Shown here piece by piece: positions 1 through 64,000 of a DNA stretch of 64,000 nt. The stretch's first letter is position 1. The number at the start of each line of letters is the position of its first letter. Position numbers and translations under genes: made by a program. The DNA lies in the NCBI GenBank assembly GCA_963666835.2, contig CAXXGO010000006.1, forward strand, positions 64,001 to 128,000, written 5' to 3'. The notes below the pieces were generated by a model. It had not been told where the DNA came from. It did no database searches and saw only the letters and a list, made by a program, of their open reading frames with translations. This DNA is from Phycisphaerae bacterium. Its GTDB lineage: Bacteria > Planctomycetota > Phycisphaerae > UBA1845.

Positions 1-852
1 ACGCAAAGCCAGCTCGAGCGGACTGTGGGCGTAAACCACAATCCCGAGCGGTTCGCCCCCACGGCCCTCGCGCAGCAGGAAGACCTTATCAACGAACCCC
101 AGCTCGTCCGCAGCACGATAATGCATCGCAGCAAACCCGGCATAGTCGCGCTTCGTCCCCGGCTCGATCCGCAAACGCCGCCGGAGCGAAAAGACCCGCC
201 CTGCCGACTGCTCTCCGGGAACAACCTGAACTCGACCTCGACCGACCAACCGAACGATCAGATGCGGTTGAAGATCGGATAGAATGTCGTCATTGCTGCA
301 CGCCACGACCGTGGCCGCGGGAAACACCGAGGCTACCCGGTGCAGGTTGAACGCTATCGCCCGCGCAACGCGGCGATGGAGGGTCGTGCAGAACTCATCG
401 CAGAGCAGCGGGGCCGCAGTGCCCGCGCGATCATGCCGGGCAAGTGCCCGGGCAAGTCGCGCCCGGAACCTCTCGCCCTCTGAAAGCTCGTAGAACCTCC
501 GCAGCCACAGGTGAGGCTCCCCGAGTCCGCAACGGGTGAGGATCGCGGCGGCCGTCCCAAGCGGCGCCCAAGGGGCGACGGCGTCTACGATAGCCGCATC
601 CGGCGGAAACCCCACCCGCTGGACCATACAAGTCGCAGCGAAGCGGTGGGCGATCTGATCGAGTAGGGTCGACTTGCCGCTTCCGGACGGGCCGAGGATC
701 AGCACGATCCGCCCCGGGCCGAGGGCGAGCCGAACCGGCTCGAGCACCGTAGCGGGCGCCGCCGCGAGCGGCACCCCAAAGCTCGAACCGATCTCGGCCG
801 TCCGCCGCGACGGCCTAGCCGGCCGCGACAGCCGAACGCAAGTGAACTCCAT
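1..852 (-). CDS. ABC-type ATPase fused to a predicted acetyltransferase domain (COG2401-like); 3' part runs off the window
   Basis: Absent from the ORF track. Manual translation from ATG at 852 stays open to base 1: Walker A GPSGSGKSTLL, ABC signature LSEGERFRARLARAL, Walker B LLCDEFC, then DYAGFAAMHYR...EPLGIVVY resembling the start of a GNAT/Mom-like domain. Confidence 0.8.
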   Translation of the reverse strand, partial: MEFTCVRLSRPARPSRRTAEIGSSFGVPLAAAPATVLEPVRLALGPGRIVLILGPSGSGKSTLLDQIAHRFAATCMVQRVGFPPDAAIVDAVAPWAPLGTAAAILTRCGLGEPHLWLRRFYELSEGERFRARLARALARHDRAGTAAPLLCDEFCTTLHRRVARAIAFNLHRVASVFPAATVVACSNDDILSDLQPHLIVRLVGRGRVQVVPGEQSAGRVFSLRRRLRIEPGTKRDYAGFAAMHYRAADELGFVDKVFLLREGRGGEPLGIVVYAHSPLELALR

Positions 853-1028
853 CCCGCTGCCGGTTGCGGATCCCGTCGCCCCGACCGTGTCAACGTAACT
901 CCCACCGCTTCGCATACGCTCCCCCCTCCGGAAAGAACCCCCAAGGCACGTCTTGCGAGCTCGGGCCACCCCGACCCAAGCCCGTTGTCGCCACGACCCC
1001 ACCGCGGCGAAGACCTAACAAAGCCCAA

Positions 1029-1058
1029 ACAATAACAGCCCCCAATATTGCCTGTCAA
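1029..1058 (-). promoter_or_regulatory. Putative sigma70 promoter for the ABC-ATPase/acetyltransferase gene
   Basis: Minus strand TTGACA (1058-1053), 18-bp spacer, TGn-TATTGT (1037-1029), in an AT-rich patch. Confidence 0.45.
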
Positions 1059-1644
1059 TACTAAAACAATAATTTCGCGGCGTTTCGAGCGGGCGAATCC
1101 GGGCTCGTCAGGAACACAGAGCGGATAATCCGGAATGTGGGAATTCGATCGTAAGTGCGTATGTGGAAACCGGTTATCTGCAAGGGCGAGTAGACCGCGA
1201 GATCCCTTCGGGGTGTTGCCCAGTCACGGGCGCCCCGGAAATGCACATTGAGCAGAGGCCGTGATCTGGCTCTGAACGCGTTCTGTCATCCGACCGGATC
1301 GACGGTAGCCGGAGGTCAAAGCCGCGCCTCCACGCACGGGCCAGATTCGCCGCAGACCCACTTTCGCCAAGCCGGCCGATCCGGACGCAACGGGAGCCGA
1401 CCTCACCGTGGTGTCAGTAGGTCGTCATTACGGCGGCCGGCGGTTGGCAGTTCTGCCACGCAATCCTGTCACCCAATCCGGTGGGGAACACGGCTCAGCC
1501 AGGTTGATCGGTGTAGCAGTCATAGACCGATAAGGTCAGTATCTGAAGGCGGTACCGTGGGGGCGGTCGTCCGTCATCGGATCGCGCTTCTTCTCACATC
1601 GCGCCGTGTTGCTTTGTTGTTGATGGCACAACGCCCCACGCTTC

Positions 1645-1673
1645 TTGACCGGCGTAGGGCGGTCTTCTACGAT
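1645..1673 (+). promoter_or_regulatory. Putative sigma70 promoter for the LKR-SDH operon
   Basis: TTGACC-N17-TACGAT. Confidence 0.45.
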
Positions 1674-1839
1674 CCTCGCCGGTATGGCGGGTCGCCGAGA
1701 CGCTGAGGGTTATTCGATGCGTCTGTTCGGAGGGGGGCCGGTAGCCGGAGCGAGGGGGTGCAGGCCCCGGCTTCGGCGACGTCCGCAGACCGTCCCGCCT
1801 CGATTAACTCCAAGAGTGTTTTACGAAGGCAGAGTCGCG

Positions 1840-3135
1840 ATGATCGGCATTCGCCATGAAGACAAGAACCGTTGGGAGGCCCGAGTTCCGCTCGTTCCTC
1901 AGGATATCGAAACCCTCATCCGTGACCATGCCCTGGAGTTTCGAATCCAGAGATCGCCGGTCCGGAAGTTCCCGGAGGCGGATTACACCAAAGCCGGCGC
2001 CACCGTCGTCGATGACCTGAACGACTGCCCCGTAGTCATCGGTGTAAAGGAAATACCGCCCGAGCAGTTCCTCCCTGAGCGAACGTACATGTTCTTCTCG
2101 CACACGATCAAGGGGCAGCCCGCGAACATGCCGGCTCTGCGGCGTTTGATGGAACTGAAATGCCAGCTCATCGACTACGAGAAGATCGTCGACGACCAGG
2201 GTCGGCGGCTGGTCTTCTTCGGCCGGTTCGCCGGGCTGGCCGGTATGATCGATGCGTTGTGGACGTTGGGACAGCGCTTGCAGCACGAAGGGATCGCCAG
2301 CCCCTTCGCTACGATTCGCCCGGCCCACGAATACAACAACCTCGAACACGCCCAGGCAGAGATCGCCAAGGTGGGCGAGAAGATCCGGGCGGACGGTCTT
2401 CCCGAGGCGTGTCGCCCGCTCGTTTGCGGGTTCACCGGCTACGGGCAGGTGTCACAGGGTGCCCAGCAGATCTTCGATCTTCTTCCGGTTGAGGAGGTAG
2501 CCCCGGGCGATCTGGCGAATCTGCCGGGGTCGGTGCAGGGATGTGTCAAGACGGTGTTCTACGAGAAGGACATGGTTGCTCGCGTCGATCAATCCGCCCC
2601 GTTCGAGCTGCAAGAGTATTACGACCATCCGGAGCGCTACCGCGGCAAGTTCGCCGATTTCGTGCCGCACCTGAGCATGTTGGTCAACGGCATTTACTGG
2701 GAACCGCGGTACCCGCGGCTTATTACCTGCGACTTACTCCGCGACCTGTTCGGAAAGCCCCAGCGCCCGCGGTTGCGCGTGATTGCCGACATCTCCGCGG
2801 ATATCGAAGGCTCGGTGGAGTGCATGGTCAAAGCTACGACATCGGACGAGCCTGTCTTCGTTTATGAACCGGCCACCGGGCAGGTGCGCGACGGGGTCGC
2901 TGGAAACGGTCCGGTGATCCTCGCGGTGGACAACCTGCCCTGCGAATTGCCGGTGGACGCTTCACAGTACTTCAGCCGGTCGCTGAGCCCCTTTATCCCG
3001 GCTCTGGACCGAACCGATTTCAGTGTGTCGCTGGCGGAGAGCGGGATGCCTCCGGAGCTTCAGCGGGCCACCATCCTCTATCATGGAGAGCTAACCGAGC
3101 CGTATCGTTACCTGGAGAAGTTCGTAAAGGATTAG
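1840..3135 (+). CDS. Lysine-ketoglutarate reductase (LKR-type domain, AlaDh/PNT fold)
   Basis: MIGIRHEDKNRWEARVPL, GVKEIP, FFSHTIKGQPANM, LIDYE, FTGYGQVSQGA, GIYW, DISAD, VDNLPCELP motifs match the LKR half of aminoadipic semialdehyde synthase. Start reassigned to ATG 1840. Confidence 0.88.
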   Translation: MIGIRHEDKNRWEARVPLVPQDIETLIRDHALEFRIQRSPVRKFPEADYTKAGATVVDDLNDCPVVIGVKEIPPEQFLPERTYMFFSHTIKGQPANMPALRRLMELKCQLIDYEKIVDDQGRRLVFFGRFAGLAGMIDALWTLGQRLQHEGIASPFATIRPAHEYNNLEHAQAEIAKVGEKIRADGLPEACRPLVCGFTGYGQVSQGAQQIFDLLPVEEVAPGDLANLPGSVQGCVKTVFYEKDMVARVDQSAPFELQEYYDHPERYRGKFADFVPHLSMLVNGIYWEPRYPRLITCDLLRDLFGKPQRPRLRVIADISADIEGSVECMVKATTSDEPVFVYEPATGQVRDGVAGNGPVILAVDNLPCELPVDASQYFSRSLSPFIPALDRTDFSVSLAESGMPPELQRATILYHGELTEPYRYLEKFVKD

Positions 3136-3242
3136 TCTACCCCGCAACGGTGCGATCGGCTCTGGCCTCAGAGCAGTTCCCACTATAGGCTTCCGGCTTG
3201 GCGGTGTACCGTTGCGATTGCGTGAATGCAGGAGAAGATCTT

Positions 3243-4574
3243 ATGAAGAAGGTTCTGGTTCTTGGTGCCGGGCTCGTTACTCGCCCGTTAGTTCGCTATT
3301 TGCTCGATCAACCGGATTTCCACGTGACGGTCGCCAGCCGAACCGTCAGCAAGGCGGAGAAGCTGATCGACGGCCATCCCAAAGGCACGGCGCTTCCGCT
3401 TCTGGCGAATGACACCGCCAAGCTCGACAAGCTCGTCAGCGAGCACGACCTGGCAATAAGTCTGCTGCCGGCGCCGCTTCACCCGGTGGTGGCCGAGATG
3501 TGTATCAAGCACAAGAAACACATGGTCACGACCTCATACGTCAGCCCGACCATGAAGGCTCTGGACGGTCCCGCCCGCGATGCCGGCGTTATGATCCTCA
3601 ACGAGATCGGCGTGGACCCGGGTATCGACCACATGTCCGCAATGCGGATCATCGACGACGTAAGGAAGCGCGGCGGTAAGGTCACCCACTTCAAATCGTA
3701 TTGCGGCGGACTGCCCGCACCGGAGTGCAACGATAACCCCTTCGGATACAAGTTCTCGTGGAGCCCGCGGGCGGTCTGCACGGCCGGCAAGAACGACGGG
3801 CGGTTCCGGGAAGACGGTAAGCAGGTCGACGTTCCCGGTGTTGATCTGTTCACGTGCAACCATCGCGTGCAGGTGGACGGCGTAGGCGAGCTGGAAGCGT
3901 ATCCGAACCGGGATTCGCTGGGCTACATCGACGTCTACGGTCTCGAAGGGATCGAGACTATGTTCCGCGGGACATTCCGTTACGTCGGATGGTGCGAGAC
4001 GCTCAAGAAGGTCGTCGACCTCGGCATGCTCGATGAGACGCCCGTCACCTACCCGGCCGGGACAACCTATGCGAAGTACATGGGCACGCTGCTCAAGGGC
4101 GCTCCTTCGGGCGACATCCGCAAGGACGTGGCCGCAGCGGTGAACCTGGACCCGGCCTCGCCGATTCTCGATCGGCTCGAGTGGCTCGGGCTGTTCTCCG
4201 ACGACGTGATCGCCATCACCGGAGAGGAGACGACCGCTCTGGACGTGCTCAGCGCCCGGCTGCTGGAGAAGATGCCCTACAAGCCCGGCGAGCGGGACAT
4301 GATTGCGCTGTGCCATTACTTTACGGCGAAGTTCCCGGACGGCGCGGAAGAGAAGATCACCTCGACGATGATCGACTACGGTCAGGAGAACGGTGATTCT
4401 TCGATGGCGCGCACGGTTAGCCTGCCGGCCGCGATAGCTACGAATCTGATTCTGACCGGGAAGATGATGAAGCCGGGCGTCCATATCCCGGTGACACCGG
4501 ACCTGTACAACCCGGTCCTCGACGAGCTGGCCACCATGGACATCAAGTGCGTGGAGAAAACCAGCCGCGCGTAA
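3243..4574 (+). CDS. Saccharopine dehydrogenase (glutamate-forming, SDH/Lys9-like)
   Basis: KKVLVLGAGLV Rossmann motif, TTSYVS, NEIGVDPGIDHM, SYCGGLPAPE, YKFSWSP, EAYPNRDS, SMARTV; GGAG RBS before ATG 3243. Confidence 0.92.
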   Translation: MKKVLVLGAGLVTRPLVRYLLDQPDFHVTVASRTVSKAEKLIDGHPKGTALPLLANDTAKLDKLVSEHDLAISLLPAPLHPVVAEMCIKHKKHMVTTSYVSPTMKALDGPARDAGVMILNEIGVDPGIDHMSAMRIIDDVRKRGGKVTHFKSYCGGLPAPECNDNPFGYKFSWSPRAVCTAGKNDGRFREDGKQVDVPGVDLFTCNHRVQVDGVGELEAYPNRDSLGYIDVYGLEGIETMFRGTFRYVGWCETLKKVVDLGMLDETPVTYPAGTTYAKYMGTLLKGAPSGDIRKDVAAAVNLDPASPILDRLEWLGLFSDDVIAITGEETTALDVLSARLLEKMPYKPGERDMIALCHYFTAKFPDGAEEKITSTMIDYGQENGDSSMARTVSLPAAIATNLILTGKMMKPGVHIPVTPDLYNPVLDELATMDIKCVEKTSRA

Positions 4575-4674
4575 CAATCAACTCGCCCCGCTTCAACCGG
4601 TGAGGTGCGCGGAGGCAAACGGCTCAATTGGGATGTTGCCGAACTGCGGTTCCCAAGACGAGCCGGCTGGTAAA

Positions 4675-4717
4675 CGAGGGAGGATCGAGCGGCCAACCGC
4701 CGCTCGATCCTCCCTCG
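4675..4717. terminator. 19-bp perfect hairpin between convergent genes (probable bidirectional terminator)
   Basis: CGAGGGAGGATCGAGCGGC-CAACC-GCCGCTCGATCCTCCCTCG. Confidence 0.6.
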
Positions 4718-4736
4718 GTTCATTCGGGCGCCGGTC

Positions 4737-7271
4737 CTACGGGCAGTCCATCGGGTCGCTGTAGGGATACGGATCGCCCTGGAACGCTTGCGCGATCCGC
4801 ATTATGTCGGTCATGTTGAGTACGAAGTTGGGCACCTCCGGGTCGACGTCTACCCAAAGCAGGTCCGGGGCGGTCTCGGCCGCCTGGAACCTCTGCACGG
4901 CCGCCATGATGTCGTCCATGCTGACGATCCCGTTCGGCACCGTCCACCGCGTCCCGTCGAAGTTCCCCACGACGTCGGCCCAGTGCTTCGGCGCAGGGCG
5001 ACCTACCGTGACCACCACCGCCGGGTCCCCGAACGCGATCCCGTCTTCAGTAGCCCGGATCTCATAGGCGGATCCCGCGGCGATTTCGCAATCGCCCACG
5101 TGTACAGTCCCCTCATCCCAAACACGATAAACCGGAGCATCGACTACCAGTGCGATATCATCATCATTCGGCTCCCCGATCCATCCGAGCACTCCGGTCG
5201 ACGACGGAAAGTGCTCGCTGGCGGTCATCTCTACGCGCAGGGCGACCGGATCGGTATCACTGGGGGCGATCGAGATGTAGCGGTTCTTTTTACCACCAGC
5301 AAGCACCGTCAACGTCACGGGCAAAGAGACGCGCATGGGTATCAGGAAGCTGCCCGAATCAGCCGCGAAGCTCTGCCCGCTGTCAGGGTCGATCGCAATC
5401 TCAAAGGTCGTACCGGCCGTTGCATCAGGTGAAACGTGCAACGTGAAGTCGCCGATATACCTCGGCTCACTTCCGACGGTGACGAAGCTGGTAAGCGCCG
5501 CGGCACCGATCTGGGAGAAATCGCACGCCGCTACCGGCAAGGAGTCGATGCCGCTGAAGACATAATCGGGCCGGGTATCGTCAACCTGAGCTCCGGTCGG
5601 GCAATCGAGCGTGACCGAGCCTTCTCCGGAGGTGCGGGTGATCATGAGCGTCGCCTGATACCCCGCCAGATCGCCGAGTTCTTCCACAAACAGCTCAACC
5701 GGGATTTCCGTGTCGGGCGGTGCGGCCGTAGTCTCCAGTTCGAAGGTCATCAGGGCGTCCACCGGCTCGCAGGCCGGATCCGGCGGGCACCCGGTGCCGT
5801 GCCCGGAGTAGATCCCCGGAGCCACAACGCAATCCAGGTCGGTCAACACCACGCACGAGCCGTCTGCCATGCAACATGCTCCGGGCTCCTTGATGGTCAC
5901 CTCGATCTCGTACAACTGGGTTTCGGTGGGGGCGCCCTCTTCGTACACCCGAATGTAGTAATCTCCCGGGGCGGGCAGAATGACATCCGTAAGCGTCTCG
6001 GCAATCCCCATGTTCTGCGAATCGGCCGTGGCCAGGACCGTCTCTCCGTCCGTATCGACCACCTGCATGTTCAGATTGGCGACCCGGTAGCTGTCGACGT
6101 AGTTGCAGCACGTGCAGCCGCTGGATTCTTCCGGGCTCGAGTCGTAGTGCCGGCCCATCGGGGTCAATGTGAAGCTGGCGGCCGTCTGCTCCCCGGTAAC
6201 CGTGAACCGGAACCAATCCTCTTCGCCGTTACCGTCGATACTGGCGAGCGAACTGTCGGGGATACTGGGCGAGGGAACCTCACCTATAATCAAAGGTGTT
6301 CCCAACTCCGCCGTGCCGACGTAGGCGGCGTCAACGGCCGAGTCGATATCCTCGAACGGGTCTCCGTACTGGCGCTGGCCCGCCCGCAAGTCATCATGCT
6401 GGGGACCATCGAACGTTGTGTTGACATACGGCTCCATGAGCTGGTTCGTGTTGTCCGAGCACACATGCTGGAAACCGAGACCGTGTCCGTGTTCATGGGT
6501 GACGACGTTGCGGAGATAGCGGTAGTTGTTGGAGGTCGATCCCCACCCCTCGTTACGATCAATCACCATATCGCCGTTGGACGGGAAGAAGTTGTACGCC
6601 AAGACGCTGCTGCCTCCGTCAATGTAGCGCATGCTGATTCGGACATCGCCGCGAGTAGAGCTGCCGCTCGAGCCCCACGCCGCCCCATCGTCCCAGTCCT
6701 CGCCACCATACGTAATCCTCGTATACGACATCCCGGTGAGCTCCTCCCACCGCGCAAAGCAGCTCTCGATCAAACTGATCCACAACGCTCGGTTGCCGTT
6801 GAAGAGCGTGTCCATACGGCTGAACAGCTCGCTCGGAGCGCTATTCCCGTTATTGTCCCATGATCCGGCCGGGGTGATCGTGGTTCCATCCGGTACGAAG
6901 CTCCACCGCAGTTCGCGCGGCGTGCCGCGGAGTCCGGACCATCGCCCGCCGACAAAGTACTTCGACCCGTCCGGAGGGCTTCGGACCTCTTCATAGACGG
7001 CCGTGACGATGTCCTTGGGCGTTCCGGGGGCGAAGCACACGGCCAGGGGTGCATCGAGCCCCGAGCCGGCATCCGCCAGGGGTCCCGAGATGTCGGAAGA
7101 CGCCCACGACACCATCGGAATCCCGTAAGCGTCCTTCGCAGCGCTCAATTCGCTCACCCGATTCGCGTCCCCCTTGAGGGACACGTCGGAATTACCGCCG
7201 CACAAAACCACCGCGCTTGCTGACGCAAGCAGGACCATTACCGCTGCCCCGGATTTCCTGGAGACTGCCAT
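4737..7271 (-). CDS. Secreted matrixin-family (M10) metalloprotease with PPC-like, cohesin-like and dockerin-like domains
   Basis: Signal peptide; zinc motif HEHGHGLGFQH with Met-turn LMEP; two EF-hand-like repeats at the C-terminus. Confidence 0.85.
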   Translation of the reverse strand: MAVSRKSGAAVMVLLASASAVVLCGGNSDVSLKGDANRVSELSAAKDAYGIPMVSWASSDISGPLADAGSGLDAPLAVCFAPGTPKDIVTAVYEEVRSPPDGSKYFVGGRWSGLRGTPRELRWSFVPDGTTITPAGSWDNNGNSAPSELFSRMDTLFNGNRALWISLIESCFARWEELTGMSYTRITYGGEDWDDGAAWGSSGSSTRGDVRISMRYIDGGSSVLAYNFFPSNGDMVIDRNEGWGSTSNNYRYLRNVVTHEHGHGLGFQHVCSDNTNQLMEPYVNTTFDGPQHDDLRAGQRQYGDPFEDIDSAVDAAYVGTAELGTPLIIGEVPSPSIPDSSLASIDGNGEEDWFRFTVTGEQTAASFTLTPMGRHYDSSPEESSGCTCCNYVDSYRVANLNMQVVDTDGETVLATADSQNMGIAETLTDVILPAPGDYYIRVYEEGAPTETQLYEIEVTIKEPGACCMADGSCVVLTDLDCVVAPGIYSGHGTGCPPDPACEPVDALMTFELETTAAPPDTEIPVELFVEELGDLAGYQATLMITRTSGEGSVTLDCPTGAQVDDTRPDYVFSGIDSLPVAACDFSQIGAAALTSFVTVGSEPRYIGDFTLHVSPDATAGTTFEIAIDPDSGQSFAADSGSFLIPMRVSLPVTLTVLAGGKKNRYISIAPSDTDPVALRVEMTASEHFPSSTGVLGWIGEPNDDDIALVVDAPVYRVWDEGTVHVGDCEIAAGSAYEIRATEDGIAFGDPAVVVTVGRPAPKHWADVVGNFDGTRWTVPNGIVSMDDIMAAVQRFQAAETAPDLLWVDVDPEVPNFVLNMTDIMRIAQAFQGDPYPYSDPMDCP

Positions 7272-7456
7272 ATCAACTCCTCTCTTAAAACGGTCGCCCC
7301 CGCCCGGCCGATCAGATACCGCTCAACAGAATCGCCTTATCCCATGTTACAAGGCTCGCGTTCGCGAATCCTGACATTTCTGCCCCGCAGAATTGTGTGT
7401 TTTCGTCCGATATCGCATTCGGACGTTCCGCCGCTCGTGTGTCACGCGAAGACCCC

Positions 7457-8596
7457 GTAGGGCATGGTCGAGGAACGAGACCTGCCGCGGTGGTCGATAC
7501 CTGATCATCGGCTCACCCACGTCCGGCAGGAATAGCGGGTGTAGGGCATGGTCGAGGAACGAGACCTGCCGTTGGTCTTCGTGCAATGTGCGGCTTCGAT
7601 GGCAGGTCTCGTACCTCGACCGTGCCCTACGAGGGTGACAATCGGGTGTCATGGGGCAACGTGTTGACCCGTGGAGCTTGACGCGATGCATGACTCCACG
7701 GGCAAGCTGGAACGGTCCATACCCCGAACGCGAGATCTTCGTGCAATGTGCGGCTTCGATGGCAGGTCTCGTACCTCGACCGTGCCCTACGAGGGTGACA
7801 ATCGGGTGTCATGGGGCAACGTGTTGACCCGTGGAGCTTGACGCGATGCATGACTCCACGGGCAAGCTGGAACGGTCCATGCCCCGAACGCGAAATCTTC
7901 GTGCAATGTGCGGCTTCTATGGCAGGTCTCGTACCTCGACCGTGCCCTACGCGGGATGCCAACCATGTGGCAACGCCGGTTCTGCACTGCTCAAAAGCAG
8001 TGGCACATCGGCCGGGGTGAAGCCCCTTGGGGCGACAGGTCCTTTTAGCCCCACGGCGTAAGCCTGGGGAAACTGTGCGGCTGCTTCACACCAAGCCCTT
8101 TGCGGGCGGCAGAAGGCGTCGGGGTTTGGATCGGACGCCGGTGATTCCACATCGCACCAGGGCACGGTGGCGACGGCCGGGACCTCTTCGATTATTGAGG
8201 TGCCGCCCCTGGCGGGGCTGGGGTTGACGTGCGACTCGATCCCGCGGCTGACGCCGCGGGCTAGGCAGAGCTGCCGCCCTGGCGGGCTAATCCCGCGAGA
8301 CACGCGAGTGTAGGGCGTGGTCGAGGAACGAGACCTGCCGCAATGGTCGATACCTGATCATCGGCTCACCCACGTCCGGCAGGAATAGCGGGTGTAGGGC
8401 ATGGTCGAGGAACGAGACCTGCCGCGGTGGTCGACGCCCGATCATCGGCTCACCCACGTCCGGCAGGAATAGCGAGTGTAGGGCATGGTCGAGGAACGAG
8501 ACCTGCCGCGGTGGTCGGTACCTGATCATCGGCTCACCCACGTCCGGCAGGAATAGCGGGTGTAGGGCATGGTCGAGGAACGAGACCGTGCCCTAC
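7457..8596. repeat. BIME-like mosaic of REP-like hairpins (84-bp and 160-bp tandem units plus a ~300-bp dispersed element)
   Basis: GTAGGGCAyGGTCGAGGnACGAGACCTGCC at 7457, 7541, 8310, 8394, 8478, 8562 (84-bp period) and inverted in 160-bp units starting 7581, 7741, 7901. Confidence 0.9.
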
Positions 8597-8969
8597 GGAA
8601 AGCAGATCGAGCGTCATCAGGATTGGGGCGTTGGTCATCGGCCTTCCGGCGATGTTCAGCGTCGCCGCCAAAGGGGAACCAAGAGCGCACGGCGGCTCTC
8701 CCGACGGGACCGCACAGGTTCGAACATGTAAGTAGTCGTAATATTCGTTGTCTCGGCGTATATGCGGACCTATGCTCTAGCGTTCGTTGGGGGCGGTAAT
8801 TATGGGGTGGCGTCACCGATCAGGATGTCGATGGTAAGCCGGTGCCTGCGGACTGCAGATATCATCCGTAGTGGTTCGACGCTGGGTGTGTGCGCATCTC
8901 GGCGCTGGGATGCCCTGAACCAACGCGCAAAGCCGGGCTGAGCCGCGGGGCCGCCCCGCATGGGGAGGA

Positions 8970-11900
8970 GTGAACCGAATGAGGACTGAGACAGCCGGTC
9001 GACCCGGTCTCTCGTGGATTATGTTCCCGGCGTGGGGGGCAATGTTCTCGCTTGTCGCGTGTGCCGCCGGTAGCGAGGCCGGTGAGGAAGGCCTTACGGT
9101 CGAGGTTTCGTCCGGCACCGGGCTCGCAACTTTCGTCACGAAAGAGGATGGCAGCGGAATCGCTCTGCCCGCTACGGCGCAGGTCGAGCAGGATCGCCCG
9201 GCCGGCTTTCTCCGGCAATACGGTCACCTGTTCGGCGTAAGCGACTCGACCGCGGAACTTCGCGCGGTCCGGGCAAGTTCCGACAGTCTGGGCCATCGCC
9301 ACACGACCTACCAGCAGGTCTATCAAGGCGTTCCGGTCTTCTCCGGCATCCTGAAAGTCCATCAGAACGCCCTGGCGGAGGTGGCCGCGGCCAACGGTGA
9401 TTTCCACCCGATCCCTGCGGAGTTCGACATCACTCCGCGCGTGTCAAGCGAAGCGGCCGTAGCCGTTGCGATGGGTGCGATTACCGGCGACGATCCGTCG
9501 GTCGAACAATCGGAGCTGGTTATCGTCGATCCGGGTTGGTACGGCGATCCGCCGGCGGGCGTACACCTGGCGCATCACATTATTCTGGTCGATGCCCTAG
9601 CCTCGGTGGACGAGGCGTTCTTCGTAGACGCCCACACAGGGAAGATCCTGGACCAATGGTCCCTGAATCACGAATCGAGGTATCGCCGGATCTATAACGG
9701 GATGGGCGGCGAAGGACTGCCGGGCAACCTAGTTCGCGCCGAAGGTGACCCACCGGTGACGTCTCCATTCGACACCAATTATGCCTACGATTACGCGGGC
9801 GACGTGTACGACTTCTTCCACCGGGCGTTCGGCCGAGACAGTGTCGACGATCACGGACTGTATCTTGTCATTACCGTCAACTCCAAGGCCATCCAGTGCC
9901 CGAACGCCTTCTGGAGTTCCAGTCTCCTGCAGATGGCCTTCTGCAGCGGAACCGTTACCGACGACATCACCGCTCACGAGATCGGCCATGGCATCACGCA
10001 GTTTACGTCGGGGTTGATATACCAGAATCAGCCAGGACAGCTCAACGAGTCATACTCCGACATCTGGGGGGAGCTGGTCGACCTGTTCAACGGGGACACG
10101 GCCTTCCCCGGCCCTCCGGGCGGAACGCCCTGGCCCAAGGACAACGACTACGTGAACTCCGGGCTGGACACGCCTAACGCTCTGCGCACCACCACCTGTG
10201 CCGACGCCGAAGAGAGCGTTCGCTGGCTGATTGGCGAGGATGCTCACAGCTTCGGCGGGGCGATTCGGGATATGTGGAACCCGGCGTGCTTCGGTCATCC
10301 GCCTTTCGCCAACCACTCCTATCAGACGTGCAATCCGGACGATTGGGGCGGCGTGCATTCGGGCAACGGAACACCGAACCACGCCTTCGCCATTATGACG
10401 GACGGCAAGTCGTATCGCGGCTACGACGTGGCTGCGATCGGACCGATCAAGGCCGCGGCGGTCTGGTACCGAGCGGCGACCACGTATCTGACCGTCGCCG
10501 CGGACTTCCGTGACGCCTACTTCGCCTTGAATCGATCCGCGTTGGATCTGATCGGTACTGCACCATTGGACCCGCGGACGGGGCTTCCCGGCGACGTGTT
10601 CACGGCCGACGACGCGGTGCAGGTGGATCTGGCTCTGCAGGCGGTCGAGATGAACACGGACGGGCGCTGCGGCGCCTCGGCTGATCTGCTTAATCCGGAT
10701 CCCCCGGAAGAATGCGGCCAAGCCGTGGAAGTCTACGCGACGAGCTTCGACGACGGCGCTCCAGGATGGACCTTGTCCGGCATAGGCGATCCGGATACTC
10801 CTTATGATTGGTTTCTTGTGGACCAGATGCCGATCGGTCGGACCGGGCTGGCCTGGCACTGCCCCGATATCGATGACGACTGTTACGGCTCGCCGCCGCC
10901 CGACGAGTCGGCGGTCCATTCCCTGACCACCCCGCCGATTCTCTTCCCCGCGCGGACCTACCGGCCGACCCTGACGTTCACGCATCAGATTGCCAGTGAA
11001 TCCAGATACGATGGCGGCAACGTGTGGATCAGCGTCAACGACGGACCCTGGATTCTCGTGCCCTTTGCGGCGTTTACGTACAACCCGTACAGCGCGACCC
11101 TCAGAAGCGAGGCTTACGGCAACACCAACCCGATGGCAGGAAAGACGGCGTTTACCGGCGCGGGCGGTACGTGGGGTAAGTCGGTAGCAGACTTGAGCGA
11201 GTTCGTCGGCGATGACGATGTGGTTCAGTTTCGGTTCAGCTTTGGCAAGGACTCATGCGGTGGAGCCCCGGGCGGCTGGTACCTGTACGATTTCGCCGTA
11301 TATACCTGCCTGTGCGAGGAAGATGAGGATTGCGCGGACAACAACCCATGCACGGACGACTCCTGCGGCGTAGACGGCTTCTGCAATCGCATTCCCAACT
11401 TGTCCGCCTTCTGCACCGACGACAATCCCTGCACGGATGACTTCTGTGATGAGGAAGGCGTCTGCGTGAGCGTGGTCGACGAGGGCAACTTCTGCACGGA
11501 CGACAACCCCTGTACGGACGATGTCTGTGCGTCCGACGGCTCGTGCGTTTCCACCGATGACGATACCAATGAGTGTGACGACGGCGTGTTCTGCAACGGA
11601 CCGGAGGTTTGTCAAGCCGGAGAGTGCATTTACGAGACCGACCCCTGCGTAGGCTATTGCCACGAGGACGCCGACATCTGCGTGCCGATTCTCTTCTGGG
11701 ATGATTTCGAGAACGGGAACAGCCGCGGTTGGGAAATGGACAGCCCGGACAACACGGCCATCCGCGGATTTTGGGAAATCGGTGACCCGATCGGGACGGA
11801 CTACGACGGCGAGCCCTCTCAGCCGGAAGATGCCTTCGCCGGTGAGGGATGCGCCTTCACTGCTCAGAATGAGGAGGGCGTTGCCCACGATGATGTGGAC

Positions 11901-12878
11901 AGCGGCGTGGTCTATCTGGTCTCGCCGAGTATCGACCTGAGCGGCGTGGTCAACGCCCCGCTATCTTATGTGCGCTGGTATTACAACCGGGACGCCGGAG
12001 AGGACCCCGGCGACTTCTTCACCGCCGAGGTCTCGAACGACGACGGAGCGAGCTGGGTGACCTTGGAGTACCTGGACTACAACCAGAGCGTCAACACCTG
12101 GACACCGCAGATGTTCGCGCTGGAGGATTACGTCAATTTGACCGGGACCATACGGTTGCGTTTCGGCGCCAGCGACGGGCCGGGCAGCTATGTTATGGGC
12201 AGCATGGTCGAGGCTGCAATCGACGACGTTATCCTCGCCGATGAATTCGAATGCGATGAAGACGCTGACTGCGCCGACACCGACCCCTGCACGGAGGATA
12301 CGTGCGTGGCCTTCCGCTGCATCCACCCGCCGGCGGAGTGTCTCGAGGTTGTCAGTACGGTTCCGCCCGGCGGGGCGATCGATGCGCGGCAGCCGTATAC
12401 CAACCTGACCGACGGCTCAGCGATTGGCTGGGATTTGATTACCCTCGAGCCGGCCTACCCGACCACGCCGCCCGCGGCCAGTTTCACCGTCAGCGAGTTC
12501 GGCGGCGACGGGGTGCCCCCGGAGGTTGCCCAGGTGACCGCCGATGGTGACGGAGACATCACCGTCCTTTTGACCGAGCCGATGGAGCCGGGGGCGTGGA
12601 CCACGCTGAGCCACGTGCCCACGGGCTGGACCGAATGCTGGGGATACCTGCCCGGTGACGTGGACGGCGACGGCATCAGCCGCACAGACGATATTGGGGT
12701 TTTGATAAACTCGATCAACGGCACTCGCGGCCGCACCGCGTCGGACTACTCAACCGACACTAACCGCAGCGGTACGGCCGATGCGCAGGACATCCTGCGG
12801 TTGATTGATTTGCTCAACGGTGCCGGGGGGCAACGTCCGTGGTTGGAGGAACAGTTGCCGGACGACCCCTGCTCGTGA
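8970..12878 (+). CDS. Secreted thermolysin-family (M4) metalloprotease with Cys-rich repeats and C-terminal dockerin-like domain
   Basis: FTP/PepSY-like propeptide, NAFW, HEIGH, GQLNESYSD, GGVHSGNG; CTDDNPCTDDxC repeats at about 11310-11690; PGDVDGDG...DTNRSG dockerin-like end. Confidence 0.9.
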   Translation: MNRMRTETAGRPGLSWIMFPAWGAMFSLVACAAGSEAGEEGLTVEVSSGTGLATFVTKEDGSGIALPATAQVEQDRPAGFLRQYGHLFGVSDSTAELRAVRASSDSLGHRHTTYQQVYQGVPVFSGILKVHQNALAEVAAANGDFHPIPAEFDITPRVSSEAAVAVAMGAITGDDPSVEQSELVIVDPGWYGDPPAGVHLAHHIILVDALASVDEAFFVDAHTGKILDQWSLNHESRYRRIYNGMGGEGLPGNLVRAEGDPPVTSPFDTNYAYDYAGDVYDFFHRAFGRDSVDDHGLYLVITVNSKAIQCPNAFWSSSLLQMAFCSGTVTDDITAHEIGHGITQFTSGLIYQNQPGQLNESYSDIWGELVDLFNGDTAFPGPPGGTPWPKDNDYVNSGLDTPNALRTTTCADAEESVRWLIGEDAHSFGGAIRDMWNPACFGHPPFANHSYQTCNPDDWGGVHSGNGTPNHAFAIMTDGKSYRGYDVAAIGPIKAAAVWYRAATTYLTVAADFRDAYFALNRSALDLIGTAPLDPRTGLPGDVFTADDAVQVDLALQAVEMNTDGRCGASADLLNPDPPEECGQAVEVYATSFDDGAPGWTLSGIGDPDTPYDWFLVDQMPIGRTGLAWHCPDIDDDCYGSPPPDESAVHSLTTPPILFPARTYRPTLTFTHQIASESRYDGGNVWISVNDGPWILVPFAAFTYNPYSATLRSEAYGNTNPMAGKTAFTGAGGTWGKSVADLSEFVGDDDVVQFRFSFGKDSCGGAPGGWYLYDFAVYTCLCEEDEDCADNNPCTDDSCGVDGFCNRIPNLSAFCTDDNPCTDDFCDEEGVCVSVVDEGNFCTDDNPCTDDVCASDGSCVSTDDDTNECDDGVFCNGPEVCQAGECIYETDPCVGYCHEDADICVPILFWDDFENGNSRGWEMDSPDNTAIRGFWEIGDPIGTDYDGEPSQPEDAFAGEGCAFTAQNEEGVAHDDVDSGVVYLVSPSIDLSGVVNAPLSYVRWYYNRDAGEDPGDFFTAEVSNDDGASWVTLEYLDYNQSVNTWTPQMFALEDYVNLTGTIRLRFGASDGPGSYVMGSMVEAAIDDVILADEFECDEDADCADTDPCTEDTCVAFRCIHPPAECLEVVSTVPPGGAIDARQPYTNLTDGSAIGWDLITLEPAYPTTPPAASFTVSEFGGDGVPPEVAQVTADGDGDITVLLTEPMEPGAWTTLSHVPTGWTECWGYLPGDVDGDGISRTDDIGVLINSINGTRGRTASDYSTDTNRSGTADAQDILRLIDLLNGAGGQRPWLEEQLPDDPCS

Positions 12879-12921
12879 TCGAGTGGTGCAGCGCCGCGCG
12901 GCAATGCCCCGGCGCAAAACA

Positions 12922-12965
12922 GGGACGGGAGGCCGACGTGGCGTCCTCCCGTCCCGTTTGTTCTT
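12922..12965 (+). terminator. Rho-independent terminator
   Basis: GGGACGGGAGG...CCTCCCGTCCC stem followed by GTTTGTTCTT. Confidence 0.6.
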
Positions 12966-13041
12966 GACCAGACCGCCGCGAGGAGTATCTCGCGACTAGC
13001 TCTGGTTATTCACTCAAGCGAAATACAGGCCGCGAATCAAC

Positions 13042-13115
13042 GTAGCGCCAGGGCTTGTCCCCGGCGTGGAAGCGCACGGTGCTTCAACGGCGTCACCCAC
13101 AAGGGGTGATGCTAC
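13042..13115. repeat. Inverted pair of GTAG-tagged hairpins (REPIN-like, distinct family)
   Basis: GTAGCGCCAGGGCTTGTCCCCGGCG and, on the minus strand, GTAGCATCACCCCTTGTGGGTGACG. Confidence 0.45.
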
Positions 13116-13158
13116 AGTAAGTTATGCGCATTCGTGCGAACGTCATGAATAATCCCGA

Positions 13159-13824
13159 CTAGCCCTCGCGCTGCTTGAGCGGCTCGTGCGTGTGCGACGA
13201 GTCCATCTTCTGCTTCTCGAAGTCGAAGCCCTTGAACGTCGGGCTCTTCTCGTTGTGGCACTGCTCGCACTTGGCCTGCTCGATCTTCCACTGACCGGCC
13301 TTGACCATCTCCTCGAACTTGTACGTACGCTTCTCCTTCTTGATGTCTTTGTGGAGGTCCTTGTAAGCAGAGCCGGGGCCGTGGCAGGATTCGCAGCCCA
13401 CGCCCTCGAGGTTCTTGGCCTGCTTGACGGCTTTCTCATCAGCCGCATCGGGGATTGCGTATCCGCCCTCATGGCCGTAACCCGTCGTATGACACTTCAG
13501 GCAGCTCTCGTCCTTGGTGTAGTCTTTCGCCGGATCGAGATTGTGCGCCGTCTTGGCTTCTGCGAACTTGCCGGGCATCAGCGTGTCCATCGACTTGGCC
13601 TTACGCCCCTCTTCCCAGCTCGTGTACTGGGCCTTATGGCAGGCTTTGCACTTCTTCGAGCCGATGTACGCCGGCTCGTCGCCGGGTAGTGCCGGCAATA
13701 CTGCTGCCGCGGTCGCCACCGAGATCTCCGGACCGGCGTGAGCCGGCGAAACGAAACTCACTTGCCAGACAAACAGTCCGACACCTACGGACACGACCGC
13801 TAGGATTCCCAATCGTGCTTTCAT
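13159..13824 (-). CDS. Periplasmic tetraheme cytochrome c (c554-like)
   Basis: Signal peptide plus four CxxCH motifs (CKACH, CLKCH, CESCH, CEQCH); YIGSKKC and VGCESCHGPGS contexts. Confidence 0.88.
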   Translation of the reverse strand: MKARLGILAVVSVGVGLFVWQVSFVSPAHAGPEISVATAAAVLPALPGDEPAYIGSKKCKACHKAQYTSWEEGRKAKSMDTLMPGKFAEAKTAHNLDPAKDYTKDESCLKCHTTGYGHEGGYAIPDAADEKAVKQAKNLEGVGCESCHGPGSAYKDLHKDIKKEKRTYKFEEMVKAGQWKIEQAKCEQCHNEKSPTFKGFDFEKQKMDSSHTHEPLKQREG

Positions 13825-14195
13825 GTTACTTCCCTCACAAGAAAACCGAGCCAATCAAACCGCCGCCAACGGTTAGTCGAAACGCTGCCACGTTCTCCGT
13901 GGCGGCGGATCATGATAGAGGTTCCGCACCCTCGACGCAAACGGATGCGCTCCTACTCCGGGTCCTGCTTTCGGGACACTCCGAGGGGCGCACGAGGCCT
14001 TGCCACCCGAGTCGCGAGCCGCCAAGCCCCCGGCAGGATCGCTCCGCTTCGCAGAACGGCTGTCAGACGGTATGATACGGGCTTGACCGGTTGATGGGCC
14101 GCGTTGGGGCCGAACCGGGCGCCTTAGATATGGGCGCGGCACCCTCCGTTAAAGGGGGGACGCGAACTGATTAGCATCTGACGAAAGGAACAACA

Positions 14196-14804
14196 ATGGC
14201 TACGCCATGTATTCGATTGGGTGTCGCCCTGTGCTGCTTCGGGCTGGCCGGATGTGCCACCACTACCAAGGGTAAGGACGCCGATGCGGACAAAGCGCCG
14301 GTAGTCCCCGACTACAGTATGTGCGAGGGCCGCCCGGTCGAGGTGGCGGAGGAGTTCGCCGAGGACGGCGTTCTTCTGCGGCGCGAGCACTACGTCGTGG
14401 ACGATAACGGCGAACAAATCGCGCACGGTCTGACCGAGTTTTTTTGGGAAAACGGCCAGAAGAAACTCTCCATAACCTACAACTGCGGATACAAGAACGG
14501 CATGAAAAGAACCTGGTACCGCGATGGGAGCAAATGGTCGGAAGGCGGGCACGTCGACGGGTTGGAAGACGGTCGCTGGACCACGTGGTATCAGGACGGC
14601 ACCAAGATGCGCGAGTTTACGTTGAAGCGCGGGGCATGGCACGGCTTGCACACTCTTTGGCATCCCAACGGGATGAAGAAGATGGAAGTGCAATACGTTG
14701 ACGGGCTGCGGCAGGGGCCGTTTACCATTTGGGATCCCGCGGGGACGGTCTTGAAACGGATCGACTACGTCGACGGTATCGAGCAGCCCATGCCTGGACG
14801 ATAG
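14196..14804 (+). CDS. MORN-variant repeat (YwqK-like) lipoprotein
   Basis: Lipobox LAGC; repeated GxxxxWYxDG units. Confidence 0.8.
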   Translation: MATPCIRLGVALCCFGLAGCATTTKGKDADADKAPVVPDYSMCEGRPVEVAEEFAEDGVLLRREHYVVDDNGEQIAHGLTEFFWENGQKKLSITYNCGYKNGMKRTWYRDGSKWSEGGHVDGLEDGRWTTWYQDGTKMREFTLKRGAWHGLHTLWHPNGMKKMEVQYVDGLRQGPFTIWDPAGTVLKRIDYVDGIEQPMPGR

Positions 14805-14917
14805 CCCGGGGCAAGCCGCGCTGCCCGCAACGGGCGGTGCGACACGGTCTGCGCTGGTGAGAAGTCCGCATTGGGGCACGTCGAGCTTCCAGGAGGCACC
14901 GCCGCCGAGGGTAGGTC

Positions 14918-16450
14918 ATGAGCGAAACCAGCACGATTAACACGGCGGTCTTCGCGATCTCCTTCGGGCTATACACCCTGGCCATCGTCGGGGTCGGGCT
15001 GTACTCCGCCCGGTTCTCGCGCCGGAGTGACGAGGACTACTTCCTGGCCGGACGCTCACTCGGCGGTTGGATCGCGGCGCTTTCCGCGTCCGCCTCCAGC
15101 GAATCCGGCTGGGTGACGCTTGGGCTGGTCGGGTGGGCCTTCGCCTCGGGGGTGTCCGCGTATTGGATCATTCCCGGGTGCCTGTTGGGGTTTCTCTTCA
15201 ACTGGTTCGTGCTTGCCGCCCGTTTGCGCGACCGATCGGGCGACTTGCAGGCGCTGACCATTCCAGACTTCTTCGCCTTCAGTTTCAAGGAGCGAATTCC
15301 GCTCCTGCGGACTCTCTCGGTGATCGTGATTCTGGTGGCGATGCTGCTGTACGTGGCCGCACAGTTGGCTGCGGCCGGTAAAGCGTTCTCGGCCAGTTTC
15401 GGAGGGCTCGATTACCGAGCGGGCGTGCTGATCGGAGCGGCCGTGGTGTTGCTCTACACCGTAATCGGGGGGTTTCGGGCGGTCTGTTGGACCGATTTCC
15501 TGCAAGCTCTGTTGATGGTCGGTACGTTGGTGATCTTCCCCGTGTATCTGCTGGCCAATCAAGGTGGGTACGGCTTCATTACGGATCAGCTCCAGTCTGT
15601 AGACCCGGCGCTGTTGCGGTTCATGCCGGAGAAGTCCGGCATGGCCCTATTCGGGTTCCTGCTGGGGTCCGGGGCGTTAGGTATCAACTTCGGATACCCC
15701 GGACAACCGCACGTGCTCATTCGCTTTATGGCTCTGAAAGACCGGCGCCAAGCGATCATCGGCGGAATCGTCTCGGCAATCTGGGCGGTGCTGGTGTATT
15801 GGGGGGCGGTGACCGTGGGGCTGATGGCTCGGGCGATTACCGCCGGCGGCGCGGCCTGGGGGCAAATGCTGCTCGAAGGCGAGAACTCCGAACTGGGGCT
15901 CGTGCTGTCCGCCATGCATCTTCTGCCGGAAGTCGTGGCCGGGCTGGTCCTGGCGGCGGTCTTGGCGGCGATTTGCTCCACTGCGGACAGCCAGCTTGTC
16001 GTCGCGGCCAGCTCCGCAGCCAATGATCTTTACGCCCGCCTGTTCCGCAAGAACAGCAAGGGCTCGCACATGTTGGTCAACCGGCTAACGGTGTTCACCT
16101 TGGGCGTCGGAGCGGTGCTGTTGGTGATCGACAAAGAGGTGAAAGTCTACAAGTACGTGCTGGATTACGGCTGGGCGATTCTGGGAGCTTCCTTCGGCCC
16201 GCAGTTGATCCTGCTACTGCTGTGGAAGCGAGCTTCTTATGCCGGATGCGCCGCCGGCATGGCCACCGGCTTTGCCATCGCCATCATCTGGAAGGAGTTC
16301 TTCCGTGCCGAAGAGCATGGCGGAGTGGAGATCTACAACCTGCCGTTGGCCTTCGTATCCGCTATGTTGGTTAATGTTGTGGTGAGCTTGCTCACTCCCG
16401 ATTCGAGCACGGATGTCGGCCCGGAGGCTCTGAACGTCGATCCGTCCTAG
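14918..16450 (+). CDS. putP: Sodium/proline symporter (SSS family)
   Basis: DYFLAGRSLG, ALSASASSESGW, YTVIGGFRAVCWTD, GYPGQPHVLIRFMA, STADSQL; many TM segments. Confidence 0.85.
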   Translation: MSETSTINTAVFAISFGLYTLAIVGVGLYSARFSRRSDEDYFLAGRSLGGWIAALSASASSESGWVTLGLVGWAFASGVSAYWIIPGCLLGFLFNWFVLAARLRDRSGDLQALTIPDFFAFSFKERIPLLRTLSVIVILVAMLLYVAAQLAAAGKAFSASFGGLDYRAGVLIGAAVVLLYTVIGGFRAVCWTDFLQALLMVGTLVIFPVYLLANQGGYGFITDQLQSVDPALLRFMPEKSGMALFGFLLGSGALGINFGYPGQPHVLIRFMALKDRRQAIIGGIVSAIWAVLVYWGAVTVGLMARAITAGGAAWGQMLLEGENSELGLVLSAMHLLPEVVAGLVLAAVLAAICSTADSQLVVAASSAANDLYARLFRKNSKGSHMLVNRLTVFTLGVGAVLLVIDKEVKVYKYVLDYGWAILGASFGPQLILLLLWKRASYAGCAAGMATGFAIAIIWKEFFRAEEHGGVEIYNLPLAFVSAMLVNVVVSLLTPDSSTDVGPEALNVDPS

Positions 16451-16554
16451 CGTCCGCGCAATGGCACTGCCTCCGGTGGGCCGTCGGCGTTGGTAACGAC
16501 TCTATCGCCGGGCACCTCTGTCATTAGTGGACTCCCTGTAGGCCGGCGTCGGGT

Positions 16555-16697
16555 GTGGGGCATGGTCGAGGAACGAAACCTGCCGCAAGGGCTATCTAAC
16601 GCACGGCTGCACGGCCGAGCTTACACCCTCGCGCTCGGCCGACCCCAAAGACCTTCATGGCCACGCAAGCGTGGACCATGGCACCCGGCACCCGGCA
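16555..16697 (+). repeat. REP cluster including an empty copy of the group II intron target
   Basis: GTAG-family REP variant at 16555; ACCTTCATGGCCACGCAAGCGTGGACCATGGCA|CCCGGCACC at 16651-16692. Confidence 0.8.
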
Positions 16698-17162
16698 AGA
16701 GCATCAACGCCACACTCCTCAAACGCCCCGAGTTCGGCCGAGCGGTCATTAGGCACGTGCATAGAGGGTCATCCGGTGGAGACACTCACCACCGCCGCAA
16801 TGCACCGATATCGGAACACTTCCGCCAGCTTTGGAGTAGGCATACCCGGGTTGGCGCGCGAACGCGGACGCCCATCCCTTTTTTCTCAGAATATCGGATT
16901 TTTCGCTGGATATCTCTCAGGCCTAATGTTAGCTTGATGTTTAGCATTTCGTATGAGTGTGTCGATGCATCTACTGTCCTATCAGGCGGTGGCGTCGTGC
17001 TGTCGGAAAGGTGCTCTCATGGGTAATGGCGCAATCGGGCGTGGAGTTGACGTGGTGGTGAAGGTGTCGTCGGTTCTCGCCAGTCCGTGCCGGGAGGGTG
17101 TCAGTACTCGGCTGGATTTGCGCCGTTTGTGCCGCGAGCCCTTTCGAGCAATCATCCAAGTA

Positions 17163-17963
17163 ATGTTGTCTTCGGCAGGGGGTAAGGTCAGGTTCCTCAC
17201 CTTCGTGCTTGCTTGCTTCCTCTGCATATCTACGTTTCTTCTTGCAGGCTGCGGCCAATCACCGCGGGTTTCCGGATCCGATCTGATTCTATTGAAACTC
17301 AGGCGTCTCAAGACAGTGGTTACAACCGTGGGTGCGCACACAGACACGTTTTGCCAAGATCAATGCAAGGATGCGGACGATTATGAGCTATGCCTTCTCA
17401 CCTGCGCGTTGGATTCGCGCGTGTCTATGTTCATGGCAACTCATGAAGCCGATCCCGCCGACGCCATACTTTCCGAGAAACGCATCGAAGATACTACGGA
17501 GGATTTGTCGGTGCTGGTTGATCGGTGGCTTGAAACGGCCACCGACATTCACCTCGCCGCCGATCCGGGCAATCGTTCGGGCGCTCTTGACATGATCTCG
17601 GTTGTTTGTTATGCAGAGTTTGGCGATCGCGCGGGAGAGCTGGAGTATTCGAATCGTGGCGAGTTCTTCGCACTGGCAGTGATCGAGCGTTTGGCTGGCT
17701 TGGCTCAGGAAAACGCGGATCCTGAACTGCAAGACCGGATTGTCGATGACATCCTCAAGCTGGCTGAGCAAGGATCTCTCGACCGCGCCTTGAGCACTGT
17801 TACACGCGTAAGTCTTTTGTCGGTCGTAGCTTGTTTGGCTACCACGCCTTCGCAGCTTGATCGACTGGAGAGCGTGGTTGCGGCGCGGCCAGGTCTTGAG
17901 CAAGAGGTGGATTATGTTTCGTTCGCCATTGAGGCGCTTGGTTCTGGAGGCCAAGGGTCTTAA
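17163..17963 (+). CDS. Hypothetical lipoprotein (start uncertain)
   Basis: Hydrophobic stretch ending in LAGC, four-Cys cluster FCQDQC...LCLLTC, helical C-terminus. Confidence 0.55.
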   Translation: MLSSAGGKVRFLTFVLACFLCISTFLLAGCGQSPRVSGSDLILLKLRRLKTVVTTVGAHTDTFCQDQCKDADDYELCLLTCALDSRVSMFMATHEADPADAILSEKRIEDTTEDLSVLVDRWLETATDIHLAADPGNRSGALDMISVVCYAEFGDRAGELEYSNRGEFFALAVIERLAGLAQENADPELQDRIVDDILKLAEQGSLDRALSTVTRVSLLSVVACLATTPSQLDRLESVVAARPGLEQEVDYVSFAIEALGSGGQGS

Positions 17964-18127
17964 GAGGTCGAGGGGAGAGACGGGCGTTGAAAGTTATCGG
18001 AAGGCGCCCACGCGGGTTTTGTTTACGAGCTTTTAAGATGAGCAGCCTTGAGAATTAGTCGAAGCATATTTCGGCTGGTGCTCGGTGGCGGTGTATCTTC
18101 TTTTGCTTGTGAGATAGGATTGACGCC

Positions 18128-18913
18128 ATGCAAGAGTATTGCTTTGGACCATGCCCCGTGATCTTGATTGCGGGGCGTCAGTGTGTACTGGCTGCTCTGC
18201 TGCTCGCAGGCGTGCTGGTCGGTTCGGCTCAGGCACAGTCAGAGGGAGAACTCGGATACGACGAGGCGTTCGAAAAGGCCTGGGAGATAAACTACGAGCT
18301 TCAGAACAGGGCCTATTCGGAAAGAGAGAACGGTACATACACCGAGGCGCTGCTCGTCGATATTGCCGAGTATTATAGGACGGGCGTTCCGAACGAGCGG
18401 GTGACTAAGACAGTGTCCCGGGAATGGGTCATTCGGCTCTACCGCGAGATGTTCAACGTCGACAACGAATCGCAGGAAGACAAGCTGAACCGAGCAGTCA
18501 GCAATGAGCACAGGCTCCATCAGTACTTGAGCAATGAGGCCGTCAGACTGTTCAGACGCCAGCTTGTCCAGTTCCTTAAGGATGCGCGGGAGGATCTTGC
18601 GCCGAATGATCCGGGAGATGAGTACACGGATGAACGTCGCGCGCTGTTGGCGCAGATTGCAGCACGCCAGCGCCGTGCTTTGATTCACTTCTGCGGGTGG
18701 ACCCTTGTATCAGAAGATGCTGTGGAGGATGAATCTCAGAAGAAGATCCTCCGTGCGGTGCCGGAGATATTGGGGTCATACGCCAACGACGAAAACGAAG
18801 AGCCGGACGTCCGTGCGGCCGCCAAGCTGGCGGCAGAGCGGATCCGTCGCGGATGTGTGGACCCTCTGGGGAACGAAGCTGCAGATTTCGCTGCACTGGC
18901 CTTGCGCCGTTAG
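18128..18913 (+). CDS. Hypothetical secreted helical protein
   Basis: Signal-peptide-like segment ending AQA-Q; HEAT-like end (DENEEPDVRAAAKLA). Confidence 0.6.
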   Translation: MQEYCFGPCPVILIAGRQCVLAALLLAGVLVGSAQAQSEGELGYDEAFEKAWEINYELQNRAYSERENGTYTEALLVDIAEYYRTGVPNERVTKTVSREWVIRLYREMFNVDNESQEDKLNRAVSNEHRLHQYLSNEAVRLFRRQLVQFLKDAREDLAPNDPGDEYTDERRALLAQIAARQRRALIHFCGWTLVSEDAVEDESQKKILRAVPEILGSYANDENEEPDVRAAAKLAAERIRRGCVDPLGNEAADFAALALRR

Positions 18914-19074
18914 TAGCACATGTCTTTTCCGACGCTTAGTTGTCCTTCACCTTTCGGCCTTTCTGCGCAGCGTAACGCTGGGTTCGCGTCTTCCGGAAGT
19001 AAATTGTCCTACTGGATTACCAGACCATGGCTGGCTAACCGACCCGAAGCTTCGCAGTGCTGAGCAGGTTGGAA

Positions 19075-21798
19075 CTACTCGGTTAGGTCAGTTTCGAGCT
19101 GCGCTTCGGCCTCTCGCCATTGCTCTGCGGTGATGGCATCCAGCTCGCCTAATCTCTGCATGGAGACCCCCGTAAGCGACTTAGCCCATGCCTCTAGTTG
19201 TCCTGCCGTACCCTGCTTGGGCTGCGGGATTGGTTCCACCCAGGCCACCAAGTCGCTGGCTAGAAACATCCGGCGCCCGGCGACATCTGTGCTGACCGAC
19301 AGCAACCCCTGCGACGTTTTGAAGAGATCGCAGATGCGCTGGCTTGTGCCTAGGTCCCAGACGGTCACGGTACCCTCGGCAGAGCCGGCGATCAGAAAAC
19401 GTCCGTCATACAGAAACTCCAACCCAATGATGTTCTCGTTGTGCCGAAACTCAGCCCTCGAAATGTGCGGTTCCTCTGAGGCGGCATCAAACACCCGGAT
19501 ACACTCACCGTATGTAGCAACAAGCAGCTCACCGCTGGGATCGAGACGTATGCCCGCGAAATTCGATTCGATCCTCAGCGGCTCCCCCAACTGCGTCCCG
19601 TTAGCAACAGAATACCGAGTGATGGCCCCGTCGGCATTGCCGACAGCCAGAGTCGCCGCATCTTCGCTGAAGGCGAGCTTCGGCTCACTATCCGGCGGGA
19701 TCCGGTGCAGGGCAACCCGCCTCATAGTCCGCACTTCCCAGATCTCCACGGTACGATCCGTAGCAGTTGCAAGGTACGCACCGTTCCTGGAAACCTCTAT
19801 CGCCCTGACAGGACCGCTATGTGCCAGCGCGCTGTTTTGTCGCTGGACACCATCGGAAGCATTCCAGGACTTGACGGTGCCATCTTCGCTCACACCAAAC
19901 ACGTACTCGCTGTCGGAACCTGCGAATTCAACCATAGTCAAGTGTGGTGCGTCGCACAGTGCGGTGTCCTCTTTCCGCCAAGATCCTGCCCCTGGAGCCG
20001 CCATCCAGAAGTGAACTGTTCCGCTTCGGTCCACAGTCGCCAAGCGCGTGCCGCTCAAATCGAACGTGCCCGACGATACAATACCGCTCGCACCAGAGCC
20101 GCGGAGGACCTGCCGCTGCGCCGACGGCAACTCCCAGAACCGAGCCGTTCCGTCGTTGCAGCTTGTGAGCACGCCTTGCCCGTTCGCGCTGAACCGGGCG
20201 TCCCATACAGAGGACGGATGCCGGAGGAGTCTCACCTCCCTCGCTCCATCAAGATACTGGACACGTACGACACCGTCAGGCGCAGCAATAACCACGCAGC
20301 GCCCGTCAGACGAGAACCGCGCGCGGCGCACTTTAGCTCCCACTGTCAGCGGAATGCCAACCCGGCCACCCGTATCCGCGTTCCAGATGCTGATAACATC
20401 GTCTTCGTTGACGGTTAGAATCCTCTTACCCACGGGGTCGAAGACCGCAGACTGGACGGGTAGACCGTGGTCCAGTACGAAAGCTTCCTCTGCCTCGCCG
20501 GTTTCGGAGATGCTCCAGATTCTCGCCGTGCCGTCCGCGCTGGTGGTGACGATCCGTCCACCGTCGGGTGCGAACTGCACGGAAGTAAGTCGACCGTCGT
20601 GCCGAAGACGCTGCGGTTTGTGGTTCGGATCGGGCGACACCTCCCACACGCGCGCGTAGTGCGCGGCGTCCGGACCGACCGCGGGAGCGCACGTTACAAC
20701 CCGCGTACCGTCCGGACTTATGTTGGCGCTGAGCGTCCTCTTGTCGCATTCGAAATACCTGATCAGTTGAAACTCCCCGGCAGGGTCCTCGTCCCACACC
20801 TTCGCAATCCCGTCGAGTCCGGCCGTTAGCACCCGAGTACCGTCGGCCGATAACGCCGCTTGGATGATCACCGCGTCGTGCTGAAGCCGTTTCCCGATCG
20901 CCTTACATTCGACGGCATCCCACACCTGTCCAGTCTTGTCACGGCTTACGGTAATCGCTCGGCGGCCATCCGAAGACAGGACGATCTCGGTCACCGCATC
21001 GTTGTGGGTGGCCACGTGCAGCGGCCTGCTGTCCCCAGTCGTCCTCCAAAACGAAACGCGTCCGCTCAGATCGGCTGTCAGAACATTGGCATCCGGGGAC
21101 TTCGGCAACAGGGCCGCTGCTCGAACTGGTGCTTCATGGGCAATCATGCCCACAAGCCGTGGCACTCGGCGGGCGTAATCGGCCAAGCGCATGCGCTCCG
21201 CCGTCGATAGCACAATCCCCTCTTGCCCACCAAGCACAACCAGCGACCAGAGAGCTTCAACCGGCGGGCTGTCATCCGCATACGACAGGTACAAACTGCG
21301 CACTAGGGCTCGCGCCGAGGTAACCTGATCCTGGACCGTAGACAAGGTTCGTTCTGCAGCCTCCGTTGCCCTCGTGGCGATCTCTGTCTGCTCGAGAGCC
21401 CAATCTCTTGCCGTCGTTGCTTCATGTTCTTTCAGCTTGGCGAGGTTTGCGTCCGTTGTGAGTTTCACCTTCTCTGCAGTAAGAAGGTTCTGCTGCTCAA
21501 TGAACTTCGCTTCCTTTCCCTTGTATACAGAATGCTGCACGTACATTCCGTAGATAGCTGTTCCCGCCGTCACTAGTGCCAGAAGGACGCCCGAACGAAG
21601 ATGCACCGGTCGCGCCAACTCCACGCACTCAAACCAAGCTTTGAGCTTCTCGGCGTCCTCCCCGTTCGGCCGGTACTTCTGAAGATCGTCCTTGCGCATT
21701 CCGGTTCGAAACCACCTGGCCATACGTGCGGAACATGCGCGGAGTACCCGTGAGAAGTTCTTTCTTGTTTTCCGTGGCACGTTCTGCTTGTCGGCCAT
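19075..21798 (-). CDS. Membrane-anchored WD40-repeat protein
   Basis: One TM segment, coiled coil, then many H...TxSxDGTARxW WD40 repeats. Confidence 0.85.
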   Translation of the reverse strand: MADKQNVPRKTRKNFSRVLRACSARMARWFRTGMRKDDLQKYRPNGEDAEKLKAWFECVELARPVHLRSGVLLALVTAGTAIYGMYVQHSVYKGKEAKFIEQQNLLTAEKVKLTTDANLAKLKEHEATTARDWALEQTEIATRATEAAERTLSTVQDQVTSARALVRSLYLSYADDSPPVEALWSLVVLGGQEGIVLSTAERMRLADYARRVPRLVGMIAHEAPVRAAALLPKSPDANVLTADLSGRVSFWRTTGDSRPLHVATHNDAVTEIVLSSDGRRAITVSRDKTGQVWDAVECKAIGKRLQHDAVIIQAALSADGTRVLTAGLDGIAKVWDEDPAGEFQLIRYFECDKRTLSANISPDGTRVVTCAPAVGPDAAHYARVWEVSPDPNHKPQRLRHDGRLTSVQFAPDGGRIVTTSADGTARIWSISETGEAEEAFVLDHGLPVQSAVFDPVGKRILTVNEDDVISIWNADTGGRVGIPLTVGAKVRRARFSSDGRCVVIAAPDGVVRVQYLDGAREVRLLRHPSSVWDARFSANGQGVLTSCNDGTARFWELPSAQRQVLRGSGASGIVSSGTFDLSGTRLATVDRSGTVHFWMAAPGAGSWRKEDTALCDAPHLTMVEFAGSDSEYVFGVSEDGTVKSWNASDGVQRQNSALAHSGPVRAIEVSRNGAYLATATDRTVEIWEVRTMRRVALHRIPPDSEPKLAFSEDAATLAVGNADGAITRYSVANGTQLGEPLRIESNFAGIRLDPSGELLVATYGECIRVFDAASEEPHISRAEFRHNENIIGLEFLYDGRFLIAGSAEGTVTVWDLGTSQRICDLFKTSQGLLSVSTDVAGRRMFLASDLVAWVEPIPQPKQGTAGQLEAWAKSLTGVSMQRLGELDAITAEQWREAEAQLETDLTE

Positions 21799-22189
21799 CG
21801 TGTGGACCTTCGCTACGCTCGTGTCCTCGACACTACGGCGTCGTGGCGTTGGGTCTGCGCGTAGCTCACCGACCGGATAGATGAATCAGGCTTTGCATGC
21901 TCGCGACAAGTAATATTGTACACAGAGGCAAAAGCGTTGAAAACGCGTATTCTGCGCGTAGTGGCTTCCAGGTCATTGCCACTCCTCCGTAATTGTCCGA
22001 TTCTGGTGCAGGTTGAGGGGGACTTCGGGATGGACTGATGGGTGTATGAACTAGCCGGGCTGGTACGCGCGTTCAGGTTCACGTTGGCCACCATACGCGA
22101 CCGCTCCCGATGTCGCGGGCGTCCTCGGTCTGAGGTCGTTCGTCCCGGTTGTCCGGTCTGCCGCTCTCTGCTGAGCGAATGGGCCGCTA

Positions 22190-23236
22190 TCAGAAACGTC
22201 GGCCACGGAGTTTGTTTTGGAATAACCGCCCGGCCAGCTTGCGCATGTCGACCACCTCGTCCGTTTCGTCCACGATCTCCGTGCCCAGAAGCGTTTCGAT
22301 GACATCCTCGAGCGTGATGATGCCGGCCATGCCGCCGTGTTCGTCCACTGCCAGAAAGAGCTGGCCCCGGCGGTGGATGAACTCGTCGAGTACGTCATCG
22401 AGAGCGGCATGTTCGGGCACGGCATGGATGGGCCCGGCAAGTTGCTCCATCGTGCTGTTATCCCGCCCCTCGCGAACCGCCACGCCGATCTCGAACCGCA
22501 GTACGATCCCGATGACGTCATCGGGACCATCATCATACACGGGAATGCGCGCGAACTGCAACGGGGCGTGCTGGTCGAGGGCCTGCTGCGCCGTCATATC
22601 CTTGTGGAGCATGAGCACGACGGTCCGAGGGGTCATCACATCGCGCACTCGGGTCTTTCTCAACCTCAACAGGTTCTGAATGATGTGGTGTTCTTTCTTG
22701 TGCAGAGCGCCTTCGGTCTGCCCCAGTTCGGCCAGCAGGGCAAACTCCTCCCGCGTGATCTTCTGTTCATGTTTGCGGCCCAGGAGGTTCGAGAGAGCCT
22801 GAAACGCAACAACAAGCGGGTAGCTCAGATAGATCATGACCGTGATCGTGTACGCAGTGAATGAAGCCAGCTTACCTGCGTAGACCACGCCGAGCGTCTT
22901 GGGAATGATCTCGGAGAAGATCAGGATGAGCACGGTGAGGACGGCGCTTGTAACGGCGACCCACTCGTTGCCGAAGACGAGGTAGGACTGCGCCCCGACC
23001 CCGGCCGCACCGACTGTGTGAGCGATAGTGTTGAGCGTGAGAATGGCGGAGAGCGGGCGTTCGATGTTGTCCTTCATCCGCTCGAGCATCCGCCCGCTGG
23101 GCCGCCCGGCCTTGACGAGCGTGACCACGTGCGAGTGCGAAAGCGACAGCAACCCCGATTCCGTCAGCGAACACACGAACGACACGCCTATGGCAAGCAG
23201 CAGATACAGAACCAGAAGCATCTCCGGCGTGAACAT
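22190..23236 (-). CDS. CNNM (DUF21)-CBS domain protein, TlyC/CorC-like
   Basis: SFVCSLTES, ILTLNTIAHTVGA, FSEIIPKT, VMTPR, VDEHGG...TLEDVIE. Confidence 0.9.
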   Translation of the reverse strand: MFTPEMLLVLYLLLAIGVSFVCSLTESGLLSLSHSHVVTLVKAGRPSGRMLERMKDNIERPLSAILTLNTIAHTVGAAGVGAQSYLVFGNEWVAVTSAVLTVLILIFSEIIPKTLGVVYAGKLASFTAYTITVMIYLSYPLVVAFQALSNLLGRKHEQKITREEFALLAELGQTEGALHKKEHHIIQNLLRLRKTRVRDVMTPRTVVLMLHKDMTAQQALDQHAPLQFARIPVYDDGPDDVIGIVLRFEIGVAVREGRDNSTMEQLAGPIHAVPEHAALDDVLDEFIHRRGQLFLAVDEHGGMAGIITLEDVIETLLGTEIVDETDEVVDMRKLAGRLFQNKLRGRRF

Positions 23237-23546
23237 GCCCTGATTATTACGCGGCCTTCGGGCACAAGGCAACCACGGTCAGCACCTATCCTTATTCGGC
23301 TTGCTCGACGGCGAACTCTGAATCGCGCGGTCCACCTGGTACACCCCCTGCACACTTGGTAGCATGAATGCCGGTAGAAGGCGTGTGCAACACGTTCGGT
23401 CAAAAGCCCCTCTCGAGCAGTAGCCGTGAGCGGCGAAGGCCGCAGAAACGCCTATTGTAGTGGTCGCAACGCCTCTCAGTGGATTCTCGATCCCGACGTC
23501 GTGAAGGACTCAGACCGCTGCAAAGGGGTGCATCGCGCGCCGTTGC

Positions 23547-23640
23547 GGCAGGTCTCGTGCCTCGACCTGCCCTACGGGGTGACGACCAAGTGTCACGCAC
23601 TCTACCACGAATTCGCGCTGCTCAAAAGCAGCGGTACACC
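23547..23640. repeat. REP-like hairpins
   Basis: Inverted GTAG-family copy from 23547 and a GCTGCTCAAAAGCAGC hairpin near 23617. Confidence 0.65.
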
Positions 23641-23680
23641 GGCCGGCGTCAAGGGTCTCGCGGCGACGGATCCTGCCGGG

Positions 23681-24331
23681 TTACGAAGCCGTCAAGGCCA
23701 GGCGGATAGCGGTATCGGAAGAGTCGCTCGATTCCTTCGGCGCTTTTTCCTGGCGTTTCTGGATCGCCCGATTACGAATGAAATCTTCCGGAGCGCTGGC
23801 GACCGCTTTGCGCCACGCCCGCCGCTCGGCCCGAGTGAGCAAGTCGGCCAGTTGGGGGCGAATGCGGTCGGCTTTGGACCGGGTTGACGGTTTGGTTCGC
23901 GGCACGCCGCCGTCACAGAGCCCGGAGTCCATAATCCTGGTCAGGATTCCGAACAGAACGCTTCCCATTTCGGGGGTGATGACCCCGAGGCGCACTTCGC
24001 GATAGAGGCGATCCATGGCGTCGCCCACCGCGCGCCGACTGGTAAGCTTGCGCAGATAACCGTCCGGCAGATTGGAAAGACGATGATGGCTGCGGCCGCC
24101 CTTGGCGGCGTTACTCTTGCGGCGTTCCGAGGTCATCGCCGGATCGTGGAAAGAGCAGTACTCCGACCCTTGCCGAATCCGCGCCCGACAGCGCCGCCCC
24201 GCCCGGGTGACCCCCGCACACCGCTTGTCAAACGGAAGCCGCTTCGTTCCCCCAGCGCGCCGACTCTCGGGTGTCGCGGCGGAGTCCCCATTGTCTGCCG
24301 ACTTGCCCGATAGCGTTTCCCAAAGCAGCAT
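23681..24331 (-). CDS. Basic hypothetical protein with CCCH zinc-finger-like motif
   Basis: C-x9-C-x9-C-x2-H (CAGVTRAGRRCRARIRQGSEYCSFH) followed by AAKGGR; GGAG RBS upstream. Confidence 0.65.
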   Translation of the reverse strand: MLLWETLSGKSADNGDSAATPESRRAGGTKRLPFDKRCAGVTRAGRRCRARIRQGSEYCSFHDPAMTSERRKSNAAKGGRSHHRLSNLPDGYLRKLTSRRAVGDAMDRLYREVRLGVITPEMGSVLFGILTRIMDSGLCDGGVPRTKPSTRSKADRIRPQLADLLTRAERRAWRKAVASAPEDFIRNRAIQKRQEKAPKESSDSSDTAIRLALTAS

Positions 24332-24868
24332 GATCGTTCTCCCTTATTGGAGGGGGGCAAACCCCCGGCCACACGTACATACCGACGGGGCCTCCGTGCT
24401 GCGTCGGATTCTCTCCAGCCAAACCCGGCCGAGGGCACAAAACCAACACCGCCCTCACGTCACTTCGCCCCGGACTGCTCCATCCGGTCGGAAAGCTGAC
24501 ACGCCACTGACAGCAACTCCGAACGACAACGTGGCATCGACCTATCAGTGATTCTACGACCCCATCAACCCGCGGCAAGCCGTTATCAACCCGGCAAACC
24601 CGTCGGCGCCTGTGCGTAAACCACCAGATCGCTCACAACAACTTGACAGAACGTAACCTACGCAGCTTCTGTCAAACAACTGACAGATGCAACGACCGGC
24701 GGCCTCAACCGCCGGCATAGCTGCACGTGCGAGGGAGGAATCGCCTGATGGTCCCGCATCGATTATGCCGGACCTGACAAGCTCGGCGAACCGACCCCCG
24801 CGCGGAGCCGTGTTCCCATCATTAAATCGCTCTATCCGAGCCCGCGCCGGGCTCGGGCCGATCATCCG

Positions 24869-25705
24869 TCAACCGCCGTTCGCCTCGGCGGTTCGCGTAT
24901 CGGTAGTCAGTTCGTGGATTCGACGAGTGGCGAATCGAACATTGCTCTTGATGTCGGTTTCTTCCCGGACGACCGCCTGGTACAGCTCCAAAGCTCGATC
25001 CCGGTCGTGCAAGCGGTAATCATGTACGATCGCCGCCTGGAACCTGGCCGGATGCGGCGTGTTGGGATCCCACGTCCATGCCCGCTCGTACCACTTCACG
25101 GCCAGCAGCTCTTGCCCCCGCAGATACTCCTTGTGGATCTCCCCGCACATAAAGGCCGCGTCATCGATCTTGTCACTGTTGGGATACTGCTCGATCAACG
25201 CGCGAAAGACCTGGGCTGCTTCCACCATTTTCCTCTGCCGGTACAGCGCCGGGACGGAATGCCCCCCCTCGCGCATCAGCTTCAGCCCATCTTCGTAAAG
25301 GGCGTCGGCCTCCGCCAGGGACAGCTCGGGACGCAACGACTCACATGGTATTTCCGCATCGAGAACATACCGGAACGTCTTGACCGACTTGAGCCCCTTC
25401 AGCTCGAAAGCCGCCCAATTCTCTTTGTGGGCATAGCCGCGCCGCTTGTAGAACTCCCGAAGCTGTTCGAGCTTTTGATGGTATGCCACCCGATGCTCGA
25501 CGAGCGACTCGACCAAGTCAACCTCCTGCTGGTCCGTGAAGGCCATGTCCACCGCTTCCCTCGGGTGCGAAACGCGAGTTCTCGATGTTTCGGAGGGAGG
25601 CCGTTCGCTTATCCACATTCCGTCGACATTGCAGCCGGCGAGAACACAGCCCAGAAACACCACCAATACGGCGAGGTTCACCCGATTCAGAATGGCAGAG
25701 TACAT
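24869..25705 (-). CDS. TPR-like lipoprotein
   Basis: Lipobox LAGC; TPR-type helices (LIEQYPNSDKIDDAAF, AVKWYERA, ALELYQAV). Confidence 0.75.
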   Translation of the reverse strand: MYSAILNRVNLAVLVVFLGCVLAGCNVDGMWISERPPSETSRTRVSHPREAVDMAFTDQQEVDLVESLVEHRVAYHQKLEQLREFYKRRGYAHKENWAAFELKGLKSVKTFRYVLDAEIPCESLRPELSLAEADALYEDGLKLMREGGHSVPALYRQRKMVEAAQVFRALIEQYPNSDKIDDAAFMCGEIHKEYLRGQELLAVKWYERAWTWDPNTPHPARFQAAIVHDYRLHDRDRALELYQAVVREETDIKSNVRFATRRIHELTTDTRTAEANGG

Positions 25706-25846
25706 GGCCTCTCCTTGGCTCCAGGGCGTGCGAATCCATTCCAGACTACTAAGGTGTATTATGCCGCGCGCAGCGCCGATGTCAAGGTAGGTTAACCGGG
25801 CGGTAGTGGTTCGCTTTGCAGCACAAGACGATCCTCGCCTGGCTGG

Positions 25847-26416
25847 CTAACCGACACAGGTGCTAAGTGGAGGGGGCTTGTTGCCGTCCCGATGAACAGC
25901 GCTGGACGCCGTGAGCCGCTCGGTCAACTGGGATTTAATCCGCTCGTTGAGCGCGAAAGAATACTTGGCCGTTACGAATACGACGGAAAAGAGCCATCCC
26001 AGCGGCGACCCAATCAGCAGGCGCATTGCTACCGCACGCGCCACCGATTGACGAAAATACGAGACCCTTTCTTGCTCTTCACGCGTCATCGCGGAAAACG
26101 CCGCCTCAACTCCCTTGTGATATTCGCTAGCGACTTGCATGGATTTCCGGGGCAGCAATAGCCATCGTCCCAGCGTGACGTTCTTACTGTCGCGAATAAG
26201 GGCCTCCATTGTCGATAGCACATCACGTACCGCATCGGTAAGCGGGATCCTCTTCGCAATGACATCATCAACCAATTCATCTCGCAGTACCCAGAGACGA
26301 TAGCGAAACAGGCTTCGCAAGCTGCGGGGAAGAATGAGAACCAGACAAGCCCACAACCCTGTAGATACCACCAGGAAAGTTATCAAAAGTAGTTGTGCTT
26401 GAGTATCCGCCATCAC
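25847..26416 (-). CDS. Hypothetical membrane protein
   Basis: N-terminal and C-terminal hydrophobic segments; start abuts the stop of the upstream ORF. Confidence 0.6.
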   Translation of the reverse strand: MMADTQAQLLLITFLVVSTGLWACLVLILPRSLRSLFRYRLWVLRDELVDDVIAKRIPLTDAVRDVLSTMEALIRDSKNVTLGRWLLLPRKSMQVASEYHKGVEAAFSAMTREEQERVSYFRQSVARAVAMRLLIGSPLGWLFSVVFVTAKYSFALNERIKSQLTERLTASSAVHRDGNKPPPLSTCVG

Positions 26417-26766
26417 TACTTTGCCCCCAGCATGCTTGACTCAAGGAATGACCTCTCCAGTTCATCACAACGGCAACGAAGCCGCTGTAGTTCGCTCTTT
26501 TGCCTTTGATTCTTCAAAAGTAGTGCAACGATAACGCACAGGGCAGAGCCGCCACCCACCATTTGCCCGACAAGCTGACTTGCTTCGCTTGACACCAATG
26601 TTGTCTTGCCAGCCAGCAATCCGACACCCTCCTTCACGAAGTAAAGCGGGAGGCCAAATGACAACACGGTGAACACGCACGTAAGACCGTTAACGATGGA
26701 CTGTCGAAACTCGTATGCTCTCCGAATCTTCTCAAGCTCAACCTCATGTTTCGTGATCTTAGCCAT
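26416..26766 (-). CDS. Hypothetical 2-TM protein with C-terminal coiled coil
   Basis: Two hydrophobic segments, then KNQRQKSELQRLR. Confidence 0.6.
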   Translation of the reverse strand: MAKITKHEVELEKIRRAYEFRQSIVNGLTCVFTVLSFGLPLYFVKEGVGLLAGKTTLVSSEASQLVGQMVGGGSALCVIVALLLKNQRQKSELQRLRCRCDELERSFLESSMLGAK

Positions 26767-27108
26767 GGGTCACTTATATGTACCACCGCGTGTTCATTAT
26801 CGCAATGTACTCGCCTACAGACTGCCGCCCAACGAAAAGCCATGCGCCGGGCGTCGAGAAGCGTCGTCGATGGCGTTAAGGTGCCGCGACGATATATAGG
26901 CACTCCCATGCATGGCAGCACTGCATGCAGTATATACGACCTTCTGGCAAATTCAAGCTGGATTTCTCGAATTCTTCACCCGGTGGATGTGGAATCCGCT
27001 CGACCATGCACGATATGCTGAACAGCCCGAGCCTGACGTTCTATCGCCCGAGGTAGCAGACAATCCCTGCTGGCTGAGGAGAACTCCATTCCCCCGGACC
27101 AGGGCCCG

Positions 27109-27849
27109 CTACCACTGAGCTTCCTCAAACAAGCCCAGGCGCGGCAACGCCTTGGCCGGGCGAGCCTTGATGATCGCCTTTGCCAGGCCTAGATCGGCCT
27201 TTCTGGTGATCTTCAGGTTGCTGGCGTCGGACAGGACCACCGAAACCGGGTTCCCGGCCAACTCGACCAGTTGAGCATCGTCGGTAACGTCGTCGTCCGT
27301 CTCGCCGAGCCGCTCATAAGCCGCGACGAGCAGCTCCTTGCGGAAAACCTGGGGAGTCTGAGCTTCGAAGAAGCCCGCGCGCGACACGGTTTCCTCGATC
27401 AGATTCGCTTTACTCACGCGCTTAACCGTTCCGGTGATCGGAGAGGCCAGGATCGCCGCACCACTCTTGACGGCCTCGGCGAAGACGCGATTGATCATGT
27501 CTTCGGTCACGCATGGTCGAGCGGCGTCATGCACGGCCACAAACTCGGCCTCTTCTCCCACCTCAGACAAGGCCCGCGCCACGGTTTCGCAGCGCCGGTC
27601 ACCGCCTTCGACGAGCTTGACCCCCATGAAACCGAGGTTGGGCCCGAAGGAGGTCTTCATCTTGTCGATGTCCTCCGGCGCTACGGCCAGGATCGTCTGG
27701 CAGACGTCTTCGCGGTTCACGAAATGCTGCAAGGTCTGGATGAACAGGGGTTTCCCGTCCAGCTTGGCAAAGGTCTTCCGCTCTCCCTTGCCCCCCCCGA
27801 ACCGCTCGCCTTTCCCGGCCGCCGGGACAATCACTGCATACTTCGCCAT
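27109..27849 (-). CDS. ispD: 2-C-methyl-D-erythritol 4-phosphate cytidylyltransferase
   Basis: PAAGKGERFG, VHDAARP, AQTPQVF, TDDAQLVE, NLKIT. Confidence 0.93.
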   Translation of the reverse strand: MAKYAVIVPAAGKGERFGGGKGERKTFAKLDGKPLFIQTLQHFVNREDVCQTILAVAPEDIDKMKTSFGPNLGFMGVKLVEGGDRRCETVARALSEVGEEAEFVAVHDAARPCVTEDMINRVFAEAVKSGAAILASPITGTVKRVSKANLIEETVSRAGFFEAQTPQVFRKELLVAAYERLGETDDDVTDDAQLVELAGNPVSVVLSDASNLKITRKADLGLAKAIIKARPAKALPRLGLFEEAQW

Positions 27850-27876
27850 AGCTGTTTTTATACCTCCCGGTGGTCT

Positions 27877-29037
27877 TTAGACCGTCGGCTTGTGGTGTGG
27901 CCGCGGGCGACGCCGTTCCGGGACGTCCGCCCCTACCAATCGCCCGAAGATCATCCGCCCGGCCGAGGTCTGCAGCACGCTCGTAACCGTCAAAGAGACC
28001 GTCTCGCCGAGCCGTTCTCGCGCCCCTTCGGCCACGACCATGGTACCGTCCTCCAGGTACCCGATTCCCTGCCCCGCTTCTTCGCCCGGCTTGACCACCT
28101 TTACGGACATTGCCTCACCGGGCAGTACGACCGGCTTGAGCGCGTTGGCCAGGTCGTTGATGTTGATAACCGTCACGCCGCGAACCTGAGCCACCTTGTT
28201 CAGGTTGTAATCATTGGTAACGACCTTGCCGCACAACTGCTTAGTCAGGTCCAGCAACATCTCGTCAACGGGGGTGTCCATGCCGCTGCGTTCCGGCCGG
28301 ACCTCCAGAACCTTGATGTCAACCTTCTCGTTAGTCTGGAGCTTGTTCAGCATATCCAGCCCGCGACGGCCCCGCGTGCGTTTCAGCTTGTCATTGCTGT
28401 CCGCAATGGTCTGCAGCTCTTGCAGGATGAACCGCGGAACGACCAGTTCCGAGTCGAGGACCCCCGTATTCGCGATGTCCGCGATACGTCCGTCCACGAT
28501 TACCGACGTGTCCAGGACCAGCGGCCTGGCACCCTTTGTTTCTTTGGCGAACTCCACGTAGGGGATAACAAAGCGTACGTCGTCCTTGGTTTGGAGAACG
28601 AAGCTAACGGCGAAGTAGCAGCAGACCACCCCTAAAGCCAACTTCAAGGCGCTGACCAATGAGGCCGTGCCGGGGTCGGTCAAGTCTCCCCCGGTAACGT
28701 TGGCCGCCACAAGCAGATCGACCACCAGGGACAACCCATACGAGATGACCATTCCCACCACGAGCCCGAAGAAGACTCCGGAAATCGCCGCCAGCGACTT
28801 ACGCGGAATGAAAATGTCCAGCGCTATCACGATCAGCCCGACGGCGGTGAACATAATCACGATCAGGTCGCGGTGCCCGGCCAGCACTTCCGTTGCGAAG
28901 CGCTCTTCAGAAGCCAGGCTGAACCCCACGGCCATCAGGATCAGCAGGAAGACCAACCGCAAGCCGATCATGAACAGCAGGCTCGTTCGCGTAGTCGCCG
29001 GAGCGTTCCCCGGCGGCATCATTGCATCAACACGCAT
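27877..29037 (-). CDS. PIN/TRAM domain membrane protein (YacL-like)
   Basis: N-terminal TM segments, LDTSVIVDGRI, RGRRGLD, TNDYNLNKVA, GYLEDGTMVV, VLQTSAGRMIF; adjacent to ispD as is typical. Confidence 0.9.
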   Translation of the reverse strand: MRVDAMMPPGNAPATTRTSLLFMIGLRLVFLLILMAVGFSLASEERFATEVLAGHRDLIVIMFTAVGLIVIALDIFIPRKSLAAISGVFFGLVVGMVISYGLSLVVDLLVAANVTGGDLTDPGTASLVSALKLALGVVCCYFAVSFVLQTKDDVRFVIPYVEFAKETKGARPLVLDTSVIVDGRIADIANTGVLDSELVVPRFILQELQTIADSNDKLKRTRGRRGLDMLNKLQTNEKVDIKVLEVRPERSGMDTPVDEMLLDLTKQLCGKVVTNDYNLNKVAQVRGVTVININDLANALKPVVLPGEAMSVKVVKPGEEAGQGIGYLEDGTMVVAEGARERLGETVSLTVTSVLQTSAGRMIFGRLVGADVPERRRPRPHHKPTV

Positions 29038-29145
29038 TAGATCTGCATTCCGAATACTGAGAAGGCGATCTCACAACCCATGCCCAACAAGCTATGAGTA
29101 TATCCGTGCTTGCAGCGTATTCCAACCGCCCGGCAAGCGTCGGTG

Positions 29146-30624
29146 TTACTCGTCCGAGGCGTGTTCCTCGTCGGTCGCGGGGCTCTCAAGCAGCACGACG
29201 CCCCGGAGGTGCGGGTGCATCAAGCGGAAGCCGATATCCGGCGGGTGTCGCTCGCCTTCCGGTGGGACCACCCGCCCGCCGTCGTCGGTGAGGTTCTGGC
29301 CGATAGAGTAGGCCACGAGCCCATCCTCCGTATGCACCAGGCGGATGGGTTGGTTGTCAAACGGATCGCGCGGAATCTCGGAGATGAACTCGGGAGTGAG
29401 TTCGCCAGCGCTGGCCGGGAACCGGCCATTGGCGATCCGGAAACGCTCTGCTGCGAGTGCGACCAAGGCGGCTCTCGACTGCCCGACCGCCATCGCGTGC
29501 AATTCAATACTCCGAATGACACCCGGGAGCGTTGTCTTGGTCATCATGTTCCACGGCCATCTGATATTGGGTTGTGCGGCTTGTTCTCGTTTCGCTGCCG
29601 TCAGGAGTTCAAACGAGTTATCAGAAGCGGCAATCAACCGGCTCAGGACGGGCACACCACGAACCCGGTTCTCGAGCAGAAACCAATCGCCTAAGGAGAA
29701 GACCGTTCGGCGAATGGACTCACGACCGGACGGCTGCTGCCGGGGCTTGGTCCCGGTCGCGCCGGGGGAGGCCGCGAACTCGTTCAGCACGCATTTCGCG
29801 TCGGTCAGGCGCACGAACAACACGCGCTCGCCGAGTAGGGCCCACTTCATCGTCTGGGCAGCAATATGTCGCTCCCAGGCATGCTGCAGAACAGCCAGGT
29901 CTTTCGCGGTCAGCTCATGACATCGTAGCAACGTCTCGGTAGTGTTCTTGGCCAAGGCGCCAGTAGCGATTCCGACTAGATGCTGGATAAGGTTCGGCTC
30001 ATTCGCGAGCGACTCGGACAGCCGAAGTTGCAGCGGGACCATGGCGCTCGCGCCGGCCGTATCGCCGTCGATTGTCTTTAGGATGATGTCAACGCTGATG
30101 AGTTTGCCGAGTTGCCGCAAGCCAGAAACCTCGGGCAACATCATCGATACAACGTCGGCCGGGTTGCCCTCGTATGACAGATCGAAGCGGGCCGTCGGGT
30201 ACGAAGCCAGCTTGCCGAGTTCGTCCAGGGCTGCCCGCCGAGCCTCGACGTAAGCTCGGGTCGGCGGAACGCAATCGCCGGGGATCCCGTCGAAGAAGTC
30301 GTCCTCACACTCGCAATCGAGAATAACCACGCCGGAGTCATCCGGTTCCTCAATCTCATCCAGCATCTCCAAGATGGTGTGGATCACCCCGATTCCGTTG
30401 TCGCCCTCGGCTATGGGAGGTCTCAGGGCATCGATTTCGGCGAACGTGATCGGCTGGCCATCGTCACGAAGTTCCTGCGCCAACCGGTCCCAGCGCGAAT
30501 TTGCCGATTTCGCGGCGTAGCACAGGACGCCTGTTGCGGCTACCACGAGCACCAATATCACAAGAATGCCTCGCAGAACCCACTTGCGGAATCGGCGCGG
30601 TTTCTTCGCGGTCGACATAGCCAC
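29146..30624 (-). CDS. Hypothetical membrane-anchored helical protein
   Basis: N-terminal TM; C-terminal ALAAERFR...PRDPFDNQPIR...YSIGQNLTDDGG pseudopilin-like tail. Confidence 0.75.
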   Translation of the reverse strand: MAMSTAKKPRRFRKWVLRGILVILVLVVAATGVLCYAAKSANSRWDRLAQELRDDGQPITFAEIDALRPPIAEGDNGIGVIHTILEMLDEIEEPDDSGVVILDCECEDDFFDGIPGDCVPPTRAYVEARRAALDELGKLASYPTARFDLSYEGNPADVVSMMLPEVSGLRQLGKLISVDIILKTIDGDTAGASAMVPLQLRLSESLANEPNLIQHLVGIATGALAKNTTETLLRCHELTAKDLAVLQHAWERHIAAQTMKWALLGERVLFVRLTDAKCVLNEFAASPGATGTKPRQQPSGRESIRRTVFSLGDWFLLENRVRGVPVLSRLIAASDNSFELLTAAKREQAAQPNIRWPWNMMTKTTLPGVIRSIELHAMAVGQSRAALVALAAERFRIANGRFPASAGELTPEFISEIPRDPFDNQPIRLVHTEDGLVAYSIGQNLTDDGGRVVPPEGERHPPDIGFRLMHPHLRGVVLLESPATDEEHASDE

Positions 30625-30734
30625 GTTTCCTTAACTGCTTCGCCGGGAATCCAAGGTATACCGTCTTGAGCGTACTCGATTCCGGCAAACGGGCCATTAT
30701 AACTCCGCAGCCGAATCAGAATCGGTGCTCGGGC

Positions 30735-30825
30735 CGGGTGCTATGGTCCACGTTTGCGTGGCCATGAAGGTCTGCAGTCCCGTAGGGCACGGTCGAGGTA
30801 CGAGACCTGCCGCAATGGTGCCGGG
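30735..30825. repeat. REP cluster forming the 3' exon side of the intron
   Basis: GGGTGCTATGGTCCACGTTTGCGTGGCCATG hairpin and a GTAG-family REP at 30782. Confidence 0.8.
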
Positions 30826-31735
30826 GTCGGGATAGAACTCGGGCGCGCGCGCTTTTAGGTGGAGGGTTTCCAGATCCGCCCTTTCGGTTGCGGAGTGGGT
30901 TCACAGTTCCACCATGAGCCACGTTTCCCGAGGCCCCCCTACGATCCCGGACGGTCGGATTTCCCGAGTCCGGTTCTGACCTTGGCTTGTCCCGCCACTG
31001 CCTGCCCACAACCAAGGAAACTCAAACGCTGGCTCGTATACGCCCCTCTTGGCTGTGGTTTGCATGCGACGCTCGTCCACTCTTTAAGGGTACGCTCGAT
31101 CCCAGCTCAATGTCCGGGAGCGCCCCAGGACCGCCAAGTATCCAGGGTCCCTTTGCACGCTTCGGGCGTTACCCGTCACGTCGCAGCCTCGCGGGCTACG
31201 TCAGCGGGCATTACCCCGCCTTCATCGCTCATACGGGCCCATGCGCCGGACCAAATCCCCCTCGCCGCCTACGGTCGTTGCCTTGGTCGGCGAGTCTTCG
31301 CAGGTTGTCGCCAGTCCCTGCTGGGAGATGGCCCTTCCCGACGTTATCTCTGCAGATCTTTCCTTGGATGCCTGGGTCCCTACCGCGGCGGGTCGTCGAG
31401 GTGCACATTCCCGTTTCTTCCCTCGATGACGTCGGCCTTCCCCGCATGGCAATCGGGTCGGCTTTCCCGCAATAATCCGCTCCAGCGATTTCCCGAGCGG
31501 GCGTACTTTCGCAGCTGCAGCCATTCACTAATGTTCAGGCCTCCAAGTTTGCTTGCCACCCCGATCGCTCCCACCGCTGCAGTTCTGAGCCTGCAGGGCA
31601 GCCGTGGCGTTTTCGTTCGAGCAGAACACGTGCTGTTACCAGACACGTGCATCGAATAAGCTAGCCGTCCGAACCGGGAAACTGACGGCGAGGGGACTCT
31701 CACCCCATAAGATCCGCAGCCTTGTCGGCTGCTCC
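30826..31735 (-). mobile_element. ORF-less group II intron (910 nt)
   Basis: 34-nt domain V GAACCGGACUCGGGAAAUCCGACCGUCCGGGAUC (30976-30943); long domain VI with bulged A (30833) 8 nt from the 3' AC end; EBS1 loop CCCG-AUUGCCAUG-CGGG in a GCCGA...GAAGGC context, complementary to the 5' exon CAUGGCA; boundaries fixed by the empty site at 16683/16684; no RT ORF. Confidence 0.9.
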
Positions 31736-32190
31736 TGCCATGGCCCACGCTTGCGTGGCCATGAAGGTCTTTCGGGATCGGCCGAGCGGGCGGGTATCAA
31801 CGTCGTCGCGCGGTCATGCCGTGGACCGTCCCGAAGGGACGAAGGCGAGTAGCCGCGGGTGGAGCGAAGCGGAACCCGTGGGTGAGATTCGCCCCCACAT
31901 GCTTCAGTCCCAAAGGGTCGGCGGGGGAGGGGGCGATGTGACCCAGGGTGGCACTGACGCGGCTACGCCGCTACGTTTACCCTGGGCTTTGTTGTGAAAC
32001 GCCTTTGGCGTAAGTTCGGAAGATGCACGTCGCGCAGAGATCACGGCAGGTCTCGTTCCTCGACCATGCCCTACGTTCGCTGGGCTGGGCGAAGGCCGAA
32101 GGCAGGTTTCGTTCCTCGACCGTGCCTTACGTTCGCTGGGCTAGGCGAAGGCCGAAGGCAGGTCTCGTTCCTCGACCGTGCCCTACGTTC
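31736..32190. repeat. REP cluster forming the 5' exon side of the intron, including a 56-bp x3 tandem
   Basis: Target hairpin at 31736-31770; palindromic elements at 31828-31881 and 31941-32011; inverted GTAG REPs at 32045, 32101, 32157. Confidence 0.85.
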
Positions 32191-32316
32191 GTGGGCGTTG
32201 CCGGTGACACGTCGCCGGCGTTATTCGGCATAGTGCAGGCATGCCGACGTTACGCGAGGGCCGCATGCAGGCAGATGCCTGCGTTACGTGCGGGATGCCT
32301 GCGCTGCGAAACGACC

Positions 32317-35300
32317 TTACTTCAACCGTTTGAGCAGGTCCTTTACGGCCGCGCGGAGTTGCTCGTCGTCGTCGCGCGACTCGGCTTCGGGGGTCTGGTC
32401 GACGATTATATCCGGCACGGCCCCGTGATTGTCCATATCGGTGCCGTCGAGCAGATGCCAGCCACGCATGGGCAAACGTACCCAGGTACCATCGATGAGC
32501 AGGGTCGCCCCTGTGCTGATAACCGATCCGTGCGTAGTCTGTCCGACCAGAGTCCCCCGATTAAGGGTCTTGAATGCGTGCGAGATAATCTCCGCGTTAG
32601 AGTAGCTCTGTTCGTTGCACAGCATGTTGATCGGTAGCGTATAGCGTTGGATGTACAGTCGACCCTGCGGATAGGACCCGGTTTGCGAGGGGTCGCCGCC
32701 GCGGGGGACGGTATACGCGTGGTTCGGGGCCATGATAGACGCCAGCAGCCGGTCGGTGGTCCAGCCGCCGCCGTTGCTGCGCACGTCGATTATCAGGCCC
32801 TCCTTGTCGCCGGCGGCGGCGTAGAGATCGCGTTCGAACACGTCGAGGGACTCCTGGCCCATAGCTTGAATGTGAATATACCCGATCCGTCCGTCCGACC
32901 ATTCTTCGGCCAGCTCCGCCTTGCGTCGCCGCCAGGCGTTGTACTTAAGCTGCGTTTCCTGCCGATCGGAGATCGGAGTGAGCAGCACGTTAAGGTCATG
33001 CGGCTCTCCGTCGTCGAGGACACGGCGGATGCTCACCAGGGTCTCCTGCCCGACGCGCCCGCGCAATAGCGACTCTATCGTGTCAGTTTCCCCGAGCGGG
33101 GTCAGCTCGATACCGGTGATGACATCGCCCGGCAAAAGGGCCATGTCGCCCTTGGCCGCGGGCGACTCCGGCGTCACCTCGACGACCTCGTAGCCGTCAC
33201 CCACCCACCGATGCCGCGTGCCCAAGGTGCCGGTCGGCTGGGCGTTCGGTAACTTGGGGCTGTGGGTATACACGGCCATGTGCGAAGCACTCAGCTCACC
33301 AATGAAGCGGTTGGCGACGTAGTTGAACTCACTGGCGGTCCGCGCCCGGCGGGCGAGTTGGTGGTACTCTTCAGTCAGCTTCGCCCAGTCGAGCCCTTTC
33401 ATCGAGGCGTCGTAGAAGGCCTCGCCCAAAGCCCGGGCCGCCTCGCGGAACTTCTGACTGGATTGGGCCTGAAGGTCGATGAGGATCTCGTCGGAGATGT
33501 CAACGTATTCCGCCGCGCCCCCGCCGGGGCCGACCGTCCCTGCCCGGCCGTGGTTGACGAATACGACCTTGTCGCCGGTCAGGCTGACGTGCTGAACGTT
33601 GGCCGCCTCGCCGAGCCTCGTGCGATCTTTGCCGTCCCATTTCACCGAGTACAAGCCTCGCTCGCCGATCGTGGCCGTGAAGATGTAGCGATCTCCGCCG
33701 GGCGACAGGGCGCTATCATGCTCGAAGCCGCTCAGAGTCGTCACGCGCTTCAGGCGCAAGTACGCGTCATCAAGTCCCAGCTCCACCGGCTCATCTTCGT
33801 CTTCGTCTTCCTCTTCCTCGTTGTCGCTCTTATCGTCCTTCTTCTCGGCGTCGGGCTTCTTGTCGTCGGCCTGATTCGCGGTCTTGTCGTCCGCGTCATC
33901 CTCGGCGCTGCTGGAATTCTCTTCCGGGTCCGCGTCATTTTCGGTTTCGGCGTGCTCTTCCTTCTCGGGCTTCTTGACCTCGAGCGGTTTGCGTTTCTTA
34001 GCGGCGTCGGCGGCGTCCTCGTAGTACTTCTCCAACTCCAACGGTGTCAGGGCTTCAAGGTTTGCGTCCAGGTACACCATCCAGACGTCGGATTCGTCGT
34101 TCACTCTTTCGGATAGGAAGCTGAGGATCTTGCCGTCGGCCGACCAGCTCGGTGACGAATCGTCGTCGGGATGGCGGGTGATGTTCACGGCCGGGCTCGA
34201 GCCGTCCGCCGGTATGATCCAGATATCCGTATTGTAATTGAGGTCGGACTGGACGTAGGCGATATGGCGGCTGTCCGGGCTCCATTCCCAGTGCAGTCCG
34301 GCATCCCAGCCGGGGACCAAAACGCGCGTCTCGCCGCTCTCGAAGTCGTAGATCGCCAGATCACCGAGCCCGCGCCGGAAGCTAAGAGACTTGCCGTCGG
34401 GCGCGATACTCGGTTCGCGATCGTTGGTCTCCTCCGCGATTACGGCTTCGATGTTGAACTCCAGAGCATCGTGCCAGCGCTGGGGCTTAAGCTCTTTGGG
34501 GAGTTCCTCTTCCTTTTCCTTTTCCGCGGCATCGTCATCATCCGTCGTGGCTTCCTCGTCGTCTTCCTCCTGGGCGCCATTCGGCTCGGTTTGCTCTTCG
34601 GCGTCGCCTTCGGGTGATTCCGCGGCGGCATCATCGGCGGTTTGATCCGACTCGTTCGGAGGAGTTGCCTCTTGATGTTCTTCCTTCTCGGGCTCCGGTT
34701 CATCCTCTTTCGGAGGATTGATCGCTTTCTCGAAGTCTTCTTTGATCTCACCGCGCGTGCGGGCGACGGTAGCGGCGTAGATGGACTCGGTACCGTCGCG
34801 GTCGCTGACGAAATACAGCTTCAGCCCGTCGGGTGACCAGGTAATCTCCTTCTCGCGGGCGGGGTTGCGGGTGACCCGTCGCGTCGGGCTGCCCTTGTCG
34901 ATACTACGCACATAGACTTCGCCGTAGGCCACGAACGCCATCACTTTGCCGTCCGGGCTCAACTCCGCTTCGCTTACCTCTCGGTCGATCTTCTTGAGTT
35001 CCTGCCGGTCAAACTCATCCTCGGTAGCCCGGATCGACAGAGCCACCGGCGTGGCATCCGGTGAAGTCAGATCCAGCGTATAGAGCGTATCCCACGCCAC
35101 AAAGGAGATCATCGCGCCGTTGGCGGACACGGCGAAGTCCTGTACGTCCTTCTCGGTGAACTTAGTCAGTTGCCGGGCGCGTTTGCCGCCCTTATCCGCG
35201 TCCATCCGGTAGAGATTCAAGCAGTTAGACTCGCGGTCGGAGAGAAACACGAGGGTCTGCGAATCGGCCCAGCGGGCTTTGCCGTCGTTTCCGGCCCAAT

Positions 35301-35994
35301 GGGTCAGCCTTGTGAATGCATCGGTCCTTCGATCGAACAGCCACACGTCGCGCGAGTTGGCCCCGCGGTAATGGCGCCTCGTCCAGATGACATCTCCGCG
35401 AGTAAACGCCACGCGGGTGCCGTCCGGACTGATCACCGGGGAGCTGCCGAAGGCATCGTGGACTCGCCGAATCTCCCCACCGGACGGGCGGACCATGTAC
35501 GGACGTGGGGCCGTGTAGACGTCGCCCTCCAACGCGGCCGCGAAGGTAATCACCTCGTCCCCCTCTTCGTCGACGCCGAAGCCGGTCATGATGCACTGGC
35601 CGTCAATGTCGGTCACCTGCCGAAGAGCCGTACCATCCTTGTTCATCAAGTGGATGTTGGGATAGCCGGTCCGGGTAGAGACGAAAGCGATGCGCTGTCC
35701 GTCCGGGCTCCAGGCGGAAGTCAAGTCGTCGCCGGGGTGGCTGGTCAGGCGGTGAGCGGTGCCCCCTACCGAGGGCACAATCCACAGATCGCCGCGCCAG
35801 GAGAAGACGATCTGCGTTCCGTCCGGGCTGATTGACGGATACCGCGGCAAATCGACATTTCCGGCGCCGGCTGCAGGCAGAACCGGCCGGGTGGGCGGCT
35901 GCACTTCGATGCCATCCGCTCCCGACGACCGGGCGCAGCCCGGGGTGCTCAACACAAAGACGATCATTGACAAGTGGATGAACGTTCGAATCAT
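32317..35994 (-). CDS. Tricorn-like S41 protease (PD40 propellers, PDZ, S41 catalytic domain)
   Basis: Lipoprotein-like signal, many WSPDG repeats, ELSASHM, IGYIHIQAM, IDVRSNGGG, NEQSYSNAE, GAVPDI. Confidence 0.92.
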   Translation of the reverse strand: MIRTFIHLSMIVFVLSTPGCARSSGADGIEVQPPTRPVLPAAGAGNVDLPRYPSISPDGTQIVFSWRGDLWIVPSVGGTAHRLTSHPGDDLTSAWSPDGQRIAFVSTRTGYPNIHLMNKDGTALRQVTDIDGQCIMTGFGVDEEGDEVITFAAALEGDVYTAPRPYMVRPSGGEIRRVHDAFGSSPVISPDGTRVAFTRGDVIWTRRHYRGANSRDVWLFDRRTDAFTRLTHWAGNDGKARWADSQTLVFLSDRESNCLNLYRMDADKGGKRARQLTKFTEKDVQDFAVSANGAMISFVAWDTLYTLDLTSPDATPVALSIRATEDEFDRQELKKIDREVSEAELSPDGKVMAFVAYGEVYVRSIDKGSPTRRVTRNPAREKEITWSPDGLKLYFVSDRDGTESIYAATVARTRGEIKEDFEKAINPPKEDEPEPEKEEHQEATPPNESDQTADDAAAESPEGDAEEQTEPNGAQEEDDEEATTDDDDAAEKEKEEELPKELKPQRWHDALEFNIEAVIAEETNDREPSIAPDGKSLSFRRGLGDLAIYDFESGETRVLVPGWDAGLHWEWSPDSRHIAYVQSDLNYNTDIWIIPADGSSPAVNITRHPDDDSSPSWSADGKILSFLSERVNDESDVWMVYLDANLEALTPLELEKYYEDAADAAKKRKPLEVKKPEKEEHAETENDADPEENSSSAEDDADDKTANQADDKKPDAEKKDDKSDNEEEEDEDEDEPVELGLDDAYLRLKRVTTLSGFEHDSALSPGGDRYIFTATIGERGLYSVKWDGKDRTRLGEAANVQHVSLTGDKVVFVNHGRAGTVGPGGGAAEYVDISDEILIDLQAQSSQKFREAARALGEAFYDASMKGLDWAKLTEEYHQLARRARTASEFNYVANRFIGELSASHMAVYTHSPKLPNAQPTGTLGTRHRWVGDGYEVVEVTPESPAAKGDMALLPGDVITGIELTPLGETDTIESLLRGRVGQETLVSIRRVLDDGEPHDLNVLLTPISDRQETQLKYNAWRRRKAELAEEWSDGRIGYIHIQAMGQESLDVFERDLYAAAGDKEGLIIDVRSNGGGWTTDRLLASIMAPNHAYTVPRGGDPSQTGSYPQGRLYIQRYTLPINMLCNEQSYSNAEIISHAFKTLNRGTLVGQTTHGSVISTGATLLIDGTWVRLPMRGWHLLDGTDMDNHGAVPDIIVDQTPEAESRDDDEQLRAAVKDLLKRLK

Positions 35995-36393
35995 ACCGGC
36001 TCCTCGCTATCCTTCGGTCCGCACAGACTCCAAAGCCCTTTCGTCTCCGATATCGCCGGCGACGGTGTTCGCGGAGTTCGTCTATTCCGGGGTTCGGGAC
36101 GCCTTGCCGGCTGCTTCCCGGCGACGGCATTGCCAATCGGGGATCCCAGGGCTGGTACCGCCGAATCGCCCCTCAATCACGCATCATAAGCGCAACCCTA
36201 ACGTGATAGGGGCCGGCCAACAAGAATCAACGAAATCGGAGAAGTTCATGCGTGCGGATAGCCGGGTTGCAGGGGCGGTGCAACACGCCGAGCGACTCCG
36301 GTTCTGCTGCTTCTTCCGTTGCGAGCCGGCCGCGGTTTCGTACGTTCGACGGAAGACTATTGCCGAGGGAATCTGCCGATACAATAGCCACTA

Positions 36394-37155
36394 ATGGACA
36401 TGGTCGTTGCGGATAGTCTGGAGAAGGTCTTCCCTACGCCCTATGGGGAAAAGCGGGCAGTGGACGGGCTGAGCTTCTCGGTGAGCGAGGGTCATATCTA
36501 CGGGCTGCTCGGGCCCAACGGGGCCGGCAAGACCACGACTCTGCGCATGCTAAGCGGGCTGATGGCACCAACCAACGGTTCGGCTATCCTCGCGGGCTAC
36601 AACGTGGAGACCAATCCGTACGATGTCAAGCGAGTGCTGGGTTTCCTCACGGCCAACACCGGGCTCTATCAGCGTCTGACCGGCCGAGAGCTACTCAAGT
36701 ACTTCGCCCAACTTCACCAGATGGACGGCGCCGAGGCTGGGGAGCGGGCCGAGCGCCTTATCGACTGGCTCAATATGCAGGAGTTCGCTGATCTGCGTTG
36801 CGGGGCGTTGTCGACAGGCCAGAAACAGCGGGTCAACATCGCTCGGGCTCTTGTTGCTGATCCTCCGATTCTGATTATGGATGAGCCCACTCTCGGTTTG
36901 GACGTACTGAGTAATCGGGTGATTCTCGATTTCATTAAACGCGAGCGGGATGCCGGCAAGACGATCATCCTCTCTACTCATTACCTGGACGAAGCGGAGA
37001 CGATGTGCGATGAGATCGGCCTGTTGCACGAAGGTCGCCTCATCGCGGAGGGGAATCTGGACACTCTGCGCGCGCTTTCCGGTGAGCAACGTCTTAGCAA
37101 CATATTCCTCAAGCTCACCGGTGCGGATGCCCCGGTCGGAGTCTCCGGCTCATGA
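36394..37155 (+). CDS. ABC transporter ATP-binding protein (NatA-like)
   Basis: GPNGAGKTT, LSTGQKQR, ILIMDEPT, STH. Confidence 0.92.
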   Translation: MDMVVADSLEKVFPTPYGEKRAVDGLSFSVSEGHIYGLLGPNGAGKTTTLRMLSGLMAPTNGSAILAGYNVETNPYDVKRVLGFLTANTGLYQRLTGRELLKYFAQLHQMDGAEAGERAERLIDWLNMQEFADLRCGALSTGQKQRVNIARALVADPPILIMDEPTLGLDVLSNRVILDFIKRERDAGKTIILSTHYLDEAETMCDEIGLLHEGRLIAEGNLDTLRALSGEQRLSNIFLKLTGADAPVGVSGS

Positions 37156-39287
37156 GTTTCACCGATCGCATTCGTACGATCTACCGCAAGGAACTAACGG
37201 ATATCCTCCGCGACCGCCGCACGTTGGTCGCCATGATTGTTGTGCCGATTGTGCTGTATCCGCTGCTGATGCTCGGCTCGATCCAGGCCGTGAGCTACCA
37301 GGCCGAGGCCCTCGAGGATGAGAGGATCGCCATCGGCGTCGTAGGCAAGAACGAAGCGCTGTTCCTGCAGAAGATCATAAAGGAAGATGCGGAGATTCTG
37401 GCGGCGGCCGATCCCCCGACCGATTCCGATGCCGACCAGGAAGAAGAATCGATCAAGCCGATCGATGACGCCGATATCAGGATCCTCGAGTCGGTCGAGC
37501 AGATGGACCGGCTGATTCATGGCCGTTTGATTCATCTGGGGGTTATCCTCGACGCCGATCACATGCTCGAGGACATCGATCGGCAGATTTCGGTTGATTA
37601 CCACGTGGATCGGGAAGACGTTCGCAGTGCCACCGCGATGTTCCGGGTGGATGCGGTAATTCAGCGCACGAATGATCGCCTCTGTGCCCACCGGCTGGCC
37701 GTGCGGAACCTCCCGGTCGAGATGATCGAGCCGTTCGTCGCCACCGTGACGGACCTGGCCGTGCCTTCTTCCATCCTCGGGCAGATTCTGCCGCTGATTC
37801 TCATTCTGATGACGATTACCGGGGCGATCTACCCGGCGATTGATGTGACGGCCGGGGAACGGGAGCGCGGGACACTCGAGTCTCTGATGGTCTGCCCGGT
37901 CTCGGTGATCGATTTGATTGTGGGCAAGTTCCTGGTGGTCACAACGGTCGCCATCATGGGCGCGGCGCTGAACCTGACGGCCGTCAGTGCCACGGTGTTC
38001 TTCGGAGGGTTCGACGTTCTTCTGACCAGCGGCGGAGGTGGGCTTCCGTTGGGGAAGATGTCCGTCATTCTGATGTGCCTGATACCCTTTGCCGTGCTGA
38101 TGTCGGCGATCATGATCGCGGTGTGCAGCTATGCCCGGACGTTCAAGGAAGCCCAGAACTACGTAACCCCCGTGATCCTGGCGGTGTTGATCCCCGGGGG
38201 GATAGCGGCCTTGCCGGCAACGCGTTTGGATGGCGTGATGCTGGTGATGCCGGTGGGCAATATGGTGCTGTTGGCGCGGGATCTGTTGCTCGGGGCCGTG
38301 GTCCCTCATTGGCAGACCGCGACGGTTTTGCTCTCGACGACGCTATATGCGGGAGCGGCGGTGGCCGTGGCGGCCGGGGTGTTCGGCAAGGAATCGGTGG
38401 TCTTTGCCGATTCCGGGTCGTTGCGGACCCTGTTTTCGCGCAAGTTGATCAAGCCGTCCGCCCGCCCGCCGATATCGATGGGGCTGCTCGTCGTATCGCT
38501 GCTCTTTCCGGTGTGGTTCTTCATTCAATCGGCTTTGTCGCCGAGTCCGGACGAAGATGCGCGCGGGTTATTATACGCCTCCGGGGTGCTGATGCCGCTT
38601 CTGTTTGTGGTACTGCCGGTGTCGGTGTTGCTGTACTGGCGGGTTGATGTTCGTAACACGTTCTCCCTGCGCCTGCCGTCTTTGGGGCATCTGGCGGCCG
38701 GCTTGCTGATCGGGGCGTTTGCGTGGGTCCTGTCCCACGGAATAAACGTGGTCCAAACGGCGCTGGTGCAGCCTCCGGAGAGTCTCACGGAGAGCCTGGC
38801 GCGAATGCAGGATACTCTGTCCGCCATGCCGGCGCTGACGATTGTGCTTGTGTTGGGGCTGGTTCCGGCATTAGCGGAAGAGGCTCTGTTCCGGGGTTTC
38901 CTGCTGGGCAGCCTGCGCTCGGTGGCGGGTAAATGGACGACGGTGCTGGTGACCGCGGGCATTTTCGCGGTGTTCCACTTCGTCGTCTTCAAGTTCCCGG
39001 TGACGGCGGTGTTGGGGGTGATTCTGGCTTATCTCTGCTGGCAGTCCCGTTCGATTCTCCCGGGCGTTATCGCCCATCTTCTGCACAACACTCTGGTGAC
39101 GCTCATGACGGTCCGTCCGGAGTGGGCCGAGAGGTTGGGCCTCACCACGGGCGGGGAGAGCAGCGGCCCGCACTTCCCGCCTCACGTTCTGGCGATCGGA
39201 GCCGGCGGGTTGATTGTCGGATTGGTGCTGGCAGCACGGCCGGCGAAGCTGCCGCCGGACAAGGAGGGCCATCTCAAGGTCACTTAG
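37152..39287 (+). CDS. NatB-like ABC permease fused to CPBP (Abi/CAAX) intramembrane protease
   Basis: KELTDILRDRRT, AGERERGTLESL, ARTFKEAQ; C-terminal AEEALFRG, FAVFH, AHLLHN; ATGA overlap with the ATPase gene. Confidence 0.88.
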   Translation: MSFTDRIRTIYRKELTDILRDRRTLVAMIVVPIVLYPLLMLGSIQAVSYQAEALEDERIAIGVVGKNEALFLQKIIKEDAEILAAADPPTDSDADQEEESIKPIDDADIRILESVEQMDRLIHGRLIHLGVILDADHMLEDIDRQISVDYHVDREDVRSATAMFRVDAVIQRTNDRLCAHRLAVRNLPVEMIEPFVATVTDLAVPSSILGQILPLILILMTITGAIYPAIDVTAGERERGTLESLMVCPVSVIDLIVGKFLVVTTVAIMGAALNLTAVSATVFFGGFDVLLTSGGGGLPLGKMSVILMCLIPFAVLMSAIMIAVCSYARTFKEAQNYVTPVILAVLIPGGIAALPATRLDGVMLVMPVGNMVLLARDLLLGAVVPHWQTATVLLSTTLYAGAAVAVAAGVFGKESVVFADSGSLRTLFSRKLIKPSARPPISMGLLVVSLLFPVWFFIQSALSPSPDEDARGLLYASGVLMPLLFVVLPVSVLLYWRVDVRNTFSLRLPSLGHLAAGLLIGAFAWVLSHGINVVQTALVQPPESLTESLARMQDTLSAMPALTIVLVLGLVPALAEEALFRGFLLGSLRSVAGKWTTVLVTAGIFAVFHFVVFKFPVTAVLGVILAYLCWQSRSILPGVIAHLLHNTLVTLMTVRPEWAERLGLTTGGESSGPHFPPHVLAIGAGGLIVGLVLAARPAKLPPDKEGHLKVT

Positions 39288-41730
39288 GCGAACGGCGCTG
39301 TGAAGGGGAAGAGCACGCCGAGTCGGCGACCTTAAGGAGCAGGCGCGCGACCGTCGCGGTCAGTTCTGACATCCGAAACGGTCTGCGAAGCACTGCGGTT
39401 TGATTGTTGGTTTCAATCTCCGGGCTCGATTCGACATCGTCGGAAATAACGACCGCCGGTATCCGGGGGGCGCGCCGGCGGATTTGTGCCAGGCATTCGC
39501 GGCCACTCATCTTTGACAGATCCGCATCGAGCACTGCCAACCGAATGTCCGCTTGGTACTCCTCGAACAGCCTCATTGCTTCGAGCCCGTTTTGGGCGGA
39601 GAGGGTCTTGAATCCGGTGTGATGGAGCGCCGCCTCAACCAGCGATCGAACGTGTTGATTGTGTTCGGCCAGGAGAATCGTCTGGTCCCCCCCCAGGATG
39701 TGCGGGTTGGAGTCGTCGGGTTCTTCCACTGATACCGGCCTGTCACAGCAAGGAAAGCCGGCCACAAACCGCGCACCTTGCTCTGTGCCCGGGTGGACCT
39801 CGATGTGTCCGCCGTGATCCGTGACTACACCGTAGACCATCGACAAACCGAGACCGGTACCGCGACCGCGCGGTTTCGTGGTGAAGAACGGTTCGAAGAT
39901 CCGGGCGCGCAGGTCTTCGTCGATCCCGCAACCCGTGTCCTCGACCGTTAGCACCGCCGCCCCTAAGCTCCGGGTGGCGATTGTCGGGAAGCACTCTGCC
40001 GAGTCGAGAGCCTGGTGCCTCACCGAGATCCGCAACTGTCCACCTTTGGGCATGGCGTCTCGGCTGTTGATGGCCAGATTCACGACAATCTGCTGAATCT
40101 GAGCGGCATCCGCCGAAATCCACATAGCGTCGCTGTCGGCGATATCCAAGACGATCTCAATGTTGTTGGGCAACATCGGACGGAGCATCTTGACGGACCG
40201 GAGTACCGTGTTCCCGAAATGAATGGGAGTCTTGTGGGCCGGAGTTTTGCGGCAGAACGTCAACAGAGAACCGGTAACGGCCGTGGCGTGCCGCACGGTT
40301 TGCTCGATGCCCTCCAGCATCTCACCGATATTGCTCCGCGGCGGAACTTGGGGGCGGGCGAGGGTGGCGTAGCCGAGAATGGCCGTGAGGATGTTATTGA
40401 AATCATGTGCGATCCCGGAGGCCAACGTGCCGATGGCCTCCATCTTATGTGCCTGGCGTAGTTTCTCTTCGAGTGCGATCTTCTCCAGTTCGGCCCGCCG
40501 GCTCTCGGTGACGTCTCGCCCGACGGCGAGCACTCCCATACTGTTTCCCGCCGGGTCTGTCAGGTGAGTGTTGTGCCACTCTATCTCGCGCTCGCGGCCG
40601 TCCTTGGTCAGAATGGAATTCGTCGTGCCGGATGTGGATGTTCCTCCGATGGACTTCTGATGTACGGCCCGTATCCGGTCGCGCTCGGACGGGGGCACGA
40701 ACACGGTGAACCAGTCTTGGTTGCGTACTTCGTCGAGGCAATACCCGGAGATCTCCTCCATATAGCGATTGAAGCGGATAATCCGTCCGTAATTATCCAA
40801 GACCAGCACGATCACGGGAGCGGTGTCAATCAGCTCTTCCGCGAAGTCTCTTTCGCGCTGCAGAGCTTCCTCCGCCTGCTTGCGCGTGGTGATATCTTGT
40901 CCGATGGCGACGATTCCCATCGGCTGCCCGTTGTCGTCCGGAGTGCTGCCGATGCTCCACGTGTAGAACCGTCGGCTTCCGTCGGCGGTTCGAACGGGGG
41001 ACTCGAATTCGCGAACCGGCTCACCGGTCAACACCGCCCGCATATCCGCAGCGACCCGCTCGCGGATTCTCTCCGGGAGGAAGAGGTCGAAATAGCTGCG
41101 TTCGAGGACCTCGGCCTTCTTGTAGCCGAAGACGCGCTCCGCCTCCGGGTTGAATTCGGTGATGCGCCCGTTCGGCAGCAGGCAGACAATGACGCTGGGC
41201 GCGGTGCGAATCAGAGCTCTGAAGCGTGCTTCGCTTCGTTGGAGAGATGCGGTCCGCTGGGCCACGGCGTCCTCCAGCTCATCGGTGTATTCGCCGATTT
41301 TTTCGTGGAACGCCCGGTGGATGTGCCGGACCAGATTCTCGGGATCACCCGCCTTCTCGACGTAGGCAAACGCTCCTAAGTTGACGGCTTCTTTGGCCGA
41401 GTCGAACGATCCGTAGGCGGTATTCAGGATGATCCGGACGGAGCTGTTGATTTTGCGGATTTCGCTCAACAGTTCGATGCCGGGGCGATCGGGCAGCCGC
41501 AGGTCGACTACCGCAACGCCGAACTCCGACTCGCGGGCGTGCTGAAGGGCCTCTGCCCCCGTTGTGCAACTGGTGACCTCGAAACCCTCGCGTTCGATGA
41601 TACTAGACAGGGTGTAGCGCTGGGCATCGTCATCTTCGACCAGCAGCACGCGAGAGATCCGGCCTCGCAGGGTCTTCTCGGGCATTTTCGTCGACTTCCC
41701 CATTGCCTTCCACGGGATTCCACCGGGCAT
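39280..41730 (-). CDS. Hybrid sensor histidine kinase (REC-PAS-PAS-HisKA-HATPase-REC)
   Basis: [44 protein letters not shown]; start may be 41703 or 41685. Confidence 0.9.
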
Positions 41731-41806
41731 TCATCCAGAGCCGTAGACAGCTTGACGGCGACTGGTTTGCACCTCGCTTGATATCCCGAACGAAACCACC
41801 GGTTAC

Positions 41807-44362
41807 TCATACGGAATCGAGGCCACCGCTCTGGTCCTTGCGGGGAAGACGAATTCGGAAACTCGCCCCGGGACCCTCGGTGTCGACCAGGTCCAGCGTT
41901 CCCCCGTGCCGCTCGATGATTTGCCTGCATATGGCGAGCCCTAGTCCAGTACCTTTGGCCTTAGTGCTGAACAGCGGCTCGAAGACGCGATCGCGAATCT
42001 CGGGGGCGACACCTTCTCCGGTATCTCGAACCGTAATCTCATCATAGCGGGTTCCGTGCGTTGCCGCTACGGAAATAATACCGGTCTCAGCTATTGCCTG
42101 GCGAGCATTTCGGAACAGATTGGCCAGCGCCTGGCCGAGATGGGCCGGGTCGGCCAGAACGAGGAACGGTCGACACTCCAGGTCGAGGCGTTGTTCCACG
42201 GCGTTGGGGACGTTGGCCCGATCCCACGCGGTTTTGACGACGCCGTCGAGCTCGATCTCGGCGGCAAGAGGCTCGGACCCGCGCGACATCTCGAGCAGGT
42301 CGCGGATGATCCCGTCCGCCGTGTTTATTTCACACTCGATGATCCGCAGGTGTTCGGACAGGTCCGGTCGTCCACCGCCCACTTCGCCGCGGAGGAAGTA
42401 CGCGGCGTTTCGCACCGCGCCGAGCGGGTTTCGCAGTTCGTGGGCGACGCTGCCGGCCAACTGTCCGAGCGTCGCCAGCCGCGTAGTGCGGATGAGCCGA
42501 TCCCGGGTCTTGGCCAGTTCATCTTCGACCAGCTTCTTCTCATGTTGTTGCCGTTCGATCAGCTTTCGCTGAGCGGCTTGACTCGCCGCTTCCGCCTTGC
42601 GCCGAGCGGTCACGTCGCTCATCGTTCCGAGCATTCGGTAGGCCCGGCCGCGCTCATCGGGCAGGAACACTCCATGTTCCTCGATGTCCATGTAAGTTCC
42701 GTTCTTGCGTCTGAAGCGGTATTCTACGTCATAGGTGCCGCATTCGTTCATGGCCTTGTCAAGTAGTGACACGGTAGCGTCACGATCACTCGGATGAACC
42801 ATCGCGGTCCAGCGGACAATATCGACCTCGCGAAACTCCTCCGCGGTGTATCCGGTGATCAACTCGACCGCCCCCAGCCAGCTTATAGCCCCGGTTGCGG
42901 GGTTGTAGTCATACACGAGTTGACCGGTCTTCTCGGCCACCGTGCGATAGCGTTCTTCCGCCTCTCGGAGGCTCTCCTCCGCCGTTCGTCGCTCAGTGAT
43001 GTCGATGGCCGCTCCCAAGACCAGCCGGGGGCTTCCATCCTCGTTCCGACTCACCACCTTGGCCCGTGTGCCGATCCACATCCACTCGCCGTTTTCTTTC
43101 AGCAAACGGTGCTCATGAACATACAGAGGGGTCTCCCCCCGAAGATGGGCGTTGACGGCCGCGTGCATCTCCTCCCACTCGTGGGGGTGGTGCATCGCCT
43201 CGAAGTCCTTCGAGGTCTTCGGTAATTCATCTTTCTGATAACCAAGAAAGCCGCGGAACCGCTCGTCTACGGTGATCCGATCCGTGTTGAGATCCCACGT
43301 CCATACCGCGGCGTTGGCTACTTCCAGAGCCTGCGAGAGCAGCTCTTCATTCTCCCGCAATCCCTGTTCTATTCGTTTGCGCTCGGTGATGTCACGGGTG
43401 AAGACGGCAACTTTGTCTACAATTCCGCTGTCGTTCCAGATGGGGAATATTCCGCAATCGTCCCAGATTCCATCGCGCGCGTCCTCGTCGCGAACGCTCC
43501 GGCCCGTCTCGAAGACCTGCATGATCGATTCCCGGCGCCGTTTTGCCGTCGAATCGGGTAGATATCGCCATACTTGGTGCCCCGGCATTTCACCCCGGTT
43601 CCGGTTGAAGCGAAGGGCACAGGCCTCGTTTAGATCCAGGATTGTGCCGTCGCGATCCAGTAGCACGACGGCGTCGGTGGTGGCGTCGAGCAACGCCCGG
43701 ATCATGGTCTCGCGTTCTCTGGTCGTCGCCTCGTTTCGCTCTCGCTGGATGGCGAGCCGGCGGAGAGTCAATTGGGTGTGCATCCGGGCCAGAAGCTCGT
43801 CCTTCGAAAAGGGCTTGGCCAGGTAGTCATTCGCCCCCGCTTCCAACCCCTCCACAACGTCCTCGACGCGGTCCTTCGCGGTCAATAGGATTACCGGCAG
43901 CATGTCCGGGGAATATGCTTGTCGAAGACGGCGGCAGACTTCGTATCCGGACATTCCCGGCATCATTACATCGAGAAGTACCAGATCGAACGGCGCAGCG
44001 GCGGCGGCGGCCTGTTCCACCGCGTCGAGTGCCTCGGCGCCATTGCAGGCCTGTGTCACTTGGCGCTTCTCGGAGGACAGGTGGGCCGCGAGAACCTGTA
44101 AAGCGAGCGGTTCATCGTCTACCGCCAGGATGCGGGCTGGATCTTCGCCAGGGTCCGCCGCGTGATGTGTGATTTCCCGGCGGGCTCCGGGTGAGCCCGG
44201 CCGGGCCACGGGTCTGCTCGGCGAATCGACGAAAGCGGCAGTCTCGCTTTCCGAGCCCGATACCGGCTGACCGCAAAGCGCCTCCAATTCAGCGACACGG
44301 CTGCGGCACTTCTCCAGTTCTTCGAGTATCTGAGCCCTGGTCCTTCTTGGCTCTTCTGCCAT
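41807..44362 (-). CDS. Sensor histidine kinase (REC-PAS x3-HisKA-HATPase)
   Basis: ILAVDDE, LLDVMMPGM, VAHELRNPL, DTGEG, GTGLGL. Confidence 0.9.
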   Translation of the reverse strand: MAEEPRRTRAQILEELEKCRSRVAELEALCGQPVSGSESETAAFVDSPSRPVARPGSPGARREITHHAADPGEDPARILAVDDEPLALQVLAAHLSSEKRQVTQACNGAEALDAVEQAAAAAAPFDLVLLDVMMPGMSGYEVCRRLRQAYSPDMLPVILLTAKDRVEDVVEGLEAGANDYLAKPFSKDELLARMHTQLTLRRLAIQRERNEATTRERETMIRALLDATTDAVVLLDRDGTILDLNEACALRFNRNRGEMPGHQVWRYLPDSTAKRRRESIMQVFETGRSVRDEDARDGIWDDCGIFPIWNDSGIVDKVAVFTRDITERKRIEQGLRENEELLSQALEVANAAVWTWDLNTDRITVDERFRGFLGYQKDELPKTSKDFEAMHHPHEWEEMHAAVNAHLRGETPLYVHEHRLLKENGEWMWIGTRAKVVSRNEDGSPRLVLGAAIDITERRTAEESLREAEERYRTVAEKTGQLVYDYNPATGAISWLGAVELITGYTAEEFREVDIVRWTAMVHPSDRDATVSLLDKAMNECGTYDVEYRFRRKNGTYMDIEEHGVFLPDERGRAYRMLGTMSDVTARRKAEAASQAAQRKLIERQQHEKKLVEDELAKTRDRLIRTTRLATLGQLAGSVAHELRNPLGAVRNAAYFLRGEVGGGRPDLSEHLRIIECEINTADGIIRDLLEMSRGSEPLAAEIELDGVVKTAWDRANVPNAVEQRLDLECRPFLVLADPAHLGQALANLFRNARQAIAETGIISVAATHGTRYDEITVRDTGEGVAPEIRDRVFEPLFSTKAKGTGLGLAICRQIIERHGGTLDLVDTEGPGASFRIRLPRKDQSGGLDSV

Positions 44363-44556
44363 AGTCCGTCCTCACTTGTCGAAATACGCCAGACCAGATC
44401 CGAGAGACGGGCAACTTCGTCGAGTCGCTCCCCGAAGCCCGACCGATTGTCCCGCACCGGATAAGGGGACGCAATCACCCGATAGGGGGACACCTGGATA
44501 GGTCACTTCGGCCCCGCACAGACCGCGAGCCGGAGAATCGGATCGTCGGTGCTTCT

Positions 44557-46047
44557 TCAGGGGTTATCGAAAGAGAGCTGGAAAGTACTGAGGTCGACAA
44601 GGTCCACGTCGCCGTCGGCATCCAGGTCGGCGAGTTCGCAGCAGCAACCGGAGTATAGACAGGGGTCGCAGACTTCAGTTGGGCAGGGTTCGGTTAAGCA
44701 CGCGGACAGCCGTTCGAAATCACCCAGACCCGCCATCCCGTCTCCATCGAGGTTTCCTCTCGCTACCGAGAAGACATGCACGGCACCCGTAATGGTCCCC
44801 ATCAGTTCGGGAGTATGCCGGTGAGCACCAATGGCCAGAACACCGTTGCTCATCGACACGCTGCCGAACGTGTCCAAACTCGAGGTGTTCGCGGCCACGA
44901 ACTCCGTATCCTGGATCCAATCATCGTCGTCGATCTGCGGGGTGCCGTTGTCCATCCGGCGAAAGAGGTAGGCCGAACCGGAATCCAATCCCGCTCGGTC
45001 GTCTCGGAGCGATCCGATCAGGATGAGGTCGCCGTCGATGACCAGGCTCGCTCCGAATTCGTCTGCGAAGAGCCCGCCCTCCGGGACGAGCTTGACCGGT
45101 GTAGACCAGGTGCTTCCGGTTTCGTGATAGACGTAGGCCGCGCCCGAATGAACGTACTCCGCTCCGCCGTTGAGGGAGCCCACCACGATCTCAGCTTCCT
45201 GCAAGGCTACCGCTATGCCTAACTGGTCGTCCTGTTCGGCATCCGGCGCGATCAGCTTCTGGTTTGTGAACCAGATCTCTGCGCTGCGGCGATAAACGTA
45301 AGCCGCGCCGGCGCTGATTCCCTCCCGGCTTTCGAGCGGGGCTCCGACAACCAGGACGTCTCCCTCGATGGCGACGGAGTGCCCGAAACTGCTGCGTCCC
45401 ATGGAGTCCCAGGCGATGAGAATGTCTGTCTCAGACCAAATTCCGTTTTCTCGGTGATAGACATAGGCGCGGCTCTGCCCCGGCGCGCCCACCAACGCCG
45501 TGTCGCCGGCGATGTCCACGGACGTGCCGAAACGGGACAGTTCCATCGTGGACGAACCGTGTAACACGGCCTGCTCGGTCCACCGGTCATCGGCCGGGTC
45601 GTCAGGGGTGTTGTTGTCGTCCCTGACGAAGACGAATGCAACTCCTACCGCTTCACTGCCGGTGACGTCCTTGTCCGGCGCTCCTACTATCGCGGTGTCC
45701 CCGTCCAAGGCGACCGACCAGCCTAGTTGATCCTCGCGGACATTGTCGGAGACCTCTAGCTTCTCGAGCGTAACCCACTCACCGGCGATGAGCTGGTGAA
45801 CGTATGCGGAGCCGGAATCGCAGTCGGTCCCCCTGCGCGGACAGCCGTCATCGTCAAACGGGGATCCGGCGATGATGGTACACCCGTCGATTGCCACGGA
45901 CCAACCGTACCCGTCTCCGCCGCCGGCGTCGTCCGGAACGACCGTGCTCAGCTCACATTGGGCTTGGGACCGCGTGGTTGGCAACGCGCACATCGTCCCC
46001 ACGAGGACGACGAGCCTAACAAGCGATAAGCCACGACCGATGGACAC
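44557..46047 (-). CDS. Secreted FG-GAP repeat protein with dockerin-like C-terminus
   Basis: Repeated FGxSVAIDGD...VGAP...GAAYVY; GNLDGDG...DLDADGDVDLVDL. Confidence 0.88.
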   Translation of the reverse strand: MSIGRGLSLVRLVVLVGTMCALPTTRSQAQCELSTVVPDDAGGGDGYGWSVAIDGCTIIAGSPFDDDGCPRRGTDCDSGSAYVHQLIAGEWVTLEKLEVSDNVREDQLGWSVALDGDTAIVGAPDKDVTGSEAVGVAFVFVRDDNNTPDDPADDRWTEQAVLHGSSTMELSRFGTSVDIAGDTALVGAPGQSRAYVYHRENGIWSETDILIAWDSMGRSSFGHSVAIEGDVLVVGAPLESREGISAGAAYVYRRSAEIWFTNQKLIAPDAEQDDQLGIAVALQEAEIVVGSLNGGAEYVHSGAAYVYHETGSTWSTPVKLVPEGGLFADEFGASLVIDGDLILIGSLRDDRAGLDSGSAYLFRRMDNGTPQIDDDDWIQDTEFVAANTSSLDTFGSVSMSNGVLAIGAHRHTPELMGTITGAVHVFSVARGNLDGDGMAGLGDFERLSACLTEPCPTEVCDPCLYSGCCCELADLDADGDVDLVDLSTFQLSFDNP

Positions 46048-46347
46048 ACGAACACCCGACAGGACGCCACGCCCTGAGAACGAGAACCCGCACGGATAAC
46101 AGTATCAGTATAGCGTAACTCATCGAGCCGAACCACGAGAAACGAGGGCAGAGGCCGATAACGACGACAATTTCAGACACGGTGCAACCGAGAAGACCTA
46201 TCGTCCTATAATATAGGCAAGAGTCGGCAGTGCGTCCTTCGCCCTGAGTCATATCACAGTGGAGAGAGGGCTCCGCATCCAGGAGGCCGTTACGGGGCAC
46301 GCACTGCGCACCAGGCGAAGGGTGGGGAATTGACTGTGTAGCTCTCG

Positions 46348-46378
46348 TAGGGCACAGTCGAGGTACGAGACCTGCCGC
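46348..46378 (+). repeat. GTAG-family REP copy
   Basis: GTAGGGCACAGTCGAGGTACGAGACCTGCCG. Confidence 0.75.
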
Positions 46379-46514
46379 AAAGGCGCGAATTCCGAAAAGA
46401 CCGATTGCGGTACGCGAGCTACTCTCGGTTCTTCATCCGTCCCCCACTCATTCCGGTGGGGAATCAACATGACTGTTCCATTCCGGCAAACGCCGGAATG
46501 GGCGGGGCACGCGG

Positions 46515-46853
46515 CTACGGCTTCGCCTTGTACCGGTCGGCGTCGGCGAACATGTCAATCGCCCGAAAGTGCGTCAGGAAGGTGGCACCATGTTCAACGC
46601 CGGCGGGAATGTGATACGTATCGCCTTTGCGGTAGATCTGCGTCCGGCCGCCGATGGTCAGCTCCATCTCCCCTTCGATCACCACGCCCCATTGCTCCCC
46701 GTGGGTGTGCGGCGTTACCGCTCCGATCGGGTCGATGTCCAGAAACACCAACTGGTGGCTCGCCGCCTGAGACAGCCACCCCCGCACCCCGGGGAACGGA
46801 ATATCCGCCTGCGGTAAACCGGTGACCATCTCTGGATAGGTGCCATCAGCCAT
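46515..46853 (-). CDS. Cupin domain protein
   Basis: PHTHGEQWGVVIEGEM and GDTYHIPAGVEH cupin motifs. Confidence 0.88.
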   Translation of the reverse strand: MADGTYPEMVTGLPQADIPFPGVRGWLSQAASHQLVFLDIDPIGAVTPHTHGEQWGVVIEGEMELTIGGRTQIYRKGDTYHIPAGVEHGATFLTHFRAIDMFADADRYKAKP

Positions 46854-46974
46854 AATCGTCACTCCCGTTGGCCGTGCCGGCCACGCCTCCGAACGCGGCC
46901 GTGATTCTCCAGGGAACTGTAATCCGAAACCGACGTACCGGGCAATGGCAGAGCTTATACGTGCAGACGGCTAC

Positions 46975-47004
46975 GGCAGGTCTCGTGCCTCGACCGTGCC
47001 CTAC
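46975..47004 (-). repeat. GTAG-family REP copy
   Basis: Plus strand GGCAGGTCTCGTGCCTCGACCGTGCCCTAC. Confidence 0.75.
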
Positions 47005-47047
47005 CTTTGTTGCCGGCGTTGTGCGAGACGGATTTTCAGGCGAGGGG

Positions 47048-48571
47048 CTACGGCGAGTCGAGCGAGCTTTGAAACGCGGCGAAATCGGCGAGGTCGACAT
47101 CTTCGTCATCGTCGTGATCGAAGGTACACCAGCACACCGACTCGTCCGCGCCGCCCGCCGAGTCCAGGCAGTCAACCAGACCGACGTAATCCTCTAACCG
47201 GAGCACACCGTCGGCGTCGAAGTCGCCGGTGCTCTGAACGGTGTCCGACTCGTACGCTCCGCGATCCACGCGGCAGCCTTGCAGCCGCGGCGCGCCGGCC
47301 ACATCCGTAGCGTCCGGGTCGTCGGGCACTTCAGATGGATCGCCCGTATTGATCGCCGCGGATCCAATCCCGAGCCGCAAGTCGTCGTCGGCCGTGCCGA
47401 CCACCGCGTCGGGACCGGCCGCGTCTACGAACAGAGGATCACCCCCGCCCGACCCGGTTCCTGTAAACGCACCGGAAAAACCCTGTATCAGGCTGTAATC
47501 AACGACCACCCCCCCGGTATCAAAGTTGATCTGGGCCAGCTCGTCCGTGCCGCGGCTGTCGAAATTGCCCCAGAGGATGCAGTTTATCAGGGTCGGCGAG
47601 TCGTCGGCGTCCAGCACGTTCCAGATTCCCCCGGAAGTATCCGTGGCCGTGTTGCCGGCAATCGTGCAGTTGGTCAACGTCGGATTACCGTTTACGTAAT
47701 TCCCCATCGCCGCTCCGAACGGAGCGATGTTGCCGCTGAATACACAGTCCGTGAATGTCACGTCGGTGGCGGTATTATAGACCCCGGCCGCCTTGCCGGT
47801 GGCGATGTTGCCGCGGATGATGCAGTTCGTGAATATCGGATTGCCTAGGTAGTTGTAATTGAATACTCCGGCACCGCGGTCCTTAAGCGCGGTGTGAACG
47901 TCAGCGAAACCACCCGTAATCGTGCATCCGTCGACGATGGCCGTGTTGTCTACCTCGTAAGCGGTGATAACATGATGGCTGTTATCGCAGGTATTCCCGC
48001 AGGTCGAACAGCAGAGCATGGCCGCCAGGGCGACGCATTGTTCGTCCCATTCTTCGCTGCAACAGGAAGGTCGCGGGAACGGCCGGTCCGTACCAGCCCC
48101 GCCCTCGACGCAGACCAGTGTTTCGCACGTAGCACTATCGCAGCCGGCGGTGTCGTGCGCATTGCAGCAGGTACTTGTCGGTGCGGGGTCATCGTTGAGA
48201 AGAAGGTCACCGCTGAGGATAGTCTCGTAGGCAATGAAATCGCGGGCGTCCGGGTCGCCTGCCCCGCAACCGGCATATCCGCCCCGTATCGCGACGCGGT
48301 CTTGCAGCTTGAAGGTCTTGAGCCGTCCGTTCCCAAGCGTGGGGATGTAGACCCCGTCGGCCACTCGAATCTCGGTATCGGCTTCCGAGTCGGCCGCGTC
48401 CAGGGCTTCCTGGATAGTGTGATACGCCCAGCACCAACTCTGCCCGGTGTACGGGTACGTCGCGTTGCGATCCACGTAGATGATCTCGGTCTCCGCGCGG
48501 CTCGCGCCGGCGGTCAGCAACAGCCCCAGCGCGCAAGTTAGCACCGTGATATTGAATCGAAACGGACGCAA
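47048..48571 (-). CDS. Secreted right-handed beta-helix protein with dockerin-like C-terminus
   Basis: IIYVD...SWCWAYHTIQEAL, IRVADGVY, NCxxxGN repeats, DPLFV...DLRL...AINTG...VDRGAYE; GDFDADG...DVDLADFAAFQ. Confidence 0.82.
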   Translation of the reverse strand: MRPFRFNITVLTCALGLLLTAGASRAETEIIYVDRNATYPYTGQSWCWAYHTIQEALDAADSEADTEIRVADGVYIPTLGNGRLKTFKLQDRVAIRGGYAGCGAGDPDARDFIAYETILSGDLLLNDDPAPTSTCCNAHDTAGCDSATCETLVCVEGGAGTDRPFPRPSCCSEEWDEQCVALAAMLCCSTCGNTCDNSHHVITAYEVDNTAIVDGCTITGGFADVHTALKDRGAGVFNYNYLGNPIFTNCIIRGNIATGKAAGVYNTATDVTFTDCVFSGNIAPFGAAMGNYVNGNPTLTNCTIAGNTATDTSGGIWNVLDADDSPTLINCILWGNFDSRGTDELAQINFDTGGVVVDYSLIQGFSGAFTGTGSGGGDPLFVDAAGPDAVVGTADDDLRLGIGSAAINTGDPSEVPDDPDATDVAGAPRLQGCRVDRGAYESDTVQSTGDFDADGVLRLEDYVGLVDCLDSAGGADESVCWCTFDHDDDEDVDLADFAAFQSSLDSP

Positions 48572-48942
48572 GATGAACGTCTCCCCTCCCAGTCTATTGG
48601 TGCATCGCTACACGTAGAGGCTCGGGGCGAATCCACACCATTCCCCAGTCCTGCACCGCTCAAGAGCAGTGGCACACCCGAGAGCCTCGGTGTTACGTAG
48701 CACTAGATGGCCGCCCGCTGAAAAACCGTGAACAATGCCACCGGACGATTATAGTGGCGGGTTTGCCGCGAATAAACGCCGGAAGCGTTATCGAGCGTCA
48801 TTCCCCAATCGCAAGCCGCATGACCGGACATTGACCTGACGATAACCTTCCGGGAGACCGACTCCGGCGAGCAAGGCAACGGGGTCGGCCGGTCTGGAGT
48901 TATCGGTCCATTGTCGCAACGGATGCTACGGAGTCTCATAAC

Positions 48943-49327
48943 ATGGGCGCGGCGATATCGATGACGGCGCGGTGTGCGGTGCTGGTGCTCGGCATTGTCC
49001 TGATCGGGGGCTGCTACTCGATCAACCCGGATCTAATCGATTACGACGGGGACGGAGTGCCGGACGTCAGCGACGCGTTTCCTGCTGACCCCACCGAGCA
49101 CACCGATAGCGATGACGACGGAGTGGGGGGACAACGCCGACGCCTACCCGTTGGACCCGGATCGAACCACGGCCGAATCCAATCCGGATGACGATGACGC
49201 CGACGAGACTGCCGACAATGACGAGGATTCAGTCGACGATGAAGGAGAGGAGCCGGCCGACGACGATGCGGAGGAACCGGCCGATTCTGACTCATCCGAG
49301 GACGAAGACGGCGGCGGGCGGAGATAA
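48943..49327 (+). pseudogene. Frameshifted thrombospondin type-3-like repeat lipoprotein
   Basis: Lipobox IGGC, DYDGDGVPDVSDAFPADP; removing one G from the G6 run at 49125-49130 restores DSDDDGVGDNADAYPLDPD plus an acidic tail ending at 49327. Confidence 0.65.
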
Positions 49328-49525
49328 GCCTCTCGGCGGCAACTCGGCCCCCGGTGCCGTGGGGAATGCGGATGATGCTGTATCGCCTCTGTGGGGAACG
49401 GAATAGCCGCAAGACTGCTGGTCGGCGGAGCCGCGATCCACCGGCCGTACCGCCTCAAGCACCCGAACGTCACCCCTTCATTCTTTGCAGTTCGACATTT
49501 AGACCTTTGGTCTGACTGGCCAAGC

Positions 49526-49638
49526 TGCTATGATGGCGCTTTAGTAGTCCGTTGAGGTAGGGGGCGGACACCTCACCGAAGGTGATTGTTGGCACGGGCA
49601 GCGCGAATCTGCTCGGAACCGGTCTCCTCTCTCAACGG
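49526..49638 (+). promoter_or_regulatory. Extended -10 promoter followed by a structured 5' leader
   Basis: TGCTATGAT at 49526-49534; long stem 49549-49565/49622-49638 enclosing two hairpins. Confidence 0.4.
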
Positions 49639-49697
49639 TGTTCTGAGCCGTTCGATCGCAGGGGTCGGGGCTCGCCATTGACTGAAAGGGACGCAAC

Positions 49698-52600
49698 ATG
49701 TTAGCGAAGCGCGGCTTGCTCCTGTGGAGCGCGGCGGTGATCTTGGGCATTGGTCTGGGCACAGCCGGACTGACTCCGGTGGATTCCGCAACGGCAATTG
49801 AACCTGAAGATGCGGCCTTCGCCGCGAAACTCCATCCGGCGCTGCTGACTCGCTTGGCCGAGGAAGGCGAAGAGGTAAAGGCCTGGATCTTCTTCGCCGA
49901 CAAGGGCACTACCTCTCCGGACGAGTACGCCCAAGCTATCGACAAGGTCGCGGCGGAGTACAACCCCCGCGCGGTTCAGCGCCGCCGATTGCGCGGCACG
50001 GCCGCCCGCGGCGGAGCCCTATTCACTCAACATGATCTGCCGGTAGTTCGCGAGTACGTCGAAGCCGTCAAAGCCACCGGAGCGCGGGTCCACGTTACCA
50101 GCCGCTGGATAAACGCGGTCAGCGCATACGCTACGCGCGACCAACTGGATGAAGTTGCGAAGCTGTCGTTTGTGACCAAGCTGCAGCCGGTCGCTCGGGC
50201 GGCGCGGGTTCTTCCTCCGGACCAGGACCAAACCGCCAAGGAAAAGCCTCTGCTTCCGCCGTCCTCGCCGCGCGGGGACAGCCGGGTCGATTACGGCGCT
50301 TCCCAGGCTCAACTTGCCCAGATGAACCTGATTGCGCTGCACGAGCAGGGCTTCACCGGTGACGGCGTGATCATCGGCATGCTGGACAGCGGTTTCAAGA
50401 CTACCCATGAAGCCTACAACGACCCACTGCATCCGCTGAACGTGATCGCCTCCTACGATTTCGTCAACGACGATCCCAACGTGGGTCCGGAAGCGGGTGA
50501 CCCGTCAACGCAGCACAACCACGGCACCCAGACGCTCAGTTGCATCGGCGCCTACAAGGTGGGCAGCTTGGTCGGTGGGGCCTACGACGCCTCGTTCGTA
50601 CTGGCTAAGACCGAAGACACGTCCGACGAGTACCCGGCGGAAGAGGATAACTATGTGGCCGGGCTCGAGTTCATAGAGGAACACGGCGCTGACATGGAGA
50701 CGTCATCACTCGGTTACATTGACTGGTATACGCAGGATGACCTGGACGGGCTGACGGCCGTGACCACGATCGCCGTGAACATCTCGACTTCGCTCGGGAT
50801 CCATCACTGCAACTCGGCCGGAAACGAGTATCACGATTCGGACCCGAGCACGTCCAGCATTATCGCCCCGTCCGACGGCTTCGACGTCATCGCCGTCGGA
50901 GCGGTGACCAGCTCGGGCAGTATCTCTTACTTCAGCTCCGACGGTCCCACGGCCGACGGGCGGGTCAAGCCGGAGGTGCTCGCCCTGGGCAGCGGGGCCG
51001 CTACGGTCTCGCCGAGCAGCGATACGGGCTACACCAGCGCCGATGGTACTTCTTTCTCCGCTCCGCTGGTCGCCGCGGCCGTGGGGTGCCTGGTCCAGGC
51101 CAATCCGCATTGGACGGTCCAGGAGATGCGGGAGCATCTTTTCTACACTTCCGACTATTACGTAGCCCACGGGACTTTCGACCCGCAGTATGTGCGCGGC
51201 TATGGGATTATCAACGCCTTCGCCGCCTGGGCCGACTGTAATCTGAACGAGATCGCCGACGAGTGCGATATTGACTGCGGCGTCGCCGGCGGGCCCTGCG
51301 ATGTGCCCGGATGTGGCGGAAGTCTCGACTGCAACCTTAACGGTGTCCCGGACGAGTGTGAGGCCGACTGCAACGACAACGGCATTCCGGATGATTGCGA
51401 CATCGCCGATTGCACGCCCGGTGATCCGCTCTGTGCGGACTGCAACGGGAACGGCATCCCCGACGAATGCGACATTCCATTCCCGCAGCAGGGGCGTGTC
51501 CTTCTCGATCGCCCGCGCTACGCCTGCGAGTCCGTGGCCGTTATTCAAGTGGACGACTGCGGATTGAACTTAGACGGCGGAGTGGTAGAGACCGTCTCGG
51601 TGACGATTACTTCGGACTCCGAGCCGGGCGGCGAGACCGTTCTGCTGACGGAGACCGGGACGGCGTCCACCGTGTTCGAGGGTTCTATCTCTTTGAGCGG
51701 AACCGATAGCGCCGGCGTGCTTCTCGTCGCGCCGGGTGATGCGGTAACCGTCAGTTATCTCGATGCCGATGACGGTCTCGGCGGCACGGATGTGGTTGTG
51801 GCAGAGAACGCCCTGGTAGACTGTGACGGGCCGATCATCTCTTTCGTGCGGACCACCGATGTCGGGCCGTATTCGGCGAACGTCGAATTCCAGGTAGACG
51901 AATCGTCCACGGCCACGGTGCGTTATGGGTTTACGTGCGGTGGTCTGAACGAGCAGGTCCCCAGTGGAGGCTTCGCCACGACATTCCAGATACCGCTCGT
52001 GGACCTGGAGAAGAACACCTTGTACTTCTTCGCCGTGGATGCCGAAGACCAGGCCGGCAACCTGACTACCGACAATGCCGGCGGGGCGTGTTACTCGTTC
52101 ACCACTACCGACATCCCCGATTTCTTCACCGAGCAGTTCACCGGCGGCTTCGACCTTGACGGCTTGACCATCAGTTTCACCCCCGACGGGTCCGGCGATT
52201 TCTATGCCGGTTGTGCCGAGGGCAATACGGGCCTGCCAACCGACCCGGCCGGTGGGACCACGCTGAGTTTCAGCCCGAGCAACGATGACGGCTACGCGGC
52301 GATCAGTTTGACGGGAGGCGCTACGGTGTCGTTATACGGCACGTCGTACTCGTCTTTGTACGTAGGAAGCAATGGGTATTTGACGTTCGGGGACAGCGAC
52401 GACGATCATAACGAGACGCTCGAGGAGCACTTCGCCATACCACGGGTTGCGGGGCTGTACAACGACCTGGACCCGTCGGACGGCGGGAGTGTGTCGTGGA
52501 AGCAGCTTGTTGATCGAGTGGCTGTAACGTGGCAGTCCGTGCCGGAGTGGAATACGAGCAACTCCAACACGTTCCAGATCGAGCTGTTCTTCGACGGCAC

Positions 52601-53447
52601 TATCGCAGTCAGCTACGCCGGGATCGCCGCCTCTGAAGGAATCGTCGGTTTGTCCGAAGGTGAAGGGCTCAGTGCGGAGTTCTACGCAACCGACCTGTCG
52701 GATATGGGAGCATGTGTTCCCTTCGCCGATTGCGACAACGACGGCGATACGGATGAAGACGACTACGCCGTAATGTGCGCTTGCTTCTCCGGCAGTGGCG
52801 GGGGTGTGGATTCGGGTTGCCGATGCGTGAACTACGACGGCGACAACGACGTCGACTGCAAAGACTGGAATCAGTTCGCGGCCCTGTGGACCGAAGGCGA
52901 TCCGCCGGTATTCCCGCCGTGCGAGTCCATCGAAGCCGACGCGATCGGCGGGCGCTATCTGGCCGTCACCCCGTCGGAGGGAACCGAGCCGGTGGCGCTG
53001 CTGCTGACCGGCGGGGCGTCCGAGCCGGCCGTGTCGTGTTTGGCCCGCTATGTTCAGGCGGACGGCACCCTGGGTGATGACCCCGTATTCCGCCTGCCGA
53101 TGGAATGGGGCACGGTCTTCGTGTCCGGAGCGGAGATCGGACCGGACACGCCCTACGCGGTTCAGGGCGACTACGGCACTCCCGGGAATCCGGTCCTGAC
53201 TCCGGCCCAGCCGGTACGGACGCGGTTGTGGGCGGACATCGACGGCAACCTGATCGTCAACCTTGCCGACATTCAGATACTCGTATTGGCGTTTCAGGGC
53301 ACCACCGGCTTGGCGGACTTCGAGGCGATGGACTTAGCCGGATGCGAGTTGGACGGCACCATTAACATGACGGACGTCCAATGGGCCGTTCTGGCGTTCC
53401 AGGGGAAAGCCTACTGGGACGTCCAATGCGCGGCCCCGTGCCCGTAG
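49698..53447 (+). CDS. Secreted subtilisin-like S8 protease with Cys-rich repeats, FN3-like/nidogen-like and dockerin-like domains
   Basis: Catalytic GMLDSG, HNHGT, GTSFSAP; DCNxNGxPDEC repeats; terminal EF-hand-like pairs. Confidence 0.92.
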   Translation: MLAKRGLLLWSAAVILGIGLGTAGLTPVDSATAIEPEDAAFAAKLHPALLTRLAEEGEEVKAWIFFADKGTTSPDEYAQAIDKVAAEYNPRAVQRRRLRGTAARGGALFTQHDLPVVREYVEAVKATGARVHVTSRWINAVSAYATRDQLDEVAKLSFVTKLQPVARAARVLPPDQDQTAKEKPLLPPSSPRGDSRVDYGASQAQLAQMNLIALHEQGFTGDGVIIGMLDSGFKTTHEAYNDPLHPLNVIASYDFVNDDPNVGPEAGDPSTQHNHGTQTLSCIGAYKVGSLVGGAYDASFVLAKTEDTSDEYPAEEDNYVAGLEFIEEHGADMETSSLGYIDWYTQDDLDGLTAVTTIAVNISTSLGIHHCNSAGNEYHDSDPSTSSIIAPSDGFDVIAVGAVTSSGSISYFSSDGPTADGRVKPEVLALGSGAATVSPSSDTGYTSADGTSFSAPLVAAAVGCLVQANPHWTVQEMREHLFYTSDYYVAHGTFDPQYVRGYGIINAFAAWADCNLNEIADECDIDCGVAGGPCDVPGCGGSLDCNLNGVPDECEADCNDNGIPDDCDIADCTPGDPLCADCNGNGIPDECDIPFPQQGRVLLDRPRYACESVAVIQVDDCGLNLDGGVVETVSVTITSDSEPGGETVLLTETGTASTVFEGSISLSGTDSAGVLLVAPGDAVTVSYLDADDGLGGTDVVVAENALVDCDGPIISFVRTTDVGPYSANVEFQVDESSTATVRYGFTCGGLNEQVPSGGFATTFQIPLVDLEKNTLYFFAVDAEDQAGNLTTDNAGGACYSFTTTDIPDFFTEQFTGGFDLDGLTISFTPDGSGDFYAGCAEGNTGLPTDPAGGTTLSFSPSNDDGYAAISLTGGATVSLYGTSYSSLYVGSNGYLTFGDSDDDHNETLEEHFAIPRVAGLYNDLDPSDGGSVSWKQLVDRVAVTWQSVPEWNTSNSNTFQIELFFDGTIAVSYAGIAASEGIVGLSEGEGLSAEFYATDLSDMGACVPFADCDNDGDTDEDDYAVMCACFSGSGGGVDSGCRCVNYDGDNDVDCKDWNQFAALWTEGDPPVFPPCESIEADAIGGRYLAVTPSEGTEPVALLLTGGASEPAVSCLARYVQADGTLGDDPVFRLPMEWGTVFVSGAEIGPDTPYAVQGDYGTPGNPVLTPAQPVRTRLWADIDGNLIVNLADIQILVLAFQGTTGLADFEAMDLAGCELDGTINMTDVQWAVLAFQGKAYWDVQCAAPCP

Positions 53448-53485
53448 ACGCCTTTGACTGACAGATAGATGTCATAATAGAACGG

Positions 53486-55385
53486 TTGGCCCACGGATGG
53501 GTGGTCCGCGCCCCGGATGGGTGGCCCATCGCTTCAGCGGTGGGGGCTCGAACTGCTACCCGGGTGGCATGGGTCAACTTGTTGACCCGTGGAGCGTCGG
53601 AGAGTCGCCGCGCATCAGTACCGTCAGGGAGTGGCCATCGCGCGTCGGCGCGCCGCAACGGATCGGTCGGGGGCCGCTCGTTGACACTCGCGGTACCGAT
53701 TGCGGCCTGCCCCACAGATGAGTGTCCGATCGCTTTTGCGATAGGAGCTCGAACTGCCACCCGAGTGGCATGGGTCAACTTGTTGACCCGTGTCGCGAAG
53801 GGGGCGTACTCTTCAAAAGCAATGGCACACTCGCCGGGGTGAAGCCCCTTGGGGCGACAGGTCCTCTAGCCCCATGGCGTAAGCCTGGGGAAACCATTCG
53901 GACGTTTCGCGCCAAGCCCCTTGTGGGCGGCAGAACGCATCAAGGTTCGGAACGGAAACCGGTGATTCAACATCATACGGAAAGCACGTTGGCGACCACC
54001 GGGATCTCTTGGAGCGTCGAAGACTCGATCCCGCGGCTCACGCCGCGGGCTAGCCAGAGCTGTCGCCCTGGCGGGCTGGTTCTGCGAGACACGTGGGTGG
54101 CATGGGTCAACTTGTTGACCCGTGGCTTGTAGCGCGGGCATCCACGGGCAAGCTGCAAGCGTCCATGCCTCCATCGCGTAATCTCTTGTCGTGCGGCGGA
54201 GTACTCTACGCGCGAGCTACTCTTGCCCATGCCACCCATCACGTAGCGTAGGCACCCTGCCTGCAGCATCTCGCGCAACGCGCCGAACGACGCCGCTTTC
54301 CGGACATGGGTTTGGACGATGCGCGCCGTTGCGGCAGGTCTCGTACCTCGACCGTGCCCTACAACCGCTGACACGTGGGTGGCATGGGTCAACTTGTTGA
54401 CCCGTGGCTTGTAGCGCGGGCATCCACGGGCAAGCGGCAAGCGCCCATGCCTCCATCGCGTAATCTCTTGTCGTGCGGCGGAGTACTCCACGCGCGAGCT
54501 ACTCTTGCCCATGCCACCCATCACGTAGCGTAGGCACCCTGCCTGCAGCATCTCGCGCAACGCGCCGAACGACGCCGCTTTCCGGACATGGGTTTGGACG
54601 ATGCGCGCCGTTGCGGCAGGTCTCGTGCCTCGACCGTGCCCTACAACCGCTGCCACGTGGGTGGCATGGGTCAACTTGTTGACCCGTGGCTTGTAGCGCG
54701 GGCATCCACGGGCAAGCGGCAAGCGCCCATACCTCCATCGCGCAATCTCTTGTCGTGCGGCGGAGTACTCTACGCGCGAGCTACTCTTGCCCATGCCACC
54801 CATCACGTAGCGTAGGCACCCTGCCTGCAGCATCTCGCGCAACGCGCCGAACGACGCCGCTTTCCGGACATGGGTTTGGACGATGCGCGCCGTTGCGGCA
54901 GGTCTCGTACCTCGACCGTGCCCTACAACCGCTGCCACGTGGGTGGCATGGGTCAACTTGTTGACCCGTGGCTTGTAGCGCGGGCATCCACGGGCAAGCG
55001 GCAAGCGCCCATGCCTCCATCGCGTAATCTCTTGTCGTGCGGCGGAGTACTCTACGCGCGAGCTACTCTTGCCCATGCCACCCATCACGTAGCGTAGGCA
55101 CCCTGCCTGCAGCATCTCGCGCAACGCGCCGAACGACGCCGCTTTCCGGACATGGGTTTGGACGATGCGCGCCGTTGCGGCAGGTCTCGTACCTCGACCG
55201 TGCCCTACCCGGATGTCAGGCCGTAGACCGTCCCGGAGGGACGAAGGCAAGTAGCCACGGGTGGAGCGCAGCGGAACCCGTGGAAGGATTCGCTCCCGTA
55301 CGCTCCCGTCCCGAAGGGCCAGCGGACGGTTGCCGAGATCTCGCGGAAAACCGCGGCAGTTCTCGTGCCTCGACCGTGCCCTACA
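53486..55385. repeat. Large REP mosaic including a 282-bp x4 tandem array (54090-55208)
   Basis: Units start at 54090, 54372, 54654, 54936; each has a GGGTGGCATGGGTCAACTTGTTGACCCGTG hairpin and an inverted GTAG REP. Confidence 0.92.
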
Positions 55386-55478
55386 ACGGCCCATGCGAAG
55401 CGATACGGCCGCGGTACTGTCCAGATCGCCCCCGGTCCGGTACCATAGCGGGTATCTGAAAGAAAGGACCGCTAAGAC

Positions 55479-55958
55479 ATGGTAACCGACAGACCTCTTC
55501 CGGAAGTATTATCGCTGATCGTCTGCGATCAGATCATCACCGACCGAATCACGGGCAAGCAGTCCCTGATCGGGATGTTCGCCCGGGTACACGCCCGCAA
55601 GTTCCCGGTGGCGCATCCCCTGCTAAGTGTTTTCGCCTCGCTTACCGAGGGCTACGGGCAGGTCGAGCTGACCATTCGCGTCGTCGACGCTAACGACGCC
55701 CGCCCGCCCATCGTCGAAGGGCGCGGCAAGGTGGAGTTCAAGGACCCTAGGGCCATCGCCCACCTGGCCTTGCAGTTCCACGGACTTGTCTTCCCCGAGC
55801 GCGGCGAGTATCGCGTGCAACTGGTCTGCGACGGGCAGCTTCTCCGCGAGGCCCGCTTGGACGTGATCGAAGTCCGGCCCAAGTCCGAGCAGCCGCCCGG
55901 TTCATCCGACTACCCGGAGCCGCCGGACTTCAACGCGCCGCCGGAGCAGCTTTCGTAG
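55479..55958 (+). CDS. Conserved hypothetical protein (DUF6941-like)
   Basis: LIVCDQII...GKQSLIGMF...FPERGEYRV pattern. Confidence 0.65.
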   Translation: MVTDRPLPEVLSLIVCDQIITDRITGKQSLIGMFARVHARKFPVAHPLLSVFASLTEGYGQVELTIRVVDANDARPPIVEGRGKVEFKDPRAIAHLALQFHGLVFPERGEYRVQLVCDGQLLREARLDVIEVRPKSEQPPGSSDYPEPPDFNAPPEQLS

Positions 55959-56003
55959 TTGCGAATGACGATCTGATGCGGGACCGCGAGCGCGCCCCCG
56001 GTT

Positions 56004-56666
56004 CTAAAGGCAATCCACCGGGTGCCGCTCCTGATGCATGACCGAATCCGGCTGCCGAGCGCGACTGCTCCACACAACGCGGATCACTTCGAGCAAGTCG
56101 ATCGTTTTGAAATGCGAGCACTGAACCTGCGGAATGACCAGCGGCTTTAGACCCGCCCGTGCGGCTTGTTCGAAGAAGTGGATGTCCTCGCCGGTAATCC
56201 CGCCGCCGGGTTGGTGGCGGAACGTAAACCACGGATACTCCAAGCGATCGAACACGCTTCGCTCGATGAGGCAGCAGCCCATCCCCGCGGCGTCCACCTC
56301 GAAGGGCTGCCCGGGTAGTTCGCCCAGAAACTCGAGTTCGCCGGTGTCGTTGCGTTTCGCTACCGAAGTGCAGAGCCGCCGCCCGAGCAGCAGGGGATAG
56401 ACCCCGCAGACGATCGGCCGACCGGCCGCGAGCATCAGGGCCAGACTGTCGTCCGGTGGAACCACGTCGCTATCGAGGAAGAAGATGTGCGAATGCCGGC
56501 TCTCGCGGAAGCGCCGGACCCCGAGGTTGCGGGAGTAATCGGCCGGCTGGGCCTCGATTGTGCAGAACTCCACTCCACCCGCATGGCCGGCACAAACGCG
56601 AAAGGCGGCCTCGGTCGTGCGGCTGTGGATATCGCGAGCGGTGGGGATACACACGAGAATGCTCAT
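56004..56666 (-). CDS. Small GT-A fold (family 2-like) glycosyltransferase
   Basis: ILVCIPT, SRN, FFLDSDVV (DxD), AAGMGCCLI, GEDIHF. Confidence 0.75.
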   Translation of the reverse strand: MSILVCIPTARDIHSRTTEAAFRVCAGHAGGVEFCTIEAQPADYSRNLGVRRFRESRHSHIFFLDSDVVPPDDSLALMLAAGRPIVCGVYPLLLGRRLCTSVAKRNDTGELEFLGELPGQPFEVDAAGMGCCLIERSVFDRLEYPWFTFRHQPGGGITGEDIHFFEQAARAGLKPLVIPQVQCSHFKTIDLLEVIRVVWSSRARQPDSVMHQERHPVDCL

Positions 56667-56799
56667 AGGGTCGGCTCCCAGGCGTGCTATGCGCCGTCAG
56701 GTTCCATCGGCAATCATACCAGGGACCTTGCCATTGGCTTTCTCACCGCGTCTAAAATCGTCTGCAGCATTGCTGACGCGTCGGTACACACGAGTAGTC

Positions 56800-57280
56800 C
56801 ATGACGGGTCTCGTGCCTCGACCGTGTCCTACGGAACTTACATCGAGGGTCATCAGGTTTGGGACGTTGATCATCGGCTCCCCCGGGTCCGACGTGTGTT
56901 GTTCGGACGGTTTCAGACAAGTCGGACGCGGCAAGAGGTTCAAGAGGACCCGGGCCACCCGGCCGGGTGGCATGGGTCAACTTGTTGACCCGTGGCACGT
57001 GGAAGAGTCGCCGCGCATCAGTACCACGACCGTCAGGGAGTGGGCGCTATACCTAACACGAGTAGCGGCTGAGGGCCGCTCGTTGACACTCGCGGTACTG
57101 ACTGCGGCCTGCCCCCCAGCCGTTGGGCGGGCGGCATATCGCCTTAGCGGCGGGGGACGCAACGTTGCGGCAGGTCTCGTGCCTCGACCGTGCCCTACGA
57201 GGCTGCTGCAGCGGTGCCGACGCGCCGGTACGCATGAGTAGTCCAAGGCAGGTCTCGTGCCTCGACCGTGCCCTACGGGG
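56800..57280. repeat. REP cluster
   Basis: Inverted GTAG REPs near 56805, 57169, 57247; GGGTGGCATGGGTCAACTTGTTGACCCGTG at 56965; segment shared with 53560-53710. Confidence 0.8.
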
Positions 57281-57390
57281 GCGGCGCCGTGTGGGGGCGG
57301 TTTCTGCAAGTGTCTCGGGGGGTTGCGGGCCTGGGGCGGCGGGGGGGAGTGAGGCTACCAATCCGGCCCGTGAGCAGGTATCCTGTACGG

Positions 57391-58290
57391 ATGATCATGG
57401 CCGCGAAGCGCGATAGTCAGTTGCTCGATCCGGAGTTCATGGCGAAGCTGGACCAACTTTCGTTGGTCAGCCGCAAGATCTTCGCGAGCAAGCTGCGCGG
57501 CGAGCGGCTCAGCAAGCGCCGCGGCGACTCGGCCGAGTTCGCCGATTACCGCAACTACGTGGTTGGTGACGACCTTCGCTATCTGGATTGGAACATCTAC
57601 GCCCGGCTCGAACGGCTCTTTATCAAGCTGTTCCAGCAGGAAGAGGATCTGCACGTCAGCCTGCTCGTTGATGTGTCCAAGAGTATGGACTGGGGCGACC
57701 CGAACAAGGGGCTGTACACCCGGCGGATCGCGGCGGCCATCGCCTACATCGGCCTGGTCAACTTCGATCGCGTGAGCGTATACGCCTATTCCAACGGGCT
57801 GCAGTATGAACTGGTCGGCGTGCGCGGCCGGCGTTTGATGTTCAAAGTCATCGAGTTTCTCAACAAGGTCGAATACGGCGGTCCCAGTAACCTGGCCGCG
57901 GCCGGTAAGCAGTTCGCCATCCGCCATCCGCAGCAGGGTATCGTCCTGCTGTTGAGTGATTTCTTCGAGAAGGACGGATACGAAGAGGGGCTGCGGTATC
58001 TGCTGGCCCGCAAGTATGATGTTTACACGGTGCAAGTGCTCAGCCCGGAGGAGATCGACCCGCCCCTGGTGGGTGATCTTCGGCTGATGGATGTCGAGGA
58101 TGACGACACGGCGGAAGTAACGGTCAGCCGGGCTTTGTTGAACCGGTACAAGCGCAATCTGGAGGCATATTGCGGCGGACTGCGGGAATACTGCACGCGG
58201 CGGGGTATCAACTACTTCTTCACCAGCTCCGAGGTGCCGTTCGATCAGGTCGTGCTGTCGTACTTCCGAAACCGGGGGCTGCTCAAGTGA
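57391..58290 (+). CDS. DUF58 (MoxR-associated vWA-like) protein
   Basis: EFADYRNYVVGDDLRYLDWNIYAR, LLVDVSKSM, LLSDF. Confidence 0.88.
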   Translation: MIMAAKRDSQLLDPEFMAKLDQLSLVSRKIFASKLRGERLSKRRGDSAEFADYRNYVVGDDLRYLDWNIYARLERLFIKLFQQEEDLHVSLLVDVSKSMDWGDPNKGLYTRRIAAAIAYIGLVNFDRVSVYAYSNGLQYELVGVRGRRLMFKVIEFLNKVEYGGPSNLAAAGKQFAIRHPQQGIVLLLSDFFEKDGYEEGLRYLLARKYDVYTVQVLSPEEIDPPLVGDLRLMDVEDDDTAEVTVSRALLNRYKRNLEAYCGGLREYCTRRGINYFFTSSEVPFDQVVLSYFRNRGLLK

Positions 58291-58345
58291 TGCCCCGGCG
58301 ACTACACAATCCGGCCGGGGATGGGCGAATGGGGAGAACGGCCGA

Positions 58346-60373
58346 GTGAGCTTTTTGAGCCCAATGGCGATTGCGATTGCAGCGGCGGCCACCATTCCTC
58401 CGCTCGTCGCTCTCTATTTCCTGAAGCTCAAACGCGACGTGCGCCTCGTCCCCTCCACGCTGCTGTGGAAGCGGGCTGTCGAAGATCTGCACGTGAACTC
58501 GCCTTTCCAGCGCTTGCGGCGCAGCCTTCTGTTGCTGTTGCAGTTGCTGGTATTGATTGCCGCGGCCATAGCCCTGGGCAAGCCGATGCTGCAGACAACC
58601 GAAAGTCATTTGGACACCGTAATCATCCTGATAGACCAGTCAGCTTCGATGAATGTGGTAGAAGCCGACGGTCGCAGTCGGTTGGAGCGAGCAAAGGAGC
58701 AGGCCAAGCGTTGCGTCGATAACCTGGGCGATGACGCCCGTGCCATGGTCATCGCCTTTTGCGATCGGGCGACGGTAGTGTCATCATTCGACACCGACCG
58801 CGCGGCTTTGAAGCGGAAGATCGACTCGGTAGAACCGACGGACAGTTCGTCTACCTTGGGCGAAGCGATGAGCCTGGCCGAGGCGTATACTCAGAACATC
58901 ATCATCGGTGGCGACGAGGCCGGTGCCGACAAGCCGCCGGACTCGACCGCGCCGCCGGCGTCGGTTTTTCTGTTTACAGACGGTCGGGTTCAGGATTCCG
59001 AACATGTGGCGCTTCAGAAGTTCGCCCTCGATAAGATCAGCGTAACCAACGTAGCCCGCCGTAGCGACAACGTCGGCATAATCGCGATGGACGCCCGCCG
59101 GGACTATGAACGGCCGGAGATTCTGGAAGTGGCCGCCACGGTCGAGAACTTCGGACCCGAGCCGGTAACCGTCGACGCGGTGTTGTATATCGACGGGCAG
59201 AACGTCGACGTGCAGACCGTGCGCCTCGAGGCCGCGTTTGAGAAGGTGGAGGACGACTCGGCGAGACCGCCCCGCCCCGCGGAGAATCGGATGGGGATTA
59301 TTGCGTTCGACGACATCGAATTCGGCGGCAGCGGGGTCGTAGAGGTTGTCCTGCGCATAGACGACGCCTTGTCGACGGACGACCGGGCCTGGACGGTCAT
59401 CGAAGAGCCCAAGAGTGTTCGGTTGCTGCTGGTGACCGCGGGCAACATGTTCCTGGAGAGTATCCTCTCCTCGCTTGAGATCGAAATGGTGCTGATGACG
59501 CCTGCGGAATACGAACGTGCTCCCGATGACGCGTTGCAGGATGGCCAGCATAGCACGTTTGACGTCGTAATGATGGACCGGCATTCCACGGAACGGCTGC
59601 CGCGGGGAAACTACATGTTCTGGGGCGGGGTCCCCCTGATCGAGGGAGTGGCGGCCGGGCGGGTTATCGAAGACGAGGTCATCTTCAATTGGGACGAGAC
59701 GCATCCGCTGCTTCGGCACGTGGCCGTGGAGACTTTGCAGGTGTACGAGTGGTTGAAGCTCGATCTGCCGCCGGAAGCCGTGTCGATTGTAGATGGGGAA
59801 ACGAGTTCGGTTATCGCCTTGCTCGCGCGGGATGCCAGCCAGTATCTGATCAGTGCCTTCAGTCTGATCGTGGACGATGAAGAGGCGGGCGGTCCGATGG
59901 TGAATACCTATTGGCCCACTACGGTCGACTTCGTCGTATTCGTTCAGAACTCCGTACAGTACCTGGCGGGGAATGCGGCCGCGGTCGGCCGCCGGAGTAT
60001 CCGCCCGGGCGATCCGGTCATACTGCCGATTCCCAAAAGGACGCGCCAGGTGAAAATCCACCGGCCGGACGGCGTGACCGAGTCGCTGTCGGCCGCGGGT
60101 TACGAAACGCTGCACTACGCTCGGACCCGCCGGGTCGGCACGTATCGGGCGGAGCCCGGGCTACGCGGGCGCGACGTCTTCGCCGTCAACCTGTTCAACA
60201 CGGTGGAGAGCCGAATCGAGCCCGCGGAGGCTCTTACCCTGGGAGCGCAATCGGTTGAGGCTCGGGCCGGCACTATTGAAGTCAACAATCCGGCCTGGCG
60301 TTATCTGCTCCTGGCCGCTCTGGTATTTCTGCTTGTGGAATGGGTCATTTACAATCGGCGCGTTTTCGTTTGA
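58346..60373 (+). CDS. BatA-domain / vWA domain membrane protein
   Basis: MSFLSP...LYFLK...PSTLLW, MIDAS DQSASM, FTDG, C-terminal TM WRYLLLAALVFLLVEW. Confidence 0.88.
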   Translation: MSFLSPMAIAIAAAATIPPLVALYFLKLKRDVRLVPSTLLWKRAVEDLHVNSPFQRLRRSLLLLLQLLVLIAAAIALGKPMLQTTESHLDTVIILIDQSASMNVVEADGRSRLERAKEQAKRCVDNLGDDARAMVIAFCDRATVVSSFDTDRAALKRKIDSVEPTDSSSTLGEAMSLAEAYTQNIIIGGDEAGADKPPDSTAPPASVFLFTDGRVQDSEHVALQKFALDKISVTNVARRSDNVGIIAMDARRDYERPEILEVAATVENFGPEPVTVDAVLYIDGQNVDVQTVRLEAAFEKVEDDSARPPRPAENRMGIIAFDDIEFGGSGVVEVVLRIDDALSTDDRAWTVIEEPKSVRLLLVTAGNMFLESILSSLEIEMVLMTPAEYERAPDDALQDGQHSTFDVVMMDRHSTERLPRGNYMFWGGVPLIEGVAAGRVIEDEVIFNWDETHPLLRHVAVETLQVYEWLKLDLPPEAVSIVDGETSSVIALLARDASQYLISAFSLIVDDEEAGGPMVNTYWPTTVDFVVFVQNSVQYLAGNAAAVGRRSIRPGDPVILPIPKRTRQVKIHRPDGVTESLSAAGYETLHYARTRRVGTYRAEPGLRGRDVFAVNLFNTVESRIEPAEALTLGAQSVEARAGTIEVNNPAWRYLLLAALVFLLVEWVIYNRRVFV

Positions 60374-60433
60374 TCATCGGACTGCACGGTTTCGGCGGAT
60401 GAGGTTCTCTCGGCACGGGTCACGGGGAGTGCG

Positions 60434-61480
60434 GTGAAAAGGCTCAAGGCGGCGTTGATCGGGCTGGCAGGCGTGGGGGGTGATTATCTTTCCGCGCTTC
60501 AGGCGGATGACCTGTTCGAAGTCGTGGCCGTGGCGGACCGTGACGCTGCGCTTCTGCGGCAATGCACGGAAGGCACCTCTTTGCGGCAGTACGCGGACTA
60601 CCGTTCTTTGATCGTGGAAATGGGGCACGCCGGGTTGGATGCTCTTTTCGTTGCGGCGGAGTCGTTTCGGTCTTTCGAGTACATGGAGGCGGCCGCCGAG
60701 CGCGGGATCGCCGTATTTCACAAAGCTCCGCCGGCCCGCAACGTGGACGAGGCCCGGCGCTTGGCGGAGTGGTTCTCCGGTAAGGGGCGGTCATTTGTGG
60801 TGCCGCGCCTTTGGCAGTGTGATCCGGCGTTCGCCTGCCTGATTGATCCGGCGGAGCCCATAGGCCGCGTCTGCACCGCCGTTGCGGAGGTACGCACGAC
60901 GGCCGGATCGCAGGGTTGGCGCGGCGACTCGGTTCGCGCCGGTGGTGGAGTTCTGCTAAACAGCGCTTATGAGCAGGTAGATATGCTGGTGGCTCTGCTG
61001 GGCGTGCCGGAGTCGGTGTACGCCCAGTGCGGAGCGACCGCCCTGCCGGGCACGGCGCGCAATTACGATACCGAAGACACCATGCTGGTGAGCCTGCGTT
61101 TCGCCGGGGATCGCATCGCGTCGGTTGCCGCGTGGCGCGGGGCTCCGGCGCCGCATTCGCGAGTAGCTTTGATCGGAACCCAAGGCCTGGCCGAGGTCTT
61201 CCCCGACCGTCTGGAACTTGCCCTTGCGGGTGGAGCTACGGAATCTAACGTAGTGCGGACCGTGCCGCCGGTAGCCGGCGCCGTACACGCCTTCGGAGTC
61301 GCCCGATTGGCCGAGGACCCCCCGGAGGATCAACCGGACGACGGGTGCCTCGCGCGTCCTGCCGCTACCCCTGCTCCGAAGCTGGAGGTCGAGGATTACG
61401 TAGCGACCATGGCCGTAATCGAGGCCGCATACCTTGCCGCCAAGACCGACGAGCCCGAATCACCCAGCCGCTGGCTGTGA
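60434..61480 (+). CDS. Gfo/Idh/MocA family oxidoreductase
   Basis: ALIGLAGVG, WRGDSVRAGGGVLLN, EDT; the usual EKP motif is degenerate (HKAPP). Confidence 0.75.
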   Translation: MKRLKAALIGLAGVGGDYLSALQADDLFEVVAVADRDAALLRQCTEGTSLRQYADYRSLIVEMGHAGLDALFVAAESFRSFEYMEAAAERGIAVFHKAPPARNVDEARRLAEWFSGKGRSFVVPRLWQCDPAFACLIDPAEPIGRVCTAVAEVRTTAGSQGWRGDSVRAGGGVLLNSAYEQVDMLVALLGVPESVYAQCGATALPGTARNYDTEDTMLVSLRFAGDRIASVAAWRGAPAPHSRVALIGTQGLAEVFPDRLELALAGGATESNVVRTVPPVAGAVHAFGVARLAEDPPEDQPDDGCLARPAATPAPKLEVEDYVATMAVIEAAYLAAKTDEPESPSRWL

Positions 61481-61594
61481 CCTGAGCCACCCGTCGAGCT
61501 GGGTGGCATCGCGTGCGCGTCTTTGTAGCGGTTCGAATCCGCCACCGCTAAAGCGATGGGCCACCCGACGTGATTCCATGAAAGAGGGCTTACC

Positions 61595-62575
61595 TTACGA
61601 AGGCACCTCTCGCCGGCGCAGAAACACTTGTGTGCCAACCGTCAGAGCTAGTAACGTCATAATCACAAAGCCCCACTCCGAGACGGCCGGTACCGGACCG
61701 CTGGTTTGGCAGACCTCTACATAATCGATCTCGTATGCGTAGATCTCGTTCTCGCCAATCGTGTTCACCGGCTGAAGATCGGCGCTGTATGCGTCCATCC
61801 AACCGGCGTCCGGTGCCCAGAAGTTGAAATATAGCGACATGGGCTCATCCGGCACGATATCGGGGTCCCTCACCGTCCGCAGCACGACCTCGCCGTTAAC
61901 CGGATCGAGCCAGGTCCATCTGATGCTCGGTGCCGTCGCGCACCAATAGATCCGAAACGTATTCCATTCCGTCATATCAAGTCCGTCGGGGTATACGTAT
62001 TCCGGATGTTGGGCCGATTCGTTCCATGCATTCGTCAATGCAGGATCACCGGCCGGGTAAGAAACGTCGTCGTTAATCTTGTTGGTCACATATTCATAAT
62101 CAATCTCGTCCGAGAAGGCCCCATCATAGCCGTAAAGAAAGAACGAAGCCACCAGCCCATCCGGGGGTGGCAAGTATGGAGAGACTGTGTTGAACCGAAC
62201 CCGAGCCTCAAAATAGTAACAACTGTCCGGGGAAAATTCGAGAACCGTATGAATTTCTCCACCGAGAAATACCGTGTTAGGATCACCCAAGTCATACGGG
62301 TTGTAGAGATGGTGTTCGATAATACAGACACCGTTCTCCACCCGGGGGAACTCACCCGTTCCCAGCCAGGGGTTGGGATCTGGGAAATGTGTGCGACCTT
62401 GCACCCACCACGGTTCCCCCGGGTGATTGACCACCCAATCCGCAGGATCGGGCATGCCGGACGGGGGGTCATCGAAGTCGTCGTGCAGAATAACCGTTTG
62501 GCACGTGTCGCCCCAAACCGAACCGCAGCCAAACAACACAAACGCCGCCACAATGCCAGTCAATGAACGTTTCAT
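61595..62575 (-). CDS. GH16-like protein with IPTL-CTERM-like sorting signal
   Basis: DEIDYE motif, LYFNFW, YEIDYVEV; C-terminal VPAVSEWG + TM + RRR; GGAGG RBS before ATG 62575. Confidence 0.75.
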   Translation of the reverse strand: MKRSLTGIVAAFVLFGCGSVWGDTCQTVILHDDFDDPPSGMPDPADWVVNHPGEPWWVQGRTHFPDPNPWLGTGEFPRVENGVCIIEHHLYNPYDLGDPNTVFLGGEIHTVLEFSPDSCYYFEARVRFNTVSPYLPPPDGLVASFFLYGYDGAFSDEIDYEYVTNKINDDVSYPAGDPALTNAWNESAQHPEYVYPDGLDMTEWNTFRIYWCATAPSIRWTWLDPVNGEVVLRTVRDPDIVPDEPMSLYFNFWAPDAGWMDAYSADLQPVNTIGENEIYAYEIDYVEVCQTSGPVPAVSEWGFVIMTLLALTVGTQVFLRRREVPS

Positions 62576-62906
62576 GTACTCTACCTCCAGAATGGACACC
62601 TACCAAGATCTGTGTTCACTTCCGCAACGAAGGCCCTCCGAAATGTCTGGGTCGGCCTGTGCGGCATTCTAGGCGGCCACGTACAACTCCGCAAGCGAAA
62701 ACCACGGCTTGGCGAGAACGGCGACAGGTTTCTAAGGCAGCCCTCCACCAAGGTTCGTTCGAGCTCTCGGGCGCTGAACGGTATGATACCTACTCCGCGT
62801 GGGCGGTATCCACCGGGCCTAAGCGGTGCGCAATCAGCACAGCAAGTATCAAACGGGGGCGCTTGTCCGATATGCAATGTCGGCTGGGCAGAAACAGGAG
62901 CTTCGC

Positions 62907-63416
62907 ATGGCCGTGAACATCGAAATCAAGGCTCGGGCGACGGACTTCTTGCGGCAACGCGAACTAGCCGGCGGAATCAGCGATTCCCCGGTCGAGCTGC
63001 TCGAGCAGACCGATACGTTCTTTGTGGTTGGGAACGGGCGGCTGAAGCTGCGGGAGTTCGCCGACGCCGACGCCGAGCTGATCCACTACTGGCGCCCGGA
63101 TCAAGCCGGGCCGAAGAAATCCGAATACACCATCGTACCGGTGCCGGACCCGGCACTTCTCAAGTCGGTTCTGTCGGCCGCGCTGGGGACCCGCGGCGTC
63201 GTGCGAAAGCGCCGCCATCTGTACCTTGTCGGGCACACGAAGATTCACTTCGACGAGGTGGTCGACCTGGGTGAGTTCATAGAGCTGGAGGTGGTCTGCT
63301 CGACCCAAGAGCAACAACGCCAAGGTCCAATCGTAGCCCGCGGGTTGATGAAACAACTGGAAATCGTCGAGGCCGACCTGATCGATCGTCCCTACATCGA
63401 CCTGCTGGGGAACTAA
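62907..63416 (+). CDS. CYTH domain protein (class IV adenylate cyclase-like)
   Basis: NIEIKAR, QTDTFF, LKLRE, KRRHLY, FIELEV, YIDLL. Confidence 0.88.
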   Translation: MAVNIEIKARATDFLRQRELAGGISDSPVELLEQTDTFFVVGNGRLKLREFADADAELIHYWRPDQAGPKKSEYTIVPVPDPALLKSVLSAALGTRGVVRKRRHLYLVGHTKIHFDEVVDLGEFIELEVVCSTQEQQRQGPIVARGLMKQLEIVEADLIDRPYIDLLGN

Positions 63417-63468
63417 TGCTCTGTCACCCGTGAAGGTCCGGGTCTAATCCACCCTATGTCCCGTCCCA

Positions 63469-63918
63469 GCACTGCTCAAGAGCAGTGGCACAGCCGGCGT
63501 AGACCTTCATACAACGCACTTTCTTGTAGGGCAGGTCGAGGAACGAGACCTGCCGCAGTCCACGCGCAACATACGCCATTGGTGGCAGGTCTCGTTCCTC
63601 GACCGTGCCCTACGGGAGCTGACAAGGCTGCGGCACGTCAGAGCCCGCAGCGCTAACGCGACAGGCAACCCGGGCGGGTGTGCGGCAATGCTCGGCGCGG
63701 CGAACCACGCCGAAGGCGTTGCGCCCTACAGCCCAGGGTTGCCGCGCAGCGGCTACCCTGGGATCACGGTTACATCAAGGATGAACCCCAACGGGGTTCC
63801 GGCGTTGTTCAACCCACTTCGGGGTTGGTGCGTTAGGGGCTCGGCGACCCAGGGTGGCACTGCGCGGCTACGCCGCTTCGTTTACCCTGGGCTTTGCTGT
63901 TTAACGCCTTCGGCGTAG
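63469..63918. repeat. REP cluster: inverted GTAG pair plus palindromic MITE-like element
   Basis: GCACTGCTCAAGAGCAGTGGCAC at 63469; inverted REP pair 63526-63613; ACGCCGAAGGCGTT...AACGCCTTCGGCGT-bounded element at about 63706-63917. Confidence 0.8.
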
Positions 63919-64000
63919 GTGCAAAAAGGGAATAATGAAAGGTTGAAAGGTGGGGCAGTCACCGTCTTTCGTTTTTCGGGGTGGCCGGATTCGCGTTGGT

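What the first reader, a model, noticed from the sequence alone, without database searches (positions are those of the whole stretch)
30826..31735. ORF-less group II intron that appears to home into REP hairpins
Seen: a complete-looking 910-nt ribozyme (domain V, domain VI with bulged A, 3' AC) with no RT ORF, inserted 3 nt after a REP-like stem-loop (CATGGCCACGC-AA-GCGTGGGCCATG-GCA|CCCGGCACC). The EBS1 loop (UGCCAUG, 31451-31445) pairs perfectly with the last 7 exon bases CAUGGCA. Established: class C introns insert after stem-loops such as terminators and attC sites, and ORF-less introns rely on an RT supplied in trans. Inference: this is a non-autonomous intron using a high-copy intergenic REP family as a safe-harbour target, i.e. 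a mobile element exploiting another repeat system.
Basis: partly seen in the sequence, partly recalled or inferred. Interest (0 to 1): 0.85.

Follow-up and report, generated by a model that had tools for sequence, protein, structure and literature searches.

The report
Gene-less intron aimed at REP repeats
This is a real self-splicing-type (group II) intron with no enzyme gene of its own; it lands in a repeated DNA palindrome by RNA base pairing and belongs to a widespread family of such gene-less introns with an unusual catalytic core.

Summary
Window 30826-31735 (- strand) is a 910-nt ORF-less group II intron. The genome has 4 near-identical full copies and 2 5'-truncated copies. Three of the 4 full copies sit exactly after CATGGCA, 3 nt past a 25-nt palindrome of a 66-copy REP-like family.

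The intron is not class C-like. It reads its site by IIB-type pairing: EBS2 UACGC with GCGUG, EBS1 UGCCAUG with CAUGGCA, and EBS3 G with C. All three targets lie in the REP 3' arm.

It is not a local deletion remnant. Its 5' 20-mer occurs in more than 240 public contigs from at least 12 phylum labels. Fifty-one full-length homologues are 854-929 nt long. Across the 52 family members:
- EBS1 pairs with its own flank in 42 of 52, against 5% in permuted controls.
- An upstream hairpin is not general (4 of 51).
- All start GGAGC rather than GUGYG.
- All carry a near-invariant domain V with AAC in place of AGC, which Rfam RF00029 does not detect.

Several members are nested in domain V of RT-encoding introns. 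Mobilisation by an RT supplied in trans is inferred; 13 RT-bearing introns share the genome. This scan noted similar elements before on other DNA.

The parts
30826..31735 (-). 910-nt ORF-less group II intron (5' GGAGCAGCC ... UCUAUCCCGAC 3')
   Evidence: Four full copies share identical ends. Empty REP sites define both junctions. 51 full-length homologues occur elsewhere.
31739..31763 (-). REP-like palindrome CATGGCCACGC-AA-GCGTGGGCCATG in the 5' exon
   Evidence: Read. The family has 66 copies in the genome.
31746..31750 (-). IBS2 GCGTG (in the REP 3' arm), followed by the 3-nt spacer GGC
   Evidence: Pairs with EBS2 UACGC. The pairing covaries across the family.
31736..31742 (-). IBS1 CATGGCA, the last 7 nt of the 5' exon
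   Evidence: Perfect complement of EBS1. 42 of 52 family members show 7 of 7 pairing at the homologous place.
30825..30825 (-). IBS3, first base (C) of the 3' exon
   Evidence: Pairs with EBS3 G at 31380. 40 of 48 members are Watson-Crick at this column.
31716..31732 (-). 5'-terminal hairpin GCAGCC-GACAA-GGCUGC that follows GGA
   Evidence: It is the conserved 20-mer found in more than 240 public contigs. Variants L272 and L278 keep the hairpin and the GGAGC start.
31501..31505 (-). EBS2 UACGC, just 3' of the conserved CGAAAG
31445..31451 (-). EBS1 UGCCAUG in the loop of hairpin GCCGACCCG-AUUGCCAUG-CGGGGAAGGC
   Evidence: The RF02005 partial alignment places this hairpin on the model's EBS1 hairpin. 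The RT introns of the same genome carry their EBS1 in the same model hairpin. The stem covaries and the loop covaries with the flank.
31380..31380 (-). EBS3 (G after GGUA)
30943..30976 (-). Domain V, 34 nt, GAACCGGACUCGG-GAAAU-CCGA-CC-GUCCGGGAUC; AAC replaces the AGC triad and there is one extra G on the 3' strand
   Evidence: MFE fold. Family alignment gives 12 pairs; closing pair GC 29, CG 10, AU 5, GU 2 of 46. Similar to DV of the RT2 intron.
30829..30939 (-). Domain VI, enlarged by an internal insert of about 80 nt; bulged branch-point A at 30833
   Evidence: The basal helices covary (for example pair 66:162 is CG 25, GC 13, AU 6, UA 2).
30739..30766 (-). Second, unoccupied and degenerate REP copy (…CATAGCA|CCCGG) 60 nt downstream
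   Evidence: It shows what an uninterrupted site looks like.

Best explanation
The element is a non-autonomous (ORF-less) group II intron of IIB-type architecture.

Proposed mechanism, with its status:
1. It is transcribed with the upstream same-strand gene and folds into a group II ribozyme.
2. It is excised, probably as a lariat through the bulged A of domain VI.
3. It reverse-splices into DNA wherever three short RNA guides find their complements: EBS2 UACGC with GCGUG, a 3-nt spacer, EBS1 UGCCAUG with CAUGGCA, and EBS3 G with C.
4. In this genome that 16-nt site is the 3' arm and tail of a 66-copy REP-like palindrome, so the intron accumulates in harmless intergenic repeats.
5. A reverse transcriptase supplied in trans makes the DNA copy. 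The most likely donors are the 12-copy or single-copy RT-encoding D1D4-6-type introns of the same genome.

Shown: the anatomy, the exact junctions, the guide-target pairing and its covariation across a large family, the multicopy state, and the 5'-truncated copies. Inferred: splicing activity, the RT donor, and the use of single-stranded DNA at replication forks.

The element belongs to a family found under many phylum labels. Members are about 850-930 nt long, ORF-less, start GGAGC, and carry an AAC domain V. Individual lineages have been retargeted to many different sites, including domain V of RT-encoding introns.
For: Copies and junctions: 4 full and 2 5'-truncated copies. The 4 full copies differ at 6 of 910 positions. 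The junctions are exact against 41 empty REP sites.

Ribozyme parts:
- Rfam RF02005 gives a partial hit covering the EBS1 hairpin and the D1 closing helix. It is the only ribozyme family among the 4 matches at E<=10.
- DV and DVI resemble those of the RT2 intron, which scores 146.6 bits on RF02005 and 41.9 bits on RF00029.
- The consensus fold of 46 homologues gives 32 pairs in DV and DVI, 17 with compensatory changes.
- The fold of 51 homologues gives 22 pairs in D1, 16 with compensatory changes.

Targeting:
- EBS1-IBS1 is 7 of 7 contiguous pairs in 42 of 52 members, over 35 distinct IBS1 7-mers; the permuted control reaches this in 5.2%.
- EBS2 pairs in 38 of 48 members against 22%.
- EBS3 pairs in 40 of 48 members against 43%.
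- The non-REP copy lies at GCGTA-TT-CGTGGCA|C, which pairs with the same guides through one G.U.

RT dependence:
- Two copies keep the exact 3' end and the CCCG flank but lack about 830 nt at the 5' end. This is the pattern expected from incomplete cDNA synthesis.
- The genome has 12 RT1-type and 1 RT2-type intron RT genes.
- RT1-like genes were found in 4 of 5 other host genomes tested.
- In other genomes, members lie inside DV of RT-encoding introns. L157 lies beside an RT 58% identical to RT1, and L163 and L225 lie beside RT genes.

Orientation: the window copy is on the same strand as the flanking tricorn-like protease gene.
Against: - No Rfam family reaches its gathering score, and RF00029 (DV-DVI) gives nothing at E<=10.
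- The 5' end is GGAGC, not GUGYG. DV has AAC where AGC (or, from recall, CGC) is expected, so catalytic competence cannot be read off from canonical rules.
- Only 3 of 41 intact REP targets are occupied.
- No splicing or empty-site allele was seen. The laid contigs of two isolate-like runs show no 910-nt skip at this locus.
- No sequence similarity links the element to RT1 or RT2 outside DV and DVI, so the RT partner is unidentified.
- One host MAG of 2.2 Mb showed no RT1-like gene with that query (completeness not given).
Confidence: 0.85

Rival explanations
1. A class C-like intron recognises the REP as a DNA stem-loop (as IIC introns recognise terminators or attC) plus a short IBS1.
For: The window copy sits 3 nt after a stable hairpin (upstream 45 nt z = -2.27). 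Three other members (L197, L048, L050) also follow strong hairpins. The review passages read say that IIC introns insert at terminator and attC motifs (PMC4424553).
Against: The family has an EBS2 that covaries with the flank, which IIC introns lack by definition (review passage). The hairpin signal is absent in 47 of 51 members. The non-REP copy has no REP palindrome but does have the IBS2/IBS1 mimic. The element is 910 nt, about twice the IIC size I recall.
Confidence: 0.08
2. The element is an RT-independent ribozyme, in the manner reported for HYER ORF-less introns or protein-free reverse splicing. In this view it acts mainly as an RNA-guided hydrolytic nuclease or integrates without a dedicated RT, and the copies are by-products.
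For: ORF-less group IIC introns that multiply in genomes and cut DNA at a 6-7-nt guide are described. I know this only from passages in 10.1101/2024.08.31.610620 and PMC12990946; the original Science paper is not held. The family conserves about 450 nt beyond a minimal ribozyme. One host MAG showed no RT1-like gene.
Against: A DNA copy of an RNA still needs a polymerase. The 5'-truncated copies fit cDNA synthesis. Four of 5 host genomes tested carry RT1-like genes. Several members sit inside RT introns. EBS2 is present, so the element is not IIC as HYERs are described.
Confidence: 0.1
3. The element is a dead relic. In this view an inactive intron was copied among REP sites by DNA-level processes (REP-mediated recombination, gene conversion or duplication), not by retrohoming.
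For: The catalytic triad is non-canonical (AAC) and the 5' end is not GUGYG. Only 3 REPs are occupied.
Against: AAC and GGAGC are invariant in 52 of 52 and 46 of 46 diverged homologues, with compensatory changes around them. This indicates selection, not decay. The flanks beyond the roughly 35-nt REP are unrelated. The non-REP copy sits at a guide-matching mimic. The family HMM finds no decayed copies in the genome.
Confidence: 0.04
4. The element is a non-autonomous DNA transposon, either an IS200/IS605-type PATE or an IS110-type element. Both kinds are known to favour REP sequences and to insert without target duplication.
For: REPs are documented targets of IS elements (PMC1525189, title, abstract and one table passage read). 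The element has a subterminal 5' hairpin and makes no target duplication. Y1 transposase genes exist in the genome.
Against: The guide that matches the target lies 285 nt inside the element, in a hairpin homologous to the EBS1 hairpin of bona fide group II introns. DV, DVI with a branch A, and the EBS2/EBS3 covariation have no place in those transposons. No Y1 gene lies within 3 kb of any REP copy.
Confidence: 0.01

Closest known systems
ORF-less bacterial group II introns that depend on a related intron's protein in trans (review: Zimmerly and Semper 2015, PMC4424553, passages read; the Thermosynechococcus example is recalled)
   Same: There is no IEP. Related RT-encoding introns share the genome. 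The element is multicopy, and retargeting works through the EBS loops.
   Different: The review calls such introns rare and close relatives of a resident RT intron. This one has no nucleotide similarity to the resident RT introns outside DV and DVI. It belongs to an ORF-less lineage spread over at least 12 phylum labels, with its own 5' end and DV.
Class C (IIC) group II introns inserting after terminators or attC hairpins
   Same: The window copy sits just after a palindrome in an intergenic region, the RT introns of the genome lack an En domain, and the recognition sequence is short.
   Different: EBS2 is present. A hairpin is not required across the family. The size is about 900 nt. DV has AAC and an extra G.
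HYER ribozymes (ORF-less group IIC introns; known to me only through citing papers)
   Same: They are IEP-less, multicopy in resident genomes, and carry a 6-7-nt target recognition site in the EBS1 position.
   Different: HYERs are described as IIC; HYER1 is 637 nt. This family has EBS2 and EBS3 and is 850-930 nt long. Hydrolytic activity was not tested. I could not compare sequences because the paper is not held.
Nested ORF-less/RT group II introns of Methanosarcina (Dai and Zimmerly 2003; seen only in reference lists, otherwise recalled)
   Same: Relatives of this element are inserted inside other group II introns.
   Different: Here the nesting site is domain V of the host intron, not the ORF. 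The window copy is not nested at all.
REP-targeting insertion sequences, and the REP-associated group II intron copies of Pseudomonas putida KT2440 (Tobes and Pareja 2006, PMC1525189, table passage read)
   Same: A mobile element uses a REP family as its landing site. That table lists 2 of 9 group II intron copies as REP-associated.
   Different: Those are mostly DNA transposons. In the present case the REP 3' arm is read by RNA guides of an ORF-less intron.

Membership tests
Group II intron (ribozyme) | Domain V: hairpin of about 34 nt with a 2-nt bulge on the 3' strand and a GNRA-type loop | tested here: met
   30976-30943 is 34 nt with a CC bulge. 12 pairs are supported in 46 sequences.
Group II intron (ribozyme) | AGC (or CGC) catalytic triad at the base of DV | tested here: not met
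   The triad position reads AAC, with an unpaired A opposite GA, in all 52 aligned members. The canonical triad is recalled and is also seen in the RF00029 consensus.
Group II intron (ribozyme) | Domain VI with a bulged adenosine 7-8 nt from the 3' splice site, and a 3' end of AY | tested here: met
   The bulged A is at 30833, 7 nt before ...GAC. The last three bases are GAC in 32 and AAC in 10 of 52 members.
Group II intron (ribozyme) | 5' end GUGYG | tested here: not met
   The 5' end is GGAGC. It is fixed by empty sites and by IBS1 abutting it in 42 of 52 members. Two variants found without the 5' probe also start GGAGC. The GUGYG consensus is recalled; it is seen in the RT2 intron as GUGCG.
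Group II intron (ribozyme) | EBS1 loop in D1 complementary to the last bases of the 5' exon | tested here: met
   7 of 7 in the window. 42 of 52 members, against 5.2% in the permuted control.
Group II intron (ribozyme) | Match to curated Rfam models (RF00029; RF01998-RF02012 D1-D4) | tested here: inconclusive
   No gathering-level hit. RF02005 is partial at 16 bits, E 0.067, and there is no RF00029 hit at E<=10.
Group II intron (ribozyme) | Self-splicing or reverse-splicing activity | not testable with these tools
   The laid contigs show no ligated-exon or empty-site joint at this locus. Contigs cannot show absence.
Class C / IIC introns | No EBS2-IBS2 pairing | tested here: not met
   EBS2 lies at 31505-31501. 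38 of 48 members have at least 5 contiguous pairs, against 22% in the control.
Class C / IIC introns | Insertion just downstream of a DNA stem-loop | tested here: inconclusive
   True for the window and 3 other members, but 47 of 51 show no hairpin signal.
IIB-type exon recognition | EBS1, EBS2 and EBS3 all pair with the exons | tested here: met
HYER (ORF-less IIC ribozymes) | ORF-less and multicopy in the resident genome | tested here: met
   About 17 copies occur in another genome.
HYER (ORF-less IIC ribozymes) | Group IIC architecture; hydrolytic DNA/RNA cleavage | tested here: not met
   The architecture is not IIC (EBS2 present). Cleavage activity is not testable here.
REP / RAYT repeat system (the target) | Short intergenic palindrome in many copies | tested here: met
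   66 copies within 6 mismatches of the 28-nt consensus.
REP / RAYT repeat system (the target) | Associated Y1 (RAYT) transposase flanked by the repeats | tested here: not met
   There are 9 Y1_Tnp matches in the genome. The 8 whose places I checked have no REP copy within 3 kb.
Non-autonomous retroelement (RT in trans) | A related RT-encoding intron in the same genome | tested here: met
   12 RT1-type and 1 RT2-type genes. Both introns match RF02005 at 169 and 147 bits.
Non-autonomous retroelement (RT in trans) | Mobilisation depends on that RT | not testable with these tools
   The only indirect evidence is the 5'-truncated copies and the nesting in RT introns elsewhere.

The most novel reading that the evidence does not exclude
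The element represents an uncatalogued, phylum-spanning lineage of ORF-less group II ribozymes with a re-wired catalytic core. The 5' end is GGAGC instead of GUGYG, and domain V has AAC plus an extra G instead of AGC. Surveys based on domain V have missed it. It lives as a SINE-like parasite of RT-encoding introns, often lodging in their domain V, and can be retargeted to neutral multicopy sites such as REPs.
Probability: 0.4. Interest if true: 0.8.

Novelty: new variant of a known kind. Interest (0 to 1): 0.62.

Why it matters
[quoted passage not shown] Published censuses find such introns through RF00029 (PMC8919778, passages read).

This element belongs to exactly that kind of overlooked set:
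- It is a conserved ORF-less family of about 900 nt found under at least 12 phylum labels.
- Its domain V and 5' end depart from the consensus yet are invariant under selection.

If the family is active, three things follow. It shows how far the group II catalytic core can vary. It gives a bacterial parallel to SINE/LINE parasitism. It also offers compact RNA-guided elements with about 13 specified target bases. For this genome it explains a 910-nt 'gene-less' insert, and it shows that REP arms can serve as safe landing pads purely through their sequence.

Tried and rejected
- Rfam at gathering thresholds found nothing in the window.
- BLAST of the element against 60 related genomes found nothing outside the window's own genome (0 of 60). 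Sensitive BLAST against the RT1 intron gave only matches of 9-14 nt.
- tblastn of RT1 and RT2 against the element found no ORF remnant.
- Read laying on two isolate-like runs showed many repeat-driven joints but no clean 910-nt skip, so there is no evidence for or against an empty allele. A sediment DNA run and a metatranscriptome run hold variants about 94-95% alike that cover only the intron. The RNA-library contigs do not prove transcription. The variant's EBS1 change (UGCCAUG to UGGCAUG) could not be matched to its flank with the output given.
- I tested for a conserved antisense protein. Antisense open frames are unusually long (at least 200 aa in 73% of members, against 14% of dinucleotide shuffles). 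But the frame is not conserved (24/17/11), codon periodicity is weak, and there is no Pfam hit. I rejected it as a gene.
- I considered that the hairpin repeat upstream of the RT1 intron might be part of that intron. I rejected this because the repeat varies between copies that are otherwise 98-99% identical, and it also occurs alone.
- A DNA alignment was not accepted by the genome search. I used a single DNA query instead.
- The HYER paper is not held, so no sequence comparison with HYERs was possible.
- Searches for prior description of this family returned nothing that describes it. This covers the held library only.
Full report
WHAT IS THERE. Read on the minus strand, window 31735 to 30826 is a 910-nt block. 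It begins GGAGCAGCCGACAAGGCUGC and ends UCUAUCCCGAC. A BLAST of the block against the window's own assembly (6.02 Mb, 7 contigs) returns four matches covering 1-910 of 910. It also returns two matches to the last 72-77 nt only. A family HMM built later finds the same six places and no others. The four full copies differ at 6 of 910 positions (359, 476, 493, 588, 600, 632). Their flanks are unrelated from the first base outside the block.

THE TARGET. Three of the four full copies lie directly after CATGSCCACGC-AA-GCGTGGSSCATG-GCA and before CCCG. The fourth lies after ...GATGCGTATTCGTGGCA and before CCATG. A Hamming scan with the 28-nt consensus finds 66 copies of this REP-like palindrome (at most 6 mismatches). 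Three are occupied, and 41 are empty and read CATGGCA|CC. Of the empty ones, 38 also keep GCGTG at -15..-11. The empty sites read ...CATGGCACCCGG..., so both junctions are fixed without ambiguity and there is no target duplication. One of the two truncated copies sits next to a REP, after an extra CCCGGCA unit; the other is elsewhere. Both keep the exact 3' end followed by CCCG.

IS IT A GROUP II INTRON? Curated models are nearly blind to it.
- There is no Rfam hit at gathering score in the whole window.
- In E-value mode on 1.6 kb there is only a partial RF02005 (group-II-D1D4-6) match: 16 bits, E 0.067, model positions 115-216, at 31516-31382 on the correct strand. There is no RF00029 (DV-DVI) match at E<=10.
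- That partial match is still informative. It aligns the hairpin GCCGACCCG-AUUGCCAUG-CGGGGAAGGC to the model hairpin that carries EBS1 in two bona fide RT-encoding introns of the same genome.
- In those introns (RF02005 at 169.4 and 146.6 bits; RF00029 at 36.9 and 41.9 bits), the loop sequence is complementary to the 5' exon: CCCCCA with UGGGGG, and CCGCAC with GUGCGG.
- The 3' 160 nt fold on their own into a 34-nt DV hairpin with a CC bulge, and a long DVI with a bulged A 7 nt before the end.
- Both resemble the DV-DVI of the RT2 intron closely: GAGCCGGAUGCGG...CCGCACGUCCGGAUC-UGUGGGGGGCCUGGG...CCCAGGUCUACCCGAC in RT2, against GAACCGGACUCGG...CCGACCGUCCGGGAUC-GUAGGGGGGCCUCGGG...CCCGAGUUCUAUCCCGAC in the element.

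A LARGE FAMILY SETTLES IT. Laying public contigs on the locus showed environmental variants about 94-95% alike that cover only the intron. I therefore scanned two collections for the first 20 nt.
- The 80 titled genome rows carry labels from Acidobacteriota (15), Actinomycetota (12, mostly Solirubrobacterales), Desulfobacterota-type (13), Gammaproteobacteria (11), Planctomycetota (6), Betaproteobacteria (4) and Fibrobacterota (4). Chloroflexota, Nitrospinota, Myxococcota, Verrucomicrobiota, Entotheonella and one Bathyarchaeota MAG also appear (my tally; MAG binning errors are possible).
- Of 234 distinct occurrences, nhmmer with the element reports 203 matches beyond the probe. Fifty-one are full-length homologues of 854-929 nt, 66-80% identical over the whole length.
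- The element is therefore not a local deletion product. It is a member of a conserved ORF-less lineage.
- None of the full-length members contains an RT. tblastn with RT1 and RT2 hits only DNA outside the elements.

COVARIATION.
- In the 52-member alignment, the last 7 nt of each member's own 5' flank form 7 of 7 contiguous Watson-Crick or G.U pairs with the loop homologous to 31451-31445 in 42 of 52 members. There are 35 distinct 7-mers. When flanks and loops are permuted, 5.2% reach 7.
- A scan of every alignment window found a second guide just 3' of the conserved CGAAAN (element 231-235 in the window, UACGC) that pairs with flank positions about -15..-11. Thirty-eight of 48 members with distinct flanks have at least 5 contiguous pairs, against 22% in the control.
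- A single column (element 356, the base after GGUA) is Watson-Crick with the first 3'-exon base in 40 of 48 members, against 43% in the control.
- RNAalifold on 46 DV-DVI regions gives 32 pairs, 17 with compensatory double changes. On 51 D1 3'-halves it gives 22 pairs, 16 compensatory.

These are the EBS1, EBS2 and EBS3 interactions and the DV/DVI helices of a group II intron. The exon-recognition pattern is that of IIB, not IIC.

HOW THE REP IS RECOGNISED. In the window the pairs are EBS2 UACGC with IBS2 GCGUG (31750-31746), the spacer GGC, EBS1 UGCCAUG with IBS1 CAUGGCA (31742-31736), and EBS3 G31380 with C30825. IBS2 and half of IBS1 are the 3' arm of the palindrome. The non-REP copy lies at GCGTA-TT-CGTGGCA|C, which satisfies the same guides with one G.U. 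Across the family an upstream hairpin is not general. The upstream 45 nt have median z -0.06 against shuffles, and 4 of 51 fall below -2, the window among them. I conclude that the REP is a target because of its sequence. The class C analogy (structure-specific recognition of a stem-loop) is not supported, although the hairpin might still help by exposing single-stranded DNA. The REP family is modest at 66 copies. A different 12-nt repeat core next to it occurs 781 times, and no Y1/RAYT-type gene lies within 3 kb of any REP copy.

UNUSUAL CORE. All 52 members start GGAGC. The search probe biases this, but two variants recovered through an internal query also start GGAGC, with changed hairpin bases. 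IBS1 pairing abuts that G in 42 of 52 members. DV is almost invariant: N-AACCGGAC-UCGG-GAAAU-CCGA-CC-GUCCGGGAU-N'. The closing pair covaries (GC 29, CG 10, AU 5, GU 2 of 46), and inner pairs covary as well (CCACAU/GUGUGG, CCGCAC/GUGCGG). Where canonical introns have AGC (seen in RT1, RT2 and the RF00029 consensus), this family has AAC, with the middle A unpaired opposite G-A. Invariance with flanking compensatory change argues for function, not decay. It also explains why RF00029 does not see the family. Published ORF-less censuses start from RF00029 (PMC8919778, passages read). [quoted passage not shown]

WHO COPIES IT?
- The element has no ORF of its own: tblastn best E is 0.37 and there is no Pfam hit for 3 mechanical ORFs.
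- The genome has 14 RVT_1 matches. Twelve belong to a 1928-nt intron (RT1, 501-aa ORF, RVT_1 only, no En domain). One belongs to a 2029-nt intron (RT2, 472 aa). One is a Cas6-RT-Cas1 fusion.
- The two 5'-truncated copies with intact 3' junctions are what incomplete target-primed or fork-primed cDNA synthesis would leave (inference).
- Elsewhere, family members lie inside RT-encoding introns. In L157 the flanks rebuild ...ACCCAAGGCAGGAG|CCCAGUGCG, the 5' strand of an RT1-like DV, directly behind an RT 58% identical to RT1.
- In L163, L225, L060, L047 and L170 the flanks rebuild a canonical DV hairpin, GAGCCGUGUGCGGGAG|AACCGCAUGCAC, with the insertion in its loop. In L163 and L225, RT genes lie upstream.
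- RT1-like genes occur in 4 of 5 other host genomes tested.
- This pattern fits a SINE-like dependence on intron RTs, but no experiment here shows it and the specific partner is unknown.

CONTEXT. The window copy lies 580 nt downstream of a same-strand tricorn-like S41 protease gene (32317-35994) and upstream of a same-strand 492-aa ORF with no Pfam hit. At least two other copies also follow a same-strand ORF. Read-through transcription is therefore plausible.

KNOWN OR NEW. These points are established:
- ORF-less bacterial introns helped in trans, and retargeting through EBS loops (review passages).
- IIC insertion after hairpins.
- ORF-less multicopy IIC 'HYER' ribozymes (only via citing papers).
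- REPs as targets of mobile elements, including 2 of 9 group II intron copies in P. putida (table passage).

My seven literature searches found no description of a family of about 900 nt with a GGAGC start and an AAC DV. They also found no ORF-less intron reading a REP arm by EBS1/EBS2. The HYER paper itself and its supplements could not be seen, so overlap with a HYER class cannot be excluded. This scan has flagged similar things before on other DNA. Those notes describe ORF-less introns in REPs in several genomes, and one nested element of a family 'with unusual ends and catalytic hairpin' that shares words with this one. They are unchecked notes, not independent evidence.

VERDICT. The finding is a real and well-defined feature. 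It is a new variant of a known kind. It is more interesting for the family it reveals than for the REP association alone.

Noticed in passing
G000:C6:320751 and 11 other places (L012-L023); none in the window: A 1928-nt RT-encoding group II intron (RF02005 at 169 bits) is present in 12 copies. It starts G(G)AAAGCGCC rather than GUGYG. Each copy sits right after a long, copy-specific hairpin repeat ending GGGTGGGG(G), and its EBS1 loop CCCCCA pairs with that end.
   Followed up: partly
G000:C6:1065006-1067034 (L024 613-2641); fragments at C6:566933-567389 and C7:26181-26541: A second RT intron (canonical GUGCG start) is inserted at ...GAGTGCGG|G inside a Cys-Pro-Glu-Cys-Gly-coding motif. Two 3'-truncated copies sit at the same motif in other paralogous genes, and an uninterrupted paralogue lies at C6:1077905.
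   Followed up: partly
G000:C6:1808107-1810971 (L025 373-3237): A 954-aa fusion protein has Cas6-like, RVT_1 and Cas1 domains, that is, an RT-Cas1 CRISPR adaptation gene.
   Followed up: no
window about 30782-30811 (-), and genome-wide: The repeat GGCAGGTCTCGTACCTCGACCGTGCCCTAC lies just 3' of the intron's exon. Its 12-nt core occurs 781 times in the genome, and public contigs pile up there at more than 3600x summed depth. It often adjoins the REP copies.
   Followed up: partly
L222-L224 (859-nt period), L181/L182 (1008), L215/L216 (926), L056: These are head-to-tail tandem arrays of family members with no exon, or a single base, between ...CCCGAC and GGAGC... In L222 the upstream 'flank' does not match EBS1. 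The pattern suggests multimeric cDNA (from circular or read-through RNA) or recombination.
   Followed up: no
L157, L163, L225, L060, L047, L170: Family members are nested inside domain V of RT-encoding group II introns, either in the catalytic-triad strand or in the DV loop. This would inactivate the host intron unless the guest splices first.
   Followed up: partly
G061 (L269-L297): One Acidobacteriota MAG of 9.5 Mb holds about 17 family copies, nearly all after a GGGCAAGGGCAARGG-type simple repeat. It also has 72 matches to the RT1 protein.
   Followed up: partly
window 30826-31735, + strand frames: Open reading frames antisense to the ribozyme are much longer than in shuffles across the family (at least 200 aa in 73% of members, against 14%). 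They are in inconsistent frames and have no Pfam hit, so this is probably a composition or ancestry effect. It remains unexplained.
   Followed up: yes
window 31827-31881 (-) and 31942-32012 (+): Two sub-threshold matches to Rfam Acido-Lenti-1 (22.6 and 19 bits; gathering score 37) lie in the intergenic DNA upstream of the intron.
   Followed up: no
G000:C5:79022-79115, C6:234412-234486, C6:259959-260033: Sub-threshold RF00029 (DV-DVI) matches (31.8-32.7 bits) occur with no RVT_1 match nearby. The two on C6 share about 100 nt. They may be fragments of other introns.
   Followed up: partly
window 31449 and 31453, in runs X8 and X17: Environmental variants of the intron (about 94-95% alike) carry changes that turn EBS1 UGCCAUG into UGGCAUG. 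This would match the CATGCCA variant carried by 5 of the 66 REP copies here. Their flanks could not be read.
   Followed up: partly
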